From Bacilli bacterium (GTDB lineage Bacteria; Bacillota_I; Bacilli_A; RFN20; CAG-826), in contig JAZLKX010000028.1 of NCBI GenBank assembly GCA_045597865.1, forward strand, positions 44,224 to 108,223: DNA of 64,000 bases, in the 5' to 3' direction. Each line of letters opens with the position of its first letter. Position 1 is the first letter of the stretch. Of this stretch, positions 1 through 64,000 are shown piece by piece. The notes beneath the pieces were generated by a model. It was not told where the DNA came from, searched no databases, and saw only the letters and a program-made list of their open reading frames with translations. Position numbers and translations under genes: made by a program.

Positions 1-363
1 TTCGCCCATCATTTCTGGTGTAGCGACGATTACATCGAATTCGAACCAATTCTCTTTTTGGATTTTTTCAATTAATTCCTTGCCTCCGGCAAAATCCGCA
101 CCGGCTGCTTTTGCATCCTCAACCTTGGATGTGATTGCGCAAATCTTTTTGCTCTTTCCGTTTCCGTTTGGGAGTATGAGAGTACCTCTGATTTGTTGAT
201 CTGCTTGTGTGGTATCAACATTAAAATGGAATGAGACATCGACTGTTGCGTCAAATTTGACGGTTGATGTTTTCTTGACAAGATCACATGCTTCCTTAAT
301 GGAATAAACCTTTGTGGAATCTACGAGTTCTGCGACCTTTTTGTAGTTCTTACCGAATTTCAT
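1..363 (-). CDS. rplA: 50S ribosomal protein L1 (5' part; runs off the window)
   Basis: Own translation from ATG at 363: MKFGKNYKKVAELVDSTKVYSIKEACDLVKKTSTVKFDATVDV...DQQIRGTLILPNGNGK...FDVIVATPEMMG; directly follows rplK. Confidence 0.97.
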   Translation of the reverse strand, partial: MKFGKNYKKVAELVDSTKVYSIKEACDLVKKTSTVKFDATVDVSFHFNVDTTQADQQIRGTLILPNGNGKSKKICAITSKVEDAKAAGADFAGGKELIEKIQKENWFEFDVIVATPEMMGE

Positions 364-365
364 AA

Positions 366-776
366 TTAGTCTTTCACTGAGATACCCATGTTACGGCATG
401 AACCTTCAACAATCTTCATTGCTGATTCAACGTCGTCACAGTTAAGGTCTGGTAACTTGTATTCTGCGATTTCTTTAAGTTGTGCTTTGGTGATTGATCC
501 AACGATAACTTTTGGGTTTGCTGAACCTTTTTTGACACCTGCTGCTTTAAGGATTAATCCTGCAACTGGAGAAGTCTTGATTACAAAGTCATGAGATTTG
601 TCTTCATAAGCTGTAATAATGACTGGAACGATTTCGCCTTTTCTGTCTGCAGTCTTTGCATTAAAGTCTGTACAGAACTTTGGCATGACGACACCTGCTG
701 AAGCAAGTTTTGGTCCTGGTTTAGCTTCGCCGCCTGGGAGTTCCATCTTAACAACTTTGACGATTCTTTTACTCAC
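366..776 (-). CDS. rplK: 50S ribosomal protein L11
   Basis: AKPGPKL...FCTDFNAKT...IVPVIITAYEDKS...IAEYKLPDLN...SCRNMGI; AGGAGG RBS upstream. Confidence 0.97.
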   Translation of the reverse strand: MSKRIVKVVKMELPGGEAKPGPKLASAGVVMPKFCTDFNAKTADRKGEIVPVIITAYEDKSHDFVIKTSPVAGLILKAAGVKKGSANPKVIVGSITKAQLKEIAEYKLPDLNCDDVESAMKIVEGSCRNMGISVKD

Positions 777-811
777 GTGACATTTCCTCCTTTTCTTCTT
801 TAGATTTGTCC

Positions 812-857
812 GTGTCGTGGTCTATTTTGGACCGATCGTTTGGTCCTTCCACGATAC
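812..857 (-). promoter_or_regulatory. rplK leader hairpin, probable L1-binding autoregulatory site
   Basis: CGTGGAAGGACC-loop-GGTCC-AAAATAGA-CCACG stem with asymmetric internal loop just upstream of the rplK RBS. Confidence 0.55.
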
Positions 858-1001
858 GTATGTAACACTTGCGCGCTCTCTCATTCAGCGAACAAAGTGC
901 GTGTGTATTATATATGATAGGTATGTGCGTGTAAAGAAAATTTTTAAAAAGTTTTGCCAGATTATCCAACAAAACTTTCTATAAATACTTTGTATTTAAC
1001 T

Positions 1002-3179
1002 TTATTTAATTTTTCTATAAATTAATGATAAAGAATGCAACGTGAGCAACACGGTTAAGCCTGTGTCTGCGAGTATGCCTACGAACAATGCAGCTTCCCC
1101 AATAACATCTGCCAAAATTAAAGAAATAACAACTATTTTTACAAGCAATGCGAACACAATATTGAAGATTGCGACAAACTTGGTTTTCTTTGCAATTTTG
1201 ATTGAGTCATAAATCTTTAATGGGTGGTCTTGCATGATAACAACATCAGAGTTCTCAACAGCAACATCAGAACCTATTCCGCCCATTGCAAAACCAACGT
1301 CACTTCTAATGATTGAAGGAGTGTCATTTATACCATCACCAGCAAAGGCAATTAAGCGGCCTTTTTCAGCAAAATCTATAGCTTTTTCCACATATTTTGT
1401 CTTATCTTGAGGTAAAAGTTTGGCGTGATATTCTTTGATTCCAACAGCCTCTGCAACCTCTTTAACTGTAGATTCTTTATCGCCAGAAAGTAAGACAACT
1501 TTTATTCCCATTTCATCCAATTTTTTAATCAATAATTTAGCTTTATCTCTAACAACATCTTTTAGAACAACATAACCAATATAGTTACCATTTTTTGCAA
1601 CATGAATTGCAGTTCCTCCAACATCCACTTCCTCCACCACAATTCCTTCATTTTTGAGAAGATCAACATTACCTGCTAAAATCTTATTTCCTTCATATTC
1701 TGTCTTAACTCCAAGACCTGGAACTTCTTCATAATTCTTTTGTGATAAAGCTATTGAAGAAACGTTTTTATGCAAACATATTGCTTTAGCAATTGGATGA
1801 TTAGAACGTGATTCCGCAGCTAAAAGAGCGGTCTCTAATTCTTTTTCAGTTACTTTGACTGGAACAAGCTCACTTACTTCAAAATTCCCATAAGTGAGAG
1901 TTCCAGTCTTATCTATAAACAAAGTTCCAACTTTACAAAGGGAATCTAAGTAGTTGGCACCTTTGATAACAACACCACGGCGTGATGCTAGACCAATTCC
2001 TGCAAAGTAAGCAAGAGGAACAGATATAACAATTGCGCACGGACAAGAGACAACAAGAATAGCTAATCCACCAAAAACTGATTGTGCCCAATCATGAGTA
2101 ATTAAACCTTTAATAACAGCAAATAAAATACCTGCTAAAAATACAGTTGGTGTGTAAATTCGCGCGAATTTTGTAATGAATTTCTCAGCTTTTGCCTTTC
2201 TTTCGCCACTTGATTGAACTAGCTCAAGAATCTTAGAAATGGTTGAATCTGCAAAGACCTTATTCACCTTTATTGTGATTGATCCGCTTCTTAAAATCGA
2301 TCCACTTAACGCATTGTGACCAACTAATGCATCTACAGGCATTGGCTCTCCCGTTAACGAAGAAACATCAAGTGTGCCCTGACCATCAACAATTTCTCCA
2401 TCAGCTGGAACAATTTCTCCGATTCTAACTATTATTTTATCTCCAACTTTAAGCGTCTCAGGTTTAACCTCGACAACTTTGTTGTCGGTTATTAAATTTG
2501 CAGTATCAGCACGAAGGTCAATTGCATTAGTGATTGCATCTTTTGATTTACCTGTTGCAATGTGTTCAAAAAGTTCTCCGATTTGGAACAAAACAATAAC
2601 CATAACTCCATCCATTAAATCAACTTCAAAAGCACCGGAATCCATTCCGTTTTTTACTAAAATTGAAAGAGTAAAAACACCGACAGTTGATAATGTTAAA
2701 AGCAAATTCATGTCTATTGGATTTCTTAATTTAATAATGTTTTTAACAACTCGCCAAACTATGTCATATAGACAAACTAATGCAGCAATTCCATACAAAA
2801 TCGCCGCTAAAACGTACATATTTTGACTATTTTCCATCATTTCCTCGGTGATGGTAAATTTAACAACAAGCATTAAAATAGCTGAGAAAAGAATTCTTCC
2901 AAGCATCACATAAAAATGTTTATTCAAAAACGAATTTTTAACATTTCTTCCTGCTTGCAATTTTTCAATTCTTAATGGATCATCTTCAACCTCTTTGATG
3001 AGTTTTATTAATTCATCTGTTTGAAGTGGTTCATCTTTGTAGTTGATGTACAATCTTTCGTTAGCAAAATCGATTGTGGCTGAGTGAATAATTTCTTGTT
3101 TGTTTAAATAACGCTCAACATTAGCTGCACAGTTGGCGCAATCGAATCCAGAAATGTGATAAATAACCTTTTTTGACAT
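1002..3179 (-). CDS. cadA: P1B-type heavy-metal ATPase (Cd/Zn/Pb exporter, CadA/ZntA-like)
   Basis: N-terminal GFDCANC HMA motif, TGE, SCPC, DKTGTLT, HP, GDGIND; start MSKK at 3179 has a GGAGG RBS. Confidence 0.9.
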   Translation of the reverse strand: MSKKVIYHISGFDCANCAANVERYLNKQEIIHSATIDFANERLYINYKDEPLQTDELIKLIKEVEDDPLRIEKLQAGRNVKNSFLNKHFYVMLGRILFSAILMLVVKFTITEEMMENSQNMYVLAAILYGIAALVCLYDIVWRVVKNIIKLRNPIDMNLLLTLSTVGVFTLSILVKNGMDSGAFEVDLMDGVMVIVLFQIGELFEHIATGKSKDAITNAIDLRADTANLITDNKVVEVKPETLKVGDKIIVRIGEIVPADGEIVDGQGTLDVSSLTGEPMPVDALVGHNALSGSILRSGSITIKVNKVFADSTISKILELVQSSGERKAKAEKFITKFARIYTPTVFLAGILFAVIKGLITHDWAQSVFGGLAILVVSCPCAIVISVPLAYFAGIGLASRRGVVIKGANYLDSLCKVGTLFIDKTGTLTYGNFEVSELVPVKVTEKELETALLAAESRSNHPIAKAICLHKNVSSIALSQKNYEEVPGLGVKTEYEGNKILAGNVDLLKNEGIVVEEVDVGGTAIHVAKNGNYIGYVVLKDVVRDKAKLLIKKLDEMGIKVVLLSGDKESTVKEVAEAVGIKEYHAKLLPQDKTKYVEKAIDFAEKGRLIAFAGDGINDTPSIIRSDVGFAMGGIGSDVAVENSDVVIMQDHPLKIYDSIKIAKKTKFVAIFNIVFALLVKIVVISLILADVIGEAALFVGILADTGLTVLLTLHSLSLIYRKIK

Positions 3180-3180
3180 T

Positions 3181-3555
3181 TTATCTTTCCTCCACATGTT
3201 CTTTTACTACATTTAGAAGCTCTTTTACGTGCCCGTCTTTTAAAGAATAATAAATTTTCAAGCCGTCTCTTCTTGTTTTTACAATATTTTTATCTCTTAA
3301 AACTTTTAATTGATGCGAGACAAGTGATTGGGAACAACCAGTGGCTTCTACGATTTCGGAAACTGACTTCTCAATCATGCAAGAAAGCACTCTACATTTG
3401 CTGCAACAATTGAGTTCGCTACAACAACAAGAGCATTCTCTCTCATTAACAAGTGAAACCATTATTTTTAGGCGTGTTTGATCAGAAACAACCTTCAATA
3501 ATTGTTCCATTTTTCTAATAGTTTGAATGTTAATTCTTTCAAAGTTCATCATCAT
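3181..3555 (-). CDS. ArsR/SmtB-family metal-sensing repressor with Cys-rich insertion
   Basis: SDQTRLKI...SQSLVSHQLKVLR...RRDG..IYYSL.D.HV; upstream of the ATPase; true start may be 3549. Confidence 0.9.
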   Translation of the reverse strand: MMMNFERINIQTIRKMEQLLKVVSDQTRLKIMVSLVNERECSCCCSELNCCSKCRVLSCMIEKSVSEIVEATGCSQSLVSHQLKVLRDKNIVKTRRDGLKIYYSLKDGHVKELLNVVKEHVEER

Positions 3556-3556
3556 T

Positions 3557-3585
3557 ATTATATGAATGGTTGTTCATATAGTCAA
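3557..3585 (-). promoter_or_regulatory. sigmaA promoter with ArsR/SmtB-type operator
   Basis: TTGACT-17 bp-TATAAT; inverted repeat TATATGAA-N6-TTCATATA (3559-3580) overlaps the spacer. Confidence 0.8.
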
Positions 3586-3605
3586 CAATTTTTTTGCAAA
3601 TAAAA

Positions 3606-3628
3606 AACACACTACATAGTAGTGTGTT
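3606..3628 (-). terminator. intrinsic terminator after nusG
   Basis: AACACACTAC/GTAGTGTGTT stem with T-run on minus strand. Confidence 0.7.
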
Positions 3629-3648
3629 AATTATCGAATTTTAATCAA

Positions 3649-4215
3649 TTATAGACGTTCAATTTCTGAGAAATCTACATCGACTGGAGTTGAACGACCG
3701 AAGAAGATTGTTTCAACTCTACAAGCACCAGTCTCCTTATTGATGGATAAGATTTTGCCTTCTGTACCTTCAAGTGGTCCTCTGATGACTCTAACTGGAT
3801 CGCCAATGTTGTAGTGTTCATACATTGCTGAATCAATGATGCCCATACGTTTAAGAACTGGTTCAATTTCTTCTTTAGAAACTGGAGTTGGTTTTTGACC
3901 ACCACCAGATGAACCAACGATACCAACAACGCCTGGAGTGTTACGGACGTGATACCAACTATTGTTGGTCATGAACATTTCTACGAAGATGTTTCCTGGG
4001 AACAAGTTTTTCATCTTAGTCTTTCCTGTAGGAAGACCTGTTTCTCTATCAATTACTGGAACTTCTTGTTCTGCAACTAAAATGTTGGTGATATAATCAC
4101 CCATTCCAAGTTGATCAAATCTTTTTCTAAGGTTTTCAGCAGCTTTTCTCTCGTGTTGAGAATAAGTGGTAACAATGTACCAATGCTTTTCGCCTAATTC
4201 TTCTTTTTCTTCCAT
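3649..4215 (-). CDS. nusG: transcription termination/antitermination factor NusG
   Basis: WYIVTTYS, FPG.IFVEM, VRNTPGV, KOW GD.VRV..GP, FGRSTPV. Confidence 0.97.
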   Translation of the reverse strand: MEEKEELGEKHWYIVTTYSQHERKAAENLRKRFDQLGMGDYITNILVAEQEVPVIDRETGLPTGKTKMKNLFPGNIFVEMFMTNNSWYHVRNTPGVVGIVGSSGGGQKPTPVSKEEIEPVLKRMGIIDSAMYEHYNIGDPVRVIRGPLEGTEGKILSINKETGACRVETIFFGRSTPVDVDFSEIERL

Positions 4216-4230
4216 TGTTTTGTCTCCTTA

Positions 4231-4431
4231 TTATGCTTTGAGTCCTGCAAAAACATTCTTTAAAGCTTCAATAACCTTTCCAGCAGCTAAGTCTTCTAAA
4301 GAAAGGATTAAAGCGCAGAATACACAAATAACAATTGTAGTAATAAGAGCAGTTAAAAATGCTTCTCTTTTAGGCCAACGAACACGTTTGCCTTCTTTGA
4401 TAACTTCTTTGGTATATTTTTTTACACCCAT
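4231..4431 (-). CDS. secE: preprotein translocase subunit SecE
   Basis: E.KRVRWP + single TM, between rpmG and nusG. Confidence 0.92.
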   Translation of the reverse strand: MGVKKYTKEVIKEGKRVRWPKREAFLTALITTIVICVFCALILSLEDLAAGKVIEALKNVFAGLKA

Positions 4432-4442
4432 AGTTATTCCTC

Positions 4443-4589
4443 CTACTTGCTTTCCTTATGCAATGTTTGCTTATTGCAATGTGGACAAAATTTCATTAAT
4501 TCAAGACGTTCAGTTGCGCCTTCTTTTTTGGTAGTTGTGTAATTTCTACTAAGGCATTCAGGGCAAATTAAAATAACTTTCTTTCTCAT
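4443..4589 (-). CDS. rpmG: 50S ribosomal protein L33 (Zn-binding type; not in ORF track)
   Basis: Own translation [48 protein letters not shown]. Confidence 0.95.
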
Positions 4590-4661
4590 AAAACGTTATC
4601 CTATTTAACATCTTGTGCTGTAATCATACATTACTCATTTAACAAAGTCAAGTAAATTGAC

Positions 4662-5486
4662 TTATTTTGCATTCTCAAAAATCTCAATTAGTGGATTTAG
4701 AGAATCTGTTTGATAATCTTCAATATTCCCTTGATCCACTAATTGGGATATTGTTGGATCGATAGGTAATTCTGCAAGAACTTTAATGCCTGATTCTTCA
4801 ATAATTTTCTTTGATTCTTCTGAACCGAAAATTCTAATTTTTTCATCACATTTTGGGCATTTAATGTAAGCCATATTTTCAACAATTCCCAATGTGTTAA
4901 TGTACATCATTTTTGCCATATTAATGGATTTTTTAACAACCATAGAAACTAAATCTTGTGGACTTGTTACAATAATGATTCCATCGATTGGATACATTTG
5001 AAAAATTGTTAATGGAACGTCGCCTGTTCCTGGAGGCATATCAATGAACATATAATCAACATCACCATAGGTGACATCAGTATATAGTTGCTGGACAAAA
5101 CCAGCAATCATTGGTCCTCTCCAGATGATTGGAGATTCATCGTCAGGCATCAATAAATTGGCTGACATAATCTTAATTCCGTGCTTAGTTAACACTGGAT
5201 AAATTGCAGTTTCATCAGAACTCGCCATCTTTCCTTTTAAGCCAAACGCTTGAGGTATAGATGGGCCAGTGATATCGGCATCAACAATAGCAACGTTGTA
5301 GCCCTTTTTATTCATGGCCGATGCAAGCAAAGATGTAACTAAGCTTTTACCCACACCGCCCTTACCAGAAATTACAGCATAACAATGCTTAATTGTGGTA
5401 TTCTCATTTGGTTTTAATTTTTCTATTTTGCGTGATGCACAATCACCTTGTGAACAGCTCGCGCAATCGTGATTACATTCAGACAT
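4662..5486 (-). CDS. mrp: Mrp/NBP35 Fe-S cluster carrier ATPase
   Basis: N-terminal CxxxCxxC, SGKGGVGKS, DADITGPS, WRGP, DMPPGTGD, CPKC. Confidence 0.92.
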   Translation of the reverse strand: MSECNHDCASCSQGDCASRKIEKLKPNENTTIKHCYAVISGKGGVGKSLVTSLLASAMNKKGYNVAIVDADITGPSIPQAFGLKGKMASSDETAIYPVLTKHGIKIMSANLLMPDDESPIIWRGPMIAGFVQQLYTDVTYGDVDYMFIDMPPGTGDVPLTIFQMYPIDGIIIVTSPQDLVSMVVKKSINMAKMMYINTLGIVENMAYIKCPKCDEKIRIFGSEESKKIIEESGIKVLAELPIDPTISQLVDQGNIEDYQTDSLNPLIEIFENAK

Positions 5487-5520
5487 AAAATAACTCCTTG
5501 CTATAATAATAGCATAATAG

Positions 5521-6129
5521 TTATTTAAGTTCTATTTTTAATTTCATTGATTCGAGATCTTTTTGAATTAATTTTTTGATGTACCTATATTGGCCTTCGG
5601 TTAATCTGAGTCTGCGCATGATTTCCATGCTGTTATAACCAGCTGATTGTAACATAAAAACTCTTTTCTTTTTAATTTCTATAGCATCATCAGTTGCTTT
5701 GGGAGATGACATTTGCAAATGGATTTCTTCAAAAGAAATTTGTTCCGGAATTGATGCACAATTACAGTCTTCAACTAATTCATATAAACTTGTTCCGTCC
5801 GATGTTGTTTCGTCTAAAGATTTACCCTGTACACTAAAAATTTTGCACAATTCAACTAATTTAGAAGTAAGCCTTTTGTTCAAAACAAATTTTGCGAAAT
5901 CAAAGAAACTTTTTGTTTCAGATGAAAAAGATGTGTAAACATAGTTTATTATGAATAAAATATAATCATCAATGTCGTCTAAAGTTATATTATAAATCGA
6001 CATTTTTTCCATAAGTGATTTTGCAACTTTTCTTCCATAATTAAAAAGATAATTAGTCAACTCTTGTAAGGCTCTGTTGTCACCATTTTGACTAACCTTA
6101 AAAAGATTATCGACGTAATCTTTATTCAT
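5521..6129 (-). CDS. divergent sigma-70-family factor at the sigH position
   Basis: Region-2-like SFFDFAKFVL, SLDE motif, C-terminal GYNSMEIMRRL HTH; syntenic with sigH between rlmB and rpmG. Confidence 0.6.
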   Translation of the reverse strand: MNKDYVDNLFKVSQNGDNRALQELTNYLFNYGRKVAKSLMEKMSIYNITLDDIDDYILFIINYVYTSFSSETKSFFDFAKFVLNKRLTSKLVELCKIFSVQGKSLDETTSDGTSLYELVEDCNCASIPEQISFEEIHLQMSSPKATDDAIEIKKKRVFMLQSAGYNSMEIMRRLRLTEGQYRYIKKLIQKDLESMKLKIELK

Positions 6130-6162
6130 TACTTTATCCTCCTTTAAGGAAGATTTTATCTT

Positions 6163-6903
6163 TTACTTGTTTACAATTCTTGATAACAAAATTCCAACAG
6201 ACACTGAAACATTAAGACTATTAACGTGTCCTTTCATTGGAATTTTAATAATGAAATCGGAGTTTTCCATAACAAGTCTTGAAGCTCCATGGCCTTCCGA
6301 ACCAACTATTAAAGCAGTTGGACCTGAATAATCTAAAGCTTCATAATTGTCTTTACCGCTACCATCTGCAGTATAAATCCAGAAACCATTTTCCTTTAAT
6401 TTGTTGATTGCTGAAACTATATTATTTACTTCTGCTACCTTTACATATTCGATAGCACCTGTTGAAACTTTGGCGACCGTCATATTTAATGGAACTTGAT
6501 TGCGTGATTTGATAATCACCCCATCGACTCCAAATGCGTCCGCAGAACGCAAAATTGCACCAAAGTTATGTGGATCTTCAATCTCATCCAATATGAGAAT
6601 TAAAGGATGGTCACTCTTTTTGGAACATGAAATGATTTCATCTAAAGATGAATATTCATAAGGAGCTACCTCGACAACGATACCTTGGTGGTTTCCACCA
6701 CGAACTAATGAGTTCAAATAATTCAATTCAACATACTTAGGAGAAAGTTTGTTTCTTTGAATTTCACCAAGGATCTTATCGTCTTTAAATCCTTTTTGAA
6801 GATAAATTGCTTTCACTTTATTTTGCGATAAAGCATTTAAAGAAGGCAATCTTCCATACACTAATTCTACTCTATTTTTTGAAGGTCTATTCCCATTTTT
6901 CAT
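6163..6903 (-). CDS. rlmB: 23S rRNA Gm2251 methyltransferase
   Basis: HQGI, DPHNFGAILRSA, GSEG.G, IPM.G.VNSLNVS (SPOUT). Confidence 0.93.
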   Translation of the reverse strand: MKNGNRPSKNRVELVYGRLPSLNALSQNKVKAIYLQKGFKDDKILGEIQRNKLSPKYVELNYLNSLVRGGNHQGIVVEVAPYEYSSLDEIISCSKKSDHPLILILDEIEDPHNFGAILRSADAFGVDGVIIKSRNQVPLNMTVAKVSTGAIEYVKVAEVNNIVSAINKLKENGFWIYTADGSGKDNYEALDYSGPTALIVGSEGHGASRLVMENSDFIIKIPMKGHVNSLNVSVSVGILLSRIVNK

Positions 6904-6905
6904 AA

Positions 6906-8237
6906 CTAGATAATTTTATTCTCCATTAAGACGTTTCTGAGCTTATCAGATTCCTCAAATTTCTTCTCTGATTTTAATCTCAAATATTCTGCATAAATTT
7001 TCTCTAATTCTGGTGTCAAAATTGGAGCATCTAAATCGATTCCTAAAATTGAAAGCATTGCATTAATTGAAGCGAAAATATTGGAGATTTCCTGGAGATT
7101 TTGCGGATTTTTGCGCAATTCTACGTTTGCAAGTTTAACCTTTTCAAAGAGTGCAGCAAGGGCATTTGAAGTGTTTAAATCATCAGCCATTGCAGCTAAG
7201 AAATCAGCCACTTCTGGGGTACCTGATTTTAGGTCTCCATGATTGACTTGAATTGCCACTGCTAATTGGTTATAAACTTTCTTAATTTTTTCTAATTCGT
7301 TAACAGTTGATTGAACTGTTTCTTCTGTAAATGAAACTGGAGCACGATAATGAGTTTCTAAAATAAGAAGTCTCATAACTTTTCCGCCATATTTTGCAAT
7401 TGCGTCTTTTGCTAAAACAACATTGCCTAATGATTTAGACATTTTCTCGTTTCCAAAATTAACGAAGCCATTATGCATCCAAACGTTTGCAATCTTATTG
7501 TGATCATGTGCTTTTGCTTGAGCAATTTCATTTTCATGGTGTGGGAATTTTAAGTCAAATCCACCGCCGTGAATATCAATCTTTCCATCAAAGATGGAGT
7601 TAATCATAACACAGCATTCTGTATGCCATCCTGGACGGCCTTTTCCCCAAGGGGAATCCCATTGAATGCCAACATCTGTTTTCTTCCATAAGCAGAAATC
7701 TAATGGTGATTCTTTCTTAGAATTTTCTTCAATACGAGCACCAACTACTAAATCATCAATTTTGATATTTGATAATTCACCATAGTCTTGGATTGAACTT
7801 ATTCTAAAGAATACATCTCCATCAATTTCATATGCGGCGCCAGTTTTTACTAGGTCATCAATGTAAGAAATGATGAAACCCATGTATTCGGTGACTCTTG
7901 GGTTTTTATAATGTTGTTTAACATTGAGTTTGCTAAGAACTTCTTTGTAGGCTTTAATGTAACGATCAGTAATAACAGATTCAGAAACTCCTTCTTCCAC
8001 TGCTTTTTTAATAATCTTATCGTCAACATCAGTAAAGTTAGAGACAAGCTTAACATTGTAACCAACGTACTCTAAAAAACGTCTGAGTGTATCAAACACA
8101 ATAACAGGACGAATATTTCCAACGTGTGCATCACCATAGACTGTTGGTCCACAGCAATAAATGGAGACTTCATTTTCTCTAATTGGTTTTAATACTTCAA
8201 CACTATTTGATAATGAGTTAAAAACTTTAATTTCCAT
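6906..8237 (-). CDS. cysS: cysteine--tRNA ligase
   Basis: CGPTVY, HVGN, GRPGWH.EC, FPHHENE, KMSKS. Confidence 0.98.
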   Translation of the reverse strand: MEIKVFNSLSNSVEVLKPIRENEVSIYCCGPTVYGDAHVGNIRPVIVFDTLRRFLEYVGYNVKLVSNFTDVDDKIIKKAVEEGVSESVITDRYIKAYKEVLSKLNVKQHYKNPRVTEYMGFIISYIDDLVKTGAAYEIDGDVFFRISSIQDYGELSNIKIDDLVVGARIEENSKKESPLDFCLWKKTDVGIQWDSPWGKGRPGWHTECCVMINSIFDGKIDIHGGGFDLKFPHHENEIAQAKAHDHNKIANVWMHNGFVNFGNEKMSKSLGNVVLAKDAIAKYGGKVMRLLILETHYRAPVSFTEETVQSTVNELEKIKKVYNQLAVAIQVNHGDLKSGTPEVADFLAAMADDLNTSNALAALFEKVKLANVELRKNPQNLQEISNIFASINAMLSILGIDLDAPILTPELEKIYAEYLRLKSEKKFEESDKLRNVLMENKII

Positions 8238-8249
8238 AGCAATTCTCCA

Positions 8250-9512
8250 TTATTTTGCGTCAATAATGCGCTTTTTATGTTTTGGACGTGCTGGTGTTTT
8301 AGGAGCTTTTTTCATTGCTTTCATGAACGATTCAGCAAGTCCACCTTTAGCTGTTTCACGGTATCTCTTGTTCAAATCTTTTCCGGTTTTGTACATTGTT
8401 TCGACAACTGTATCAAACGAGACAGCATTTGATGCGTGAGCGTATTCTGCAAGTCTTCCAGCAGCAACTGCACGGATTGCAGCAATAGCATTTCTTTCAA
8501 TACACGGTATGATGACGTAGCCACCAACTGGGTCACAGGTCAAACCAAGTGAATGTTCCATAGCGACTTCTGCAGCACATTCAATACCATCAATGTCTTC
8601 TTTTTTGAGATAAGCATAAGCTGCAGCAGCCATTGAACAAGCTGACCCAATTTCAGCCTGACAGCCTGCTTCAGCACCTGCTAGAGAAGCGTTATATTTA
8701 ATAACGTTACCAATAATTCCAGCGACCGCTAAGGCCTCAAGAATTGTTTGTCTTGGTTTTTTATACTTCTCGCCATAATATTTCATTACCGAAGGTAAAA
8801 CACCACAAGAACCACATGTTGGAGCAGTAACAACGACTCCGCCCGATGCATTTTCTTCACTAACAGCAAATGCATAGGCATACATCATTCTAAATGAGTT
8901 TCCGACTTCAGATTCGTCAACATAAAGGGATTTAAGGAAATCTTTAGCTCTACGTTGAACATGAAGTTTACCTGGAAGTTCTCCGGTTGCTTTAAGGCCC
9001 CTATCGATAGCGGCCATCATTGCGTCATAAACTTCACCAAGATAATCAAAGATTTCTTCACCTTCACGATTCACTATGTAATCAACTAAAGTCCAGTTAT
9101 TCTTTTCACAAACTTTACGGATTTCAGCAAAGTTCTTTTCTTTATAAATTTCTGGTTCTGGTGCGCTCTTTTCGTCACCAATACGAATAGAACCGCCGCC
9201 TGGTGAAGTTGCCCATAAAATCTCATGAGTTCCGTCTTTATTATAAACATCAAACTTTACAGTATTTGGATGTTGTGTTTTAGTTTTGTAATCAAAATAA
9301 ATGTTTGTTGGAATTGGAGCACACGAAGTGACAATAGCTTTATCAGTCATGTGACCTCTGCCAGTTAAAGCAAAAGATCCAAATAATGTAACATCAAAAT
9401 GATCTGCATTTGGGAAGTTTTTTACAGCATATTTTGAGATTCTTGAAGGTCCAATTGTATGTGAAGAGGAAGGACCATTTCCTATACGGTATAAATAACG
9501 GATTGATTTCAT
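8250..9512 (-). CDS. sdaA: Fe-S L-serine dehydratase (single chain)
   Basis: GPSSSHT, APTCGSCG, GCQAE, GLTCDP, PCIERN. Confidence 0.93.
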   Translation of the reverse strand: MKSIRYLYRIGNGPSSSHTIGPSRISKYAVKNFPNADHFDVTLFGSFALTGRGHMTDKAIVTSCAPIPTNIYFDYKTKTQHPNTVKFDVYNKDGTHEILWATSPGGGSIRIGDEKSAPEPEIYKEKNFAEIRKVCEKNNWTLVDYIVNREGEEIFDYLGEVYDAMMAAIDRGLKATGELPGKLHVQRRAKDFLKSLYVDESEVGNSFRMMYAYAFAVSEENASGGVVVTAPTCGSCGVLPSVMKYYGEKYKKPRQTILEALAVAGIIGNVIKYNASLAGAEAGCQAEIGSACSMAAAAYAYLKKEDIDGIECAAEVAMEHSLGLTCDPVGGYVIIPCIERNAIAAIRAVAAGRLAEYAHASNAVSFDTVVETMYKTGKDLNKRYRETAKGGLAESFMKAMKKAPKTPARPKHKKRIIDAK

Positions 9513-9553
9513 AGTGCAGTTATTTTAACACATAGACATACAAACGCAAATAA

Positions 9554-9582
9554 AAAAGCGGAGCTACGAAGTAACCCCGCTA
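9554..9582 (-). terminator. terminator at end of the catabolic operon
   Basis: AGCGGG...CCGCT stem followed by TTTTT on minus strand. Confidence 0.6.
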
Positions 9583-9599
9583 ATTTATATTTAGAGCAA

Positions 9600-10610
9600 T
9601 TAACGTCTATCTGATGGTTTCTTGTCGTGAACAAATAATGCCATAACAGCTTTAGCTGTGTGGATTCTGTTCTCAGCTTCTTGATAGACAACTGATTGTG
9701 GTCCATCAATAACTTCATCAACAACTTCGTTAACACGGTCTGCTGGAAGTGCATGCATGTAACGGCAGGTTGGTTTTGCAAGAGCCATTTTGTCTGGTGT
9801 ACATTTCCATGCTTTTAAGGCAAGAAGTGCATCATCGACGACTGTGGTTGATTGGTTGGTGACCCATGAACCCCAGTTCTTTGGGAAGACAACATCAGCA
9901 TCTTTATAAGCTGCATCCATGTCGTGAGTAATAGTGAGAGATCCACCATTTTCAGCGGCATTTTTGCGGGCTTTTTCGATAACCCAGTCTGGTAAATCAT
10001 ATCCTTCTGGGTATGCTAATGTGACATCAATTCCGTATCTTGGGAAGAGTAAAACTTGTGAAACTGGAACTGAAATTGGTTTCTTGTGTGTTGTGGCCAT
10101 TGCCCAAATAACAGAGACCTTTAAGTTCTTAGTTTTGCCAAATTCATCTTCGATTGTCATTAAGTCTGCTAATGCTTGCATTGGGTGATATAAATCACAT
10201 TGTAAGTTAATGATAGGAACTGTTGACCATTTGGCCATTTCACGGATGTATTTGTTTCCGAGTCCCCAGTTACAATATCTACAAGCAATCATGTGACCGA
10301 ATGAAGAAAGAATAACTGCAGTATCTTTTGCTGATTCACCATGAGCAATTTGCATCATTGATGTATCAAGGAATGTGGCGTGGCCACCTAATTGTGCCAT
10401 ACCTGATTCAAATGAGTTTCTTGTACGTGTTGATTGTTCAAAGAACATCAAGAAACCTGTTTTGCCCTCTAAGAAAGGCATTGGTTCGTTAGCATAGAAA
10501 GCATCCTTCATTTCATGGGATACTTTGAGCATGTAGTCGATTTCTTCCTTAGTAAAATCTTCTAAGGTAATAAGATGACGACCTGCGAATCTTGGTTCGA
10601 TTTTTTCCAT
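9600..10610 (-). CDS. ornithine/aspartate carbamoyltransferase-family enzyme (YgeW-like role)
   Basis: STRT, HPMQ, HALP, QEAENR motifs; next to ygeY. Confidence 0.85.
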   Translation of the reverse strand: MEKIEPRFAGRHLITLEDFTKEEIDYMLKVSHEMKDAFYANEPMPFLEGKTGFLMFFEQSTRTRNSFESGMAQLGGHATFLDTSMMQIAHGESAKDTAVILSSFGHMIACRYCNWGLGNKYIREMAKWSTVPIINLQCDLYHPMQALADLMTIEDEFGKTKNLKVSVIWAMATTHKKPISVPVSQVLLFPRYGIDVTLAYPEGYDLPDWVIEKARKNAAENGGSLTITHDMDAAYKDADVVFPKNWGSWVTNQSTTVVDDALLALKAWKCTPDKMALAKPTCRYMHALPADRVNEVVDEVIDGPQSVVYQEAENRIHTAKAVMALFVHDKKPSDRR

Positions 10611-10621
10611 TTTCTATACTC

Positions 10622-11842
10622 CTATTTTTGTTTTGCTAAATTCTCGAGGTAAAGTCCTGGAATTGTAGCGTATAAAGCTGCACAAATGACAAGATCTTGT
10701 TTACGTGTCTTTTCATTTGGTGCGTGAGCTTCTTTTTCATCACCTGGGCCGAAGCCTAAGCAAGGAATTCCAAAACGTCCACAGATTGAGACGCCATTGG
10801 TTGAGAATGTCCACTTATCAATAACTGGAGCTTTTCCAAAGAGTCCTTCGTAACCTTGTTTTAAGGATTGAACGTAGATTGATTCCTCTGGAATAACCCA
10901 AGTTGGGAAGTAACATTCTTGTTTATAAACTAATCCAGTGTAGGCTGGACGTTCATAATCATACATTGTGACTTCTGCTTTAGCAGCTTTAACTGCTGGT
11001 AAGTTTTCGATTTCGGCAATTGATGTCTTATCGTTTTCACCAACTGTTAAACGTCTATCAAGTGAGATCCAGCAACCATCAGCAACTGCACAGCGGCTTG
11101 GTGATTTGTGGAAAATTTGGGAAATAGTAACAGTACCTTTTCCTAAGAATGGATCATAGGCAAGACCTGTTTCGTTAAGTTCCTTAACTTGATTAATAAT
11201 GTCTGCCATTTTGTAAATAGCATTATCGCCACGTTCTGGTGCAGAACCATGGCAGGAAATACCACGGACGTTGACTTTGATTTCCATACGTCCACGGTGA
11301 CCACGATAGATTTGGCAGCTTGTTGGTTCAGTTGAAACAACGAATTCTGGTTTAATCTTATCTTGTTCAATAATGTATTTCCAGCAAAGACCATCACAGT
11401 CTTCTTCTTGAACAGTACCTGTTACAAGAAGTGTGTAATCATCTTCAAGGCCTAAATCTTTAATGATTTTGCCTGCATAGACCATTGAAGCCATACCACC
11501 TTCTTGGTCTGAAGTTCCACGTCCACCAATGTAGACATCATCTTCAAAACCTTCATATGGATCGAACTTCCAGTTCTTAATTTCGCCAATACCGACTGTG
11601 TCGATATGTGCGTCCATAGCGATGAGGTGTTTACCATGGCCAATATAGCCCATTACGTTGCCCATTGGGTCGATTTCGACTTTGTCAAAACCAACTTTGA
11701 GCATTTCTTCTTTAATGCGGAGAACGACATCTTTTTCTTCACATGATTCTGATGGAATCTTAACCATGTCACGAAGGAATTTTGTCATATCAGCCTTATA
11801 TGATTCGGCTTTCTTGAGGATTTCTTCGAATGAAACTTTCAT
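10622..11842 (-). CDS. ygeY: YgeY-family M20 metallohydrolase
   Basis: [40 protein letters not shown]. Confidence 0.9.
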
Positions 11843-13212
11843 TATTTGATTTCCTTTCCACGCATTTCTTTAATCTTCTTATCGTATTCGAAGACTTTGT
11901 TATATTCTGCTTCCCAGAATTCTGGTTTTCTCATGGCATCAAGATATTCTTGTTTGTAGCCGAATTTTAACCAGTCTGATTCTTTTTGTTTGAAGAGTTT
12001 TTCTTTAGCTTCTGCTCCACGTGTATCTAAGATATAGGAACCATCAGCGCCCATAAAGACGTCGTTGAACCATCTCTCTAAAACGTGATCAGTAACTTCG
12101 AGTTCTCTATCATGGAGGTTCTTAATGACTGATGGGTATCTATCAAATGAGTCGGTTGCGATTGTAACGACGTTGTCGTTTGGACCGAGTTTGAGATATT
12201 TTGCCATCTTGATAGCTCCAAGAATATTACAAATACCGGAGACACCAAAGAGGTCTACCATTGAATCTGCAACTTTTGCTGGAACACCATGTGCTTTAAG
12301 GATTTCTTTACCTTCATGGATAACTGCTAAACCACGAACACAATCATCATCGATGATTTGGGTGATGAAGTCAGTTGTTAAGGCGTTGTGAATAAGAGTA
12401 ATCATCTTATCGCCAATACCTTCAATTCTGTGTTGTCCTAAACCACCATTGGTGAGTGTTGAACATTCATGTGGTTCAAGAGCTGCAATTTTACATTCTG
12501 GGAATGCAACTTTAATTTGGTCGCCTGCTGCTAAAGTACCGGCTGAGCCTGGTGCTGAACAGAAACATGCGATACGACCATTACCAATACCTTTAACAGC
12601 TTCGATACAGGAATTACCAGTAACGTGTCTGTGGAAACGATAGTTTGGTAAAAGCTCAAATTGAGCTAAAGTTCTATTCATTGGGTTCTTCTTAAGTTCG
12701 TATGTTCTTTCAAGTGTAAGAATAACGTCTGATTCTGAACCTGGTGTCAAATCAAGTTTTGCACCGTATTTTGAAATACGTTCATATCTTTCTTTTGACA
12801 TGTTGTCTGGCATAATGACGATTGCATCATATTTCATCAAGTTTGTGATGTAAGAAACGCCAATACCAAAGTTGCCTGTTGAAGGGCCGAGAATTGTGTG
12901 TTTTCCTGGGATAATTTCGCCATCAACACATCCTTCCATAAGTGTTGAATAAGCTGGACCAACTTTGTGTGATCCAGATGGAAAATACTTACCAAGTAAG
13001 ACAACGATATTTGCGTCTACACCTGTAAGTTCCTTAGGAAGTACAATTTTATTAACTTCGTCTTTATCATTCTTCCATGTGATATTGAAGAGGTTAATTG
13101 GGTCAAGTTCATTTGCCTTGATTGCTTTGAGAGCATCTGCTCTGACTTTAGGATCTTGATGTGATGGATTTAACATTTCATCATACGTAGGTCCAAATGG
13201 AATTTTTGACAT
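11842..13212 (-). CDS. PLP-dependent fold-type II enzyme (cysteine synthase-like)
   Basis: GSHKVG, STGNFG, GSAGT, HRIEGIG. Confidence 0.8.
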
Positions 13213-13213
13213 T

Positions 13214-14458
13214 TTAAATTGCTCCTTTTTGTCTTAAATACTCATCCAATTTGTCCATGTTAGGTTCAAGTGGATCAGGCATGGATACCGCCTTTTGTCC
13301 GTTGACTGGGTCTTTTAGACCATTACCAGTCACGATAGTAGTAACTGTTTCATTAGGTTTGATGATGCCTAATTCAACAGCCTTTTTGATGCCTGCAATT
13401 GCGGCAACACCGGCAGGTTCACCGAAGATACCTTCGGTTCTTCCGAGTAAACCCATTGCTTTAATGATATCACTATCAGGCACTGAAACCCAAGCACCAT
13501 TACTGAATTTAATTGCATTAAGTGCTTTAATAGGGTTTCTTGGGATGCCAACTGCAATAGAGTCAGCAAGAGTGTTTTCATCTGCTTCTTTGAGTGGTTC
13601 ACCTGTTTCACTTGAAATAACAAATGGACAACATCCAGTAGATTGAACACCAAAAATTTTTGGAATTCGTTTGATTAAACCTAACTTATGGAATTCCATA
13701 AATCCTTTGTATACGCCACCAACTGTGCATCCGTCACCAACAGATACAGCTACCCAATCAGTAGGTTCCCAGTTAAGTTGTTCGGCAATTTCCATAGAAA
13801 CTGTCTTTTTACCTTCAACCATGAATGGGTTTATGGCAGCATTACGGTTGTACCAACCGTATTTATCGATAGCAGCTTTAGAAAGTTGGAATGCGGCTTT
13901 ATAGTCGCCGTCAACTTTCACTAAAGTAGCACCGTATAAACAAATTTGCGTGGCTTTGCCAATAGGTGCTCTTTTTGGGACGAAAATAACTGCTTTGAGT
14001 CCCATATGAGCTGCTTGACAAGCACAGCTTGATGCGGCGTTTCCTGTAGAAGAACAAGCAATAACTTTTGCTCCAGCTTCAACAGCCTTTAAGACTGCAA
14101 CACCAGAAGCTCTATCTTTGCTTGATCCACTTGGATTTAAGCCATCATCTTTTACGTATAGCTTTGCTACACCTAATTCTTTCTCTAAATTTCTTGCATG
14201 ATAGAGTGGAGTCCATCCGACTCTTAACATTTCATCGATGTGATCTTCTTTAATTCCCATGATAGGTGCATAACGCCACATTGAGTAATTACGGTTGTTA
14301 GAAAAGTATTCTTTGGTAAGTACTTTTTTAAGCTCATCGTAATCATAGATTACGTCAAGGATGCCTTTTTCGCCACAGTGAGGACAGGTTAAACCTACTT
14401 CACCTTCTTTAAATTCGGCACCACAGATCGTACAACGATAACCTTTAATATAACTCAT
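13214..14458 (-). CDS. threonine synthase-like PLP enzyme
   Basis: N-terminal CxxC...CxxC, NPSGSSKDR, SSTGNA, EGKKT, TGNGLKD. Confidence 0.85.
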   Translation of the reverse strand: MSYIKGYRCTICGAEFKEGEVGLTCPHCGEKGILDVIYDYDELKKVLTKEYFSNNRNYSMWRYAPIMGIKEDHIDEMLRVGWTPLYHARNLEKELGVAKLYVKDDGLNPSGSSKDRASGVAVLKAVEAGAKVIACSSTGNAASSCACQAAHMGLKAVIFVPKRAPIGKATQICLYGATLVKVDGDYKAAFQLSKAAIDKYGWYNRNAAINPFMVEGKKTVSMEIAEQLNWEPTDWVAVSVGDGCTVGGVYKGFMEFHKLGLIKRIPKIFGVQSTGCCPFVISSETGEPLKEADENTLADSIAVGIPRNPIKALNAIKFSNGAWVSVPDSDIIKAMGLLGRTEGIFGEPAGVAAIAGIKKAVELGIIKPNETVTTIVTGNGLKDPVNGQKAVSMPDPLEPNMDKLDEYLRQKGAI

Positions 14459-15309
14459 TATTTACCTCCTACAACTTTGTCGATAAATTCTGAAACGATG
14501 TTCATTGCAACTTTATGACGGTATTCAGCATTTGAACGTTGGTCATCAATTGGAGTAATGATTTTTCCATACTTCTCAATGAACTCATTTTTACGAGCTT
14601 TTAATTCAGAAACTGATAAGCCAATAATTTCTTTTTCGATGTCATGAGAACGGACTGCTTTAATTGAGACAGAACCGAAAGATAATGCAAATTTCTCGAC
14701 GATTTTCCCGCGAATTCCCCAATATCCTGCTACCATGACCTTAGAAATTGAATCGGCTTTTCTTGAGCCAACTTTCCACCACATATCACCTAAATAATCA
14801 AGTTTTGGGAAGATAAGTTCAGTGATTAATTCATCTGGATGACGATCAATTTTTCTAACGCCAAGAACAAAGTTTTCGACGTCAACAAGTCTTTCACCAT
14901 TTACTGACTCAAGTTTAACTTTTGCATCAAGTAAGAAATCAACAACAATTGTGTCACCTGCTGGAGATGCGTTTGCAAGGTTTCCAGCAAGTGTTGCAAA
15001 GTGTCTAATGTTTGCTGATGCAACTTGGCTAACTGCTTTCTTTAATAATGCAGGTGTAAGTTTTGAATTTAAGACTTCATCAAGAGTTGTGCCAGCTTTG
15101 ACATGAACTCCTGCTTCGTCTTCATAAATACCTTTTAATTCATCAATGTGTGATGTGTATAAAATGTCTTTATCAAACTTAGGTGCTAAACCTGCAGTGT
15201 TTTTCTTCATGACCATGAGGTCAGAACCGCCTGCTACTATGTAGCAATCGTGCTTAGAAAGGACTTCTAATGCTTCTTTTTTAGAAGTTGGAATGTATTT
15301 TTCTACCAT
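14458..15309 (-). CDS. xanthine dehydrogenase-family FAD subunit
   Basis: AGGSDL, ATLAGNLANASPAGD, PIDDQRS.A.YR. Confidence 0.9.
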   Translation of the reverse strand: MVEKYIPTSKKEALEVLSKHDCYIVAGGSDLMVMKKNTAGLAPKFDKDILYTSHIDELKGIYEDEAGVHVKAGTTLDEVLNSKLTPALLKKAVSQVASANIRHFATLAGNLANASPAGDTIVVDFLLDAKVKLESVNGERLVDVENFVLGVRKIDRHPDELITELIFPKLDYLGDMWWKVGSRKADSISKVMVAGYWGIRGKIVEKFALSFGSVSIKAVRSHDIEKEIIGLSVSELKARKNEFIEKYGKIITPIDDQRSNAEYRHKVAMNIVSEFIDKVVGGK

Positions 15310-15773
15310 AATCCTGCTCCTTTCTTAGCAGCTTTTAAGACTGCTTCAACGATTGCTTGATAACCTGTACATCTGCAAAGGTTACCAGACATTTCTTCTC
15401 TAACTTGTGCCTCGGTTGGATGAGGATTGTGTTTGAGAAGTGAGTAGGCTGCAATGATCATTCCTGGAGTACAGAAACCACATTGTGAGCCACCCATTTC
15501 AGCAAATGCTTGTTGTAAAACATCAAATGCTTTTGTTTCTTTTAAACCTTCAATTGTAACGAAGTCATGGCCAATTGCGTTTGCAACTGGAAGTAAGCAT
15601 GAGTTAACGGATTTGCCATCCATTAAAACAACACATGCTCCACATGAGCCTTCACCACATCCTTCTTTGGTGCCATTGAGGTGTAAAACGTCTCTAACAA
15701 CATCAAGGAATCTCATGGATGGATCGACATCAATTTCAACAGGTTTTCCATTCATATTAAAATTAATTTTCAT
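15303..15773 (-). CDS. xanthine dehydrogenase-family 2x[2Fe-2S] subunit
   Basis: GCGEGSCGAC, QCGFCTPG, GNLCRCTGY. Confidence 0.93.
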   Translation of the reverse strand: MKINFNMNGKPVEIDVDPSMRFLDVVRDVLHLNGTKEGCGEGSCGACVVLMDGKSVNSCLLPVANAIGHDFVTIEGLKETKAFDVLQQAFAEMGGSQCGFCTPGMIIAAYSLLKHNPHPTEAQVREEMSGNLCRCTGYQAIVEAVLKAAKKGAGLW

Positions 15774-17859
15774 GTTTCATAACCTCCATAAGATATTCAG
15801 GATTTGCAGGGATTTTTGAAATTTTTCGGCCAATTGCGTTCTCAATTGCGAGTGCAACAGCAGGTGCTCCACCAACCAATGTGAGCTCGCCCATTCCCTT
15901 TGCTCCGTTAGCGCCATAGATAAATGGATTATCGATGAATGCTGTTTCCATATGAGGAGCATCTTCAAATGTTGGAATGATGTAATCAGATAAGTTTCTG
16001 TTTCTCATTCTTCCATCAACACATTTCATTTCTTCTAAGTAGCCATAGCCAAGTCCTTGGAGTAATCCTCCATCAGCTTGACCTACAGCAATTCTTTCGT
16101 CTACAACTCGACCAACGTCATAAGTTGACCAAGTATTTAAGACCGATACTTGATATGTAACTGGATTGAATTCAACTTCAACTACGTTGACACCCCAAGA
16201 ATAACCTGGATAAGCATCACCTTGCATTGTATCTTCATCCCAATGGATGTAGCTTGGTCCAACGTAAGGTTCGACGTACTCTTGTCTTTCTCCGCTCTTC
16301 CAAATTTCTTTTAAGTGTTTTGCACACTTCTCAAATAAGAAGCCGACAATAATTATTGTACGTGATGCAGCTGTTGGTCCAGAGTCAGGAGTGTGGTCTG
16401 TATCAGGTGCTTCAAATGAAACTTGATCTTCTGGGAGACCTAAAGTATTTGAAACAATCTTCTTAAGTGTTGTGCGGTTACCTTGACCAAAATCAACTGG
16501 TGCGGCGTAACAATAAACATGGTCATGTTCATCTTTAACAAGTTTTACTTTGCCGTGAATGATGTCTGACTCACCTGAACCAGTAAATCCGCAACCATGG
16601 AGGAAGATGGACATACCAATGCCTTTATTACAACCTGGTTTTGAATAAGTTTTTAGCTTACGTTTGTAATCTGACATCTTCATAGCCTTTTCCATAAGTT
16701 CTTTTAGAATGATTGGATCATGGAAATGACCGTTATTTGCAGTTACATCACCTTGCTTTGCAAGATATTTAAATCTAAGTTCTAGAGGATCAACTCCAAG
16801 TTCTTTTGCAACGTGATGAATGAACATTTCCATTGCAAAGATTGTTTGAGGAGAACCGAAACCTCTAAATGCTGCAGTTGGAGTTGTGTTTGTCATATAG
16901 ACATCTCCAACAACATCTAAATTTTCAAATACATAAGCATTTGATGAAGCAATTAAAGCACGAGAAAGAACAACACCAGAGCATCCTTTGTATGCTCCGC
17001 CATTTAATCCGACTCTAATCTTTAATCCTAAAATATTGTTGTCTTTATCAACTAATGCTTCATATTCACTAAGTGAAGGATGGCGTTTTGTTGTGAAAGT
17101 AATGTCTTCAGCACGTTCAAAACACATCTTAACTGGTTTATGAAGTGCTAAAGCAGCAACTGCTACTTGTGAGCCAATCATTGATGGATAGTGTTCCTTA
17201 CCACCAAAGGCTCCACCGACTGCTGGTTGGATTACTCTAACTTCGTCATCTTTAAGTCCGCAGGATCTCATAACTGCACGCTTAATATAGAAAGGACATT
17301 GCATTGAACCTGTGAGTGTGAGTTTATCGTTCTCATCAAAGTAACAAATGATGCCTTGGTTCTCTAAGTAAGCTTGCTCTTGATAACCTGTTTCGTAAGT
17401 ATGTTTGATTACCTTAACTGCTTTAGCTTTTGCAGCCTCGTAATCGCCCTTCTTAAATGCCTTGTGAATGTAGCTTTCAGTTAACTCATAAACAGGGGTT
17501 TCTTCTTCATAATCAATTTTGATCTCGGAAGCCAATTTATCCAGGATTTCCTTGTCTTTTCCAACAAAAATACCTATGGATTCCCCAATAAAGTTAACTC
17601 TTCCAGCTGCAAAGACAGGCCAGTCTGAGAAGATAATATTAACGACGTTTTCGCCCTTAATATCATCAGCACAGAACCAGTGATATCCTTCTGGCATTTT
17701 AGGAAGTGTTATCTTCTTAATTTTTCCACGAGCCACTGTAGATCTAACAGTCTTCGCGAAAAGCACATCTGGGAAGCTAATATCATCTGTGAACTTAGCT
17801 TCACCACGAACCTTTTCAGGAAAGTCTACCTTTGCTGTGGAAGTTTTAAATTTATCCAT
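15763..17859 (-). CDS. xanthine dehydrogenase-family molybdopterin subunit
   Basis: GGAFGGK, AFRGFGSPQ, GQG, ASRT, KGMGE. Confidence 0.92.
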   Translation of the reverse strand: MDKFKTSTAKVDFPEKVRGEAKFTDDISFPDVLFAKTVRSTVARGKIKKITLPKMPEGYHWFCADDIKGENVVNIIFSDWPVFAAGRVNFIGESIGIFVGKDKEILDKLASEIKIDYEEETPVYELTESYIHKAFKKGDYEAAKAKAVKVIKHTYETGYQEQAYLENQGIICYFDENDKLTLTGSMQCPFYIKRAVMRSCGLKDDEVRVIQPAVGGAFGGKEHYPSMIGSQVAVAALALHKPVKMCFERAEDITFTTKRHPSLSEYEALVDKDNNILGLKIRVGLNGGAYKGCSGVVLSRALIASSNAYVFENLDVVGDVYMTNTTPTAAFRGFGSPQTIFAMEMFIHHVAKELGVDPLELRFKYLAKQGDVTANNGHFHDPIILKELMEKAMKMSDYKRKLKTYSKPGCNKGIGMSIFLHGCGFTGSGESDIIHGKVKLVKDEHDHVYCYAAPVDFGQGNRTTLKKIVSNTLGLPEDQVSFEAPDTDHTPDSGPTAASRTIIIVGFLFEKCAKHLKEIWKSGERQEYVEPYVGPSYIHWDEDTMQGDAYPGYSWGVNVVEVEFNPVTYQVSVLNTWSTYDVGRVVDERIAVGQADGGLLQGLGYGYLEEMKCVDGRMRNRNLSDYIIPTFEDAPHMETAFIDNPFIYGANGAKGMGELTLVGGAPAVALAIENAIGRKISKIPANPEYLMEVMKHEN

Positions 17860-18956
17860 TATTTAGCCCCCTTGTGATAAGTAAGTGCTTTGACTGGACA
17901 TTTGCTAACACAAAGACCGCATCTGAAACATTTCTCAGAATTGAACTTTGGAGTTCCGTCCATTTCTATTGCGAAATAAGGACAGATTCTGGCACATGTG
18001 CCACACTTGCTACACTTTGTAGCATCAACTGTTGGAGCTTCGCCCATTTCATAGCGAAGTTCTTGATGTAAACCTGTCTTTATAACATCTTCGACTGATT
18101 TGAATCCATACTTTTCAAGTGTTGCTGGGAGGTCAGCAATAATCTTGGCATAGAGTTCTTTTCCACGGAGCATAGCTGCAGACAACATTTGAACTGCACT
18201 TGCACCTGCGAGTAAGAATTCGATGACATCACTTGCAGAAGCAATACCACCAACACCAATAACGGTTAAGGATGGTTCTGCTTTCTTAATTGTATAGACT
18301 GTTGCTAAAGCAATATTCTTAATGTATGGTCCAGAGGTCCATGCAAATCCTTTAGCGTTTCCATAAATAATCTCTCTATTAGCAATATCAATTTTCATTG
18401 ATGGTCCTAATGAGTTAACTGCAACAACACCATTTGCGCCATTAACTTTAATTGTATGGGCAAATCCTTCTGGATCTGGCATATGAGCAGATATCTTCAT
18501 ATAGAATGGCTTTTTGGTAAGTCTTCTAATTGTTGCGACTGTTTCGCCTAATTGATTTAAGTCATTTCCGACGTAGTGAGTTGAAACTTCGAATGCATCT
18601 GCGAATTTATCGAGTAAAGGAATTAACACTTCCATATCTTCTTTGGTATAACCAACTGAAATAATAAGAGGCTTACCAATTGAGTTTTTCTTATAGAAAG
18701 GTAAAAATTCATTAATCCATTTTTCTTTGCTGTATTCTGTCCAGAGTTCACAGTTCATAATGTAATCACGATCGCCGTAAATACATGGGTGTGGAATGTG
18801 AGCATCTTTTGTTGAAATAGTTTTTGCAACAATTGCGCCACAACCTGCAACCTTCTCTAACCAGAGCATTTTTTCTGCATCGCCAACGACTGGTCCAGCA
18901 GCTGGCATAAGTGGATTTTCAAGTACTAATCCGTCAAACTTTGTAGATATGTCCAT
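17859..18956 (-). CDS. dihydroorotate/dihydropyrimidine dehydrogenase (PreA)-like flavoprotein with C-terminal 2x[4Fe-4S]
   Basis: NPLMPAAGP, KTIS, GVGGI, GASAVQ, two CxxCxxCxxxCP motifs. Confidence 0.82.
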   Translation of the reverse strand: MDISTKFDGLVLENPLMPAAGPVVGDAEKMLWLEKVAGCGAIVAKTISTKDAHIPHPCIYGDRDYIMNCELWTEYSKEKWINEFLPFYKKNSIGKPLIISVGYTKEDMEVLIPLLDKFADAFEVSTHYVGNDLNQLGETVATIRRLTKKPFYMKISAHMPDPEGFAHTIKVNGANGVVAVNSLGPSMKIDIANREIIYGNAKGFAWTSGPYIKNIALATVYTIKKAEPSLTVIGVGGIASASDVIEFLLAGASAVQMLSAAMLRGKELYAKIIADLPATLEKYGFKSVEDVIKTGLHQELRYEMGEAPTVDATKCSKCGTCARICPYFAIEMDGTPKFNSEKCFRCGLCVSKCPVKALTYHKGAK

Positions 18957-18958
18957 TG

Positions 18959-20251
18959 TTATTTTCCTCCTTTAACTTTGGCCCATAAATTATCAGCATA
19001 TTGTCTAGCCTCAATAACTTGATTTACTAAGGATTTGCTGGTGATTTTGTAGTTTTTCACGCGTTTTTTACCATAAGTGTAGACATCGCTTGGTTTGAAA
19101 TTTGGGAACAATCCAAACACGATGTGACCGAGTGCGTTGGTCTCGTCCATCTTGGTAAATGGAGTGTATTGAACTCTCATAAAGTCGGCTTCATAACCAG
19201 ACTTAAATTCACCAAGTTTTACACCTAATCTATCTCCAACATATTTGTAAGAGTTTCTAATCATCTTTTGGATGTCACCAACGCCTAATGCAGTTGGAGA
19301 GCCTGCTCTTACATGTCCAGAGAACAAAACGTTCATGTATTCACTTGCCATGTTGGAATTTAAACCATCATTTCCAACCATGACTGGAATATTGTGATCA
19401 ATGTAGTTTTTAACATAAGGTAAACCAACTGCATTGTTCATATTTGAGGTTGTGTTAACAACCATATAACATTTATTTTTGGCAATGATGTCGAGTTCTT
19501 CATCTTTAAGATGGACACCATGAACGATAAGTGAATTTGGAATTAAGATTCCTGCTTCATCAAATCTTTCAATAATTGATTTTCCATATTTAGCATAGCT
19601 ATCTTCTTCATCCATTTCAGATTCTGAAACGTGAACGTGAACTGGAACACCATTTTGAACTTTTGCGATACTCTTTAGAGTCTTATCTGAAATTGACATT
19701 GAAGCGTGCATTCCAAATAATCCTTCACCTGGATACTTTCTAGCAAAGCTAGAGTTCTCTTTTAAACAAGCTTTTACATCGTAACGGTCAGATGTTTCAA
19801 AGCAGAAGATTCCACGCATTTTAAGTGGTCCTACAAATGCTTTGCGGAGTTCTTTAAGTGAACCAAGAATTTCTCCTGAAGCGTGATGGTCAATTACTGA
19901 AGTAACACCATTAAGTAAGAATTCTTCACCTGCACAAATTGCAGAGTAGTAAGTTTCTTTGTTAACAAGTTTAGCATCTAGCTTCCACCACATTTGATCT
20001 AAGATATCTTGGAAATTCTTTGGATTGAATGGAAGAATTAAACCACGAGCAAAGATTGAATAAATGTGTGAGTGTGCGCAAACAAATGTTGGCATAAGTA
20101 AGTCGCCACCAAAATCTTCGACTTTGTCGTAGCCTTTGTTTTTAAAGTTTTTCATGTCACCTACTTCGACAATCTTGTCATCATAAACAAGGTAGCCGTT
20201 TTCGATGTAGGTTACATAGTCATAAATTCTTGCGTTAATAATAGCGTTCAT
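18959..20251 (-). CDS. ssnA: SsnA-like amidohydrolase
   Basis: CAHSHIYS..ARG, WWKLD, DHHAS, CFETSDR, HAS, SNMNNAVG. Confidence 0.82.
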   Translation of the reverse strand: MNAIINARIYDYVTYIENGYLVYDDKIVEVGDMKNFKNKGYDKVEDFGGDLLMPTFVCAHSHIYSIFARGLILPFNPKNFQDILDQMWWKLDAKLVNKETYYSAICAGEEFLLNGVTSVIDHHASGEILGSLKELRKAFVGPLKMRGIFCFETSDRYDVKACLKENSSFARKYPGEGLFGMHASMSISDKTLKSIAKVQNGVPVHVHVSESEMDEEDSYAKYGKSIIERFDEAGILIPNSLIVHGVHLKDEELDIIAKNKCYMVVNTTSNMNNAVGLPYVKNYIDHNIPVMVGNDGLNSNMASEYMNVLFSGHVRAGSPTALGVGDIQKMIRNSYKYVGDRLGVKLGEFKSGYEADFMRVQYTPFTKMDETNALGHIVFGLFPNFKPSDVYTYGKKRVKNYKITSKSLVNQVIEARQYADNLWAKVKGGK

Positions 20252-20252
20252 A

Positions 20253-21557
20253 TTATTTCACCCCGCATTTAATTTCTTTTCCAGTGTGTGGAACAAGTTT
20301 TCTATCTCTTAAAACGAATTTACCACGGATGATAACGTGTTGGAACTCACCTGCTCCAAGAATGCCATCATAGATTGAATAATCGCATGTTCCGTGATTC
20401 TCTTTTTCGAAATAATCTGGGATTTCTTTGAAGATTGAAATGTCTGCATCTTTGCCAACAGAAATCTCGCCTTTTGTAGGGAAATCCTGGAGAATTGCAG
20501 TGTTTTTTGACATTTTTTCAATGATTGGATCACCAAATCTTTTATACATAGTTGAGAAGCTGTGTTCGATTCCACCAACGCCTAATGGGAAGCCCATAAG
20601 GTGTGGATAATCTTTCTCTTTTTTCATAAATGCACAATGGTCGGTGCCAATGCACATTACGTCTGTATAGTATGCTGTTAAGAGTTGTCTTTCTCTTTCA
20701 CTTCTTAGAGGAGGAGCAAATGTAAATAGCTTGCCATTCTTCTCTTCTAAGACTGAATTATTGAATACAAAGTATTGAGGACAAGACTCAACAATGTAGT
20801 TTTTGTTTAAGATATCACTAAATTGTTCTTTTAGAGCTTTAAGTGTTTCTCCGCTTGAACAGTGAACCATATAGAAATTACCGCCAACTTCTCTAACTAG
20901 CTTTGCTAGCTTTAAAGCTTCACTAGTTTCAGAAAGTGATGGACGTGAGACTGGTAAATCTTTGAAAGTATAACTTTCTCTAAGATCAATCATGTTGTCA
21001 TTTTCGATATGAGCTTCAATCATTACATCATATTTCTTTGAAAGTTCGAGTAATGTCTTGATATCTTTATCATAGGTTCTGCGTCCGGTATCAGAATAAG
21101 TTGTAAACAACTTAATTGTCTTCATACCGAGCTTTTTGACGGTTTTAACGTATTCTTCAAGGTCGCCGTTTGGAATCTTTATGCATGCGTGCATATGGTA
21201 GTCAACTATGGATTTCTTTGCCAAAGCAATTCTTTCATAGTATGACTTTTCTAATTCCTCGGCATTACTTGTAGGATCTAAGAAATCTACAATAGTAGTA
21301 ACACCGCCATAGGCGGCTGCAACACTACCAGTGTAGAAATCATCGCACGATGTAACACGACCACAATTAAGCTCAAAGTGAACATGTGGATCAATTAAAC
21401 CTGGTAGGATTCTTAATCCTTCAGCGTCTAATACATCAAAAGCGTTTTTGATTTCATCTCCGATATAAACGATTTTCTCGCCTAAAATAGATAAATTGGT
21501 TTTAACCCATTTACCTTCTAGGTAGACTAATCCGTTTTTAATCGTTAAATCGTTCAT
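20253..21557 (-). CDS. cyclic amidohydrolase (dihydropyrimidinase/HyuA-like)
   Basis: PGLIDPHVH, GGVTT, HIEN, ESCPQY, PPLR, GTDHC. Confidence 0.85.
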   Translation of the reverse strand: MNDLTIKNGLVYLEGKWVKTNLSILGEKIVYIGDEIKNAFDVLDAEGLRILPGLIDPHVHFELNCGRVTSCDDFYTGSVAAAYGGVTTIVDFLDPTSNAEELEKSYYERIALAKKSIVDYHMHACIKIPNGDLEEYVKTVKKLGMKTIKLFTTYSDTGRRTYDKDIKTLLELSKKYDVMIEAHIENDNMIDLRESYTFKDLPVSRPSLSETSEALKLAKLVREVGGNFYMVHCSSGETLKALKEQFSDILNKNYIVESCPQYFVFNNSVLEEKNGKLFTFAPPLRSERERQLLTAYYTDVMCIGTDHCAFMKKEKDYPHLMGFPLGVGGIEHSFSTMYKRFGDPIIEKMSKNTAILQDFPTKGEISVGKDADISIFKEIPDYFEKENHGTCDYSIYDGILGAGEFQHVIIRGKFVLRDRKLVPHTGKEIKCGVK

Positions 21558-23872
21558 TATTTCTTTTCCTTCATTGCCTCAAAGATCTTTTCTGGAGTAA
21601 TTGGTAAGTGATGAATTCTTACGCCAAAAGCGTTATAAACAGCGTTGCATAAAACTGCTGGTGGAGTATCAATACCAATTTCACCAACTGACTTAGCACC
21701 GAACGGTCCTGTTGGTTCATAAGAATCAGCAAATTCGGTAACAAGTTCTCCAACTTCTTTACAGGTTGGAATGTGATAAGTATCAAATGTATTTGAAAGG
21801 AGTTTTCCTTTTTCGTTATAGATAACTGCCTCACTAGAAGCCATACCATAACCTTGAACAATACCACCTTCAACTTGGCCTTTGGCCAATGCTGGGTTGA
21901 TTGTTGTGCCACAGTCAGTAACTGTAACGTACTTAATCATCTTATATTCATAAGTTTCGGTATCAAATTCAAATTCTCCAAATGCTGCCATAAATGGAGG
22001 TGGAGAAACATGACCATGATATGATTCTGTAACAGCGATTTGATGTGTATCGTTGTTATAAAGTCTTCCAGTTGATAAATCAACTAAGGAGATTTCTTTA
22101 TCTCCAGCTTTGAAGACTTTGCCATCAAATTCAACATCATCTGGTTTAGCTTTAAGTTCAACTGCTGCTTCTTTAATGAGTCTTTCTCTCATCTTGCAAG
22201 CTGCATTATATGCAGCATTACCAGAAACATAGGTTGTCGATGAAGCGTAAGCACCACAATCGTATGGAGTTAAGTCTGTATCAGATGAATAGATAATGAC
22301 TTTGTCCATTGTTGTTTGTAGTGCTTCTGCAACGATTTGAGAAATAACGGTATCAGAACCTTGTCCGATATCGGTTGCACCGACAGTAACCATGTAAGAG
22401 CCACCATCATTAAGTTTTATTGTACAAGAACCCATGTCTAAGAATGGAATTCCTGAACCTTGCATAGCAATGGCACAGCCAACTGATCTAATCTTGTGGT
22501 CTCCAACTTTCTTAACTGGGTATTTCTTATCCCAATCCATAAGTTCTCTACCACGTTTAATACAATATGGAAGCTTGCAGGATTCCATAATCATTTCTGT
22601 ACCTTCGGTACCTTCACCCATAATCTTAAAGATTGGTGAAGTTTCTTGCTCTTTCATGGAGTTAATCTCACGAAGTTTGATTGGATCCATGTGAAGAGCT
22701 TCTGCGAGTTCATCTATGATGGACTCGACAGCATAGTTACCTTGAATAGCACCATATCCACGATATGCGCCTGCAGATACGTGGTTGGAGTAAACAACTT
22801 TACCACCAAATTTAACGGCTTTAACTTTGTTATAAAGTGGTAAAACCTTTGAACCAACAATCATGAAGACTGTTAAGGCGTGTTCACCATAAGCACCTGT
22901 ATCAGAAAGTGTTCTACAATCGATTGCGTTAATAACGCCATCTTTGTTAGCACCAACTCTAAGAGAAATTCTCATTGGGTGTCTTGTGTAGGAACAACCA
23001 AAGACTTCTTCACGAGTGTAAACACATTTTGCAGGTCTATTTGTTCTTAAAGTAACAAGGGAAACAAACATTTCTCCATGGAAAGCTTGCTTTCCACCAA
23101 AGCCACCACCAACTCTTGGTTTAATGACTCTAACTCTATCAACTGGAAGACCTAAGGTCTTGCAGATGATTCTACGCATGTGATATGGAGTTTGAGTTGT
23201 AGAATAAACAACAAGTCTATTGTGCTCGTCTAAGCGTGCATTACAAGTGTGTGGCTCAATCATAGCGTGGGCTTGTGCTTGTGAATAGAATGTGTCTTCG
23301 ACAACAACTTCAGATTTCTTTAATTCTTCTTCAACATTACCAACTTCCATCTCATAGGCTGCTGCAACGTTCTTCTTTGGTTCAAAACCAATTGGGAACA
23401 TGTCGTGAATGCCATCTTCTGGGTGAATAACTGATTTGTTTTCGAATGCTTTTTCAAAATCTAAAACTGGTTCTAAAACTTCATAATCAACTTTGATTAA
23501 TTTCATAGCTGCTAGAGCAGTTTCTTCATCAACTGCTGCAACAGCGGCAACTTCATCACCAACATAACGAACGTATTCATCTAAGATGAACTTGTCGTAT
23601 GGTGATGGTTCTGGATAACCTTGGCCCGCACGTGTAAATGAAACATGTGGAACGTTATCTTTTGTAAGAATACAGGCAACACCTGGATACTTTTCAGCTT
23701 CGCTGACATCGATAGATTTAATTCTAGCGAATGCATGTGGAGATCTTAAGATCTTAACAATTAAAGCACCTTGTGGAGCTAAGTCATCGGTGTAAACACC
23801 GCGACCTTGCATTAAGCCTTTTCCATCAACGGAAGGAGTTAAGTTGTTTACAACTTTGAAATTCTTTTTCAT
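21557..23872 (-). CDS. second Mo-hydroxylase large subunit (XdhD/YgfN-like)
   Basis: LRSPHA.ARI, GGGFGGKQ, AYRGYGA.Q, YASSTT, GAKSVGE. Confidence 0.9.
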   Translation of the reverse strand: MKKNFKVVNNLTPSVDGKGLMQGRGVYTDDLAPQGALIVKILRSPHAFARIKSIDVSEAEKYPGVACILTKDNVPHVSFTRAGQGYPEPSPYDKFILDEYVRYVGDEVAAVAAVDEETALAAMKLIKVDYEVLEPVLDFEKAFENKSVIHPEDGIHDMFPIGFEPKKNVAAAYEMEVGNVEEELKKSEVVVEDTFYSQAQAHAMIEPHTCNARLDEHNRLVVYSTTQTPYHMRRIICKTLGLPVDRVRVIKPRVGGGFGGKQAFHGEMFVSLVTLRTNRPAKCVYTREEVFGCSYTRHPMRISLRVGANKDGVINAIDCRTLSDTGAYGEHALTVFMIVGSKVLPLYNKVKAVKFGGKVVYSNHVSAGAYRGYGAIQGNYAVESIIDELAEALHMDPIKLREINSMKEQETSPIFKIMGEGTEGTEMIMESCKLPYCIKRGRELMDWDKKYPVKKVGDHKIRSVGCAIAMQGSGIPFLDMGSCTIKLNDGGSYMVTVGATDIGQGSDTVISQIVAEALQTTMDKVIIYSSDTDLTPYDCGAYASSTTYVSGNAAYNAACKMRERLIKEAAVELKAKPDDVEFDGKVFKAGDKEISLVDLSTGRLYNNDTHQIAVTESYHGHVSPPPFMAAFGEFEFDTETYEYKMIKYVTVTDCGTTINPALAKGQVEGGIVQGYGMASSEAVIYNEKGKLLSNTFDTYHIPTCKEVGELVTEFADSYEPTGPFGAKSVGEIGIDTPPAVLCNAVYNAFGVRIHHLPITPEKIFEAMKEKK

Positions 23873-24324
23873 TATTTCTTACCTCCTAAGAAAGCTTTAA
23901 TTGCTTTTTGTTGGGATTGATAACCTGTGCATCTGCAGAGGTTTCCAACCATGTAATCTTTGATTTCTTCATCGGTTGGATGAGGATTTTCTTTCTTGAG
24001 TGCGTGCACCATGAGTGCAAATGCTGCATTACAGAATCCACATTGATCTGCGCCTTCTTTTGAGAAGCATTCAGAAAGTGCTGCTGCTTCATCTTGAATG
24101 GATTCAACAGTCATCACTTTGTGACCTTCAACTTTTGCAGTTAAAAGTGAACAGGATAAGACTGGTTTATCATCTACTAATACTGTACATGCTCCGCATG
24201 AGGAACCATCACAGCCTTTTTTAACGGATTTAACTCCATAATTACGAAGTGTATCTAAAAGATACTCTCCAGGTTTGACATTGACTTCAACATCTAAACC
24301 ATTAAGGTTGAATTTGACTAACAT
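23872..24324 (-). CDS. [2Fe-2S] subunit of the second Mo-hydroxylase
   Basis: GCDGSSCGAC, QCGFC, GNLCRCTGY. Confidence 0.9.
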   Translation of the reverse strand: MLVKFNLNGLDVEVNVKPGEYLLDTLRNYGVKSVKKGCDGSSCGACTVLVDDKPVLSCSLLTAKVEGHKVMTVESIQDEAAALSECFSKEGADQCGFCNAAFALMVHALKKENPHPTDEEIKDYMVGNLCRCTGYQSQQKAIKAFLGGKK

Positions 24325-25091
24325 TATTTAGATACCTCCTCAAGAGCACGTCTTACGTATGTGAGTGCGAGTTGTTTACGATAAGCACTCTTGGTGGCAA
24401 TGCTATCTCCGAACTTAAGTTCTTCAACTGCAAGTTCGGCAGCTTTAGCAAAATCTTTGCCACCCTCATTTAAGTATTTCATTGAATTTTCGCAAAGTGC
24501 TGCAACTAAAGGACGTGAACCTACAACGACTTTGTATTCTTTGCCTTTTACGACTGCAACATTAAGGATTGGATAATCTAAAGCTGTGATTTCTACCTTC
24601 TTAAAATAGGCTTTGTTTTTATCCTTGAAAATACGGATATTTGTTAAAATTCCATCGTAAAACCCAGGTTTTTTGACATATTCATCAAGTGTAATGACTG
24701 CTTCAGGATAAAAGACAAGTTCAACATGATGAGCAAGTAAAACTGTAATGATATCAGAGAATCCATACTTGCCATAAACTGAACCACCAACAGTTGCGAT
24801 TTCTCTAAATGCTGGGCCCATAATAGCTTTGGTTGCCTCTCTAATAACTTCTGGTACGAGTGGAGATTTTTCAAGTTCTCTTTGGGAAACCATTGCACCG
24901 ACTTCAACATAATCTTTTTTATCTTCAATCTTGTCTAAACCAAGAAGTGAGAGATCGATTAATGTGTCGACATCTGCGTTTCCTTTCTTTAACCAAAGAC
25001 CACCTGCAACAATTTTATTACGAGGAGACTCTTTGACTAACTTGTAAGCTTCTTCTAAAGAAGATGCTCTTAGGAAAGATTTTGCTTTCAT
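24324..25091 (-). CDS. FAD-binding subunit (YgfM-like)
   Basis: AGGLWL, ATVGGSV, S.YR C-terminal motif. Confidence 0.85.
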   Translation of the reverse strand: MKAKSFLRASSLEEAYKLVKESPRNKIVAGGLWLKKGNADVDTLIDLSLLGLDKIEDKKDYVEVGAMVSQRELEKSPLVPEVIREATKAIMGPAFREIATVGGSVYGKYGFSDIITVLLAHHVELVFYPEAVITLDEYVKKPGFYDGILTNIRIFKDKNKAYFKKVEITALDYPILNVAVVKGKEYKVVVGSRPLVAALCENSMKYLNEGGKDFAKAAELAVEELKFGDSIATKSAYRKQLALTYVRRALEEVSK

Positions 25092-25657
25092 AAAGTAAGT
25101 TCCTTTCTTTGTAATTCAATGAATTTGTTGTAATCTTCAATTGTATCAATGTCAAAATTGATAAATGGATCATCTACTGGAATTATTTCCACCACATCAT
25201 TATGTTTAGAAATAAAATCACAGAGCTTAGAATCTAAAGATTCTTCACACAATAATTCAACATATTTCTTTGAAATATAAACAGGATGTCCTGTTTCTCC
25301 TTCATAAGAAGGAATACGGATATCCTTGTTTCCGTGAAGCAAAGCTTCAATTGTTGAATTATTCACATTTGTGATGTCACCTGGGAGTATGAGCACATCA
25401 CTCTTGCTTGCGCGTGCGCCAGCAAGCACCGATGTAAACATGCCTAAAGAAAAATCCTTGTTATAAATAACCTTAACATCAGACAAATGAGGAACGAGTT
25501 CATCATTATATCTTCCGGTTACAACAAGGATTTCATCAACGTAATTTCTTAAAGAGTCAATTGTATGACGAATAAGAGGTTTACGATCTACCTCCAGGAG
25601 GAGCTTATTAACTTTGGCTCGGGATGAACATCCTCCCGCAAGGACAATTCCAACCAT
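25088..25657 (-). CDS. mocA: molybdenum cofactor cytidylyltransferase (MocA/YgfJ-like)
   Basis: LAGG.SSR, KLLL, GM..S, PGD, GHPV, DIDT.EDY; first gene of the Mo-enzyme operon. Confidence 0.8.
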   Translation of the reverse strand: MVGIVLAGGCSSRAKVNKLLLEVDRKPLIRHTIDSLRNYVDEILVVTGRYNDELVPHLSDVKVIYNKDFSLGMFTSVLAGARASKSDVLILPGDITNVNNSTIEALLHGNKDIRIPSYEGETGHPVYISKKYVELLCEESLDSKLCDFISKHNDVVEIIPVDDPFINFDIDTIEDYNKFIELQRKELTL

Positions 25658-25730
25658 TAAGTTTCTCCTATGTGTGTGCCTATATTTTACACGTATATGT
25701 AAGAGGTTTCAATAATTTGTTATATAACAA

Positions 25731-25763
25731 AAAAAGGATTACCGATTTGGCAATCCTTGTTTT
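25731..25763 (-). terminator. terminator between membrane protein gene and mocA
   Basis: AAGGATTGCC/GGTAATCCTT stem + T-run. Confidence 0.65.
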
Positions 25764-25780
25764 GATTAAATTTTAAAGAA

Positions 25781-26464
25781 TTATTTTAAGAAAATTGTGG
25801 AGACAACTGCTGCACAAATCATAACTGCTGCGAAGACTGGTGAATAAGCAAAATGTTGGACTTTTGCAGTGAATTTTGCGAAATTTGGACGCTTTTTAAG
25901 TGCTCTAACACCAACACCGATTCCCATGTATGCAGCGCAATATGCAAACGAAATTGCATTCATTGTGACAACGTATTCAAGAATCTTTGACCAGTTAACA
26001 ATTCCATCTACGATGTATGCACTTTGGAATGGAACTGCTGTTGCCATTGAATAACCAACATAAACGGTTCTAATAAGGGTTGAAGCAACAACGAAAGTAA
26101 CAAAGGATTTTAATGAACAAATCTTTTCTGGTTTTGTAACTGCAAATGCTGCAGCCATAATTCCAGATTCCATAATGATTGCTACCATTGGGTTGATAAC
26201 CTTGTTAACCATTGGAACAAAGAAGAAACAAATAGTCTTAATTGCTGCGGCAACAATACCTACATATAAAGCAGTTCTGGCTTTGCCAGTTACTTTGTAT
26301 GCTCTACCACAGATCATATAAGCAATTGGGAACATGACAGCTGTTGATGCAAAAATAATTGAATCAAATGCATCTAAATGTAAAAGAGTTCCTAAAGTTG
26401 CTTCAAGTAAGCCCCAAAGGCCACCGAGCATTAAGACTGTAATGATGAGTTTTGATTTTTTCAT
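25781..26464 (-). CDS. multi-pass membrane protein, possibly ECF S-component-like
   Basis: ~6-7 hydrophobic segments, GGLWGLLEATLG motif; start MKKSK at 26464 has a GAGGTG RBS. Confidence 0.6.
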   Translation of the reverse strand: MKKSKLIITVLMLGGLWGLLEATLGTLLHLDAFDSIIFASTAVMFPIAYMICGRAYKVTGKARTALYVGIVAAAIKTICFFFVPMVNKVINPMVAIIMESGIMAAAFAVTKPEKICSLKSFVTFVVASTLIRTVYVGYSMATAVPFQSAYIVDGIVNWSKILEYVVTMNAISFAYCAAYMGIGVGVRALKKRPNFAKFTAKVQHFAYSPVFAAVMICAAVVSTIFLK

Positions 26465-26649
26465 AAATTTCACCTCGCTAATAATGAGTTTATCAAAATA
26501 TTTTTGCTTCAAAAAGTAAAAATTTTTGCCTCGCGCGCGCTCAGTTTAACCTTGAAACTGCGGGCGCATAAAAATTATTTTTAATTTAATAAGAGAGTGC
26601 TATAATTTGTCTCGTCGATTTTAGCAGCAAAAAGTTGGTATAAATTTTT

Positions 26650-27201
26650 ATGAGACTCGTAAACAAAAGACCAGTATTCAGAATCACATTTCTTGCTCTC
26701 AATTTAGCACTCTATATTGGGTTATCTTTTATCTCAATTCGTTTGCCTGGACAAGAGATTACTTTTAAAGGTTTGCCGCTCGTCTTTGTTTCTTGCGTTT
26801 CAGGACCATTGGATGGGGTTTTTGTGGCGATTTTCGGCGAATTTATCGCACAACTTACTTCTGCTTATGGCTTAACACCAACCACTGCATTATGGATTTT
26901 ACCGCACGTTTTCAGAGCCTTAATTGTGGGCTTTATGATGCGCAAAAAAGATGTATTTGAAAACAAAAAATGGTGGGTGTTTACTGTCATACTTTCTGGC
27001 ATCGCTGTCACCGTTTCAAATTCTATCGTCATCTACCTTGATGGAGTGATTATGAATTATCCATCAGTGTTAACTGCAATAACAATGTTAACAAGAGCTG
27101 CTGCAAGTATTGCAACATCAATTGTTTATATCATATTAATTCCACTGCTTATAAAACCAATTATGAAAGCAGGAAAACTTGAAAGAAAAAGCAGTGAATA
27201 A
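26650..27201 (+). CDS. ECF transporter S component (folate FolT-like)
   Basis: 183 aa, ~6 TM, ITF..LP.....GP..G pattern. Confidence 0.7.
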   Translation: MRLVNKRPVFRITFLALNLALYIGLSFISIRLPGQEITFKGLPLVFVSCVSGPLDGVFVAIFGEFIAQLTSAYGLTPTTALWILPHVFRALIVGFMMRKKDVFENKKWWVFTVILSGIAVTVSNSIVIYLDGVIMNYPSVLTAITMLTRAAASIATSIVYIILIPLLIKPIMKAGKLERKSSE

Positions 27202-27663
27202 TCACTGCTTTTCAAATCCCTTTTTCATCTTGGCCATCATGCGTTCATCATCACGCTTTTTAATGGTTTCTCTTTTATCGTATAATTTCTTACCTTTTGC
27301 CAATGCAACCTCTACTTTTACTTTGCCTTTCTTAAGATAAACCTTTGTTGGGACAATTGTCATAACTTTCTCTTTTGCCTTTTTGCCCATCTTAAGAATT
27401 TCATTTTTATGTAATAAAAGTTTACGAGTTCTATTTGGTTCATGGTTGAATGAATTGCCGTGTTCATAAGGAGCAATGTGCATGTTTAAAATAAATGCTT
27501 CATCATCCTTAATTACTATGTAAGAATCAGTTAAAGATGCTCCATTTTTACGAATGGATTTAATTTCAGATCCTTTAAGTTCAATTCCGCACTCCAAAAA
27601 ATCCTCTAAGAAATAGAGAAACTTGGCTTTAGAATTGTTGACTAGAATTTTGATTCCTTCCAT
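27202..27663 (-). CDS. smpB: SsrA-binding protein
   Basis: GIEL.GSEIKSIR, NHEP.RTRKLLLHK.EI, GKKLYDKRE. Confidence 0.97.
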   Translation of the reverse strand: MEGIKILVNNSKAKFLYFLEDFLECGIELKGSEIKSIRKNGASLTDSYIVIKDDEAFILNMHIAPYEHGNSFNHEPNRTRKLLLHKNEILKMGKKAKEKVMTIVPTKVYLKKGKVKVEVALAKGKKLYDKRETIKKRDDERMMAKMKKGFEKQ

Positions 27664-27673
27664 TCTTTTTACC

Positions 27674-30600
27674 TCAGTGTTTCTTCTTCAAAGCAACACA
27701 TATAATAGTAATTATAGCACCAACAGCTACTGCTCCACCACCAGCAGCTCCTGCAATAACTGCAATATTTGGATTTTCCTTTGGTGGTTCAGGTGTTTGC
27801 TTTTCATTTATTTTAACAATGTAATGAACTGTTTTTTCTACACCATTTTCCTTATAGGAAACAGTAATAATATCATTACCAGCTTTTGTTCCATTAAAAC
27901 CGCTAACTGAGGTTGGTTGAACAACCTTGCTTGATGAGTTGTTGTAGAAAGCAGTTACAACTAATCCTTCCATTGAGAAAGTATCTCCGACATCATACTC
28001 AGCTTTGTAATCGCCAGAAACTTCGATATAACTAAGCTGTAATTGGATTAACTTAATTGTGTAAGTTGCAGAAACTGAAACACCATCTTCTTCGTATGAA
28101 ACGGTAATTGTTTGATAACCAACTTCAGTAGAACTAAATCCACTAACATCGAATGTATCGATTTCTCTTGTAGTACCATCAGAATAAATAGCGGTAACTT
28201 TCAATCCATCATATGTAAATTCATCACCTGTATAGAACTCTTTTGGATACTTTCCAGAGAGTTTGATGGAAGATAGTGTTACAGGTGAAATAACCGTGAT
28301 TTCGTAGGTATTTTCCACTGTTTTCCCGTTTTCTTCATATTCTACAAGAATTTCTTGATCGCCTGGTTCTAACATGTCATAACCGCTAATTGATGTAGGC
28401 TCAACTATCTTGCTTGAACCATCGTCATAATGAGCTGTTACAATCAATCCATCAGAGTTAAATTCTTCACCTAATTCAAATTCTTCTTGGTAATCTCCAG
28501 AGAGGGAGATGTGTGTCAAGACAACAGGAATTTCTTCAACATTAATTTTGTATGTTGCATAAAGTTCACCATAATAAACTGTTACCGTTTGTTCTCCTGC
28601 TTCTTGCATATCATAACCAGTAATCTCGGTTGGAGAAACTTTGCCTTCGGTTTTGTTATTGTATTTTGCAGTAACAATCAATCCTTCACTTGTAAAAGTA
28701 TCTCCTACTATGTAGGAAGTCTTATAAGTTCCAGATAATTCAATCGATTCAGCTTCAACAGCAATAACTGTTACATCAAACGTTGCGGTTTTCTCTATTC
28801 CTAATTCATTTACATATACTGTAATAGTTTGTTTGCCTACTAAATTTTTATCATAACCAATAATGTTTGTTGGATAAGTTTCTTTATGACTTCCATTGTT
28901 ATAATATGCTTCAACTTTCAAACCTGCAGTAAGTAAGTCTTCTCCTACAAAGTAGGTTGTTTTGTTTGGTTCAGAAGTAATTACAATGTGATCAAGCAAA
29001 ATAGCATTTACAGTAATTGAATAAGTATCAGTTACTGTTTTGCTTCCCTCAGTATAACTGACTGTTACCGTTTGTTCACCAATTTCATCCATGTCGTAAC
29101 CAGTAAATATGACATCATCTGAAACATCGATAATGCATCCATTATCTAATGTGCATTTTGCAACAATTCCAGCACCAGAAAATTCATCACCTACAAAGTA
29201 GGAAGTCTTTGATGGCTCGCTTTCGATATCTAACGAAAGTGGGGTGGCAGCAACAACAGTGACTGTGTATGTTTCAGTTAAAGTTGTTCCTTTTTCAACA
29301 TAAGTAACAGTGATTGTTTGGTCGCCCAATTTTGTCTTATTATAACCTGTTACTGAGTAATTGGTTATTTGGTTACTATCGCCATTGTTATAATTGCAAA
29401 CAACAACTAAACCATCATATGTAAAATCTTGGTTTTCAATAAATGTTGTTTTGTAATTTCCTGATAAAACAATTTCAGTTGGAATAATATTACTTACAGT
29501 AATTGAATAAGAATCAGACTCAGTGACATTATTTTCGGTGTATGAAACAGTTACAGTTTGATTTCCGGCAACTGATAAATCATAACCTGAGAATTCTGGC
29601 TCAACTTGAGAATATAAACCATTACTAAATTGGGCAGTTGTTACCAAACCACTTGTATTGAGTTGATCACCAACAAAATATGAAGTTTGATATGAACCGC
29701 TAATAGCAACATCTTCAAGTACTCGTGCACTTGGAGTTCCACCGCTATAAGTTACCTCAATTGAAATGATTTTTACTTGGCCGCTTGTTCCGCCAGAACT
29801 ATTTCCTACATTATAGAAAAGTGAATCACAACTAGTTGTAATTGAACCACCTGAAACAAGTGGAACATTTTTGAATAATAATGAACCATTATTTGCAGGT
29901 GTATAAACAATAATGACTTCATTTAATTTGTAACCTTCATCAACTGAAACAGTTAGAACTGGAGATTCACTTTGATAAATTCTCCACTCGTACCCACTTG
30001 AATAATATTTTCCAGAATTAGAGCCACCTGAAACCGAAACAGTAACAACATTATCTAAATCAAAACTTGTATATTTGCTTGAATTTGCCCAAGAATTTTC
30101 AGATGCAATACTTTGTATTGTTTTTGATACATTTACAGCTTGAGCTGGATCTTTAATAACTGAAATTGTGTATGAGGCATCAACGTTTTCTTTATAGGTT
30201 ACGGTTATAGTTTTTGTGCCTACTGTACTCATGTCTGGATTAGAAATTGAGCATTTATCCGAAACATCGAAAGTTGTTCCGTTATTGTTGTGTGCAGTTA
30301 TTACTAAACCTTCACTAGTAAATGTTTCGCCTTGAATGAATTCGATTTTATAATCACCGCTTAAATCAATTGAAATAACACTAATATTATTAACTTTTAC
30401 TTGATAACCAGATGATTTAGTCACTCCGCCTTCAGTGTAAGAAACAACCAGTTTTTTGTAACCTGTTGTACTTGAATCAAAACCTGTAATAACTACTGAT
30501 GAAGTTACATCAACAGTTGAGAAATCACTGTAGTGAGCATTAACTACAAGACCAGTATTATCAAAAGCGTCGCCCTTATAAAATTGTGTTTTAGGGGTTC

Positions 30601-32941
30601 CATCAATTGTTATTGAAAGTAATGATTTTCCAGCGTCCTTTGAGTCGTCATAAACAACTTTAATTTCTTTAATACGTCTATGACCGCTTGTTGACCCAGA
30701 TAATGTAAAGGTAACTGAATCTGCTCCATCTGCCTTAGTCCAATGACCAGTTTCAGGATCAACTGTACCCTTATCAACATTGTAAACATTTGTTCCTCTA
30801 TTATCACCACTACCATAGGTAAAGGAAATTTCTACTATCTTTTTACTACCAGCAATTGTGAATGAGTTTTCGTGATAAACTCTAATTCCGGTACCAGTAT
30901 TGTAATAAGCAGCAGCTGTTTCTGGGCCAAAGAAAGTTACTGTATAATCTCCACTTGAAACTGAACTAATTGTTTGACCGTTTTCGAATTCATAACTTGG
31001 GAAAGAGAAAGTTACAGTGTTTTCCTCGACTGGAACTGCTTCAATTTTTACATTATAACTTGTGTATTTACCATTATAGTTAGCATACACAGTGCAATTG
31101 CCAACAGTGCTTGAGTCAAAACCAGAGAATTCGGTATATTCAGTTACATCTTCGTTACTTACATCAACACCGCCCTGCTTATAAAAAGCAGTTACTATAA
31201 TTCCTTTGTTTGAATAGCTATCACCTTGATAGAAAGTTGTTTTATAATCGCCACTTAATACGATTCTATCTAAAACAATTGGTTCTGGAACAGTAACGGT
31301 TGCACTTCCAAAAACAGAACTGGCAGTATCTTTTGTTATAGCTTTAATTGTTGCAGTACCTGGTCCAACAGCAGTTACATAACCTGTGCTAGAAACTGTT
31401 GCAACATCAGTGTTACTTGAAGTCCAAGTGACACCTTTTGTTGTTGTGTCAGCAGGTAAAACTGTGGCTGTTAAACGTCTTGAAGAACCGCTCTCTAATT
31501 CAAATGAATTTGGCGAAATTGTTATGGAATTTGGGTGAATTACCGAGGATTTTACAGTGATATTTACGTCTGCGGTCTTTCCGCCATATGAAATTGTAAC
31601 CTTGGTAATTGATGTTGAAAGTACACCGTTTGGTGACCATGTATAACCTGTAACAGGAACAGAGGTTCCGTCGTCATAATTTGCCTTAACAACCATACCT
31701 GTTGGGTTAAAACTTTCTGTATCCAAATATGAAGTTTTATCAGGATTGGTTGTAACCGAAATACTTAGTAATTGTTTCTCGATTGAAGATCCATTGATTT
31801 TGTCATGTTCAGGATCAGCGATTCTTGAAGAATCGCCAAAAGCAATGTCTGCCCAGTCTGGGAAGTCAATAAATGGGTTTCTGTTATGTGTGAAGTTTGT
31901 ATACAAAAGATTGTTTCTATGAATTTCGTATTCATCAGGTGGATCAATCTTGTTCCATTCGAGTAAGTCTGATAATACACCCATACAATATGGGTCGCTT
32001 GGTCCAGAAGTGCCTGTTCTATTATCAATTGTGTCACTTAAAATAAGGTTTGGCTCATTGCCATCAATGTCTTTTGTAGCGCCAGCATAGTTATTGTATC
32101 TAGCGGCCATATAAAATATGGCTCTAGCAATATCGCCTTTATCACAGTCTTGTGGTTCAAAAACTGTGCCGCTTCCAAGAGTTAATGATTTGCCCTTATA
32201 GTTATGTCCAACAGTTTCTGGATATCTTGTGTTTGCATCGGTGATATCACCATCATTTAAATCGACGTATCCGAAATAATAATTTGAGTGAACGTTATTT
32301 GCCCATCCGTTTCCGGCCCATAAATGCATTGGGTCACCACGAGCACCGCCAGATGTTCCAGTCGGAACACTATCAAAACCATGTGATTTTGCCCAAATAT
32401 GTTCTTGGTTAATACCAGTTCCGTTTTGTTCGTGATTTCCCCATGCTTTAACAGGATTATCAATGTCTCGATTTATGTATAAAGCATGAACATATGGGTT
32501 TTTAGTCTCATCAGATTTACCAGCTGCAAAGGTATAACCTTTGATTGTGTTTGTTGTCTTATCGTATGTACCATTTTTAACTGCTGATGCAGGAGATTTT
32601 TCCCAATCACGATCACTAATTTCATAAAGTCTCCATATAGATTCTTTACCGTTATCATAAGAAAAATATTTTTGACCTTCTGAAAGAATTGGTTTTAAGT
32701 TCTTTAAAAGATTTGTTCCCTTTTTATTTGCGGCAGTTAATCCATTCAAGTCAGAATAGTAGTTTCTAATATCTTCGGAAGATGTGTCATTTAAGTTAAT
32801 GTCCATCTTGCTTAAGGATGTATAGTCATACGCTTCGACAGGAGAAGCTTTCGCTGTTTTATCAACAAAAATAACTCCCAACGCAAACGAAATTGGAAGT
32901 AATGCAATGATAGAATTTTTAATAAAATTGCTATTTTTCAT
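27674..32941 (-). CDS. 1755-aa surface Endonuclease I (His-Me finger) with Big_2/Big_3 Ig repeats and C-terminal TM anchor
   Basis: Signal peptide; EHIWAKS, D.MHL, FEP.D.DKGDIAR, NRNPFID; repeated Y.GD.F...GL.V.A.Y units; TM + KKKH tail. Confidence 0.88.
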   Translation of the reverse strand: MKNSNFIKNSIIALLPISFALGVIFVDKTAKASPVEAYDYTSLSKMDINLNDTSSEDIRNYYSDLNGLTAANKKGTNLLKNLKPILSEGQKYFSYDNGKESIWRLYEISDRDWEKSPASAVKNGTYDKTTNTIKGYTFAAGKSDETKNPYVHALYINRDIDNPVKAWGNHEQNGTGINQEHIWAKSHGFDSVPTGTSGGARGDPMHLWAGNGWANNVHSNYYFGYVDLNDGDITDANTRYPETVGHNYKGKSLTLGSGTVFEPQDCDKGDIARAIFYMAARYNNYAGATKDIDGNEPNLILSDTIDNRTGTSGPSDPYCMGVLSDLLEWNKIDPPDEYEIHRNNLLYTNFTHNRNPFIDFPDWADIAFGDSSRIADPEHDKINGSSIEKQLLSISVTTNPDKTSYLDTESFNPTGMVVKANYDDGTSVPVTGYTWSPNGVLSTSITKVTISYGGKTADVNITVKSSVIHPNSITISPNSFELESGSSRRLTATVLPADTTTKGVTWTSSNTDVATVSSTGYVTAVGPGTATIKAITKDTASSVFGSATVTVPEPIVLDRIVLSGDYKTTFYQGDSYSNKGIIVTAFYKQGGVDVSNEDVTEYTEFSGFDSSTVGNCTVYANYNGKYTSYNVKIEAVPVEENTVTFSFPSYEFENGQTISSVSSGDYTVTFFGPETAAAYYNTGTGIRVYHENSFTIAGSKKIVEISFTYGSGDNRGTNVYNVDKGTVDPETGHWTKADGADSVTFTLSGSTSGHRRIKEIKVVYDDSKDAGKSLLSITIDGTPKTQFYKGDAFDNTGLVVNAHYSDFSTVDVTSSVVITGFDSSTTGYKKLVVSYTEGGVTKSSGYQVKVNNISVISIDLSGDYKIEFIQGETFTSEGLVITAHNNNGTTFDVSDKCSISNPDMSTVGTKTITVTYKENVDASYTISVIKDPAQAVNVSKTIQSIASENSWANSSKYTSFDLDNVVTVSVSGGSNSGKYYSSGYEWRIYQSESPVLTVSVDEGYKLNEVIIVYTPANNGSLLFKNVPLVSGGSITTSCDSLFYNVGNSSGGTSGQVKIISIEVTYSGGTPSARVLEDVAISGSYQTSYFVGDQLNTSGLVTTAQFSNGLYSQVEPEFSGYDLSVAGNQTVTVSYTENNVTESDSYSITVSNIIPTEIVLSGNYKTTFIENQDFTYDGLVVVCNYNNGDSNQITNYSVTGYNKTKLGDQTITVTYVEKGTTLTETYTVTVVAATPLSLDIESEPSKTSYFVGDEFSGAGIVAKCTLDNGCIIDVSDDVIFTGYDMDEIGEQTVTVSYTEGSKTVTDTYSITVNAILLDHIVITSEPNKTTYFVGEDLLTAGLKVEAYYNNGSHKETYPTNIIGYDKNLVGKQTITVYVNELGIEKTATFDVTVIAVEAESIELSGTYKTSYIVGDTFTSEGLIVTAKYNNKTEGKVSPTEITGYDMQEAGEQTVTVYYGELYATYKINVEEIPVVLTHISLSGDYQEEFELGEEFNSDGLIVTAHYDDGSSKIVEPTSISGYDMLEPGDQEILVEYEENGKTVENTYEITVISPVTLSSIKLSGKYPKEFYTGDEFTYDGLKVTAIYSDGTTREIDTFDVSGFSSTEVGYQTITVSYEEDGVSVSATYTIKLIQLQLSYIEVSGDYKAEYDVGDTFSMEGLVVTAFYNNSSSKVVQPTSVSGFNGTKAGNDIITVSYKENGVEKTVHYIVKINEKQTPEPPKENPNIAVIAGAAGGGAVAVGAIITIICVALKKKH

Positions 32942-33042
32942 TAGGCACTTATAATAGCATTCTTAATTGAGTTTTCAACAAAATTACAAATTTTGCCAAT
33001 CTATTGTAGAGATTTTTTTAAACATAATTTAAAATAGAAAGC

Positions 33043-33975
33043 ATGAAAACAAAAGAACTCATTTTAAAGTTTGAAGAGAAAGAAAATACATACAATTTTG
33101 TTGATAAAATTAACAAAATTGATGACCCAAAATTAGTCAAAATTTTAGGAAGAGAAAATATCAAAAATTCAAACTCAACATTGATTATAAAATCAATGAA
33201 TTTACCAATTTTTGACGTTATTCAATTCAAAATTAACGTCGCTGAAGTTGGATCATTTTTATTCAATTTTGAAAAGAGCAAAATGGATGATAAAACTCGT
33301 GAAGAAATCCTCTCAAAAATATCAAAATTACACGATGATGTTGAACCAACAAAAGAACTTCAAATCAATAAAGTAAAAAACTTGATAAAAATTGTTTCAG
33401 AATACGAAGAAATCTACTGTAGTTATCTTCCAAATGGTAAATTCAAATTTACTTTTGAAGAACTTTCTGAAACCTTAAAAAATGTTAATTTTGATTTTCC
33501 AATTCTCGCTCTTGAAAATAAAGAAAAAGATGTATTTGATGTAGAAGGAAGCAAACTTGGATTTAGAAAATTTACAATCGACTATCTATTTACTTCAATT
33601 TTCTCTATCTTAATGTCTTTTGGCATTATGACTGGAATTTATCAAATCTATAACAAACAATCTATTGCTGCTTTCTTGCTTGTCTTAGCTTTTGTATTCT
33701 TTGGTGTGCTCTGTTATGCAATTTACAGTGTTGTCTATAAGCAACATAAAGAAGTTAACAAGGGCTTGAAGTATTTCTTACTAATTTACACAACAATTGG
33801 AATTGCACTTGGAATTGTCCTTTCCTTTGTTGTTTGTAAGTTCGCACTAACTGCAGAAGTTGAAGGTTTAAGCCTTACCAAAATAGGCCTTATTTCAGGC
33901 GGCGTTTCTTTAGCAATTTCTATTGGTGCAATTTTCGTTCCAAAACTAATCAATTTAGTTGTTAAGAAAATCTAA
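33043..33975 (+). CDS. hypothetical protein with 4 C-terminal TM helices
   Basis: ORF; TAAAAT 7 nt upstream of ATG. Confidence 0.7.
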   Translation: MKTKELILKFEEKENTYNFVDKINKIDDPKLVKILGRENIKNSNSTLIIKSMNLPIFDVIQFKINVAEVGSFLFNFEKSKMDDKTREEILSKISKLHDDVEPTKELQINKVKNLIKIVSEYEEIYCSYLPNGKFKFTFEELSETLKNVNFDFPILALENKEKDVFDVEGSKLGFRKFTIDYLFTSIFSILMSFGIMTGIYQIYNKQSIAAFLLVLAFVFFGVLCYAIYSVVYKQHKEVNKGLKYFLLIYTTIGIALGIVLSFVVCKFALTAEVEGLSLTKIGLISGGVSLAISIGAIFVPKLINLVVKKI

Positions 33976-33994
33976 AATATCAAGGAAAACATAT

Positions 33995-34023
33995 GAAAAT
34001 CCCGCGGAATTCGCGGGATTTTT
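33995..34023. terminator. bidirectional terminator between convergent genes
   Basis: AAAATCCCGCG-GAATT-CGCGGGATTTT. Confidence 0.75.
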
Positions 34024-34038
34024 AATGTTTTAAGTTAA

Positions 34039-36747
34039 TTAATTTTCTTTACGTTTTTTGTAGATTACGAACACACCAATTGCAGCAACTCCAACTATAC
34101 AAATAACGACAATTGCAATGGTTGAATTATCTAGCACGCTACGCATAAATCTATTCGCTAATGAAACGTTGGTTGGAGCATTACCGCTTCCATCAACAAC
34201 GAAGTCCTCAAGTTGAGCATCTTCACCATAAGTATCAACAATATAGCGATAATGTCTCATACATTCACTAACTAAGAAACTTGGAGTTGTAGAACAGAAA
34301 GCGTTCTTACCATCTGATTCCATAGCTAAATATTCAGTTTTAACATCACTCCAAAGAGCTTTTAAACCATTCAACTTTGTTGTCAGATTAGATGATAAGC
34401 ATGGACCATTTGAGCCTCTTGTAACATCGATAAAGTAGTTTGCCCAAGCTTCAGCTTGTTCTTGACCGCTATAGGAATTAACTATTGATGTTTCTGTTTT
34501 TACTTCAAAGGCTCTAATATAAATTGCAACATCTGATGTTTGTGCCCACTCTGCAGTAACGTTACCAGTAGCATCGCCTTCGAAAACGTATTCTGTTGAT
34601 GTTGTTGTGAGTGTGGCTGTATCAATAACATCACCGGCTTCAGCAACAGCTGCACCACTAGGGTTACTAATGTATGAGAAATATGTTGAGCCAACTCTAA
34701 CTTTTAAGGTTCCGCCTTTAAAGCCTGTTGCGCCACTTGTTGTAACAGCAACACGTGTTACTCTCATTTGGTTATTTTTAGTAAGAGACATTGTTGCTGG
34801 ACCATCACCTGATTTTCCAATAGCTTGGCCTCTACCTTCGTATGTTGAACCAAATGTTGAAGTGTCAGCAGTTAAAGAGAAAATTTCTCCATTAATTGAA
34901 ACGTTACCGTTTCCATAGAATGTTTTGGAATTAATTTCTGTTTTTGATGTAGATCCTTCAATTTCTTCAGTATGAGAAGAAGACCCTGTATTTGTAACTC
35001 TAAAATCTGCTTCGCAGGTTTTTGTAACACCATCAAATTTATAAGTAGCTTTAACGTGTTGTGTACCTAATCTTGTCGTGTCAACATATACAGAAGGCGA
35101 TATTTGATTTGTTACATCTAGTGATGCACCGCTTTGATAATGTGCAGTAACACTAAGATCAAAAATTCCGTCGCCTGACATGTAAGAGACTGTATTATTT
35201 GTTGGTAAATTTGTAAATTCAATACTTGTCAAAATATCATTAACTGTAAATGTTTTTGCATTTGAAACAACATTGCTTCCATCTTTTGCTTTAGCAGTAA
35301 TATTTGCGGAACCAGGTCCAACTGCCGTAACTAAACCATTTGAATCTACTGTTAAAACGTCAGTGTTTGATGAAATCCAATCAACTGTTTTGTTTGATGC
35401 ATTGCTAGGCGAAATTGTTGAAACATTGACCTGTACGGTGTCACCAACCTTTAACGATGATTTTGCACAAGTAATTGTTATCGAAGTAACAAGAACTGGA
35501 GTAACTGTAACGGTACAAGTAGCGTACTTAGTACTATCAGCGGCTGAAGTAACTTTAACTGTTGCAGTACCAATAGCATTTGCTGTGACTCTACCACTTG
35601 TGTTTACAGAAACACATCCACTAGGATCAGCATTTTCAACAGTCCAAGTAACATTCTTATTTGAAGCATCAGATGGATTTACTGTAACAGATAAAGTTGA
35701 ATCGCTGCTACCACAAGGAATACTTAATGTATTCTTATTTAATGAAACGCTTGTAACAGCAATTGGATTTACTGTTACAGTACAAGTGTCTGTTTTACTG
35801 CCATCAACAGTTGTAACTGTGATTGTTGCAGAGCCTGGTGCAACTGCAGTAATTGTCCCGTTCGAAACTGTTGCAACACTAGGGTTGCTTGTAGACCACG
35901 TAACAGTTTTATTATCAGCGTTTGAAGGGGAAACTGTTGCTGTCAAAGTATCTGTTCCTCCAGGTAATAATGTTGTTGAGTTCTTATTCAAAGAAACACC
36001 CGTTACTCTTGTAATTGAATCACTAAATGCAAGATCTGCCCATTCAGGGTGATCAATATATGGGTTTCTATTGCCTTGGATTGAGGCAGCATAATTATTT
36101 CTAACCATTTCTGCGCTATCAACAGGATCAGCATGATGCCATTCTAATAATAGTTCTTTTGCAAGAGCCTCACTATTTGCATTCATAATATAGTGCAATT
36201 GTAAATTACCACAATAGCTTGATTTGCCAGATGGAGTTGAACCGCCAGCACCTGTAGCATAGTGAGTATACAAATACATAATAATACGAGCAACGTTACC
36301 TTTTACAGAATCTAAAGGTTCAAAAACATCACCAGATTTCCAACCACCTAAATACAAAGTATTATCATTCTTGTCTTTTGAATATTTTTCAGTAGAACTT
36401 GTGTGTTGGCTAACAATACCATATGGGCTGTTATTTCTTGCAGAATTTAATGTAGATTCAACTGGTCTTAAATGATGTAAATCAGAGCCAGCTTGGCTTG
36501 TTCCATATAATTGATTACCTTGTGGATCTTTTGAAAGAGATTGACACCAAACGTGTTCACGATTCCACGTACCAATCGCACCTTCCCCCCAAGTTTTAGC
36601 TATATCCCTTTGAGTATAAAAGTCGATAATGTAGTTAGAACTTGAACCAGGTTCCATGCCATAATAGTATGTTGGATTTTTACAAGCATCGTAGTTTGTA
36701 TAGGTGCTATGAGTATTAAACATCAAAGTATGCAAATCTCCAGACAT
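34039..36747 (-). CDS. Endonuclease I + Ig-like repeats + TM anchor (likely C-terminal part of a frameshifted gene starting at 38260)
   Basis: WNREHVW, SDLHHLRP, FEP.D.VKGNVAR, QGNRNPYIDHP; Big_2 repeats; no signal peptide; frame stays open upstream to ~36850. Confidence 0.8.
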   Translation of the reverse strand: MSGDLHTLMFNTHSTYTNYDACKNPTYYYGMEPGSSSNYIIDFYTQRDIAKTWGEGAIGTWNREHVWCQSLSKDPQGNQLYGTSQAGSDLHHLRPVESTLNSARNNSPYGIVSQHTSSTEKYSKDKNDNTLYLGGWKSGDVFEPLDSVKGNVARIIMYLYTHYATGAGGSTPSGKSSYCGNLQLHYIMNANSEALAKELLLEWHHADPVDSAEMVRNNYAASIQGNRNPYIDHPEWADLAFSDSITRVTGVSLNKNSTTLLPGGTDTLTATVSPSNADNKTVTWSTSNPSVATVSNGTITAVAPGSATITVTTVDGSKTDTCTVTVNPIAVTSVSLNKNTLSIPCGSSDSTLSVTVNPSDASNKNVTWTVENADPSGCVSVNTSGRVTANAIGTATVKVTSAADSTKYATCTVTVTPVLVTSITITCAKSSLKVGDTVQVNVSTISPSNASNKTVDWISSNTDVLTVDSNGLVTAVGPGSANITAKAKDGSNVVSNAKTFTVNDILTSIEFTNLPTNNTVSYMSGDGIFDLSVTAHYQSGASLDVTNQISPSVYVDTTRLGTQHVKATYKFDGVTKTCEADFRVTNTGSSSHTEEIEGSTSKTEINSKTFYGNGNVSINGEIFSLTADTSTFGSTYEGRGQAIGKSGDGPATMSLTKNNQMRVTRVAVTTSGATGFKGGTLKVRVGSTYFSYISNPSGAAVAEAGDVIDTATLTTTSTEYVFEGDATGNVTAEWAQTSDVAIYIRAFEVKTETSIVNSYSGQEQAEAWANYFIDVTRGSNGPCLSSNLTTKLNGLKALWSDVKTEYLAMESDGKNAFCSTTPSFLVSECMRHYRYIVDTYGEDAQLEDFVVDGSGNAPTNVSLANRFMRSVLDNSTIAIVVICIVGVAAIGVFVIYKKRKEN

Positions 36748-36838
36748 ATCACCAGATGTCGAATTGTAAATAGGTTGATAATATGAAGAAGTTGAAGCAG
36801 ATTCAACAATAATAGAACTCTCAGCAGTTGCTTGTGGG

Positions 36839-38260
36839 TTATAGAGAAATTGCGTGAACTTTAGTTACTCCCTCTGAAATACCCATAATAGTTCCAGTAG
36901 AATCCACATCAGCAATGTCGCCATCATCAGAATACAAAAACACGTCATTTTTGGAAGCTGTTGAAGGATTTGTTTCAACATTCAAAGTTGTTTCTTCTTC
37001 AATCTTAATTCCTTTCCCGCTTTCCATTGATATTCCGGTTACTGGAACAATATCGCTTGTACCACCTAAAAGAGCTGAAATATCAAGTCTTCCATAACCA
37101 AAATTACTAGAATTTCCTAAATCAACACAAGAACCTACTAATTCACTTAAAAATTGAGAATAACTTTTATTTGGATATTTTTCTTTCCATAAAGCTGCAG
37201 CTGCTGAAGCAATTGGTGAGGAAAATGAGGTTCCTTGTGTTTCTTTATAAGTACCTCCATCGTCTGGAACATAAACATTACCAACAACAGTGATATCTGT
37301 ATTATTTGTAAAATTTGTATTGAATGAACTATTAAAATTTGAATAAGTGGCAATTTCAGTTGTGCTAAATTTTGAGAGAGCTCCAACACCAATAATGTAT
37401 GGATCTGATGCAGGATAATATTTATCCGAAGTAGTATGATTTCCTGCAGAAGCAAAGATAATTGTGCCGTCTTCTGTACATGCTCTAGCATATTGTGCAA
37501 TCGTATCCCAGGTTGAAGTGGCTTCAATAGAAATATTAACAACATCTACTTTAGTAGCTGGATCTGTATTTAAATCGGTGTGAATATATTTCAAGATTTC
37601 ACCAATAGTGTCTGTATAGAAATCGCACTTGAATGGAATTAATGTTGCTCTTGGAGCAATTCCAATTGTTCCTGTTCCGGACTTAACATGTCCGTGAGCG
37701 GCTAATGTACCGGCAACGTTAGTACCGTGTGATGTAGCGCCTCTATGCTCAATTATTTGATGCGCAGGAATATATTCGCCATTGAGACTGAAGTTACCAT
37801 TTACAGATGTACTAAATCTCATTATTTTTCCAGAGGAATTGCCTGATTCGATAAAATGGTTATCCGAGGCGGATGGATTTGAAATATGAGTAAAATACGC
37901 AGCAGTATTGAAATCTATTATTGACTGTCCATACTCATCAAAGAAATCTGGATGGTCAATATCGATACCACTATCAATATAAGCGATTCTAACGCCTTCA
38001 CCTTGATATTTGTCCCAAACATTATAAATGTTTCCAACATAATCATGATATGTTTTATTACTATTTTCAGATTTATACGAAATAAATTCGGAATCAATCG
38101 GAGTATAACTTGGATTGCCTTTTTTAGCCAACCCATTTCCTTCACTCATTGCGACACCAGGTTGAGCAATTTCATCTTTGTTAATAGGTGAAAAAGAAAT
38201 AGCACCAGCAACTAATGCTAATGTTGTCCCAAGTAATAAACCAAATTTATTCTTATGCAT
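36839..38260 (-). CDS. secreted subtilisin-like S8 peptidase + partial Big_2 (likely N-terminal part of a frameshifted fusion)
   Basis: IDSG, HGTNVAG, ASAGN, GTSFSSP catalytic motifs; signal peptide from MHKNK. Confidence 0.85.
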   Translation of the reverse strand: MHKNKFGLLLGTTLALVAGAISFSPINKDEIAQPGVAMSEGNGLAKKGNPSYTPIDSEFISYKSENSNKTYHDYVGNIYNVWDKYQGEGVRIAYIDSGIDIDHPDFFDEYGQSIIDFNTAAYFTHISNPSASDNHFIESGNSSGKIMRFSTSVNGNFSLNGEYIPAHQIIEHRGATSHGTNVAGTLAAHGHVKSGTGTIGIAPRATLIPFKCDFYTDTIGEILKYIHTDLNTDPATKVDVVNISIEATSTWDTIAQYARACTEDGTIIFASAGNHTTSDKYYPASDPYIIGVGALSKFSTTEIATYSNFNSSFNTNFTNNTDITVVGNVYVPDDGGTYKETQGTSFSSPIASAAAALWKEKYPNKSYSQFLSELVGSCVDLGNSSNFGYGRLDISALLGGTSDIVPVTGISMESGKGIKIEEETTLNVETNPSTASKNDVFLYSDDGDIADVDSTGTIMGISEGVTKVHAISL

Positions 38261-41200
38261 TTCTTCTTCTCTTTGATACTTTAACAGCAATTATTATAAT
38301 AATTACAACTAAAAATACGATTCCAACAATAATACCAACAATAAATAAAGGTTTTGTTTCTGATTCTGGAGTTGGTGTTGGTTCTGGTGTTGGATCTGGA
38401 GCTTTTGGATTACGTCCAATAAAGTCAGTGAATCCTTCATCTTTATGTAATAAATAAATCTCATCGTAATTTGAGATACATTCTTTTAATTTTTCTGATA
38501 ATCCATCTTCTGCACTAACAGCGCCATTACCATAATTGGTAACAATGTTCTTGAGAGCATTCTTTGCATCATTGCTTAAGGAGTTGTAATTATATTCAAG
38601 AACATTCCACATACTTAAAGTAACGTTTTCTTTTTCAACGTTTTCTAATTCGTTTTTGAAGATATATGTATAATCTGCTGCTTTATGTTCAACAGTAATT
38701 GTGCCTGTTTCAATAGTAACTTGGAATTGGGCAACAAGTTCACCAAAAATTACTTTAACAATGTTGTTCTTTTTAAAGTCGAAATCAAAGGTAACCATTT
38801 GAGTTACATCTTTAACTTTACTTCCAATTTTTGCTTCAACTTGTAAGCCAAGTGGATTGAACTCTTCAGATGCAAAATAATTGAGTTTTAGTGGGAATTT
38901 TGCAATTTTTAACTCAGAAACCTCATCTTTTATAACTTCAATCTTGAATGAAATATTTGTGAAAGTTCCGAATGTAATGTTGATTGTTTTTGTACCTGCA
39001 ATTGACATGCTTGCAGGTGCACTAAATTCACATTCGCTGGTAACGTCTGCAACAGTACCGTCGAGATAGTGAGCTTCAACAACTAAACCCGTTGAATCAA
39101 ATTCTTCACCAACGTTATAGATCGTCTTATCTGGATATTTTGCAACAACAACTTCAACAATGTCGTTTACAGGAGCTTTTCTAACAACACTAATAGTGCA
39201 ACTATCTGAAACTTTTCCATCAACAGTAGAAACTGTGATGGTTGAGTCATCATAGTCAATAGCATTTATTAAACCAGTGTCTGAAACTGTAATAGTTCTT
39301 GAATCTGAAGATGACCAAACTAAAGTTTTGTCAGTTGCATTGCTTGGTAAAATCTCAACCTCTAATTGTAATTCATCGTTAAGATACATAGTAGATGGAG
39401 CATTTTTAATTTCAATGCTTTCTACTGGTATTGGATCAATTGGAGTTTCACTAACAACCAATTCTACTTGTTCAATTACGTCAGAGCCATCTAAAGCATG
39501 AACTTGAATCATTGTTGATCCAACACCAACACAAGAAACTAAACCAGTTGAGCTAACAGTTGCAACATCTTCGTCTTCGACGATAAACTCAACATTCTTG
39601 TTTGTTGCATTACTTGGATAAACAGTCCAATCAAGTTGAACTTCATCACCTACATAGTGAGTTCCGTAAATTTGATCAACTTGAATTGATTCAACTTCAA
39701 TATCTGGTTCTTTTACAACGGAAAGAGAAATGGTTTTCTTTACAGAAGAATTGTCAACTGAAGTAACAGTAAGTGTTGTGTTACCAATCTTCTTACAAGT
39801 AACTAAACCAGAAGATGAAACTGTTGCTACAGATGTATCACTAGAATTAAATGTAACACTCTTGTTTGTTGCATTACTTGGTGAAACTGTATATGAAATT
39901 TGGAAAGTATCACTAATATGGTGATCGTTTGATGGAATACTTGCATCAATAGAACTTACATGGATAACATCGCCTTTTGTAACGTTTCTATCAAGTGTAA
40001 CTTCATCGCTTCCTTTAAACTTAAAGTAATCGGTTGAATTTTCAATATATCCATATCCATGGAAGATAATTGTGTCGCCTGTTTCAAGAACATCATATTG
40101 ATCTTTTGTCATGTTAAGTGAGTTAACAGTTACAACAGAACTTGTCGATTCAAGGTCTTTTACATACATCTTGTGTCTGAATGTTGAATCTTCACTTGTT
40201 AAGAATGAACCCGCAACACCTTTACAATAAATTTGTTGTTTTGTATATGAGCCACTGGTTGTGCATTCATTTTCAATAATCTTTTTAGCAGCAGAAACAC
40301 TTATTGGGTTTTCAAGTGTTCCGTAGTTAACTGTAGCTTCTGTTACAGTAATGCCACTTACAGTGGCGGTTTGAGTTACTGAACCGAAGGTATAAGAAAG
40401 AGTTACAGAAGTTGTTCCTTTTGTTAATGGATCTGGGCTAACAGTAACTTTACTAGTAACATTTTCAGTTGAATTATCATCAAATGTAGCAGTAACGGTT
40501 AAACCTGCTGTGTCGAAATGTTCTCCAGCAACATAAGATTTCTTTGTTGGAGTACCAGAAACTGCAATCTTAGTTAGAGTTTTTGTTGGTGTTGGTTCAT
40601 CACCATCAGTCCAACCATTGTATTGATCACAATATTTTTTGGTGTCTGAGTTAGCGTTGCCCCAAATTTTACAAGCATAGCTTCTATGATCAATAAATGG
40701 ATTTCTATTTCCTTGAAGGTATTCAGCACCTTCATTTCTATTTTGTTCTCTTTCCAATACAGGATTTTCAAGATGCCATTTAATTAGGTGACTAAGTCTT
40801 CCCATTAAATTGTCTCTATTTGAATTTGATGTTGAATGTGAATCAGCTTCAAGCAAAGAAAGTTTGCTGTTAGCAACTACACAGTAGAAAATAATACGAG
40901 CTGAGTCGCCTCGATATGACTCGAGTCCAAAGTCTTCCATTGCTGGATCCCATCCATTGGATGAATGGCATTTTCCCTCAACATAGAAAGAGTTTCCGCG
41001 GCTACCATTTTCAGCATTTAAAGTTGGTCTAGGCATGTGAATATCATCTTCAACACTGTTGCCACCATGACTGTTTGGCCAAACGTGTTCTCTGTTCATG
41101 CCTGATGTAGCAGAATTTCCTGAGTAAAAAGTGATTAATTTAGTGCCATATGGTTGCCCATTTGAATCATATTGAACAGAATTTGGATCATAATCAGTGT

Positions 41201-41471
41201 ATTTAAATTGGCCAGAAGGGCTTGTACCCATTCCGCTATAACCTACGGTTGTTTTTCTTTTGCTTGAGTTTAGTGATTGAAGAGCAGAAAGTAGATCGTT
41301 ACCTGTTAAATCATCTGAAATACCACTATAGTAAGTATCAGCATCATGATTTGTGTAAGTTGCAAATGTTGGTACAACTTCATTTGAAGCTGTTTTAGCA
41401 GCTAAGCCAAGACCGCAAATTGATGTTGCGGCAAAGGCTAACAATATAAACGGTAATCTAATCTTCTTCAT
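38253..41471 (-). CDS. 1072-aa surface Endonuclease I with Ig repeats and TM anchor
   Basis: MNREHVWP.SHG, DDIHM.RP, RGDSAR, QGNRNPFID; Big_3/Big_2 repeats; PT-rich linker, TM, RRR tail. Confidence 0.88.
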   Translation of the reverse strand: MKKIRLPFILLAFAATSICGLGLAAKTASNEVVPTFATYTNHDADTYYSGISDDLTGNDLLSALQSLNSSKRKTTVGYSGMGTSPSGQFKYTDYDPNSVQYDSNGQPYGTKLITFYSGNSATSGMNREHVWPNSHGGNSVEDDIHMPRPTLNAENGSRGNSFYVEGKCHSSNGWDPAMEDFGLESYRGDSARIIFYCVVANSKLSLLEADSHSTSNSNRDNLMGRLSHLIKWHLENPVLEREQNRNEGAEYLQGNRNPFIDHRSYACKIWGNANSDTKKYCDQYNGWTDGDEPTPTKTLTKIAVSGTPTKKSYVAGEHFDTAGLTVTATFDDNSTENVTSKVTVSPDPLTKGTTSVTLSYTFGSVTQTATVSGITVTEATVNYGTLENPISVSAAKKIIENECTTSGSYTKQQIYCKGVAGSFLTSEDSTFRHKMYVKDLESTSSVVTVNSLNMTKDQYDVLETGDTIIFHGYGYIENSTDYFKFKGSDEVTLDRNVTKGDVIHVSSIDASIPSNDHHISDTFQISYTVSPSNATNKSVTFNSSDTSVATVSSSGLVTCKKIGNTTLTVTSVDNSSVKKTISLSVVKEPDIEVESIQVDQIYGTHYVGDEVQLDWTVYPSNATNKNVEFIVEDEDVATVSSTGLVSCVGVGSTMIQVHALDGSDVIEQVELVVSETPIDPIPVESIEIKNAPSTMYLNDELQLEVEILPSNATDKTLVWSSSDSRTITVSDTGLINAIDYDDSTITVSTVDGKVSDSCTISVVRKAPVNDIVEVVVAKYPDKTIYNVGEEFDSTGLVVEAHYLDGTVADVTSECEFSAPASMSIAGTKTINITFGTFTNISFKIEVIKDEVSELKIAKFPLKLNYFASEEFNPLGLQVEAKIGSKVKDVTQMVTFDFDFKKNNIVKVIFGELVAQFQVTIETGTITVEHKAADYTYIFKNELENVEKENVTLSMWNVLEYNYNSLSNDAKNALKNIVTNYGNGAVSAEDGLSEKLKECISNYDEIYLLHKDEGFTDFIGRNPKAPDPTPEPTPTPESETKPLFIVGIIVGIVFLVVIIIIIAVKVSKRRRNA

Positions 41472-41579
41472 ATCTTCATCTCACCTTTATTAGGTGATAT
41501 TACCATATACCCAAAATATAAAAAAAGCAAGTATTTTAATAATACTTACTCTTTTAATAGTTAATTTTAAGGACTAATT

Positions 41580-42080
41580 TTAATCCTGTTTTCTAACGTA
41601 TGTGCAAAATCTGATTGTGAAGTCTCCATCTTGCATTGGAATGCCTTCATCGATACATTCGAATGCTGGATCAAGATCAAGATTTGGGAAGAAAACTTCA
41701 GCCTCTCCATCAGCATCAACCTTGGTCAAAAGTACCTTGTCAACGTATGGTAAAGTTTGACGATAAATGGATGCTCCACCGATAACGTAAACATCTTCAT
41801 TTTTACCAAAATCCTGGAGAATTTGTAGGAATTTTTCAAAATTATGGATGTTTTCGACACCATCGTAATTATGAGTTGGATCACCGCTTAGGACGAAATG
41901 TTCACGGTTTCCAAGTGGCTTACCTCCAGGGAAAGAGAGCAAGGTATTTTCACCTAAGAAAACCTTGTGGCCTCTTGTCTCAAGTCTGAAATGTTTCATG
42001 TCGAGAGGCAAGTTAAAAAGAAGGCCGTTTTTCTTGCCGATACCATATTTGTTGTCAACACATAAAATTGAAATAATCAT
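41580..42080 (-). CDS. folA: dihydrofolate reductase
   Basis: GIG..N.L...LP.DM.HF, KPL.NR, VIGGASIY, FFP. Confidence 0.95.
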   Translation of the reverse strand: MIISILCVDNKYGIGKKNGLLFNLPLDMKHFRLETRGHKVFLGENTLLSFPGGKPLGNREHFVLSGDPTHNYDGVENIHNFEKFLQILQDFGKNEDVYVIGGASIYRQTLPYVDKVLLTKVDADGEAEVFFPNLDLDPAFECIDEGIPMQDGDFTIRFCTYVRKQD

Positions 42081-42081
42081 A

Positions 42082-42912
42082 TTAAATAGCCACCGGAATC
42101 TTTTCTTCTAATTTTTCGTATTCATAGTCTACGAGTTCGAAGTCTTCAACTTTGAAATCATAGAAATTTTTAACATTTGGATTAACTTTTAAGGTTGGTG
42201 CCTTATGTTGAGGTTTTGCGATAACTTTCTTAACTAAATCAACGTGTCTATCATAGATGTGTGCATCTGCAATAACATGTACGAGTGTACCAGGTTTTAA
42301 ACCAGAAACTTGAGCAAACATTATTAATAATAATGAATATTGTAAAACGTTCCAGTTATTTGCAGTTAACATGTCGTTACTTCTTTGATTTAAAATGCCG
42401 TTTAATGTATCTCCAGTGACATTAAATGTCATTGAGTAAGCACATGGATAAAGATGCATTTCATGAAGATCTTGGAAGTTATAGATGTTTGTCATAATTC
42501 TTCTTGATTGAGGATTGTGTTTTAAATCATAAAGAACTCTATCAACTTGATCAAAGTCTCCTTCAGGATAATGATGTTTAACTCCTAATTGGTATCCATA
42601 GGCTTTGCCTATTGAACCAGTTTCATCAGCCCAGCTATCCCAAATATGAGATTTCAAATCATGAATGTTATTGGATTTCTTTTGCCAAATCCAAAGAAGT
42701 TCATCTAAACATGACTTAAATGCTGTTCTTCTAATAGTTAAAATTGGTAATTCTTCTTGTAAGTTGTAACGGTTAACAATACAGAATTTCTTGATTGTAT
42801 GAGCAGGTGTCCCGTCTTCCCAATGTGGTCTAACTGGAAGCTTCTCATCTGAAAAACCAGTCTCAAGAATTTCCTTCATGTTTGCTACAAAAATTTCATC
42901 TGCACGTGACAT
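42082..42912 (-). CDS. thyA: thymidylate synthase
   Basis: ELLW, IWD.WAD, SRR, LYPC, QRS.D, DAHIY. Confidence 0.96.
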   Translation of the reverse strand: MSRADEIFVANMKEILETGFSDEKLPVRPHWEDGTPAHTIKKFCIVNRYNLQEELPILTIRRTAFKSCLDELLWIWQKKSNNIHDLKSHIWDSWADETGSIGKAYGYQLGVKHHYPEGDFDQVDRVLYDLKHNPQSRRIMTNIYNFQDLHEMHLYPCAYSMTFNVTGDTLNGILNQRSNDMLTANNWNVLQYSLLLIMFAQVSGLKPGTLVHVIADAHIYDRHVDLVKKVIAKPQHKAPTLKVNPNVKNFYDFKVEDFELVDYEYEKLEEKIPVAI

Positions 42913-43099
42913 AAAAGTTATCTCCTTGGTGAATAGTATACCAGTTTATACAATAAACTCCACTGTTATCAAAACTTTTTTAATTATATTAAAGTAATAA
43001 CTGTGGAGTTTTTATAGCTTTTTCGCATGACTAAAACAAAGAAAAAGCCGGGATTTCCCGGCAATTTCCCCGCAAAATCGCGGATATTTTTAATTTTTG

Positions 43100-46000
43100 T
43101 TATTTGCAAATACTTGGCATTTCAGTGTCTAATTTTACACTAACTGATTTTCCTGGTTTATCCAAATAATTGGCATCATAACTTGCCTTTTCTTCAGCAC
43201 TCTTGTTGTTATAATAGCCGCAAATTTTTTCAAATCTTTCGTGAGCTGCTTTATAAATGTTGCTTGTTGCCCATGATTCAGAAGTTGGCTCAATGTCAAC
43301 GAGGTTAATGGTTGCATCTAATCCGATTGTAACAATTGCTTGAACTGATAATTTACCCTTAAGTTGATTGAGGTAGCAGCTTTCGTCATCGCCATTTGCA
43401 ACTTTAGAACCATAAAGTTTTGCATCAAGAGATTTGAGGGCGGAAATACCACTGACTCTGTCAAGGTTCATTCCAATATCCCATTCATACTTGTTATTTG
43501 CGACATCGATTTTGTCGACAAATCCATTTTCTTTGAACATGGATTCATAATCTGCAACACCTGCTCCAGTATCGAGATTAATCTTACCAACTTGAGAGGC
43601 AAGGGTGTCTCTAAAGTCAAGGACGCCTGCAAGTAAGTATTGAGCAATATTGTCAACAAATCCTTTGGATGTTGCTCTATAGTAATATTGTTCAAAACCG
43701 TGTCTGAAGGCACCAGTGTGGTTTTCATTTCTAACAATGTGGAAATAACCGCCAACATTATCAGATGAAGTTATATCGTAATGCCTTGCAGGTTCAAACA
43801 AGAACTCTGATGAAACAGTAGTAAATGCGTCGTTAGAAGCAATAATAATGTATGGAATGTCTTTAAAGACACCATAAACTTTTGTATCTTCACCAACAAC
43901 TTCGATATAGAAATCTAACTTAATTTTGACTAAATCAATAACTGACAAGTTAATTGTTACATCTGCTGTTAAGTGGTAACAGTTAAGTTCGGTTGATTCA
44001 ATACCAAATTGAACAAGTGTTGCAAGTGATGAGAAGTTCATGAATGTGTCTTCTACATTAACTGGATTTTCCATTTCTGGATCGAAATCTTGTAATGTAA
44101 TCTTAAGATTAACGACTTTGTTTCCTAATGTTTCATTCAAAACAAGATTAATGATTTCGATAGATTCAAGTTGTTTAACTTCATTTACAACTTTGAAGTT
44201 GAGGTGAATCTTCATATCTTCTTCAACAAAGCCTGCGAAGAGATCTTTTGATAAATCAAGCTCTAAATATGTTCCTTCGATATTTTGTGCAATCTTATGA
44301 ACAAAGCCTGATCCTGCAAGTCTTAAATAGTCTTTTCCTGCAATAATTTGTCCAATAGCAGATTCATAAATAATCTTAATGATTGGATCTAAGAATTTCA
44401 TAAATCTACGATCTTGTTTTTCAATAACTCTCATGACAACTGCAATGATGTCATCTAAAGATGAAACTTGTAATTTACCTTTAAGTTTTCCGGTTGGACC
44501 GTAAACAAGTTTCATATCATTGTCTTCTTCATTATTTGAAGTGTTGTTAACAAAAATACTGATTGGATGTGTTTCAGATTTTTCTGCAACATTTTCTGCG
44601 TTTTTGTGGTTGTAGATATTAATATCTCCAAAGCCCCACTTTTCGCCATAATCAAGTTGTCCTTTTCCTTCAAATGACATACCTAATTGGTCTTGACCAA
44701 GTAATGAGCCTTCGAGTTTAAAACCAGTTTGTTTAGAATCAAGGATTTGTGTAACTTGATCAAAAACACCCGAGACAAAGTCTAATGGTTGATAATTATC
44801 TTTATCTTCTAAAACTGCATCAATATTTGTTTTTTCATATGGTCTAGTAGTTAAGTCGAGTTGGAAAATACCTTCTGCCATTTGAATATCTGAACACTTC
44901 AATGAAGTGACACCTGTTTCTCCATTTTGTGTTGCACCTAAAGTAAGTTCAACTTTGGAGTTTTCACCAAGACCAAGTGAACTTAAATTTAATTTAAGAT
45001 CTAAGCCTTCTTCTAAGGAAGAGATGGATTCAAGAACATCAATAATTCCTTCGTAATGTCCGGCTTTAATGTCTTCGACAAGAATTGATTTTGTGATGAA
45101 ATCAAATAAGCCTTCTTCTTGTGGTTCACCACGAACTGCTCTTCTAGCTCTTTCATCAGCGTCGCCTTCAATAAGTGGGCTAACTTTATCAATGATTAAG
45201 TTAAGGGATTCAATATCCATCTTAGCTTTAATAACATCATCATTTAATGATAAGTATGCATTTTGATCTGCGTATGTAAGATTTAAGTCTGCATAGTGTT
45301 CTTCATCTCTGTTTACAGAGAGACCAATGCCAGCATTAATGTTATCAAGAAGTTTTTCAACAACAGTTTCTTCTCCATCTTCAGATCTAGTAACTTGTTT
45401 TGTAACAATTTCTTCTTTTCTGAAGGTTTCAGCATTGATTACTTTTGGAATGTATGAAAGTAAATCAAATTGAGATAAATCAACATCAATATCTCCACTG
45501 ATTTGACCGATATTTGTAACATCTTCACCAACAATTTGATCAACATTGAAATCTAAGTCAAGACCAATGGTTCTTTCGTTAATTAAATTAAAGACATCGG
45601 TAAACCAAGATTTGTAGTTAATAATTTCAATAAACGTTTTGTCTTTATAATCATGGAGACCATCATAACGTTCATCATCGAATGCATAAACTTCATGGTC
45701 TTTAAAGATTTCAAGGCTTACTGAACCTGAAATGCTAACATTTCCAATATTAACACTTACAAGGTCTGCACCAAGTAAATCATTGGTTTCTTTATCAAGA
45801 TAAAGTGCAAGCTTAATTGGATCTTCTCCTTCGCCTAAAGCGATAGATAAATCTACTTCTACTTTTTTCTCATCAAAATCTTTTTCTTCGGTTTCAAGAC
45901 CAAGTCCACCGCCACCAGACATAAGTGAACCAATATCAAAATCGCTAAGTAAACCATCAATAACACTATCAATATCAAAATCGATACCTAAACCTTCTTC

Positions 46001-46510
46001 TTCAGAAACACTAGGATTGAAGAATAATGTGTTAAGGTGATCAAATAAATCTTGTGTAGAGTTATGGCTTGATTTGAGATATAAATCTTGGAATGCAAGA
46101 TAGAAATCTCTGCCTATGTAGCCTATGGCTAAATCAACAGTTTTTGTGTTGTATTCAACACCTAAATCTAAAGTAACATCAAAATCATTGATGCTTTCCA
46201 TTGAAAGAGCTAAGGAACCATCAATAGTAACTTCGTTATCTGGCCATTCAATCTTAAGTGAATCGATAGAGCCAACAATACCTTCTAATTTTTCATCTGA
46301 ATCAACATCGACTGCATTCATAAGTCTTGAAACAAACTTTGAAAAGTGTGTTTCTTCAGGTGTTTCAATTTCAGGTTCGTCAAAGACGATATTTCTAATT
46401 CTACCTGGAACAAGGAAAAATGTGGCAGCTAAACCTGCTGCGAATGCAAGAAAGCCTGATCCAATACGAATCGACCATTTTTTAATTTTTTGTTTCTTTT
46501 CTTTTGTCAT
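43100..46510 (-). CDS. 1136-aa acidic beta-rich protein with N-terminal membrane anchor
   Basis: Long ORF, single N-terminal TM; no family recognised. Confidence 0.7.
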   Translation of the reverse strand: MTKEKKQKIKKWSIRIGSGFLAFAAGLAATFFLVPGRIRNIVFDEPEIETPEETHFSKFVSRLMNAVDVDSDEKLEGIVGSIDSLKIEWPDNEVTIDGSLALSMESINDFDVTLDLGVEYNTKTVDLAIGYIGRDFYLAFQDLYLKSSHNSTQDLFDHLNTLFFNPSVSEEEGLGIDFDIDSVIDGLLSDFDIGSLMSGGGGLGLETEEKDFDEKKVEVDLSIALGEGEDPIKLALYLDKETNDLLGADLVSVNIGNVSISGSVSLEIFKDHEVYAFDDERYDGLHDYKDKTFIEIINYKSWFTDVFNLINERTIGLDLDFNVDQIVGEDVTNIGQISGDIDVDLSQFDLLSYIPKVINAETFRKEEIVTKQVTRSEDGEETVVEKLLDNINAGIGLSVNRDEEHYADLNLTYADQNAYLSLNDDVIKAKMDIESLNLIIDKVSPLIEGDADERARRAVRGEPQEEGLFDFITKSILVEDIKAGHYEGIIDVLESISSLEEGLDLKLNLSSLGLGENSKVELTLGATQNGETGVTSLKCSDIQMAEGIFQLDLTTRPYEKTNIDAVLEDKDNYQPLDFVSGVFDQVTQILDSKQTGFKLEGSLLGQDQLGMSFEGKGQLDYGEKWGFGDINIYNHKNAENVAEKSETHPISIFVNNTSNNEEDNDMKLVYGPTGKLKGKLQVSSLDDIIAVVMRVIEKQDRRFMKFLDPIIKIIYESAIGQIIAGKDYLRLAGSGFVHKIAQNIEGTYLELDLSKDLFAGFVEEDMKIHLNFKVVNEVKQLESIEIINLVLNETLGNKVVNLKITLQDFDPEMENPVNVEDTFMNFSSLATLVQFGIESTELNCYHLTADVTINLSVIDLVKIKLDFYIEVVGEDTKVYGVFKDIPYIIIASNDAFTTVSSEFLFEPARHYDITSSDNVGGYFHIVRNENHTGAFRHGFEQYYYRATSKGFVDNIAQYLLAGVLDFRDTLASQVGKINLDTGAGVADYESMFKENGFVDKIDVANNKYEWDIGMNLDRVSGISALKSLDAKLYGSKVANGDDESCYLNQLKGKLSVQAIVTIGLDATINLVDIEPTSESWATSNIYKAAHERFEKICGYYNNKSAEEKASYDANYLDKPGKSVSVKLDTEMPSICK

Positions 46511-47429
46511 TTTGCTGCCTCCTCATTTAATCCTTTGTAATCAATTTTTTCTGCAAGTTCTGGGAATTTCATTTCTTTCCCTGGGAAATAGTAATACATG
46601 AGGTCGTTTTCAACGCCCGCTGATACTCCAACCATTGTTGCAGTGAATTTTGAATGTTCATTCATCTTCACAATATTTAGATTCTCATCTAACCAATAGG
46701 TTAGGTCTAACAACGAGAACGTTGGATACGTTGCCAAATCAGAAATCGTCTTCATTTGGTAACGGTAGTTATATGCACCTTTTGTTGGCTGTAAGCTAAG
46801 CGTTACTTTGTAACCATCACCGTCTTTTACAAGTTCCTGTTTTTCGACGGTGCTTGTTGCAATCAAATAGATTGCCATGTCTGGGAGATTGCGCCCCCAC
46901 GCCTCTTTGTACTCATTGTACTTGTACACAACAGGCTCGCTCTTGAATGTAGCGTGTGCATCATTACCATCTACGATAACGTCACCGCTGCCTGTTTCAT
47001 TAAATACTTTAGTATCTTCAAGTTCGCCTTCTTGTAACATACGTTTGGCAACGCCAACCATTGAAGATTTTGAGATTTGTTCTTCGAAGTATGAGTTATT
47101 TCTCTTTATTTGAACACTTCGAATGTATTGTTTAACTGCTGTATCTGCTAAACCAGTACAGAATGAAACTGAATATTCGTTTTGTTTATACTTCTCAAAG
47201 GAGTAATTAACGATTTCGAAAGGTTGAAGTTGTTCAGTAGCAGCTTTTACAGATCCTGCTTTCTCAACTGCCTTGAATAATTCATCAGCATTTGGTTTGC
47301 AGGCTTCTGGATTAAAGCCAACAATGTTTTCGACTGGTTCAACGATGCATCTTTTGTAGATAACACCTGCTCCAGCTCCAACAACTAGTGCGCTTCCTCC
47401 AATGATTGATAACAGTACAGCCGTTTTCA
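46507..47429 (-). CDS. hypothetical membrane-anchored protein
   Basis: ORF (track start 47448; MKTAV start ~47430) with N-terminal TM, overlapping the next gene. Confidence 0.6.
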
Positions 47430-47607
47430 TAACGCATATAGTGTACACGGAAGTTGAGCGTGTGTTCTATATTGTTTGGAACCAGAAAGAGAGAGAAGAG
47501 AGTTGACTCTCAAAATCAGAGAGTTTGGAGAAAAATATTCTCCTGGTACCCACCAAAATCGCATTTTTTCATTGAAAAGGGCTGAAAATAGTGTAAAATG
47601 GTGTTGT

Positions 47608-48222
47608 ATGGAAAAATTAGATCAAATCATTGCAACGAACCTCACCTACCTAAGAAGGAGAGCCAAATTAACCCAATTAGAGTTCGGGGAGAAGTTCAAT
47701 TATAGCGACAAAACCGTCTCAAAATGGGAAATGGGCACAGTAATTCCAAGTGTCGAAACTTTAAAACAAATTGCTGATTTTTATGGTGTCTCACTTGACT
47801 ATATTTGCACACAACACAAGTCATCAAAAGACTATGAATCTGAAAAAGGAAAAGTTGTTAAGCCACAAGAAAAGATGATCTTCATGGCATTGTTCGTTAG
47901 TGTCATTTGGTTTATTGCAGCTGTTGTTTATGCAGTTGGCTATATGAGACTCGGTACAGCAGACTCAGCACAAAATACTTGGTGGGTCGCCTTTATTTAC
48001 GCTGTTCCAGTTTCATTCATGGTTTTGGCATACTTTGTTACCAGATATTTCAAAGGTTCAAAATGGTCATACATTTTCTTCTCTGCATTCATCTGGTCAC
48101 TTCTCGGATCCATTTATGCAAACCTATTTGTATTAGGTTCTAATTACTGGTTCTTGTTCCTTATTGGTGTACCTGCGCAAGCGTCTATTATCTTATTAAG
48201 AAAGTTAAGAAAAAATAACTAA
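47608..48222 (+). CDS. XRE-family HTH regulator with C-terminal TM helices
   Basis: LRR...LTQ.E......YSDKTVSKWE.G...P....L..IA..YGVSLD; start at 47608 follows TTGAAA-16-TAAAAT. Confidence 0.85.
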   Translation: MEKLDQIIATNLTYLRRRAKLTQLEFGEKFNYSDKTVSKWEMGTVIPSVETLKQIADFYGVSLDYICTQHKSSKDYESEKGKVVKPQEKMIFMALFVSVIWFIAAVVYAVGYMRLGTADSAQNTWWVAFIYAVPVSFMVLAYFVTRYFKGSKWSYIFFSAFIWSLLGSIYANLFVLGSNYWFLFLIGVPAQASIILLRKLRKNN

Positions 48223-48491
48223 AATATTCGAGAATATGAGCGAAAATCCTCCAAATTCTGGAAGATTTTTTCTTTTTTGATACCTCTAAGTGCTTGTGTT
48301 CCAATTAGTGCAAATGTATCCCCTTGAACACACCAACATGGATGAAACTTATCATCATTTCTTAGCTCTTCATACATCAATTTAAAGCCAAGATTTTCTA
48401 AAAATTTGATCAATTCTTTTTGCTCTTTTTTGCTACTAACAAAAATGGCGTGGCCTTCTTGAAAAATTGCCTTATTAATTTGGTTTGACAT
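48219..48491 (-). CDS. 90-aa hypothetical protein under SAM riboswitch control
   Basis: AGGAGG RBS (48501-48506) before MSNQINK; lies downstream of the riboswitch terminator. Confidence 0.75.
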   Translation of the reverse strand: MSNQINKAIFQEGHAIFVSSKKEQKELIKFLENLGFKLMYEELRNDDKFHPCWCVQGDTFALIGTQALRGIKKEKIFQNLEDFRSYSRIF

Positions 48492-48532
48492 ATATAATTT
48501 CCTCCTTATGTCTTGCCATAAAGAAGAACAAA

Positions 48533-48549
48533 GCCCATACAAGATGGGC
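48533..48549 (-). terminator. riboswitch-controlled terminator
   Basis: GCCCAT-CTTGT-ATGGGC + TTTGTTCTTCTTT; 5' arm CCCATCT can alternatively pair with AGATGGG at the P1 3' strand. Confidence 0.8.
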
Positions 48550-48568
48550 AAAGTAATAAAAAAATAAC

Positions 48569-48648
48569 CCATCTACCAAGCTTTAGCACCTTACTATTTG
48601 CAGGTTGCTGACGGGTCATTGAGCTTGTCTCTCGCCGTCTCTTTATGG
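48569..48648 (-). ncRNA. SAM-I (S-box) riboswitch, compact P4-less form
   Basis: CCAT-AAAGAG-ACGG-CGAGAG-ACAAG-CTC-AATGA-CCCGT-CAGCAACC...AGGTGCTAA-AGCTTG-GTAG-ATGG: P1, kink-turn P2, GCAACC/GGTGC P3 and CAAGC/GCTTG pseudoknot; TGaTATAAT promoter at 48656-48664. Confidence 0.88.
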
Positions 48649-48748
48649 TGCATATATTATATCACAAATAAGCTCCAATTTCCATTAAATCTGGCATAGG
48701 GATTATTATTACTTACAAAACAAAAGTTTTCCGTGTATAATAAAGCCT

Positions 48749-50638
48749 ATGTACGTAATTAACCAGATTTACGGATTAGCAATCGCAGTAGTTCTATTAA
48801 TATTATTCATGACTACTAGAAGACTTACCTTAAAAGGTACTTCTTCTTTCTTACGAACAATTGTTATTGTTATTATCTGTCTTTTCTTTGATGCTCTTTC
48901 CTGTGTTGCAATTAAAAACTGGTACACACCAGAAAATTCAAATGGCCTCAACTTGTTAGTCCAAGCAATATGTAAAACATATTTAATCACGATGATTTGG
49001 GTTGGTTGGACAAACTTCTGTTACGTATGTCTTGACCTGAACTCAACCAAAAAGAAACATAATAGACTTTGTTTTATTATGGCTGGCATTACTTTAGTAA
49101 TGTCTGTAATTATTGGCGTCTTACCTATTGATGTTGTTTATATTTCAGAAAAAGAAATGTTTACACAAGGTGCTGCAGTTATTGCAACCTATGTTTGTGC
49201 TCTTTTCTTTATCTTCTCATCAATCATCGTTGCAATCTATGTCTTAAGAGTCAGAAATAGAAGACGTGGATTTGCAGTTTTGTTCTCGCACATTATTTGG
49301 ATTTCTGCAGCGGGCGTACAGGCATTTAATAATGCTTTATTGCTTGTTGGCTTAGCAATGGCTGTTGGTTTGCTTATCCTTTATATTGTTATGGAAAATC
49401 CAGACGCACACATTGATAGAGCGCTTGAATGTTATTCAAGCTCTGCCTTTAATGAGTATTTGGAGTACATTTTCGAAAAGAAAAAAGAAGTTTGTGTTCT
49501 TGATGTTTCTGTCACTTCTACATCAGCGATGGAAGGCAAAGGTGTCAACATCCAAAAAGAAGTCAAAAAATTGATCCATTATGCTTCTAAAAATAGAAAA
49601 ATTCGTATCTTTAAAACATTTAACGTTGGAATAGCTATTGTCGCTGAAAATAAAGAGATAATTATTAATGCAATTCAAGACTTAGTTAAGGTTGCTCAAG
49701 AGAAACAAGTCAGCAAAAATATCCTTATTCTTTTCATCCCAAGTCTTGAGGGTGTAAACGATACTTATAACCTTACAAGATTAATGACTTTTGCAAGACA
49801 ACAATTTAGAGAAAAAACTGGAGAAATCAACGAAATTACCCTTGAATTCGTGGATAAATTCAATTCTTTAGACATTGTTAACAACGAAATTTTAAAAGCC
49901 TTAGATGATGATAGAGTCGAGGTATTTTATCAACCAATTTATAACACAAAACAAAAGACTTTTGAACTCGCAGAAGCCCTTTGTAGAATTAGAAATTCAG
50001 ATGGTTCATTAATGTCTCCGGGAACTTTTATTCCTGTATCGGAATCTACAGGTTCTGTTTCGCTTTTAGGTGAACGCGTTTATAGAAAAGTATGTGATTT
50101 CTATAATGAAGATAAAATCGAAACTCTTGGTGTTCAAAATATTGACGTTAATCTATCCGCAGTACAATGCGATAATCTTGAACTTGCAAGGAAGTTTGCA
50201 GACATCGCAAAAGAAAAAGGAATTGCTCCGAGCATGATTTCATTTGAAATTACTGAAACAGCATTCTCCTCAGTAAAAGCAAATATGTTAAACAATATGA
50301 ATCAATTAATTGATTCTGGTTTCGAATTTGCACTTGATGACTTTGGTAAAGGTGCTTCTAACCTTATGTACGCAATTGAGATGCCTGTTAAAGTTATTAA
50401 ACTCGACATGGAACTCACACAACTCTTTATGAAAGACGAGAAAGCAAAAGCTGTTGTTAATGCAATTATTAAGATGTCACACGATATGAATCTTAAGGTT
50501 GTATCAGAAGGTGTAGAAACAAAAGAGCAAGTTGATATCATTGCAAAGGCTGGTATTGACTATATTCAAGGCTTCTACTTCTCAAAACCACTACCAAAAC
50601 AAGAATATTTAGAGTTCTTGAAAGGACATCAAAAATAG
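48749..50638 (+). CDS. membrane-bound EAL-domain c-di-GMP phosphodiesterase (degenerate middle domain)
   Basis: ~7 N-terminal TMs; YQPI, EAL, VNLS, EITE, LDDFG.G, KLD, EGVE, QGFYFS. Confidence 0.9.
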   Translation: MYVINQIYGLAIAVVLLILFMTTRRLTLKGTSSFLRTIVIVIICLFFDALSCVAIKNWYTPENSNGLNLLVQAICKTYLITMIWVGWTNFCYVCLDLNSTKKKHNRLCFIMAGITLVMSVIIGVLPIDVVYISEKEMFTQGAAVIATYVCALFFIFSSIIVAIYVLRVRNRRRGFAVLFSHIIWISAAGVQAFNNALLLVGLAMAVGLLILYIVMENPDAHIDRALECYSSSAFNEYLEYIFEKKKEVCVLDVSVTSTSAMEGKGVNIQKEVKKLIHYASKNRKIRIFKTFNVGIAIVAENKEIIINAIQDLVKVAQEKQVSKNILILFIPSLEGVNDTYNLTRLMTFARQQFREKTGEINEITLEFVDKFNSLDIVNNEILKALDDDRVEVFYQPIYNTKQKTFELAEALCRIRNSDGSLMSPGTFIPVSESTGSVSLLGERVYRKVCDFYNEDKIETLGVQNIDVNLSAVQCDNLELARKFADIAKEKGIAPSMISFEITETAFSSVKANMLNNMNQLIDSGFEFALDDFGKGASNLMYAIEMPVKVIKLDMELTQLFMKDEKAKAVVNAIIKMSHDMNLKVVSEGVETKEQVDIIAKAGIDYIQGFYFSKPLPKQEYLEFLKGHQK

Positions 50639-50639
50639 T

Positions 50640-50777
50640 ATGAAAAAAGAGAAGAAAAACGAGGCACCAAGAACTATCTCAAAAGCCGATCAAGATATGA
50701 TTGATGAACTCGATTACGAGTATAAAAAAGCCCACAAGCCTTATGACAAGTGGGAGAGACATTGGGACGAAGCTTAA
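50640..50777 (+). CDS. 45-aa small protein (not in ORF track)
   Basis: MKKEKKNEAPRTISKADQDMIDELDYEYKKAHKPYDKWERHWDEA; starts 1 nt after the EAL stop, AAAGGA upstream. Confidence 0.5.
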   Translation: MKKEKKNEAPRTISKADQDMIDELDYEYKKAHKPYDKWERHWDEA

Positions 50778-50837
50778 TCGTCCCTTTTATTTGGGTTTTT
50801 ACGGGGATTTCCACGCAAAATCCCAAATATTTTGCCT

Positions 50838-52970
50838 TTAAAGTATCTTTGCTTTTAATTTGATTTTGCCATCGCTGACATGCTTAAGAACATCATAAAT
50901 AATGACTGTTCCCCAAGAGTCAATTTTACAGTATGCGAGGGCTTGACCAAGCATCTCATTTTCGTCTGGATCATTATCAGTTGGATCAATATGATTTCTT
51001 ACGAGTAAAGCCTTAAAAAGATCGAGACAAATGCCACCGTTATAAACAAGAGCGCCTTCTTTGTGATAATCAAGCGAAAATCTTAAATCAAAAGGTAAAT
51101 TAATGGAATCATAATAGGCTTGAACGTCTTCATCATCACATAAAGTTGGTTGAACAACCTTAAGTGAGCCTCTTCCATTGAATTTTGTGCCATAGAATGA
51201 ACCAGAAGTAAAGAAATCAAGTAAGTCAACGACATTGTCATTAAAGTTTTGAACAAAATTAATAAGATCAGCGTCTACTTCAGGATGAGAAGCATAAAGT
51301 CTCACAAACTCATCCATTCTTGTTTTCTCAAAGTTTTGATTAAATACAACTACTTTGTAGTTCTTTGCCATTGGATTAATGCCAAAGTCAATTAATTGCT
51401 CTTTTAGAGTCTTAAAAAGGCTAAATTCAGGGTTTATATAGCCATCTATAGATGGATGACCAATAAATTCATAATGAGAACAGTTTCCGCCTCTTCCTTT
51501 GGCGAAATCATGTTTAGTTAAATCATAGCCTCTTCCAACAATATGCATTGAGTATTGAGTAACTACTTGTTGCCAAGGATGAGCATCTTTCATAAGAGGA
51601 ACTGGATTTTGAATTGATTCAAAGTCAAAGAAAACAAGATAATCAATATCATCGTTTAAATAATCTCTATGAAGGATTGAATTCATAAGATCCATATGAA
51701 TGACATAGTCAAACCCTTTTCCTAACCATTCAGTTTGGAATTTAATTTGGCTTCTAGCGTTTCCATATTTAATAACGCCATCTTTTTCACTTTCTTCTTT
51801 GTATTCATTCACTACTGAAGTTGGAATATCAGAAATATGTTCAATTCCAGCTTCAATAAGTTTCTTTGAACGTTGCCAAGTGCCACCATAAATATTCCAT
51901 CTTGTTAACTTAAATATTGAATTTGGATTATCTGCGTCATTAAAACAAGAGAGTAAGAAAGGACATTTTCCGCCTTTAACACATTCATAATGTTTATTTG
52001 GTTCAACTTCAAACTTAGTCGCGATAAATCTGATGTCTGAAATAACTTCTTCAATAGGAGTAATTTTAGGGTTACCATCCTTGTCTATCTTCTGATAGGC
52101 ATCTGAATCAAAGTAAGTAATAATTGGTACAATTTCAGTTTCTTCTTTGTTTTTCTTTAAATTAAGGTCAAATGATAACCTAAAAAGGTTATTAACGTCT
52201 TCATTACTTAAATTTGGGTAATTAACATCGCTTGAAGAGAATTTAAATTCTCTATTTAGGTGTAAATAGCCTAATCTAGCGATGTTAATACCTTCTTTGG
52301 TATAAATGTAGTACTGGAATAAAAGATCGTATAAATACGGGATTTTAATTCCGGTATGAATTTCATACTCTTTTTTCGGATGAGTGAAAGGTGAATTGGA
52401 ACCTTTGGCCTCAATTAGGGTAAAGGTTCCATTATCTTCTTTCACGAGTACATCAAATCTTGCTCTTAAGTCGTTATGCTCAACTTGGCCTTCAAAGATA
52501 ACTTTGACTGATGGATCTTTTAAGTATTGTTTGGTTTTCTCAACAATGTATTTTTGGTTAGTGGTTTCCACTCCAAAATCATTAACGTCGCATCTACGAC
52601 ATTTGTCTTCACCATAAATAAGTTCAATGTATCTTCTAGATAATCTCGCGGTTACTTGAGTATCTTCATATTTCTTAAGTAATCCATAAAGTGGATTTTC
52701 TTGTTGATGCTTGATGATAAGTTTTTCAATATCTTCTTTAAGATATAGATAATCTTTCATTATTTCGATGATATCAAATGTTTTATCAACACTTGGATCA
52801 TCGTTATCATCAAAAGCATCATCGACAATAGCTTCTTCAATGTCTTCTTTAGAGCCAAACTCTAAATAAGACTCGATGAGTCTAAGAAGCGTATTATCAT
52901 CTATTGATGCTTTTGCAAGATATGGACATTTTCTTGCAACATAATCTTTAATTATGCTTTTTGTGATCAT
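50838..52970 (-). CDS. DUF2779-type protein: PD-(D/E)XK (Cas4/RecB-like) nuclease + RNase H-like domain
   Basis: RFDVL...LIEAK, DL.FQYY, C....CPF...C, FFDFES, QYS.H, FE, DL, SLK.V, YC..D. Confidence 0.75.
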   Translation of the reverse strand: MITKSIIKDYVARKCPYLAKASIDDNTLLRLIESYLEFGSKEDIEEAIVDDAFDDNDDPSVDKTFDIIEIMKDYLYLKEDIEKLIIKHQQENPLYGLLKKYEDTQVTARLSRRYIELIYGEDKCRRCDVNDFGVETTNQKYIVEKTKQYLKDPSVKVIFEGQVEHNDLRARFDVLVKEDNGTFTLIEAKGSNSPFTHPKKEYEIHTGIKIPYLYDLLFQYYIYTKEGINIARLGYLHLNREFKFSSSDVNYPNLSNEDVNNLFRLSFDLNLKKNKEETEIVPIITYFDSDAYQKIDKDGNPKITPIEEVISDIRFIATKFEVEPNKHYECVKGGKCPFLLSCFNDADNPNSIFKLTRWNIYGGTWQRSKKLIEAGIEHISDIPTSVVNEYKEESEKDGVIKYGNARSQIKFQTEWLGKGFDYVIHMDLMNSILHRDYLNDDIDYLVFFDFESIQNPVPLMKDAHPWQQVVTQYSMHIVGRGYDLTKHDFAKGRGGNCSHYEFIGHPSIDGYINPEFSLFKTLKEQLIDFGINPMAKNYKVVVFNQNFEKTRMDEFVRLYASHPEVDADLINFVQNFNDNVVDLLDFFTSGSFYGTKFNGRGSLKVVQPTLCDDEDVQAYYDSINLPFDLRFSLDYHKEGALVYNGGICLDLFKALLVRNHIDPTDNDPDENEMLGQALAYCKIDSWGTVIIYDVLKHVSDGKIKLKAKIL

Positions 52971-53643
52971 ATGTAATATCTATGAATTCGATTCCGTCTT
53001 CGACAGGATGTAATTTCTTGTCCAAGACTTCTTCGTGGTATTCGAATTTAGGTTTGATAATATCAAGAATTAAACAAGAGTCTTCTGGTTTAATTTCTTC
53101 ATATTTTCCTTGGGACGCCATAACAACTTCTAAGAAGTGTTTTACGCAGTCATAGAAGCTTTCAAGGGTGTCTCCACTAGCGTACTTATGTAATGAAAGT
53201 TTCGCATTGAAATCTTTAATCGCACCACCAATTGATTCATAAATCATTCCTAAAGAAGCATAAGCTTCCTCTCTAGATATAGAAGTGAATGATGTCCAAT
53301 GGAAATGAGGAAGCTTTGCTTCTATCATATGTGGTAATGAATCATGAATTGCTAAACCTTCAATGATTTCAACTCTTTCATCAATAAGTTTTCCGTCATT
53401 AATCGCGAGTTGGAGAACAGAGTATTGAAGAAGAATATCAAATGACTTTAAAGAGTATTCTTTCATATACTCTGTATTGCCTCTAAATTCTTCACCTTCA
53501 TTGAAGAGTTTGAAAACATGTTCATTTAAAAATGAAACTAAGTTATCGTATTCTCTTTTCGCTACTGTGAAAAAGTTTTCAAAATCATCACTTAAATCTT
53601 CTTTTTGATCGTATACTTCTTCTAAAACTTTATTTTCTTCCAT
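52948..53643 (-). CDS. hypothetical protein
   Basis: 231-aa ORF with GAGGA RBS, overlapping the DUF2779 gene. Confidence 0.7.
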   Translation of the reverse strand: MEENKVLEEVYDQKEDLSDDFENFFTVAKREYDNLVSFLNEHVFKLFNEGEEFRGNTEYMKEYSLKSFDILLQYSVLQLAINDGKLIDERVEIIEGLAIHDSLPHMIEAKLPHFHWTSFTSISREEAYASLGMIYESIGGAIKDFNAKLSLHKYASGDTLESFYDCVKHFLEVVMASQGKYEEIKPEDSCLILDIIKPKFEYHEEVLDKKLHPVEDGIEFIDITYDHKKHN

Positions 53644-53749
53644 AAGTATATCCTCGCGTATTCGTTAACTTAAATTTTACCAAAGATTTAAGTTCGCCTC
53701 AATAAAAATAAAAGCCGTTGAGATTATCTCTCAAACGGCTCTAATTCAA

Positions 53750-53784
53750 GTGATAGAAGCTAGTCTTTGTATCACCCGATTTTT
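53750..53784 (-). repeat. hairpin element A, copy 1 (terminator at 53713-53740)
   Basis: AAAAATCGG-GTGATA-C-AAAG-ACTAG-CTTC-TATCAC overlapping the CDF stop codon. Confidence 0.85.
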
Positions 53785-54961
53785 AGTGAATATAACTGTT
53801 ATCAATCTTAATAACTGTTTTGTATTTTGAATCTTTATTAGAAATTGCTTCCTTAAGTGCTTCCACTATTTCGTCTTGATTCATGTTGCTTCCTAGTGGA
53901 ATGACCACATCAAATAAGACATTGGTGTGTGTTGGTCCTTTAACCATTCTTAAATCATGAAAAGTGAGTTCTTTATGGAATTTTCCTAGTGTTTTCGCGA
54001 TTATTTCCTTTAAAACCTTGAGTTCTGGATTCTTTGTATCGACAGGATCCATATGGATTGTAAGTTCAATTCCGTACTTACTTCCAACTTCACTTTCAAT
54101 GTTATCAATTAGGTCATGGGATTCCATCACATTGACATATGCATCAACCTCAACATGGAGGGTGATGAATATCTTGGTCTCTCCATAAGAATGAACGACA
54201 AGGTCGTGAATTCCAAGAACACCTTTGTATGATTTAACATCTTTAAGAATTGCCTTAACAAAGTCAGTGTCAGGAGTTAACCCAATAAGTGGAGATGTTG
54301 TCTCCATAACAAGTTTGATACCAGAGTAAAGAATGAATAATGCTACTGCGATAGAAACAGCAGGATCAAGCCACCATAAATCTGGGAAGAAATAAATAAT
54401 GATAGCAGTCACTAAAACTGCAGAAGTTGAAATAGCGTCGTTAATTGAATCTTGCATATTAGCTTTTAGGCTAACTGAATCAATTGCCTTGCCCATACCT
54501 CTATAGAAAAGACCAAGAAGTATCTTTCCGACAATTGCAACACCAAGAACAATAAAGGATGCAATTGTGAATGTTACATTAACATCATGGTTGATTAAAG
54601 CCATGATAGATGTGTAACCAAGCACAATTGCGACCGCAATAATGATAAAAGAAACAATCATGCCTGTAACATACTCTACACGCTCATGTCCATATGGATG
54701 TTTCTTGTCTGCAGGTTTTGATGCAATCTTAAAACCAAATAATGAAACAATATTGCTAACTAAATCAGTTAAGTTATTGATTGCATCTGAAATAATGGCT
54801 CTTGAACCTGCAAGAATACCAATTAAGAATTTAACGCCAAATAAAACAAGGTTAACAATAATGCCACCAATGGAGGCTACAAGTCCGTGTTTTTCACGTA
54901 CTTTCTTATCCTTAACGTTCTTATAATCTTTAATAAAGATTTTTCTTATTAAATTTATCAT
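53783..54961 (-). CDS. cation diffusion facilitator transporter (FieF-like)
   Basis: SDAINNLTD, PAD..HPYGHER.EY, D..ND, HDL.VH.YG. Confidence 0.92.
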   Translation of the reverse strand: MINLIRKIFIKDYKNVKDKKVREKHGLVASIGGIIVNLVLFGVKFLIGILAGSRAIISDAINNLTDLVSNIVSLFGFKIASKPADKKHPYGHERVEYVTGMIVSFIIIAVAIVLGYTSIMALINHDVNVTFTIASFIVLGVAIVGKILLGLFYRGMGKAIDSVSLKANMQDSINDAISTSAVLVTAIIIYFFPDLWWLDPAVSIAVALFILYSGIKLVMETTSPLIGLTPDTDFVKAILKDVKSYKGVLGIHDLVVHSYGETKIFITLHVEVDAYVNVMESHDLIDNIESEVGSKYGIELTIHMDPVDTKNPELKVLKEIIAKTLGKFHKELTFHDLRMVKGPTHTNVLFDVVIPLGSNMNQDEIVEALKEAISNKDSKYKTVIKIDNSYIH

Positions 54962-55034
54962 GGCAACATTTTAACACTTCTTATTAAATAAGTTCATATT
55001 ATTTTCAAATCTAATCTATAAGAAAACTCATATA

Positions 55035-55069
55035 GTCATAGAAGCTAGTCTTTGTATGACCCGATTTTT
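55035..55069 (-). repeat. hairpin element A, copy 2
   Basis: AAAAATCGG-GTCATA-C-AAAG-ACTAG-CTTC-TATGAC; differs from copy 1 only by one compensatory base pair. Confidence 0.85.
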
Positions 55070-55200
55070 CAAAAATGCCTTTCGTTTTCATCCTTAATGG
55101 TAATAAGCAATTTATAATGAGACCAATTTAGATGTTGCCACAGTGTAGCAACAAAGTATATTTTAGAAAATTTTACCATTCGAGATAGTTCTGAAAAGGA
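55069..55200 (-). pseudogene. DUF1016 (YhcG) N-terminal domain remnant
   Basis: Own translation SFSELSRMVKFSKIYFVATLWQHLNWSHYKLLITIKDENERHF*; aligns with FSRRNLARM...LSWSHY..LL......ERIFY of 55958..56911. Confidence 0.8.
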
Positions 55201-55368
55201 AAATAAATTATAATAAATATAATTTAATACCCTTTTAATTTTGCTAACAAAAAACTTCTCTTAATTCTGTTTTATTGAATGTGTATCAACTTCTATGTGT
55301 AAAATTACCCATATAAGTTTTCCAAAAGAATATTTTCACCACAAGACTCTTTCAAATGATGGATTTCA

Positions 55369-55507
55369 AAACCCCCCGAAATCGGTGGGTTTAAACGAGT
55401 CGAATTCGAGGCGGTTAAAATTTCAAAATCGATAAGTATTCCTCAAACCCGTCGAAATCGGTGGGTCTAAACCAGTCAAATTTGACTAATTTAATTTAGT
55501 CAAATTA
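55369..55507. repeat. tandem array of ~6 imperfect 24-bp palindromes
   Basis: AAACCCCCCGAAATCGGTGGGTTT / AAACGAGTCGAATTCGAGGCGGTT / degenerate unit / AAACCCGTCGAAATCGGTGGGTCT / AAACCAGTCAAATTTGACTAATTT / partial unit. Confidence 0.8.
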
Positions 55508-55543
55508 ATTTTTAAATTTCAAAAAGTATTTTCAAAAACAAGA

Positions 55544-55632
55544 TTGCTTTTTAAAAATAAAATGTAATAATTATTATTAGTCAGTAGGACCGATTACGGC
55601 CGGACTATTTGCTCCTGAAAAGGAGCTTTTTT
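55544..55632 (+). ncRNA. candidate small RNA 1 (promoter, hairpin, terminator)
   Basis: TTGCTT..TGtAATAAT, hairpin TAGTC..GACCG-ATTA-CGGCC..GACTA, terminator GCTCCT-GAAA-AGGAGC-T6; no ORF. Confidence 0.5.
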
Positions 55633-55723
55633 ATATCAAATTTTGCTCTTTTTGAAACTCTTCGATCTTTTGAGCGAATTCTTGTTCCTTCGCGAGGATC
55701 TCTTCTCATATTGCTCATCTATA

Positions 55724-55758
55724 CCCATAGACTGTAATAGTCGTATGGGCCGAATTTT
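55724..55758 (-). repeat. hairpin element A, copy 3
   Basis: AAAATTCGG-CCCATA-C-GACT-ATTAC-AGTC-TATGGG, then a truncated terminator half. Confidence 0.85.
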
Positions 55759-55771
55759 CATAAAAATACTA

Positions 55772-55848
55772 TTTACAAAAAACTGACGAATTGTACAATA
55801 TAAGTGAACCCAAGGTAGCGGATTAAGCTACAATCGGTTCTTTTTTTT
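55772..55848 (+). ncRNA. candidate small RNA 2 / orphan attenuator
   Basis: TTTACA-16-TACAAT, then GAACC..GTAGC-GGATTAA-GCTAC..GGTTC-T8; no downstream ORF. Confidence 0.45.
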
Positions 55849-55957
55849 ATTTCTTTTTAAATTTGTTTAAATAATTATTCACTATATCCTTAGGATAGAT
55901 ACTAACAAGTTTGTTAATATTAGCATTATAATCATTTATTAAAAAATCAATCATACA

Positions 55958-56911
55958 TCATTTGTTCATAAGCTTTTGAATTTCTAATTTCAATAACTCT
56001 TTATCCGGCAGTTGAGTTAAATATTTTCTCACAAAAATTTGATTAGAAATTGAACCTAAAGCATATTCAATTTGAATATCGTCTTTGTCCTGGCACAAAA
56101 CTATACCGATTGGATCACAGTCTGTGTCTTGATTTACTTCTTTTTTATAATAATTAAGATAAAAATTTAATTGCTCAATTGAATTATTGGTAATCTTTCC
56201 TTTCTTAAGTTCTATTAATACAAAGCATTTTAAATTTGTGTTATAGAAAACCATATCCATAAAATAAGATTTGTTATTTATTACTATTCTTTGTTGCTCA
56301 CCAATGAATGCAAAACCTTTTCCGAGTTCGAGCAAAAACATTTTTAAATGCTTAACTAATTCACTCTCCAAGTCTTTTTCTTTGAAATCATCTTTAAGAT
56401 TTAAAAACTCAAAAACTAACGGATTTTTTAAAAATACATTTTCTTTAATGTCTTTTGTTATTAGTTTGTTCTTTGGCGTTGTATCCAATTCTCCAAGCAA
56501 TACTCTTTCATATAATGATGATTTTATTTGCCTTCTAAGTTCACGAACACTCCAACACGCCCTTGAACACTCGCGTTCATAAAAAATTCTTTCCTCATAA
56601 TTTTCAAGAGCTAATAGTTCAGAATAATGTGACCAAGATAAATTGGGCGACACTGTCGCCCCATCACTATAATCTTTATAAAAGATTATCATTCTCGCAA
56701 GATTTCTTCTTGAAAAGCCTTCACCATACTTTGGTCTTAATTCTTTTTCAAGTTCATTAAGTGGCACATTTCTAGAGTTACAGATTATTTCTCCAATTTT
56801 AAGATAGCTTTTAAGTAATACTATGTTAACTGTTGAAACAACATATGATTGGGCTTCTTTAACAACCAACTCAATTTGATTAATAATTTCTTTGTTTTGA
56901 ATCTCTTTCAT
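55958..56911 (-). CDS. DUF1016/YhcG-family PD-(D/E)XK nuclease
   Basis: GFS..NL..M, LSWSHY, WSVRELRRQI...LYER, FLLELGKGFAF, D..FY...LKCFVLIELK, PIGIVLC. Confidence 0.92.
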   Translation of the reverse strand: MKEIQNKEIINQIELVVKEAQSYVVSTVNIVLLKSYLKIGEIICNSRNVPLNELEKELRPKYGEGFSRRNLARMIIFYKDYSDGATVSPNLSWSHYSELLALENYEERIFYERECSRACWSVRELRRQIKSSLYERVLLGELDTTPKNKLITKDIKENVFLKNPLVFEFLNLKDDFKEKDLESELVKHLKMFLLELGKGFAFIGEQQRIVINNKSYFMDMVFYNTNLKCFVLIELKKGKITNNSIEQLNFYLNYYKKEVNQDTDCDPIGIVLCQDKDDIQIEYALGSISNQIFVRKYLTQLPDKELLKLEIQKLMNK

Positions 56912-57041
56912 TAAATGTCCTCCTAATTATAATTTCAGGAGAATTTGTCATTTCCGATAAAAAACTTTCTAAGTCACTAAGTGACTTGTTTTTTTATAAT
57001 AAAAGCCATAAGAGATTTCTTTCTCATATGGCTCATCTATA

Positions 57042-57074
57042 CCCATAGACTGTAATAGTCGTATGGGCCGATTT
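57042..57074 (-). repeat. hairpin element A, copy 4 (terminator at 57004-57033)
   Basis: AAATCGG-CCCATA-C-GACT-ATTAC-AGTC-TATGGG overlapping the KilA-N stop codon. Confidence 0.88.
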
Positions 57075-57882
57075 ACTGCAATAATTTAGGCTTATAACTA
57101 GTAAATAATAGCTTTTCCTTATTGGCTTCTTCATTCAATAATACCAAGCGATCAGATTGTGGAATTCCCTTTTCAATTAACTTAGAATTAAGAAGTTCAA
57201 GATTTGAGAGAATTGTTAATTCAATAACATTTGCGAAATCACGAATATTACCATTTTGATTTGGATTTGCTTGTTTCCATTCATTTGCAGTTACCCCAAA
57301 CAAAGCAACATTAATAACATCTGCTTCTGATGCATATATAAAAGAAATCTGTTGTGGTTTTAAATCAATCTGAATAATGTTTTTCTTAATAGCGTCTGTT
57401 TGAAGCAGATAATTCAAACTTGATAGTTGGCGTTTTCCAGCCCAATCAAGACGTTTGTTTTCTTCTTCTTTTAAACGTTGATATTCACGAATAAGTAAGA
57501 CCTTGAATTCTGCAGATATCCAACTTGCGAATTCAAAAGCAATATCTTTGTGTGCGTATGTACCGCCACCATTTCTTCCAGATTTGACTCTAAGGCCGAT
57601 TGCATTTGTAAGATTAATCCATTTTGCTGGTGACATTGTAAAAGCATTCGTTCCTGGTTTGGTTTTAAACATATCGAAATCGATAGGTTTGAATTCTGAG
57701 TTGAATATAAATTCCCAAAAATGCAAAAATTCTAATGTATCAATTCTTCTCAACCAGTTACAAATTACAATGAATGGCTCTTCTGAATTTTTAGATCTTG
57801 CGATATCTGTAAGTGAGATATAATCATCTTCGTTAACTCCAGTAATGTTAATGTCCAAATTTTTAATTGTAAGTTTTTTCAT
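57073..57882 (-). CDS. KilA-N domain DNA-binding protein
   Basis: DYISLTDIA, NWLR...TLEFL..WE, GR.GGGTYAHKDIAFEFASWIS.EF, YASEAD..N.ALFG.TA..W, GNIRD. Confidence 0.9.
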   Translation of the reverse strand: MKKLTIKNLDINITGVNEDDYISLTDIARSKNSEEPFIVICNWLRRIDTLEFLHFWEFIFNSEFKPIDFDMFKTKPGTNAFTMSPAKWINLTNAIGLRVKSGRNGGGTYAHKDIAFEFASWISAEFKVLLIREYQRLKEEENKRLDWAGKRQLSSLNYLLQTDAIKKNIIQIDLKPQQISFIYASEADVINVALFGVTANEWKQANPNQNGNIRDFANVIELTILSNLELLNSKLIEKGIPQSDRLVLLNEEANKEKLLFTSYKPKLLQ

Positions 57883-58168
57883 AATTGAAACTCCTTTATT
57901 AAGTATGAGAAGAAAAAGAATTCAGTGCGTCATGCACTTAATCCTTCCTTCATCTTTCTCTACAAATATTATATTAAAAATAAGGCGAAAATTGAAGTTA
58001 AAATTAAAGAAATTAAATTATACAAAGTATAATTTAAAATCATACGTATTAAATATATAAATTAAATTTTATTATATTTAATACTCTTTCAAATTTGTTA
58101 ATAAATATTGTAATGATTTTTAAATTAATAAGCCGTGTGAGATGTATTTCTCATATGGCTCATCTATA

Positions 58169-58203
58169 CCCATAGACTGTAATAGTCGTATGGGCCGATT
58201 TTT
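58169..58203 (-). repeat. hairpin element A, copy 5 (terminator at 58131-58160)
   Basis: Near-identical to copy 4 over ~70 bp including the terminator. Confidence 0.88.
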
Positions 58204-58270
58204 CATCAAAATCCTAAGGTTTTCCTTGATATTTATATAATGGAAGGGTATTTAACCGTCATTGTGAATA

Positions 58271-58966
58271 TTAGAATCTCATTCCGCATCCATACATAAT
58301 AAGAATGGCTACACCTATAATTCCACCCATTACTAGAATTCCAATACCGACAATAATTAGAACGCTCTTTATAACATACTTTCTATCATTTGAAGCTTCT
58401 TTAGATAACGATATATTAACAACATTAGTAATGAGTTTATTTTCTAATGTGGCTTTTGTCATTTTTCCAGTTATATCGTTATCTTCTAGAGATGAGGTAT
58501 CAACCTCTTGTTTCATATATGCCTCGATAGTTTGTTTTACATTAAGTAACTTTTTTTGTGTTTCTTGAGAAATTGAATCTGTATACATTTCAAAAACAGG
58601 ACCAGCTAGGTTCCATTCCTTAGTAAGAACATAACTTCTTCTGGAATTGAATGATAAAGAATATGATGAAACATCACCATTTTTTGTAAAATAAGTAATC
58701 GTGATAGTCCAAATAAGAGGATTTCCAACGGTTGATAATGGAGCAGATCCTCCTATAATACCAATTCTACCTGATGTAGATATTGCACCGCCACTTACTG
58801 GTGTTCTTAAAATGTTATTTCTAACTCCTGAATTAGACACCTGAACGGATGATATATTTTCTATTGGGCATATGAATTGCTCAGCAAAATGATAGATGAC
58901 AACAAGGGCTGTGGCTTTTACCGCAGCTACTGCAACCTTAGAATTGAGTAAATCAATTAAAGACAT
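58271..58966 (-). CDS. hypothetical protein with C-terminal TM
   Basis: 231-aa ORF with AAGGAG RBS. Confidence 0.65.
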   Translation of the reverse strand: MSLIDLLNSKVAVAAVKATALVVIYHFAEQFICPIENISSVQVSNSGVRNNILRTPVSGGAISTSGRIGIIGGSAPLSTVGNPLIWTITITYFTKNGDVSSYSLSFNSRRSYVLTKEWNLAGPVFEMYTDSISQETQKKLLNVKQTIEAYMKQEVDTSSLEDNDITGKMTKATLENKLITNVVNISLSKEASNDRKYVIKSVLIIVGIGILVMGGIIGVAILIMYGCGMRF

Positions 58967-59126
58967 AAAGTTCTCCTTTCGTAATGAGCGAACTGCTCTA
59001 TGAAAGACATCAGTAGCTAAACCTCTTCAATTATATCACTTATATTTTTTATATCATCTTAAATAGTGTTTTCGTTTGTTGGCTCGCGTTACAATGTTTT
59101 CATTAGCCTTATTCAATGATATGGTC

Positions 59127-59162
59127 AAAAATTCGGCCAATACGACCTCTTCGGTCTATTGG
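59127..59162 (+). repeat. hairpin element A, copy 6 (followed by palindrome B at 59174-59221)
   Basis: AAAAATTCGG-CCAATA-C-GACC-TCTTC-GGTC-TATTGG. Confidence 0.85.
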
Positions 59163-59596
59163 TGATTATTAGAAAATATCCAGGATTTTAAAGGGATTTT
59201 CCCTGAAATTCCTGGATATTTCTTATTGAAGCACTGTAAGGAATAGGTGCTTAAACTAAGCGTATTTATTAAATAGCGAGTTTACCTTATATTAGTAATC
59301 TAAAATTCAAAAGTTATAGGTTCTAAATAATTATAACTATCAGTGTGGTCTCATTAACAATACATATTAACCAGACCACTTAGTAATCCAAAATATTAAA
59401 AGACTCAATTCATCCTTGCGGCTGAACCCAGTCTTTTCTTATACCTCTATTTTTACTGTTTATAAGTTTTTGGGCATTTTTGTGCTTTTTATTTACAAAG
59501 TAAATAATTTCGTTCACGAAAAATGGGAATAGATTTTTTGTACGCGTGTTATGATTTATATAACCCATAAACATATCAATGCGAAAGGATAAATAT

Positions 59597-60586
59597 ATGA
59601 ATATCGATGAATTAATTAATTTACTTATTAACAAACAAATCAACACTCGAAATAATGCGACTTATTGTGTTAATCAAATGCTTTTAGACATGAATATGTT
59701 TTTTGGCAAATATATTAGCGATTATATAGAAGAAAACAAAAAGCAAAAGAACTGCAAAAAATTAACAATCAGCAAAATTTCTGAAGAACTTACAAAACAG
59801 CTAGGTAAGGGATACTCCAGACAAAATTTGTCAAAGATGTTAATTTTTTATACTATGTATAAAAAATGCTCGGAGGTTCCGAGCAATTTGTCTTGGTCAC
59901 AAATATGCGAACTCCTATATATCAAAAATATCAACGAACGTAAATTCTATGAAATTGAATGTGTAAAACAAAGATGGTCATCAACAGAATTGAGAAGGCA
60001 AATTCAAACTGGCTATTATCAAAGAGTACTGCTCGGTTCGAAAGAAAATATTCAAACAAAAGCAAACCAATTGTCCACTATTGGAAATGAAATTATTGAA
60101 CCTAGAGATATTTTGGTAGACCCCATTGTCTTAAATTTCTTTAAACAAAAAACAAACCTTAAAGAAAAAGATATCGAAACTGGAATTATTGGCCATTTAA
60201 AAGAATTTCTTCTTGAGCTTGGCTCTGGATTTAGATTCATCGACAATCAATATCAATTCAATATATCAAACAAGAAATATTTTGTTGATTTAGTATTCTA
60301 TAATGAAGTGCTTAAATGCTACGTTCTAATAGAGCTAAAGTCAGCACCGTTCCATAAAGATGTTATTGGCCAAATCAATACCTACCTCAACTATTTCAAA
60401 AGCAACATAAACAAACCTGGAGACAACGATCCAATTGGCATTGTTATGTGCACTGATTTTGAACATATACAAGTTGAATATGCATTAGGGAATATATCGA
60501 ATCAAATATTCGTGACAAAATACATTACCCATCTTCCAAAGAAAGAAGATCTCGAAAGAGAATTATTATTAGCTCAAAAACGTTAA
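59597..60586 (+). CDS. second DUF1016/YhcG-family PD-(D/E)XK nuclease
   Basis: GKGYS..NL..M, LSWS, WS..ELRRQI, FLLELG.GF.F, DLVFY...LKCYVLIELK, PIGI; start MNIDE after AAAGGA. Confidence 0.92.
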   Translation: MNIDELINLLINKQINTRNNATYCVNQMLLDMNMFFGKYISDYIEENKKQKNCKKLTISKISEELTKQLGKGYSRQNLSKMLIFYTMYKKCSEVPSNLSWSQICELLYIKNINERKFYEIECVKQRWSSTELRRQIQTGYYQRVLLGSKENIQTKANQLSTIGNEIIEPRDILVDPIVLNFFKQKTNLKEKDIETGIIGHLKEFLLELGSGFRFIDNQYQFNISNKKYFVDLVFYNEVLKCYVLIELKSAPFHKDVIGQINTYLNYFKSNINKPGDNDPIGIVMCTDFEHIQVEYALGNISNQIFVTKYITHLPKKEDLERELLLAQKR

Positions 60587-60623
60587 AATTCGGCCCATAC
60601 GAGCAAAGAGAGTGCTCTATGGG
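60585..60623 (+). repeat. hairpin element A, copy 7 (followed by palindrome B at 60631-60678)
   Basis: AAAATTCGG-CCCATA-C-GAGCA-AAGAGAG-TGCTC-TATGGG overlapping the DUF1016 stop codon. Confidence 0.88.
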
Positions 60624-60753
60624 AATATAGAAATATCCAGGAATTTAAGTGAAAATCCCCAGAAAATCCTGGATATTTTAAAAGAATCATATATAAGACA
60701 TACAAAAACTCAATGACTTATTAGAAGAAAGAAATCTTCCTATTATTGAGTAA

Positions 60754-61671
60754 TTATATTTTTGAGTAGCCACAACCGCACGCTCCACAATGAGGGCAAA
60801 TAATCCAACCGCATTTTGGGCATATTTCCATATACAATGAATCTAAGTTCTGCTGGCACTTGTAACAATGGGTTACTCTTCTATTTAATTTTCTTAGTAT
60901 TCCTTTTGATCCGTATTTTCGTGTGTACTCCAAAACAGACTTATCTAAATCAGAATTGTTATAAATAACATCTTCCACTATATCTTTGTTGATACGGTAA
61001 TCGCCAACATCAACATAAAGTTGTATCCAAGCATTTTGTTCATCTATTATTTCAAGTGTTTTACGATGTTTAATGCCATATTTGTTCATAAGGTAGATAA
61101 TTGCCTTATCTTTAAATGTTTCACCTTCTTGAATGTCGTATATTAAATCGTAATCATAAATTGAAAGTTTATAGTTTTTAAATGTTGAGTTGTCACCGTC
61201 ATATGTAAAGCCTTGGTTTGCATCAAATTGTTTTACAACTTCAATATGTTTAATACCAATTACATTTTTACAATAATCACCAAGTAACGATTTTAATTCA
61301 TTTACTGATTTGCCATATACAATAGAAAAAACTTTTTCTGTTTGCTTACTAGTGCTTTCTAAATAAACGGCACCACCATAACTTATGTTATAAGCAAGGT
61401 TATTCAAAAAAGCCATCTTTATGCGTGGATTAATTGACTCAATACATTTCCCATCTATAAGCGGCAAGAAACAGTATTTGCATCTTGGTGTATTTGAATC
61501 AACGAGCTGATATTCCTTCAAAAACTCTTCTTCAGTAAGCGATTCAATAACATTAGGAGAAGAAACTTTTGCAAAACAAATTTTCCTGCAAGTTGAAAAT
61601 TGAATGATATTAACTACAACACAAAAATCTTGTTTGTTTGTATAAAGTGAATTTATTTCAATGTTAGCCAT
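60754..61671 (-). CDS. hypothetical protein with C-terminal Cys-rich zinc ribbon
   Basis: CYKC...CPKCGWIICPHCGACGC; AGGAG RBS. Confidence 0.7.
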   Translation of the reverse strand: MANIEINSLYTNKQDFCVVVNIIQFSTCRKICFAKVSSPNVIESLTEEEFLKEYQLVDSNTPRCKYCFLPLIDGKCIESINPRIKMAFLNNLAYNISYGGAVYLESTSKQTEKVFSIVYGKSVNELKSLLGDYCKNVIGIKHIEVVKQFDANQGFTYDGDNSTFKNYKLSIYDYDLIYDIQEGETFKDKAIIYLMNKYGIKHRKTLEIIDEQNAWIQLYVDVGDYRINKDIVEDVIYNNSDLDKSVLEYTRKYGSKGILRKLNRRVTHCYKCQQNLDSLYMEICPKCGWIICPHCGACGCGYSKI

Positions 61672-61685
61672 AAATGTCTCCTATA

Positions 61686-61916
61686 TTATATTGATTCATT
61701 CTCGGAATGTGTATACTCGCCTGTGGACATATTAACTTTAGTTGGGTAGCCATCTTTTATTTTGATTGTTAATGTTTTAACGATTGATCCTTCTTCAGTC
61801 GCAAAATAATTAATAGCTTCAATTAAACACGCTAGTAAATTTGCATACTGATTGTCATTCATTGTTTGTTTTTTTAAATGTTTCGTGAATAACTTAATTT
61901 TTTGTTTGTCTGTCAT
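61686..61916 (-). CDS. 76-aa hypothetical protein
   Basis: AGAGGT RBS before MTDKQK; probably co-transcribed with the zinc-ribbon gene. Confidence 0.55.
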   Translation of the reverse strand: MTDKQKIKLFTKHLKKQTMNDNQYANLLACLIEAINYFATEEGSIVKTLTIKIKDGYPTKVNMSTGEYTHSENESI

Positions 61917-62198
61917 AAATACCTCTTTTATTTTATGCGGGTGACCATAAGATATAAAACTTAGGCCACCCATATGTAAGGAGAGCTGTACGTTTTAAGT
62001 ACACTTATATTATACACTGGATATTTGACAAAATTTCGTTGTTATAGACTAAGTCTATAAAAATTCCTTGCTCTTCTAAACTTTCTATCACCTATCTTAG
62101 GAATTATATTAATATAATTCCGCCTATCTTATCCCTATAGTCCCTTCTCTTATTCTTTCCTAAATCTTCTTTTTGACATATATCAAATACATGGTCAG

Positions 62199-62238
62199 AA
62201 ATCGTACCCATACGAGCAAAGAGAGTGCTCTATGGGTA
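62199..62238 (+). repeat. hairpin element A, copy 8 (terminator at 62244-62273)
   Basis: AAATCGTA-CCCATA-C-GAGCA-AAGAGAG-TGCTC-TATGGG, same hairpin as copy 7. Confidence 0.85.
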
Positions 62239-62407
62239 AATAAAAAGACAAGGGTTCTAACTCCCTTGCCTTTAAAGATTATCTCCGTCTAAGAGATATT
62301 AATATTATACACCTAATTTGTTAAAAGAAAACCCACGCTCTAGAAACGTGGGCTCGTCCGAGGAAAGACGTATAGTCTGGATAAGTCTCAATAAGGAGTA
62401 AAGAGAG

Positions 62408-63202
62408 CTAATCCCTTAAATTTAATTTTTTAAGTATATTGAGCGATACATCCTTCTTTGCTTCAACCTTAGTTGTGCCATAACCTTCATCTTTTAATTG
62501 AATTGTTTTGGAACCTTTTCTGTAGGTTACAATACATTTACATTTCCACATCTTCCAGCCATCAATGTCATACATTTTGTTATCAAAAGAATACTTTGCA
62601 TCTAAAAGAATACGTTTATCCACTAATTCTTTGAGCTTACTTGTAGCTTCATTTAATTCTATTTGAGAATCAACATAGCATTTAATTCTTTCTTTTGCTT
62701 TTAAGACTCCTTTTGAATCAAGCAACTTTTCAACAACCGGAACAATCTTCTTCATATCGTAATTTGAATCTATGGCCATCGCTCCAATGATTGCCTCAAT
62801 TAGATCAGCTTTAACTTTTGTAGTGTTCACCACATTATTTTTCTTATCTGCATCTCCTAAATACATATAGCCTGCTAAACCTAACTTATCTACAATTCCT
62901 GCTAGATATTCATTAGAAGTTAAGTCTTGTTTGTACTCGGTGAAATTGAATTCTGTTAAGTTACCTTCAGAATATAATTCCTTGGGTTTTTCCATTGAAA
63001 TCCCCATAAATTCACGAGTAAATATGTTGATTACGCAATATTCGAGGATTGTATCGCCAATGAATTCCAAGAGTTCATTTGACTCTCCTCCGTGATCAAC
63101 AACATAGCTTTTTCTTTTGAATGCTTGATATAGCAAATCTTTGTTATTAAATTGATAGCCAATCAATTCCATGACTTTTTCATTATTTTGTTTTAAATCC
63201 AT
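62408..63202 (-). CDS. ribonuclease III-family protein (accessory, divergent) with dsRBD-like C-terminus
   Basis: IGYQF....LL.QAF...SY, NELLEFIGD, ADLIEAIIGA..ID, G.G.TK.EAK. Confidence 0.85.
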   Translation of the reverse strand: MDLKQNNEKVMELIGYQFNNKDLLYQAFKRKSYVVDHGGESNELLEFIGDTILEYCVINIFTREFMGISMEKPKELYSEGNLTEFNFTEYKQDLTSNEYLAGIVDKLGLAGYMYLGDADKKNNVVNTTKVKADLIEAIIGAMAIDSNYDMKKIVPVVEKLLDSKGVLKAKERIKCYVDSQIELNEATSKLKELVDKRILLDAKYSFDNKMYDIDGWKMWKCKCIVTYRKGSKTIQLKDEGYGTTKVEAKKDVSLNILKKLNLRD

Positions 63203-63416
63203 ATCTAAAACCTCTTTCTATCCCAAAGAAAGAATCCATGATTAACAAAACGACCAATGGATATTAGTTTCAAATAATTTTTGTAGTCACATCCATATAA
63301 ATAAGAGCCTAGAACTTTTACTTATATAAATCAGATTACTCGATTAGTTCAAACCAATTTCTTATTGGGATGCACTTATTCTATCAAAAATATACCCATA
63401 TATCAATTATGGGCAT

Positions 63417-63452
63417 AAAAAATCGGATGATACGAGAACTAGTCTTTATCGG
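63417..63452 (+). repeat. hairpin element A, copy 9 (terminator-like hairpin at 63461-63483)
   Basis: AAAAAATCGG-ATGATA-C-GAGA-ACTAG-TCTT-TATCGG; same ACTAG loop as copies 1 and 2; degenerate CCCATA/TATGGG hairpin just upstream (63395-63413). Confidence 0.75.
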
Positions 63453-63593
63453 TATAGAAAAGCCGGCTTCACTTTAGCCGGCTCTGACAAGTTTTTACTT
63501 GTAGGAAGATATTACATGCCTTATCTTCGAATTTTTAGAAAAAGAAAAGCAAAAAGTGCTTGGTAATCTTTTTGCTTTTCAATGTTAGAAAGA

Positions 63594-63824
63594 TTATTTT
63601 TCTCTTAATGGTGCACCAACATTATCTCTGAACGCGCCGGTTGCGATTTTTAGTAAATCAATTAACCAGCCTAAGAGAAAGCAGCCACCTGTTATAGCGA
63701 ATAAGAGTCCTCTACCAATTCTACCAACGTAGAAATTGTGTAAACCAATAATTCCACCGAAAGCACAAAAAATTAATGCTTTACGTTTGCTCTTATCACT
63801 TGTTTGTGTAACGTAAGAAGACAT
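63594..63824 (-). CDS. TM2-domain membrane protein
   Basis: KSK..ALI.C.FGG..GLH.FYVG....G.L...T.G....GW.ID; GGGAGG RBS. Confidence 0.88.
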   Translation of the reverse strand: MSSYVTQTSDKSKRKALIFCAFGGIIGLHNFYVGRIGRGLLFAITGGCFLLGWLIDLLKIATGAFRDNVGAPLREK

Positions 63825-63850
63825 AAACTTTCCTCCCTTATAATATTTTT

Positions 63851-63883
63851 ATTCTATAGAGAGAGAGAGAGAGAGAGAGTCAA
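63851..63883 (-). promoter_or_regulatory. promoter with (TC)11 microsatellite spacer
   Basis: TTGACT (63883-63878), 21-bp spacer of TC repeats, TAGAAT (63856-63851). Confidence 0.75.
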
Positions 63884-63907
63884 GCACTTTCACTATGTGA
63901 GTGCTAA
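63881..63907 (-). promoter_or_regulatory. CIRCE-like (HrcA) operator
   Basis: TTAGCACTC-N9-AAGTGCTTG: one perfect arm, exact 9-bp spacer, second arm 6/9, overlapping the -35 box. Confidence 0.6.
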
Positions 63908-63957
63908 ATTTTTAAAATAAAAAACGCACGGTTATTCCGAGCGTTGTGAATGTTTTA

Positions 63958-63999
63958 TTAATCTACTGTTGCTGAGAACTCAACATCCTTTTTGTCAGC
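63958..63999 (-). CDS. 3' end of a gene entering from the right edge
   Basis: ...ADKKDVEFSATVD followed by TAA TAA and a terminator-like hairpin at 63921-63945. Confidence 0.45.
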   Translation of the reverse strand, partial: ADKKDVEFSATVD

Positions 64000-64000
64000 T

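What the first reader, a model, noticed from the sequence alone, without database searches (positions are those of the whole stretch)
55369..57696. Non-coding tandem array of variants of the palindromic 8-codon segment inside the KilA-N gene
Seen: the KilA-N gene contains a near-palindrome at ~57664-57693 (plus strand TTTAAAC-ATAT-CG-AAAT-CG-ATAG-GTTTGAA, encoding FKPIDFDMFK). About 2.2 kb away, 55369-55507 holds ~6 head-to-tail 24-bp units with the same architecture, AAAC-N4-CG-AAWT-CG-N4-GTTT, but different variable arms. Read on the KilA-N strand in that register they give NRLEFDSF, KPTDFGGF, KLVKFDWF and RPTDFDGF, i.e. alternative versions of the same 8-residue segment. No other KilA-N sequence flanks the array, so it does not look like a simple gene remnant. 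Inference: either (a) a silent library of cassettes for swapping a specificity segment of the DNA-binding domain, or (b) an array of binding sites/decoys for KilA-N proteins that recognise the palindrome encoding that part of themselves. I know of no description of either arrangement.
Basis: partly seen in the sequence, partly recalled or inferred. Interest (0 to 1): 0.9.

Follow-up and report, generated by a model that had tools for sequence, protein, structure and literature searches.

The report
Coding palindrome with free-standing copies
A short DNA palindrome inside a widespread candidate phage-defence gene stays palindromic across many bacterial phyla, and loose copies of it sit in small clusters beside such genes, which points to a built-in control site, not a store of spare gene parts.

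Summary

**The coding palindrome.** The KilA-N gene (57073-57882, minus; Pfam KilA-N; PADLOC candidate defence gene PDC-S22) carries a 24-30 bp palindrome at codons 64-73. In 87 distinct homologues from many phyla, this window pairs 12/12 in 43 and at least 10/12 in 77. Resampling synonymous codons gives a mean of 7.0 pairs. The arm codons covary by complementarity, for example CCC with GGG and CTG with CAG.

**The array at 55369-55516.** It is not a regular 24-bp tandem. It is a 76-bp duplication of a three-unit cluster, with four recognisable units and two decayed ones.

**The same clusters elsewhere.** Clusters of 1-4 units lie mostly 16-67 nt upstream of the start codon of KilA-N genes in other phyla. 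They also precede some other genes, such as a DpnII endonuclease.

- Swap cassettes are not supported. The segment evolves no faster than its flanks, and no close gene pair differs in it.
- Binding sites are plausible but untested.

**Best reading (confidence 0.4).** These are DNA-level hairpin-forming sites, read through their CG core by the APSES-like KilA-N domain. They would give regulation that travels with a mobile gene. I found no description in print.

The parts
57073..57882 (-). KilA-N domain gene (269 aa), candidate defence gene PDC-S22
   Evidence: ORF. Pfam PF04383, E 8.9e-16. PADLOC PDC-S22, E 1.1e-109 over residues 2-258. The N-terminal domain is closest in fold to the Mbp1 DNA-binding domain (Z 7.6, rmsd 2.4, 84 residues aligned).
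57664..57693 (-). Intragenic palindrome at codons F64-K73. The 24-nt core is 57667-57690, centred on the D68|F69 codon boundary.
   Evidence: 10 of 12 pairs. The equivalent window is palindromic in 87 of 87 homologues at 8 or more pairs out of 12, with 43 at 12/12. Covariation is shown.
55369..55392 (.). Unit u1: free palindromic unit with a CCGAAATCGG core
   Evidence: 10 of 12 pairs. It is 1 nt from the intragenic segment of the KilA-N genes of G015, G040 and L033.
55393..55416 (.). Unit u2: free unit with a TCGAATTCGA core
   Evidence: 9 of 12 pairs. It resembles the segment of the G009 and G017:C37 genes.
55417..55444 (.). Unit u3: decayed third unit of copy A, 28 nt
   Evidence: 6 or fewer of 12 pairs. 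It lies in register with u6 in the 76-bp repeat.
55445..55468 (.). Unit u4: a copy of u1 within the 76-bp duplication
   Evidence: 3 mismatches to u1. 8 of 12 pairs. Conserved in G017.
55469..55492 (.). Unit u5: a copy of u2 that has lost both CG steps (GTCAAATTTGAC) but is still palindromic
   Evidence: 10 of 12 pairs. The G017 counterpart is AAACCGGTCGAAATTGACTAGTTT.
55493..55516 (.). Unit u6: decayed third unit of copy B
55028..55067 (+). R0: repeat element that bounds the cassette holding the array on its left side
   Evidence: Hairpin followed by CCGATTT, found. The same element stands next to the CDF gene in G017.
55690..55757 (+). R1: repeat element that bounds the array cassette on its right side. 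Homology with G017 ends here.
   Evidence: The 40-nt core 55714-55753 is identical in three copies. The G017 match ends at window position 55704.
57005..57075 (+). R2: repeat element directly after the KilA-N stop codon
   Evidence: Core at 57032-57071. On the minus strand, hairpin A followed by a T run reads as a terminator.
58132..58202 (+). R3: repeat element upstream of the KilA-N cassette
   Evidence: Core at 58159-58198.

Best explanation
The 8-10 codon segment of this KilA-N/PDC-S22 gene is a nucleic-acid element in its own right. It is a 24-30 bp hairpin-forming palindrome. It has a conserved CG-containing centre (YCGAWWTCGR) and A/T ends (TTTAAA...TTTAAA). The intervening arms vary freely but stay complementary.

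The array at 55369-55516 is a duplicated, partly decayed cluster (2 x 3 units) of free copies of the same element class.

Proposed mechanism (inferred, not shown):
- The units are cis sites read at the DNA level by the winged-helix, APSES-like KilA-N domain through the CG core.
- Because the universal copy lies inside the coding sequence, the gene carries its own control site wherever it lands. The gene is a promoterless, mobile and possibly toxic passenger of restriction-modification loci and operons.
- Clusters of extra units just upstream of the start codon add further sites.

In this window the cluster is orphaned. It sits in a separate cassette 1.56 kb from the gene, so it is either a relic or a site that acts in trans.

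Shown here: the palindrome, its covariation, the clusters and their positions.
Inferred: that any protein binds, that KilA-N is that protein, and what the regulatory outcome is.
For: (1) Selection or maintenance at the nucleic-acid level.
- In 87 distinct genes the motif window pairs 12/12 in 43, 11 in 17, 10 in 17, 9 in 9 and 8 in 1.
- No other 24-nt window in these genes exceeds 10 pairs (3 of about 63,000 windows reach 10).
- The motif window is the strict maximum in 83 of 87 genes.
- Synonymous resampling gives a mean of 6.96 pairs against 11.06 observed, and 12/12 in 3 of 17,400 resamples.
- On 60 distinct sequences, 91% of cells pair.
- There are 99 cells with a change on both sides, against 27 +/- 4 in shuffles (0 of 500 shuffles reach it). 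Slid controls pair in 63% of cells or fewer.
- Pairing survives even where the core changes, for example ATGGGATTCCAT in L184 at 11/12 pairs.

(2) Free units cluster at these genes.
- Units lie within 260 nt upstream of 4 of 81 genes in the genome sample. In the 34 genes with upstream units, most last units end 16-67 nt before the ATG. Clusters hold 2 units in 21 cases, 3 in 6, 1 in 6 and 4 in 1.
- Of 80 metagenome loci fetched by a two-unit DNA pattern alone, 24 encode the family.

(3) Lineage-specific core variants are shared by genes and arrays. The CCGATTTCG type occurs in this genus in u1, u4, the G045 array, and the G015, G040 and G042 genes.

(4) No strand-specific G.U excess.
- In genes: 13 sense against 16 antisense within pairs 4-15.
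- In 49 upstream units: 11 against 19.
- This fits a DNA-level constraint better than an RNA-level one.

(5) The domain is a DNA binder of the right type.
- The fold is closest to Mbp1.
- For the homologous SBF/MBF proteins, the site is the CG-core palindrome ACGCGT, read by the wing of PCG2 (passages of PMC4862756).
- The segment lies in the loop just after helix 47-60 of the model.

(6) The gene is mobile and may need tight control.
- Neighbours in 80 loci include RhuM (9 loci), HsdM (8), HsdR (5) and type III Mod (5).
- One copy is inserted inside a lysine-fermentation operon.
- A KilA-N toxin, CreP, is described in PMC12737573 (one passage read).
Against: - No binding data of any kind exist.
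- A dimer that reads duplex DNA does not need the uncontacted arms to be complementary. The covariation therefore asks for hairpin or cruciform formation, or for a mutational cause, neither of which is shown.
- 56 of the 80 pattern-found array loci show no KilA-N gene in the DNA held. Some of these arrays sit before other genes: a DpnII endonuclease in 5 loci, a 236-aa protein in 5, and after a serine recombinase in 6. The units therefore do not need the gene in cis.
- Only about 5% of the genes have upstream units.
- Decayed units keep their palindromy after losing the CG core (u5; L189). That is what arm homogenisation without function would also give.
- The equivalence of the segment with the APSES wing rests on the order of secondary-structure elements, not on a residue-level alignment.
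Confidence: 0.4

Rival explanations
1. RNA-level hairpins with no dedicated protein. The units would be stable stem-loops that damp read-through or translation initiation of harmful genes (KilA-N, a restriction endonuclease) inserted in foreign operons. The intragenic copy would act as an internal attenuator.
For: - Clusters fill the space between the upstream stop codon and the ribosome-binding site or ATG. Distances are mostly 16-67 nt, 7 nt before the DpnII ATG, and directly before the RBS in G045.
- Units in one cluster always have different stems, as expected if each must fold on its own.
- Pairing is conserved more than sequence.
Against: - There is no excess of G.U over A.C mismatches on the sense strand: 13 v 16 and 11 v 19.
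- A conserved loop and closing sequence is not needed for a plain hairpin.
- The window's units are not called terminator-like by the scan.
- Translating ribosomes normally melt a hairpin inside a coding region (established knowledge).
Confidence: 0.25
2. A self-perpetuating quasi-palindrome without function. The peptide motif F-K-x-[VIL]-E-F-[DE]-x-F-K happens to be encodable as a palindrome. Template-switch repair within the hairpin then copies each arm change to the other arm. The free units would be by-products.
For: - Decayed non-coding units stay palindromic after symmetric loss of the CG core (u5 at 10/12 pairs; L189).
- There is no strand bias in the mismatches.
- Imperfect units look like half-converted chimeras.
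- That quasi-palindromes are hotspots of templated mutation is recalled knowledge, not checked here.
Against: - It does not explain why free units gather at fixed distances before start codons in several phyla.
- It does not explain why they keep the same ends and core. One caveat: my searches required that core, so this point is partly circular.
- It gives no mechanism for making free copies.
Confidence: 0.17
3. Hairpin recombination sites, working like integron attC sites. The units would mark cassette junctions and be cut and joined at their centre by a recombinase.
For: - Units lie at cassette-like junctions in the order stop, units, RBS.
- Chimeric units exist. The G045 unit has the left arm of the G009 type and the right arm of its own gene. 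L153 and L136 also hold chimeric units.
- 6 loci have the array right after a serine recombinase gene.
Against: - A site inside the coding sequence cannot be a cassette boundary.
- In this window the cassette boundaries coincide with the R elements, not with the units.
- No recombinase is a constant neighbour in the 80 genome loci.
- I did not search the window for an integrase.
Confidence: 0.1
4. One reading: a silent library of 8-codon cassettes that are swapped into the gene to change a specificity segment.
For: - Array units differ from the resident segment: 30 of 33 combinations have no upstream unit within 1 nt of it.
- They resemble the segments of other alleles.
- The segment follows the second long helix of a winged-helix domain.
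Against: - The arms diverge at the rate of their flanks, not faster.
- 2 pairs with at least 90% flank identity have 0 differences in the segment. 9 pairs at 80-90% differ by 3.2%.
- Units have no flanking homology to support gene conversion.
- Arrays also precede unrelated genes.
- Some units carry stop codons (u3, u6).
- The metagenome contigs whose KilA-N segment is u1-like are diverged homologues, judged by their flanks (table 5c).
Confidence: 0.04

Closest known systems
Operators placed inside coding sequence or in clusters before the regulator's own gene (lac O2 in lacZ, parS within spo0J/parB, C-boxes of restriction-modification controller proteins).
   Same: A palindromic site linked to the gene of a DNA-binding protein. 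Paired or tripled palindromes stand just upstream of the start codon. The context is restriction-modification loci.
   Different: Here the site is family-wide at one fixed codon position, and it dictates the amino acids: P with G, L with Q, H with V, R with T. The arms vary but stay complementary. The protein is KilA-N/APSES-like, not an Xre-type controller. Binding is untested.
APSES/SBF-MBF proteins and their MCB site (passages of PMC4862756)
   Same: A homologous domain (Pfam KilA-N; fold match to Mbp1 at Z 7.6). The known site ACGCGT is a short CG-core palindrome read by the wing.
   Different: Those are eukaryotic transcription factors. The core sequence is different. There is no evidence there that the site lies in the factor's own coding sequence.
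REP/BIME palindromic units with RAYT genes (recalled)
   Same: Clusters of imperfect palindromic units in intercistronic positions, with an associated protein-coding gene flanked by units.
   Different: REPs occur in tens to hundreds of near-identical copies per genome. Here the exact motif occurs twice in the genome, each unit has different arms, and there is no Y1 transposase.
Integron attC sites (recalled)
   Same: Structure is conserved while sequence varies. The ends are conserved. They are associated with promoterless cassettes.
   Different: attC sites are 57 bp or longer with defined boxes and extrahelical bases, lie 3' of cassettes and need IntI. The units here are 24 bp, lie 5' of genes and also inside a gene.
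Type III toxin-antitoxin repeats (ToxI/ToxN) (recalled)
   Same: A short repeat cluster stands directly upstream of a possibly toxic gene.
   Different: ToxI repeats are identical direct repeats processed by an endoribonuclease toxin. Here the units are palindromes with different arms, and the protein has a winged-helix fold.

Membership tests
KilA-N domain proteins (Pfam PF04383) | Match to the family HMM above the curated cut-off | tested here: met
   58.1 bits against a cut-off of 23.8, residues 16-139.
KilA-N domain proteins (Pfam PF04383) | APSES-like winged-helix fold | tested here: met
   AlphaFold2 model, mean pLDDT 81.3. The best solved match is Mbp1 (1bm8), Z 7.6, rmsd 2.4, 84 residues aligned, followed by Bqt4 at Z 5.8. 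A Z below 8 is a modest score.
PADLOC PDC-S22 (candidate single-gene defence system) | Full-length match to the PDC-S22 HMM | tested here: met
   E 1.1e-109, residues 2-258 of the protein on positions 5-262 of the 281-position profile.
PADLOC PDC-S22 (candidate single-gene defence system) | Protection against phage | not testable with these tools
   It is only a candidate in the library. The one paper listed for the name (of two holding the term) is a genome survey, seen as a listing only.
Regular tandem repeat with a 24-bp period | Head-to-tail copies at one period, detectable by Tandem Repeats Finder | tested here: not met
   No row at 55369-55516 at score 30 or more. The true repeat is 2 x about 76 bp.
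Silent-cassette variation systems (pilS/vls type) | The expressed segment is hypervariable between close relatives | tested here: not met
   the segment diverges no faster than its flanks, and there are 0 differences in the 2 closest pairs.
Silent-cassette variation systems (pilS/vls type) | Silent copies carry flanking homology to the expression site | tested here: not met
   tblastn of 48 family proteins matches only the units themselves.
Operator array of an autoregulator | Sites positioned at the regulator's own gene | tested here: met
   The site is intragenic in 87 of 87 genes. Units lie within 260 nt upstream in 34 of 113 genes over all loci, and in 4 of 81 in the unselected set.
Operator array of an autoregulator | The protein binds the sites | not testable with these tools
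   No tool here models protein with DNA.
REP/BIME elements | Many dispersed copies per genome | tested here: not met
   2 exact motif sites in 1.74 Mb. The two-unit pattern occurs in 2 of 401 genomes, G000 included.
Integron attC | Adjacent IntI integrase, and sites of 57 bp or more placed 3' of cassettes | not tested
   I ran no integrase search of the window. The units are 24 bp and lie 5' of genes.
Type III toxin-antitoxin | Identical direct RNA repeats and a ToxN-fold endoribonuclease | tested here: not met
   Units differ in their arms. The fold is APSES-like plus a helical C-terminal domain.
Rfam RNA families | Match to any curated covariance model | tested here: not met
   Nothing relevant at E up to 5 in 55000-59600. 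The only match at the gathering threshold in the window is a SAM riboswitch.

The most novel reading that the evidence does not exclude
A self-referential control element. The stretch of DNA that encodes the loop after the recognition helix of a winged-helix DNA-binding domain (the wing position) would itself be the palindromic site, or folded hairpin, that this domain binds. The gene would then be its own operator. The free clusters would act as decoys or antidote-like sinks that titrate a potentially toxic defence protein until infection disturbs the balance.
Probability: 0.1. Interest if true: 0.95.

Novelty: new variant of a known kind. Interest (0 to 1): 0.78.

Why it matters
If it is real, this is a clear natural case in which a nucleic-acid structure overrides protein coding. 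Across phyla, pairs of amino acids in a protein are fixed by base complementarity.

It also marks a widespread but uncharacterised candidate defence gene (PDC-S22) with a ready-made, testable cis element. That gives a direct experimental handle on how promoterless mobile defence genes are kept in check wherever they insert.

The same units stand before restriction endonuclease genes, which hints at a more general portable control device in defence loci.

I found no description of this in print. Searches:
- 'KilA-N' + 'palindrome': 0 papers.
- 'KilA-N' + 'palindromic': 7 papers, all unrelated by title and abstract.
- 'KilA-N' + 'RhuM' + 'restriction': 0 papers.
- 'KilA-N' + 'restriction-modification': 7 papers, none on this.
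- 'PDC-S22': 2 papers hold the term; the 1 listed is a genome survey.

Tried and rejected
Approaches that led nowhere or were uninformative:
- Rfam, at the gathering threshold and at E up to 5 over 55000-59600: nothing relevant.
- tRNA and tmRNA scan: none found.
- NCBIfam: no family for the KilA-N protein, orf231 or orf305.
- A profile of 48 family members against PDB sequences: only a chance-level hit at E 0.33.
- Foldseek of the whole model against PDB: nothing at E 0.001 or below. The weak top rows were DdrC.
- Sequencing runs: no RNA holder is listed, so nothing can be said about expression.
- All four runs laid were contigs at 85% likeness from metagenomes. They cannot rank depth or prove absence. 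The stretch 57664-57774 had little or no cover in some runs, which I do not interpret.
- The two-unit pattern in 401 genomes of the wider group was too rare for a co-occurrence test with the gene. It hit 2 genomes, G000 included, and the reversed control hit 0.

Ideas considered and dropped:
- The units as intrinsic terminators: not called by the scan.
- The UUUAAAC stretch as a frameshift slippery site: it is in the wrong frame.
- The units as restriction sites (EcoRI, TaqI): there is no supporting context.


Full report
**1. What is in the window**

The ORF at 57073-57882 (minus strand, 269 aa) is a KilA-N domain protein (Pfam, E 8.9e-16). It matches the PADLOC candidate defence family PDC-S22 over its full length (E 1.1e-109).

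At 57667-57690 it holds AAACATATCGAAATCGATAGGTTT. This has 10 of 12 complementary pairs and encodes KPIDFDMF.

The array at 55369-55516 is real but is not a regular 24-bp tandem.
- Tandem Repeats Finder finds nothing there.
- The true repeat is two copies of about 76 bp, 85% alike.
- Each copy holds two recognisable units and one decayed unit.
- Pairs out of 12: u1 10, u2 9, u3 6 or fewer, u4 8, u5 10 (CG core lost), u6 4.

The likeness between the array and the gene segment is not chance.
- The motif with up to 2 mismatches hits 4 sites, against 0.10 expected.
- The exact motif occurs only twice in the 1.74-Mb genome: u1 and the gene segment.
- A genome-wide search with u4 alone returns the gene segment among only four 24-mers within 6 mismatches.

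**2. The segment is a coding palindrome across the family**

Array units matched at 89-94% inside KilA-N genes of other species of the genus. I then fetched 80 loci encoding relatives with 49-62% amino-acid identity. They come from Bacteroidota, Proteobacteria, Firmicutes, candidate phyla, Chloroflexi and others.

The codon-aligned window (F64-K73 of the window's protein) gave these results.
- In 87 distinct genes it pairs 12/12 in 43, 11 in 17, 10 in 17, 9 in 9 and 8 in 1.
- Every other 24-nt window in the same genes reaches at most 10 pairs.
- The motif window is the strict maximum in 83 of 87 genes.
- Resampling synonymous codons for the same peptides gives a mean of 6.96 pairs against 11.06 observed.
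- The arm codons covary as complements: CCC with GGG, CCT with AGG, CTG with CAG, TCC with GGA, CAC with GTG, CGT with ACG, GTT with AAC. Likewise ATC with GAT, GTC with GAC and CTC with GAG.
- The residue pairs P/G, P/R, L/Q, S/G, H/V and R/T are therefore set by base pairing.
- On 60 distinct sequences, 91% of cells pair. There are 99 cells with a change on both sides, against 27 +/- 4 in shuffles (0 of 500 shuffles reach it). Slid controls pair in 63% of cells or fewer.
- Pairing is kept even where the core itself changes (L184, L145, L159).

**3. Free units elsewhere**

In the 80 genome loci (725 kb), units with the CGAWWTCG core and at least 9 of 12 pairs that lie outside the motif position are few.
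- L047: 3 units.
- L077: 2 units plus one variant.
- L102 and L061: 1 unit each.
- All of these lie within about 320 nt upstream of the gene start.
- A fifth site, in L087, looks like part of another KilA-N-like reading frame.

Counted another way, 4 of 81 genes in this unselected set have units within 260 nt upstream.

A DNA pattern for two adjacent units found at least 120 metagenome stretches. Of the first 80, 24 encode the family.

Clusters hold 2 units in 21 cases, 3 in 6, 1 in 6 and 4 in 1. The last unit mostly ends 16-67 nt before the ATG.

In G045 the cluster lies directly between the KilA-N stop codon and the RBS of an HTH-acetyltransferase gene.

Other clusters sit in different contexts:
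- between a D12 methylase and a DpnII endonuclease gene (5 loci, 7 nt before the ATG);
- after a serine recombinase gene (6 loci);
- before a 236-aa ORF (5 loci).

The units are therefore strongly, but not exclusively, linked to the gene.

**4. Local context**

The array lies in a cassette-like locus. Each minus-strand gene is followed by a repeat of about 70 nt, which I call R. The genes are the CDF transporter, YhcG/PDC-S02, KilA-N/PDC-S22 and orf231.
- R consists of a terminator hairpin on the gene strand, a second hairpin in covarying versions, and then CCGATTT.
- The array sits in its own R0-R1 interval. That interval also holds an sRNA-like promoter-plus-terminator unit and the remnant of a gene that is intact in G017.
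- In G017 there is a single three-unit cluster in the same place.
- Metagenome contigs show joints between R elements that skip single cassettes. This is weak evidence, because they are contigs at 85% likeness.

Across the family, neighbours are often restriction-modification genes and RhuM. One copy, with its cluster, is inserted inside a lysine-fermentation operon.

**5.

(a) Swap library: not supported.
- The segment is not hypervariable. The whole 24-mer diverges more slowly than 177 nt of flank. The 12 variable arm positions diverge at about the flank rate.
- The 2 gene pairs with at least 90% flank identity have identical segments. The 9 pairs at 80-90% differ by 3.2%.
- The units have no flanking homology to the gene.
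- Some units carry stop codons.
- Metagenome contigs with a u1-like segment are diverged homologues (table 5c).

(b) Binding sites or decoys: plausible but unproven.
- The strong form, that each protein reads the arms it encodes, is disfavoured. Only 3 of 33 gene-plus-cluster combinations share a unit within 1 nt of the gene's own.

**6. Mechanism**

Mismatches show no sense-strand G.U excess: 13 v 16 in genes and 11 v 19 in upstream units. This fits a DNA-level constraint better than an RNA hairpin.

The N-terminal domain is closest in fold to Mbp1 (Z 7.6). For the homologous fungal proteins, the site is a CG-core palindrome read by the wing (passages of PMC4862756).

In the model, residues 64-73 form a short helix and loop right after helix 47-60. 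That this corresponds to the wing is my inference.

My best reading (0.4) is a hairpin or cruciform-forming site bound by the KilA-N protein through the conserved core. It would give autoregulation that travels with a mobile, possibly toxic gene. A KilA-N toxin, CreP, is mentioned in one passage of PMC12737573.

Rivals, with their weights:
- protein-independent RNA attenuators (0.25);
- a functionless quasi-palindrome kept by templated arm conversion (0.17), which the decayed but still palindromic units u5 and L189 favour;
- hairpin recombination sites (0.1);
- the swap library (0.04).

**7. Limits**
- My unit searches required the CGAWWTCG core, so core conservation in the free units is partly circular.
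- Many loci are related to one another, so the counts overstate independence.
- There are no expression data and no binding data.

Noticed in passing
window 53714-53782, 55028-55067, 55690-55757, 57005-57075, 58132-58202: A repeat of about 70 nt (R) follows each minus-strand gene. It has a terminator hairpin on the gene strand, a second hairpin in covarying versions (CCCATAG..TATGGG, GTCATAG..TATGAC, GTGATAG..TATCAC), and then CCGATTT. In G000 it is found only in this locus; it also occurs in G017 and G008. Metagenome contigs show joints between R copies that skip one cassette. It looks like a shuffling cassette array with no known recombinase.
   Followed up: partly
window 55549-55632 (+): An sRNA-like unit: a promoter-like site at 55550-55577, a hairpin, and a terminator at 55611-55626 followed by a T run. 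It is about 90% conserved in G017 and converges on the 3' end of a gene that is truncated in this window (remnant at 55636-55761).
   Followed up: partly
window 56905-56997: The element upstream of the YhcG gene contains a plus-strand terminator (56970-56988). It recurs at five other places in G000 (contigs C29, C25 twice, C8, C16) and in G017.
   Followed up: no
window 55958-56911 (-) and 59579-60586 (+): Two YhcG/DUF1016 PDDEXK nuclease paralogues. Both match PADLOC candidate PDC-S02 (E 1e-103 and 2e-97). They flank the KilA-N cassette in opposite orientations, so the stretch reads as a small defence island.
   Followed up: partly
metagenome loci L126, L135, L157, L164, L171: Two-unit palindrome clusters sit between a D12-class adenine methylase gene and a DpnII endonuclease gene. 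They end about 7 nt before the endonuclease start codon.
   Followed up: partly
L047 4899-5813 (also L130): A three-unit cluster plus a KilA-N gene is inserted inside a lysine-fermentation operon. It lies after a MutS-like gene whose reading frame runs into the units, and before the aminomutase subunit genes.
   Followed up: partly
window 55469-55492; L189: Decayed units have lost both CG steps of the core by complementary changes (GTCAAATTTGAC, GTCAATTTTGAC) yet remain palindromic.
   Followed up: no
window 48548-48651 (-): SAM riboswitch (Rfam RF00162, 48.3 bits). It is unrelated to the finding.
   Followed up: no
window 63858-63879: An (AG)11 run near the end of the window, which is also the end of contig C28.
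   Followed up: no
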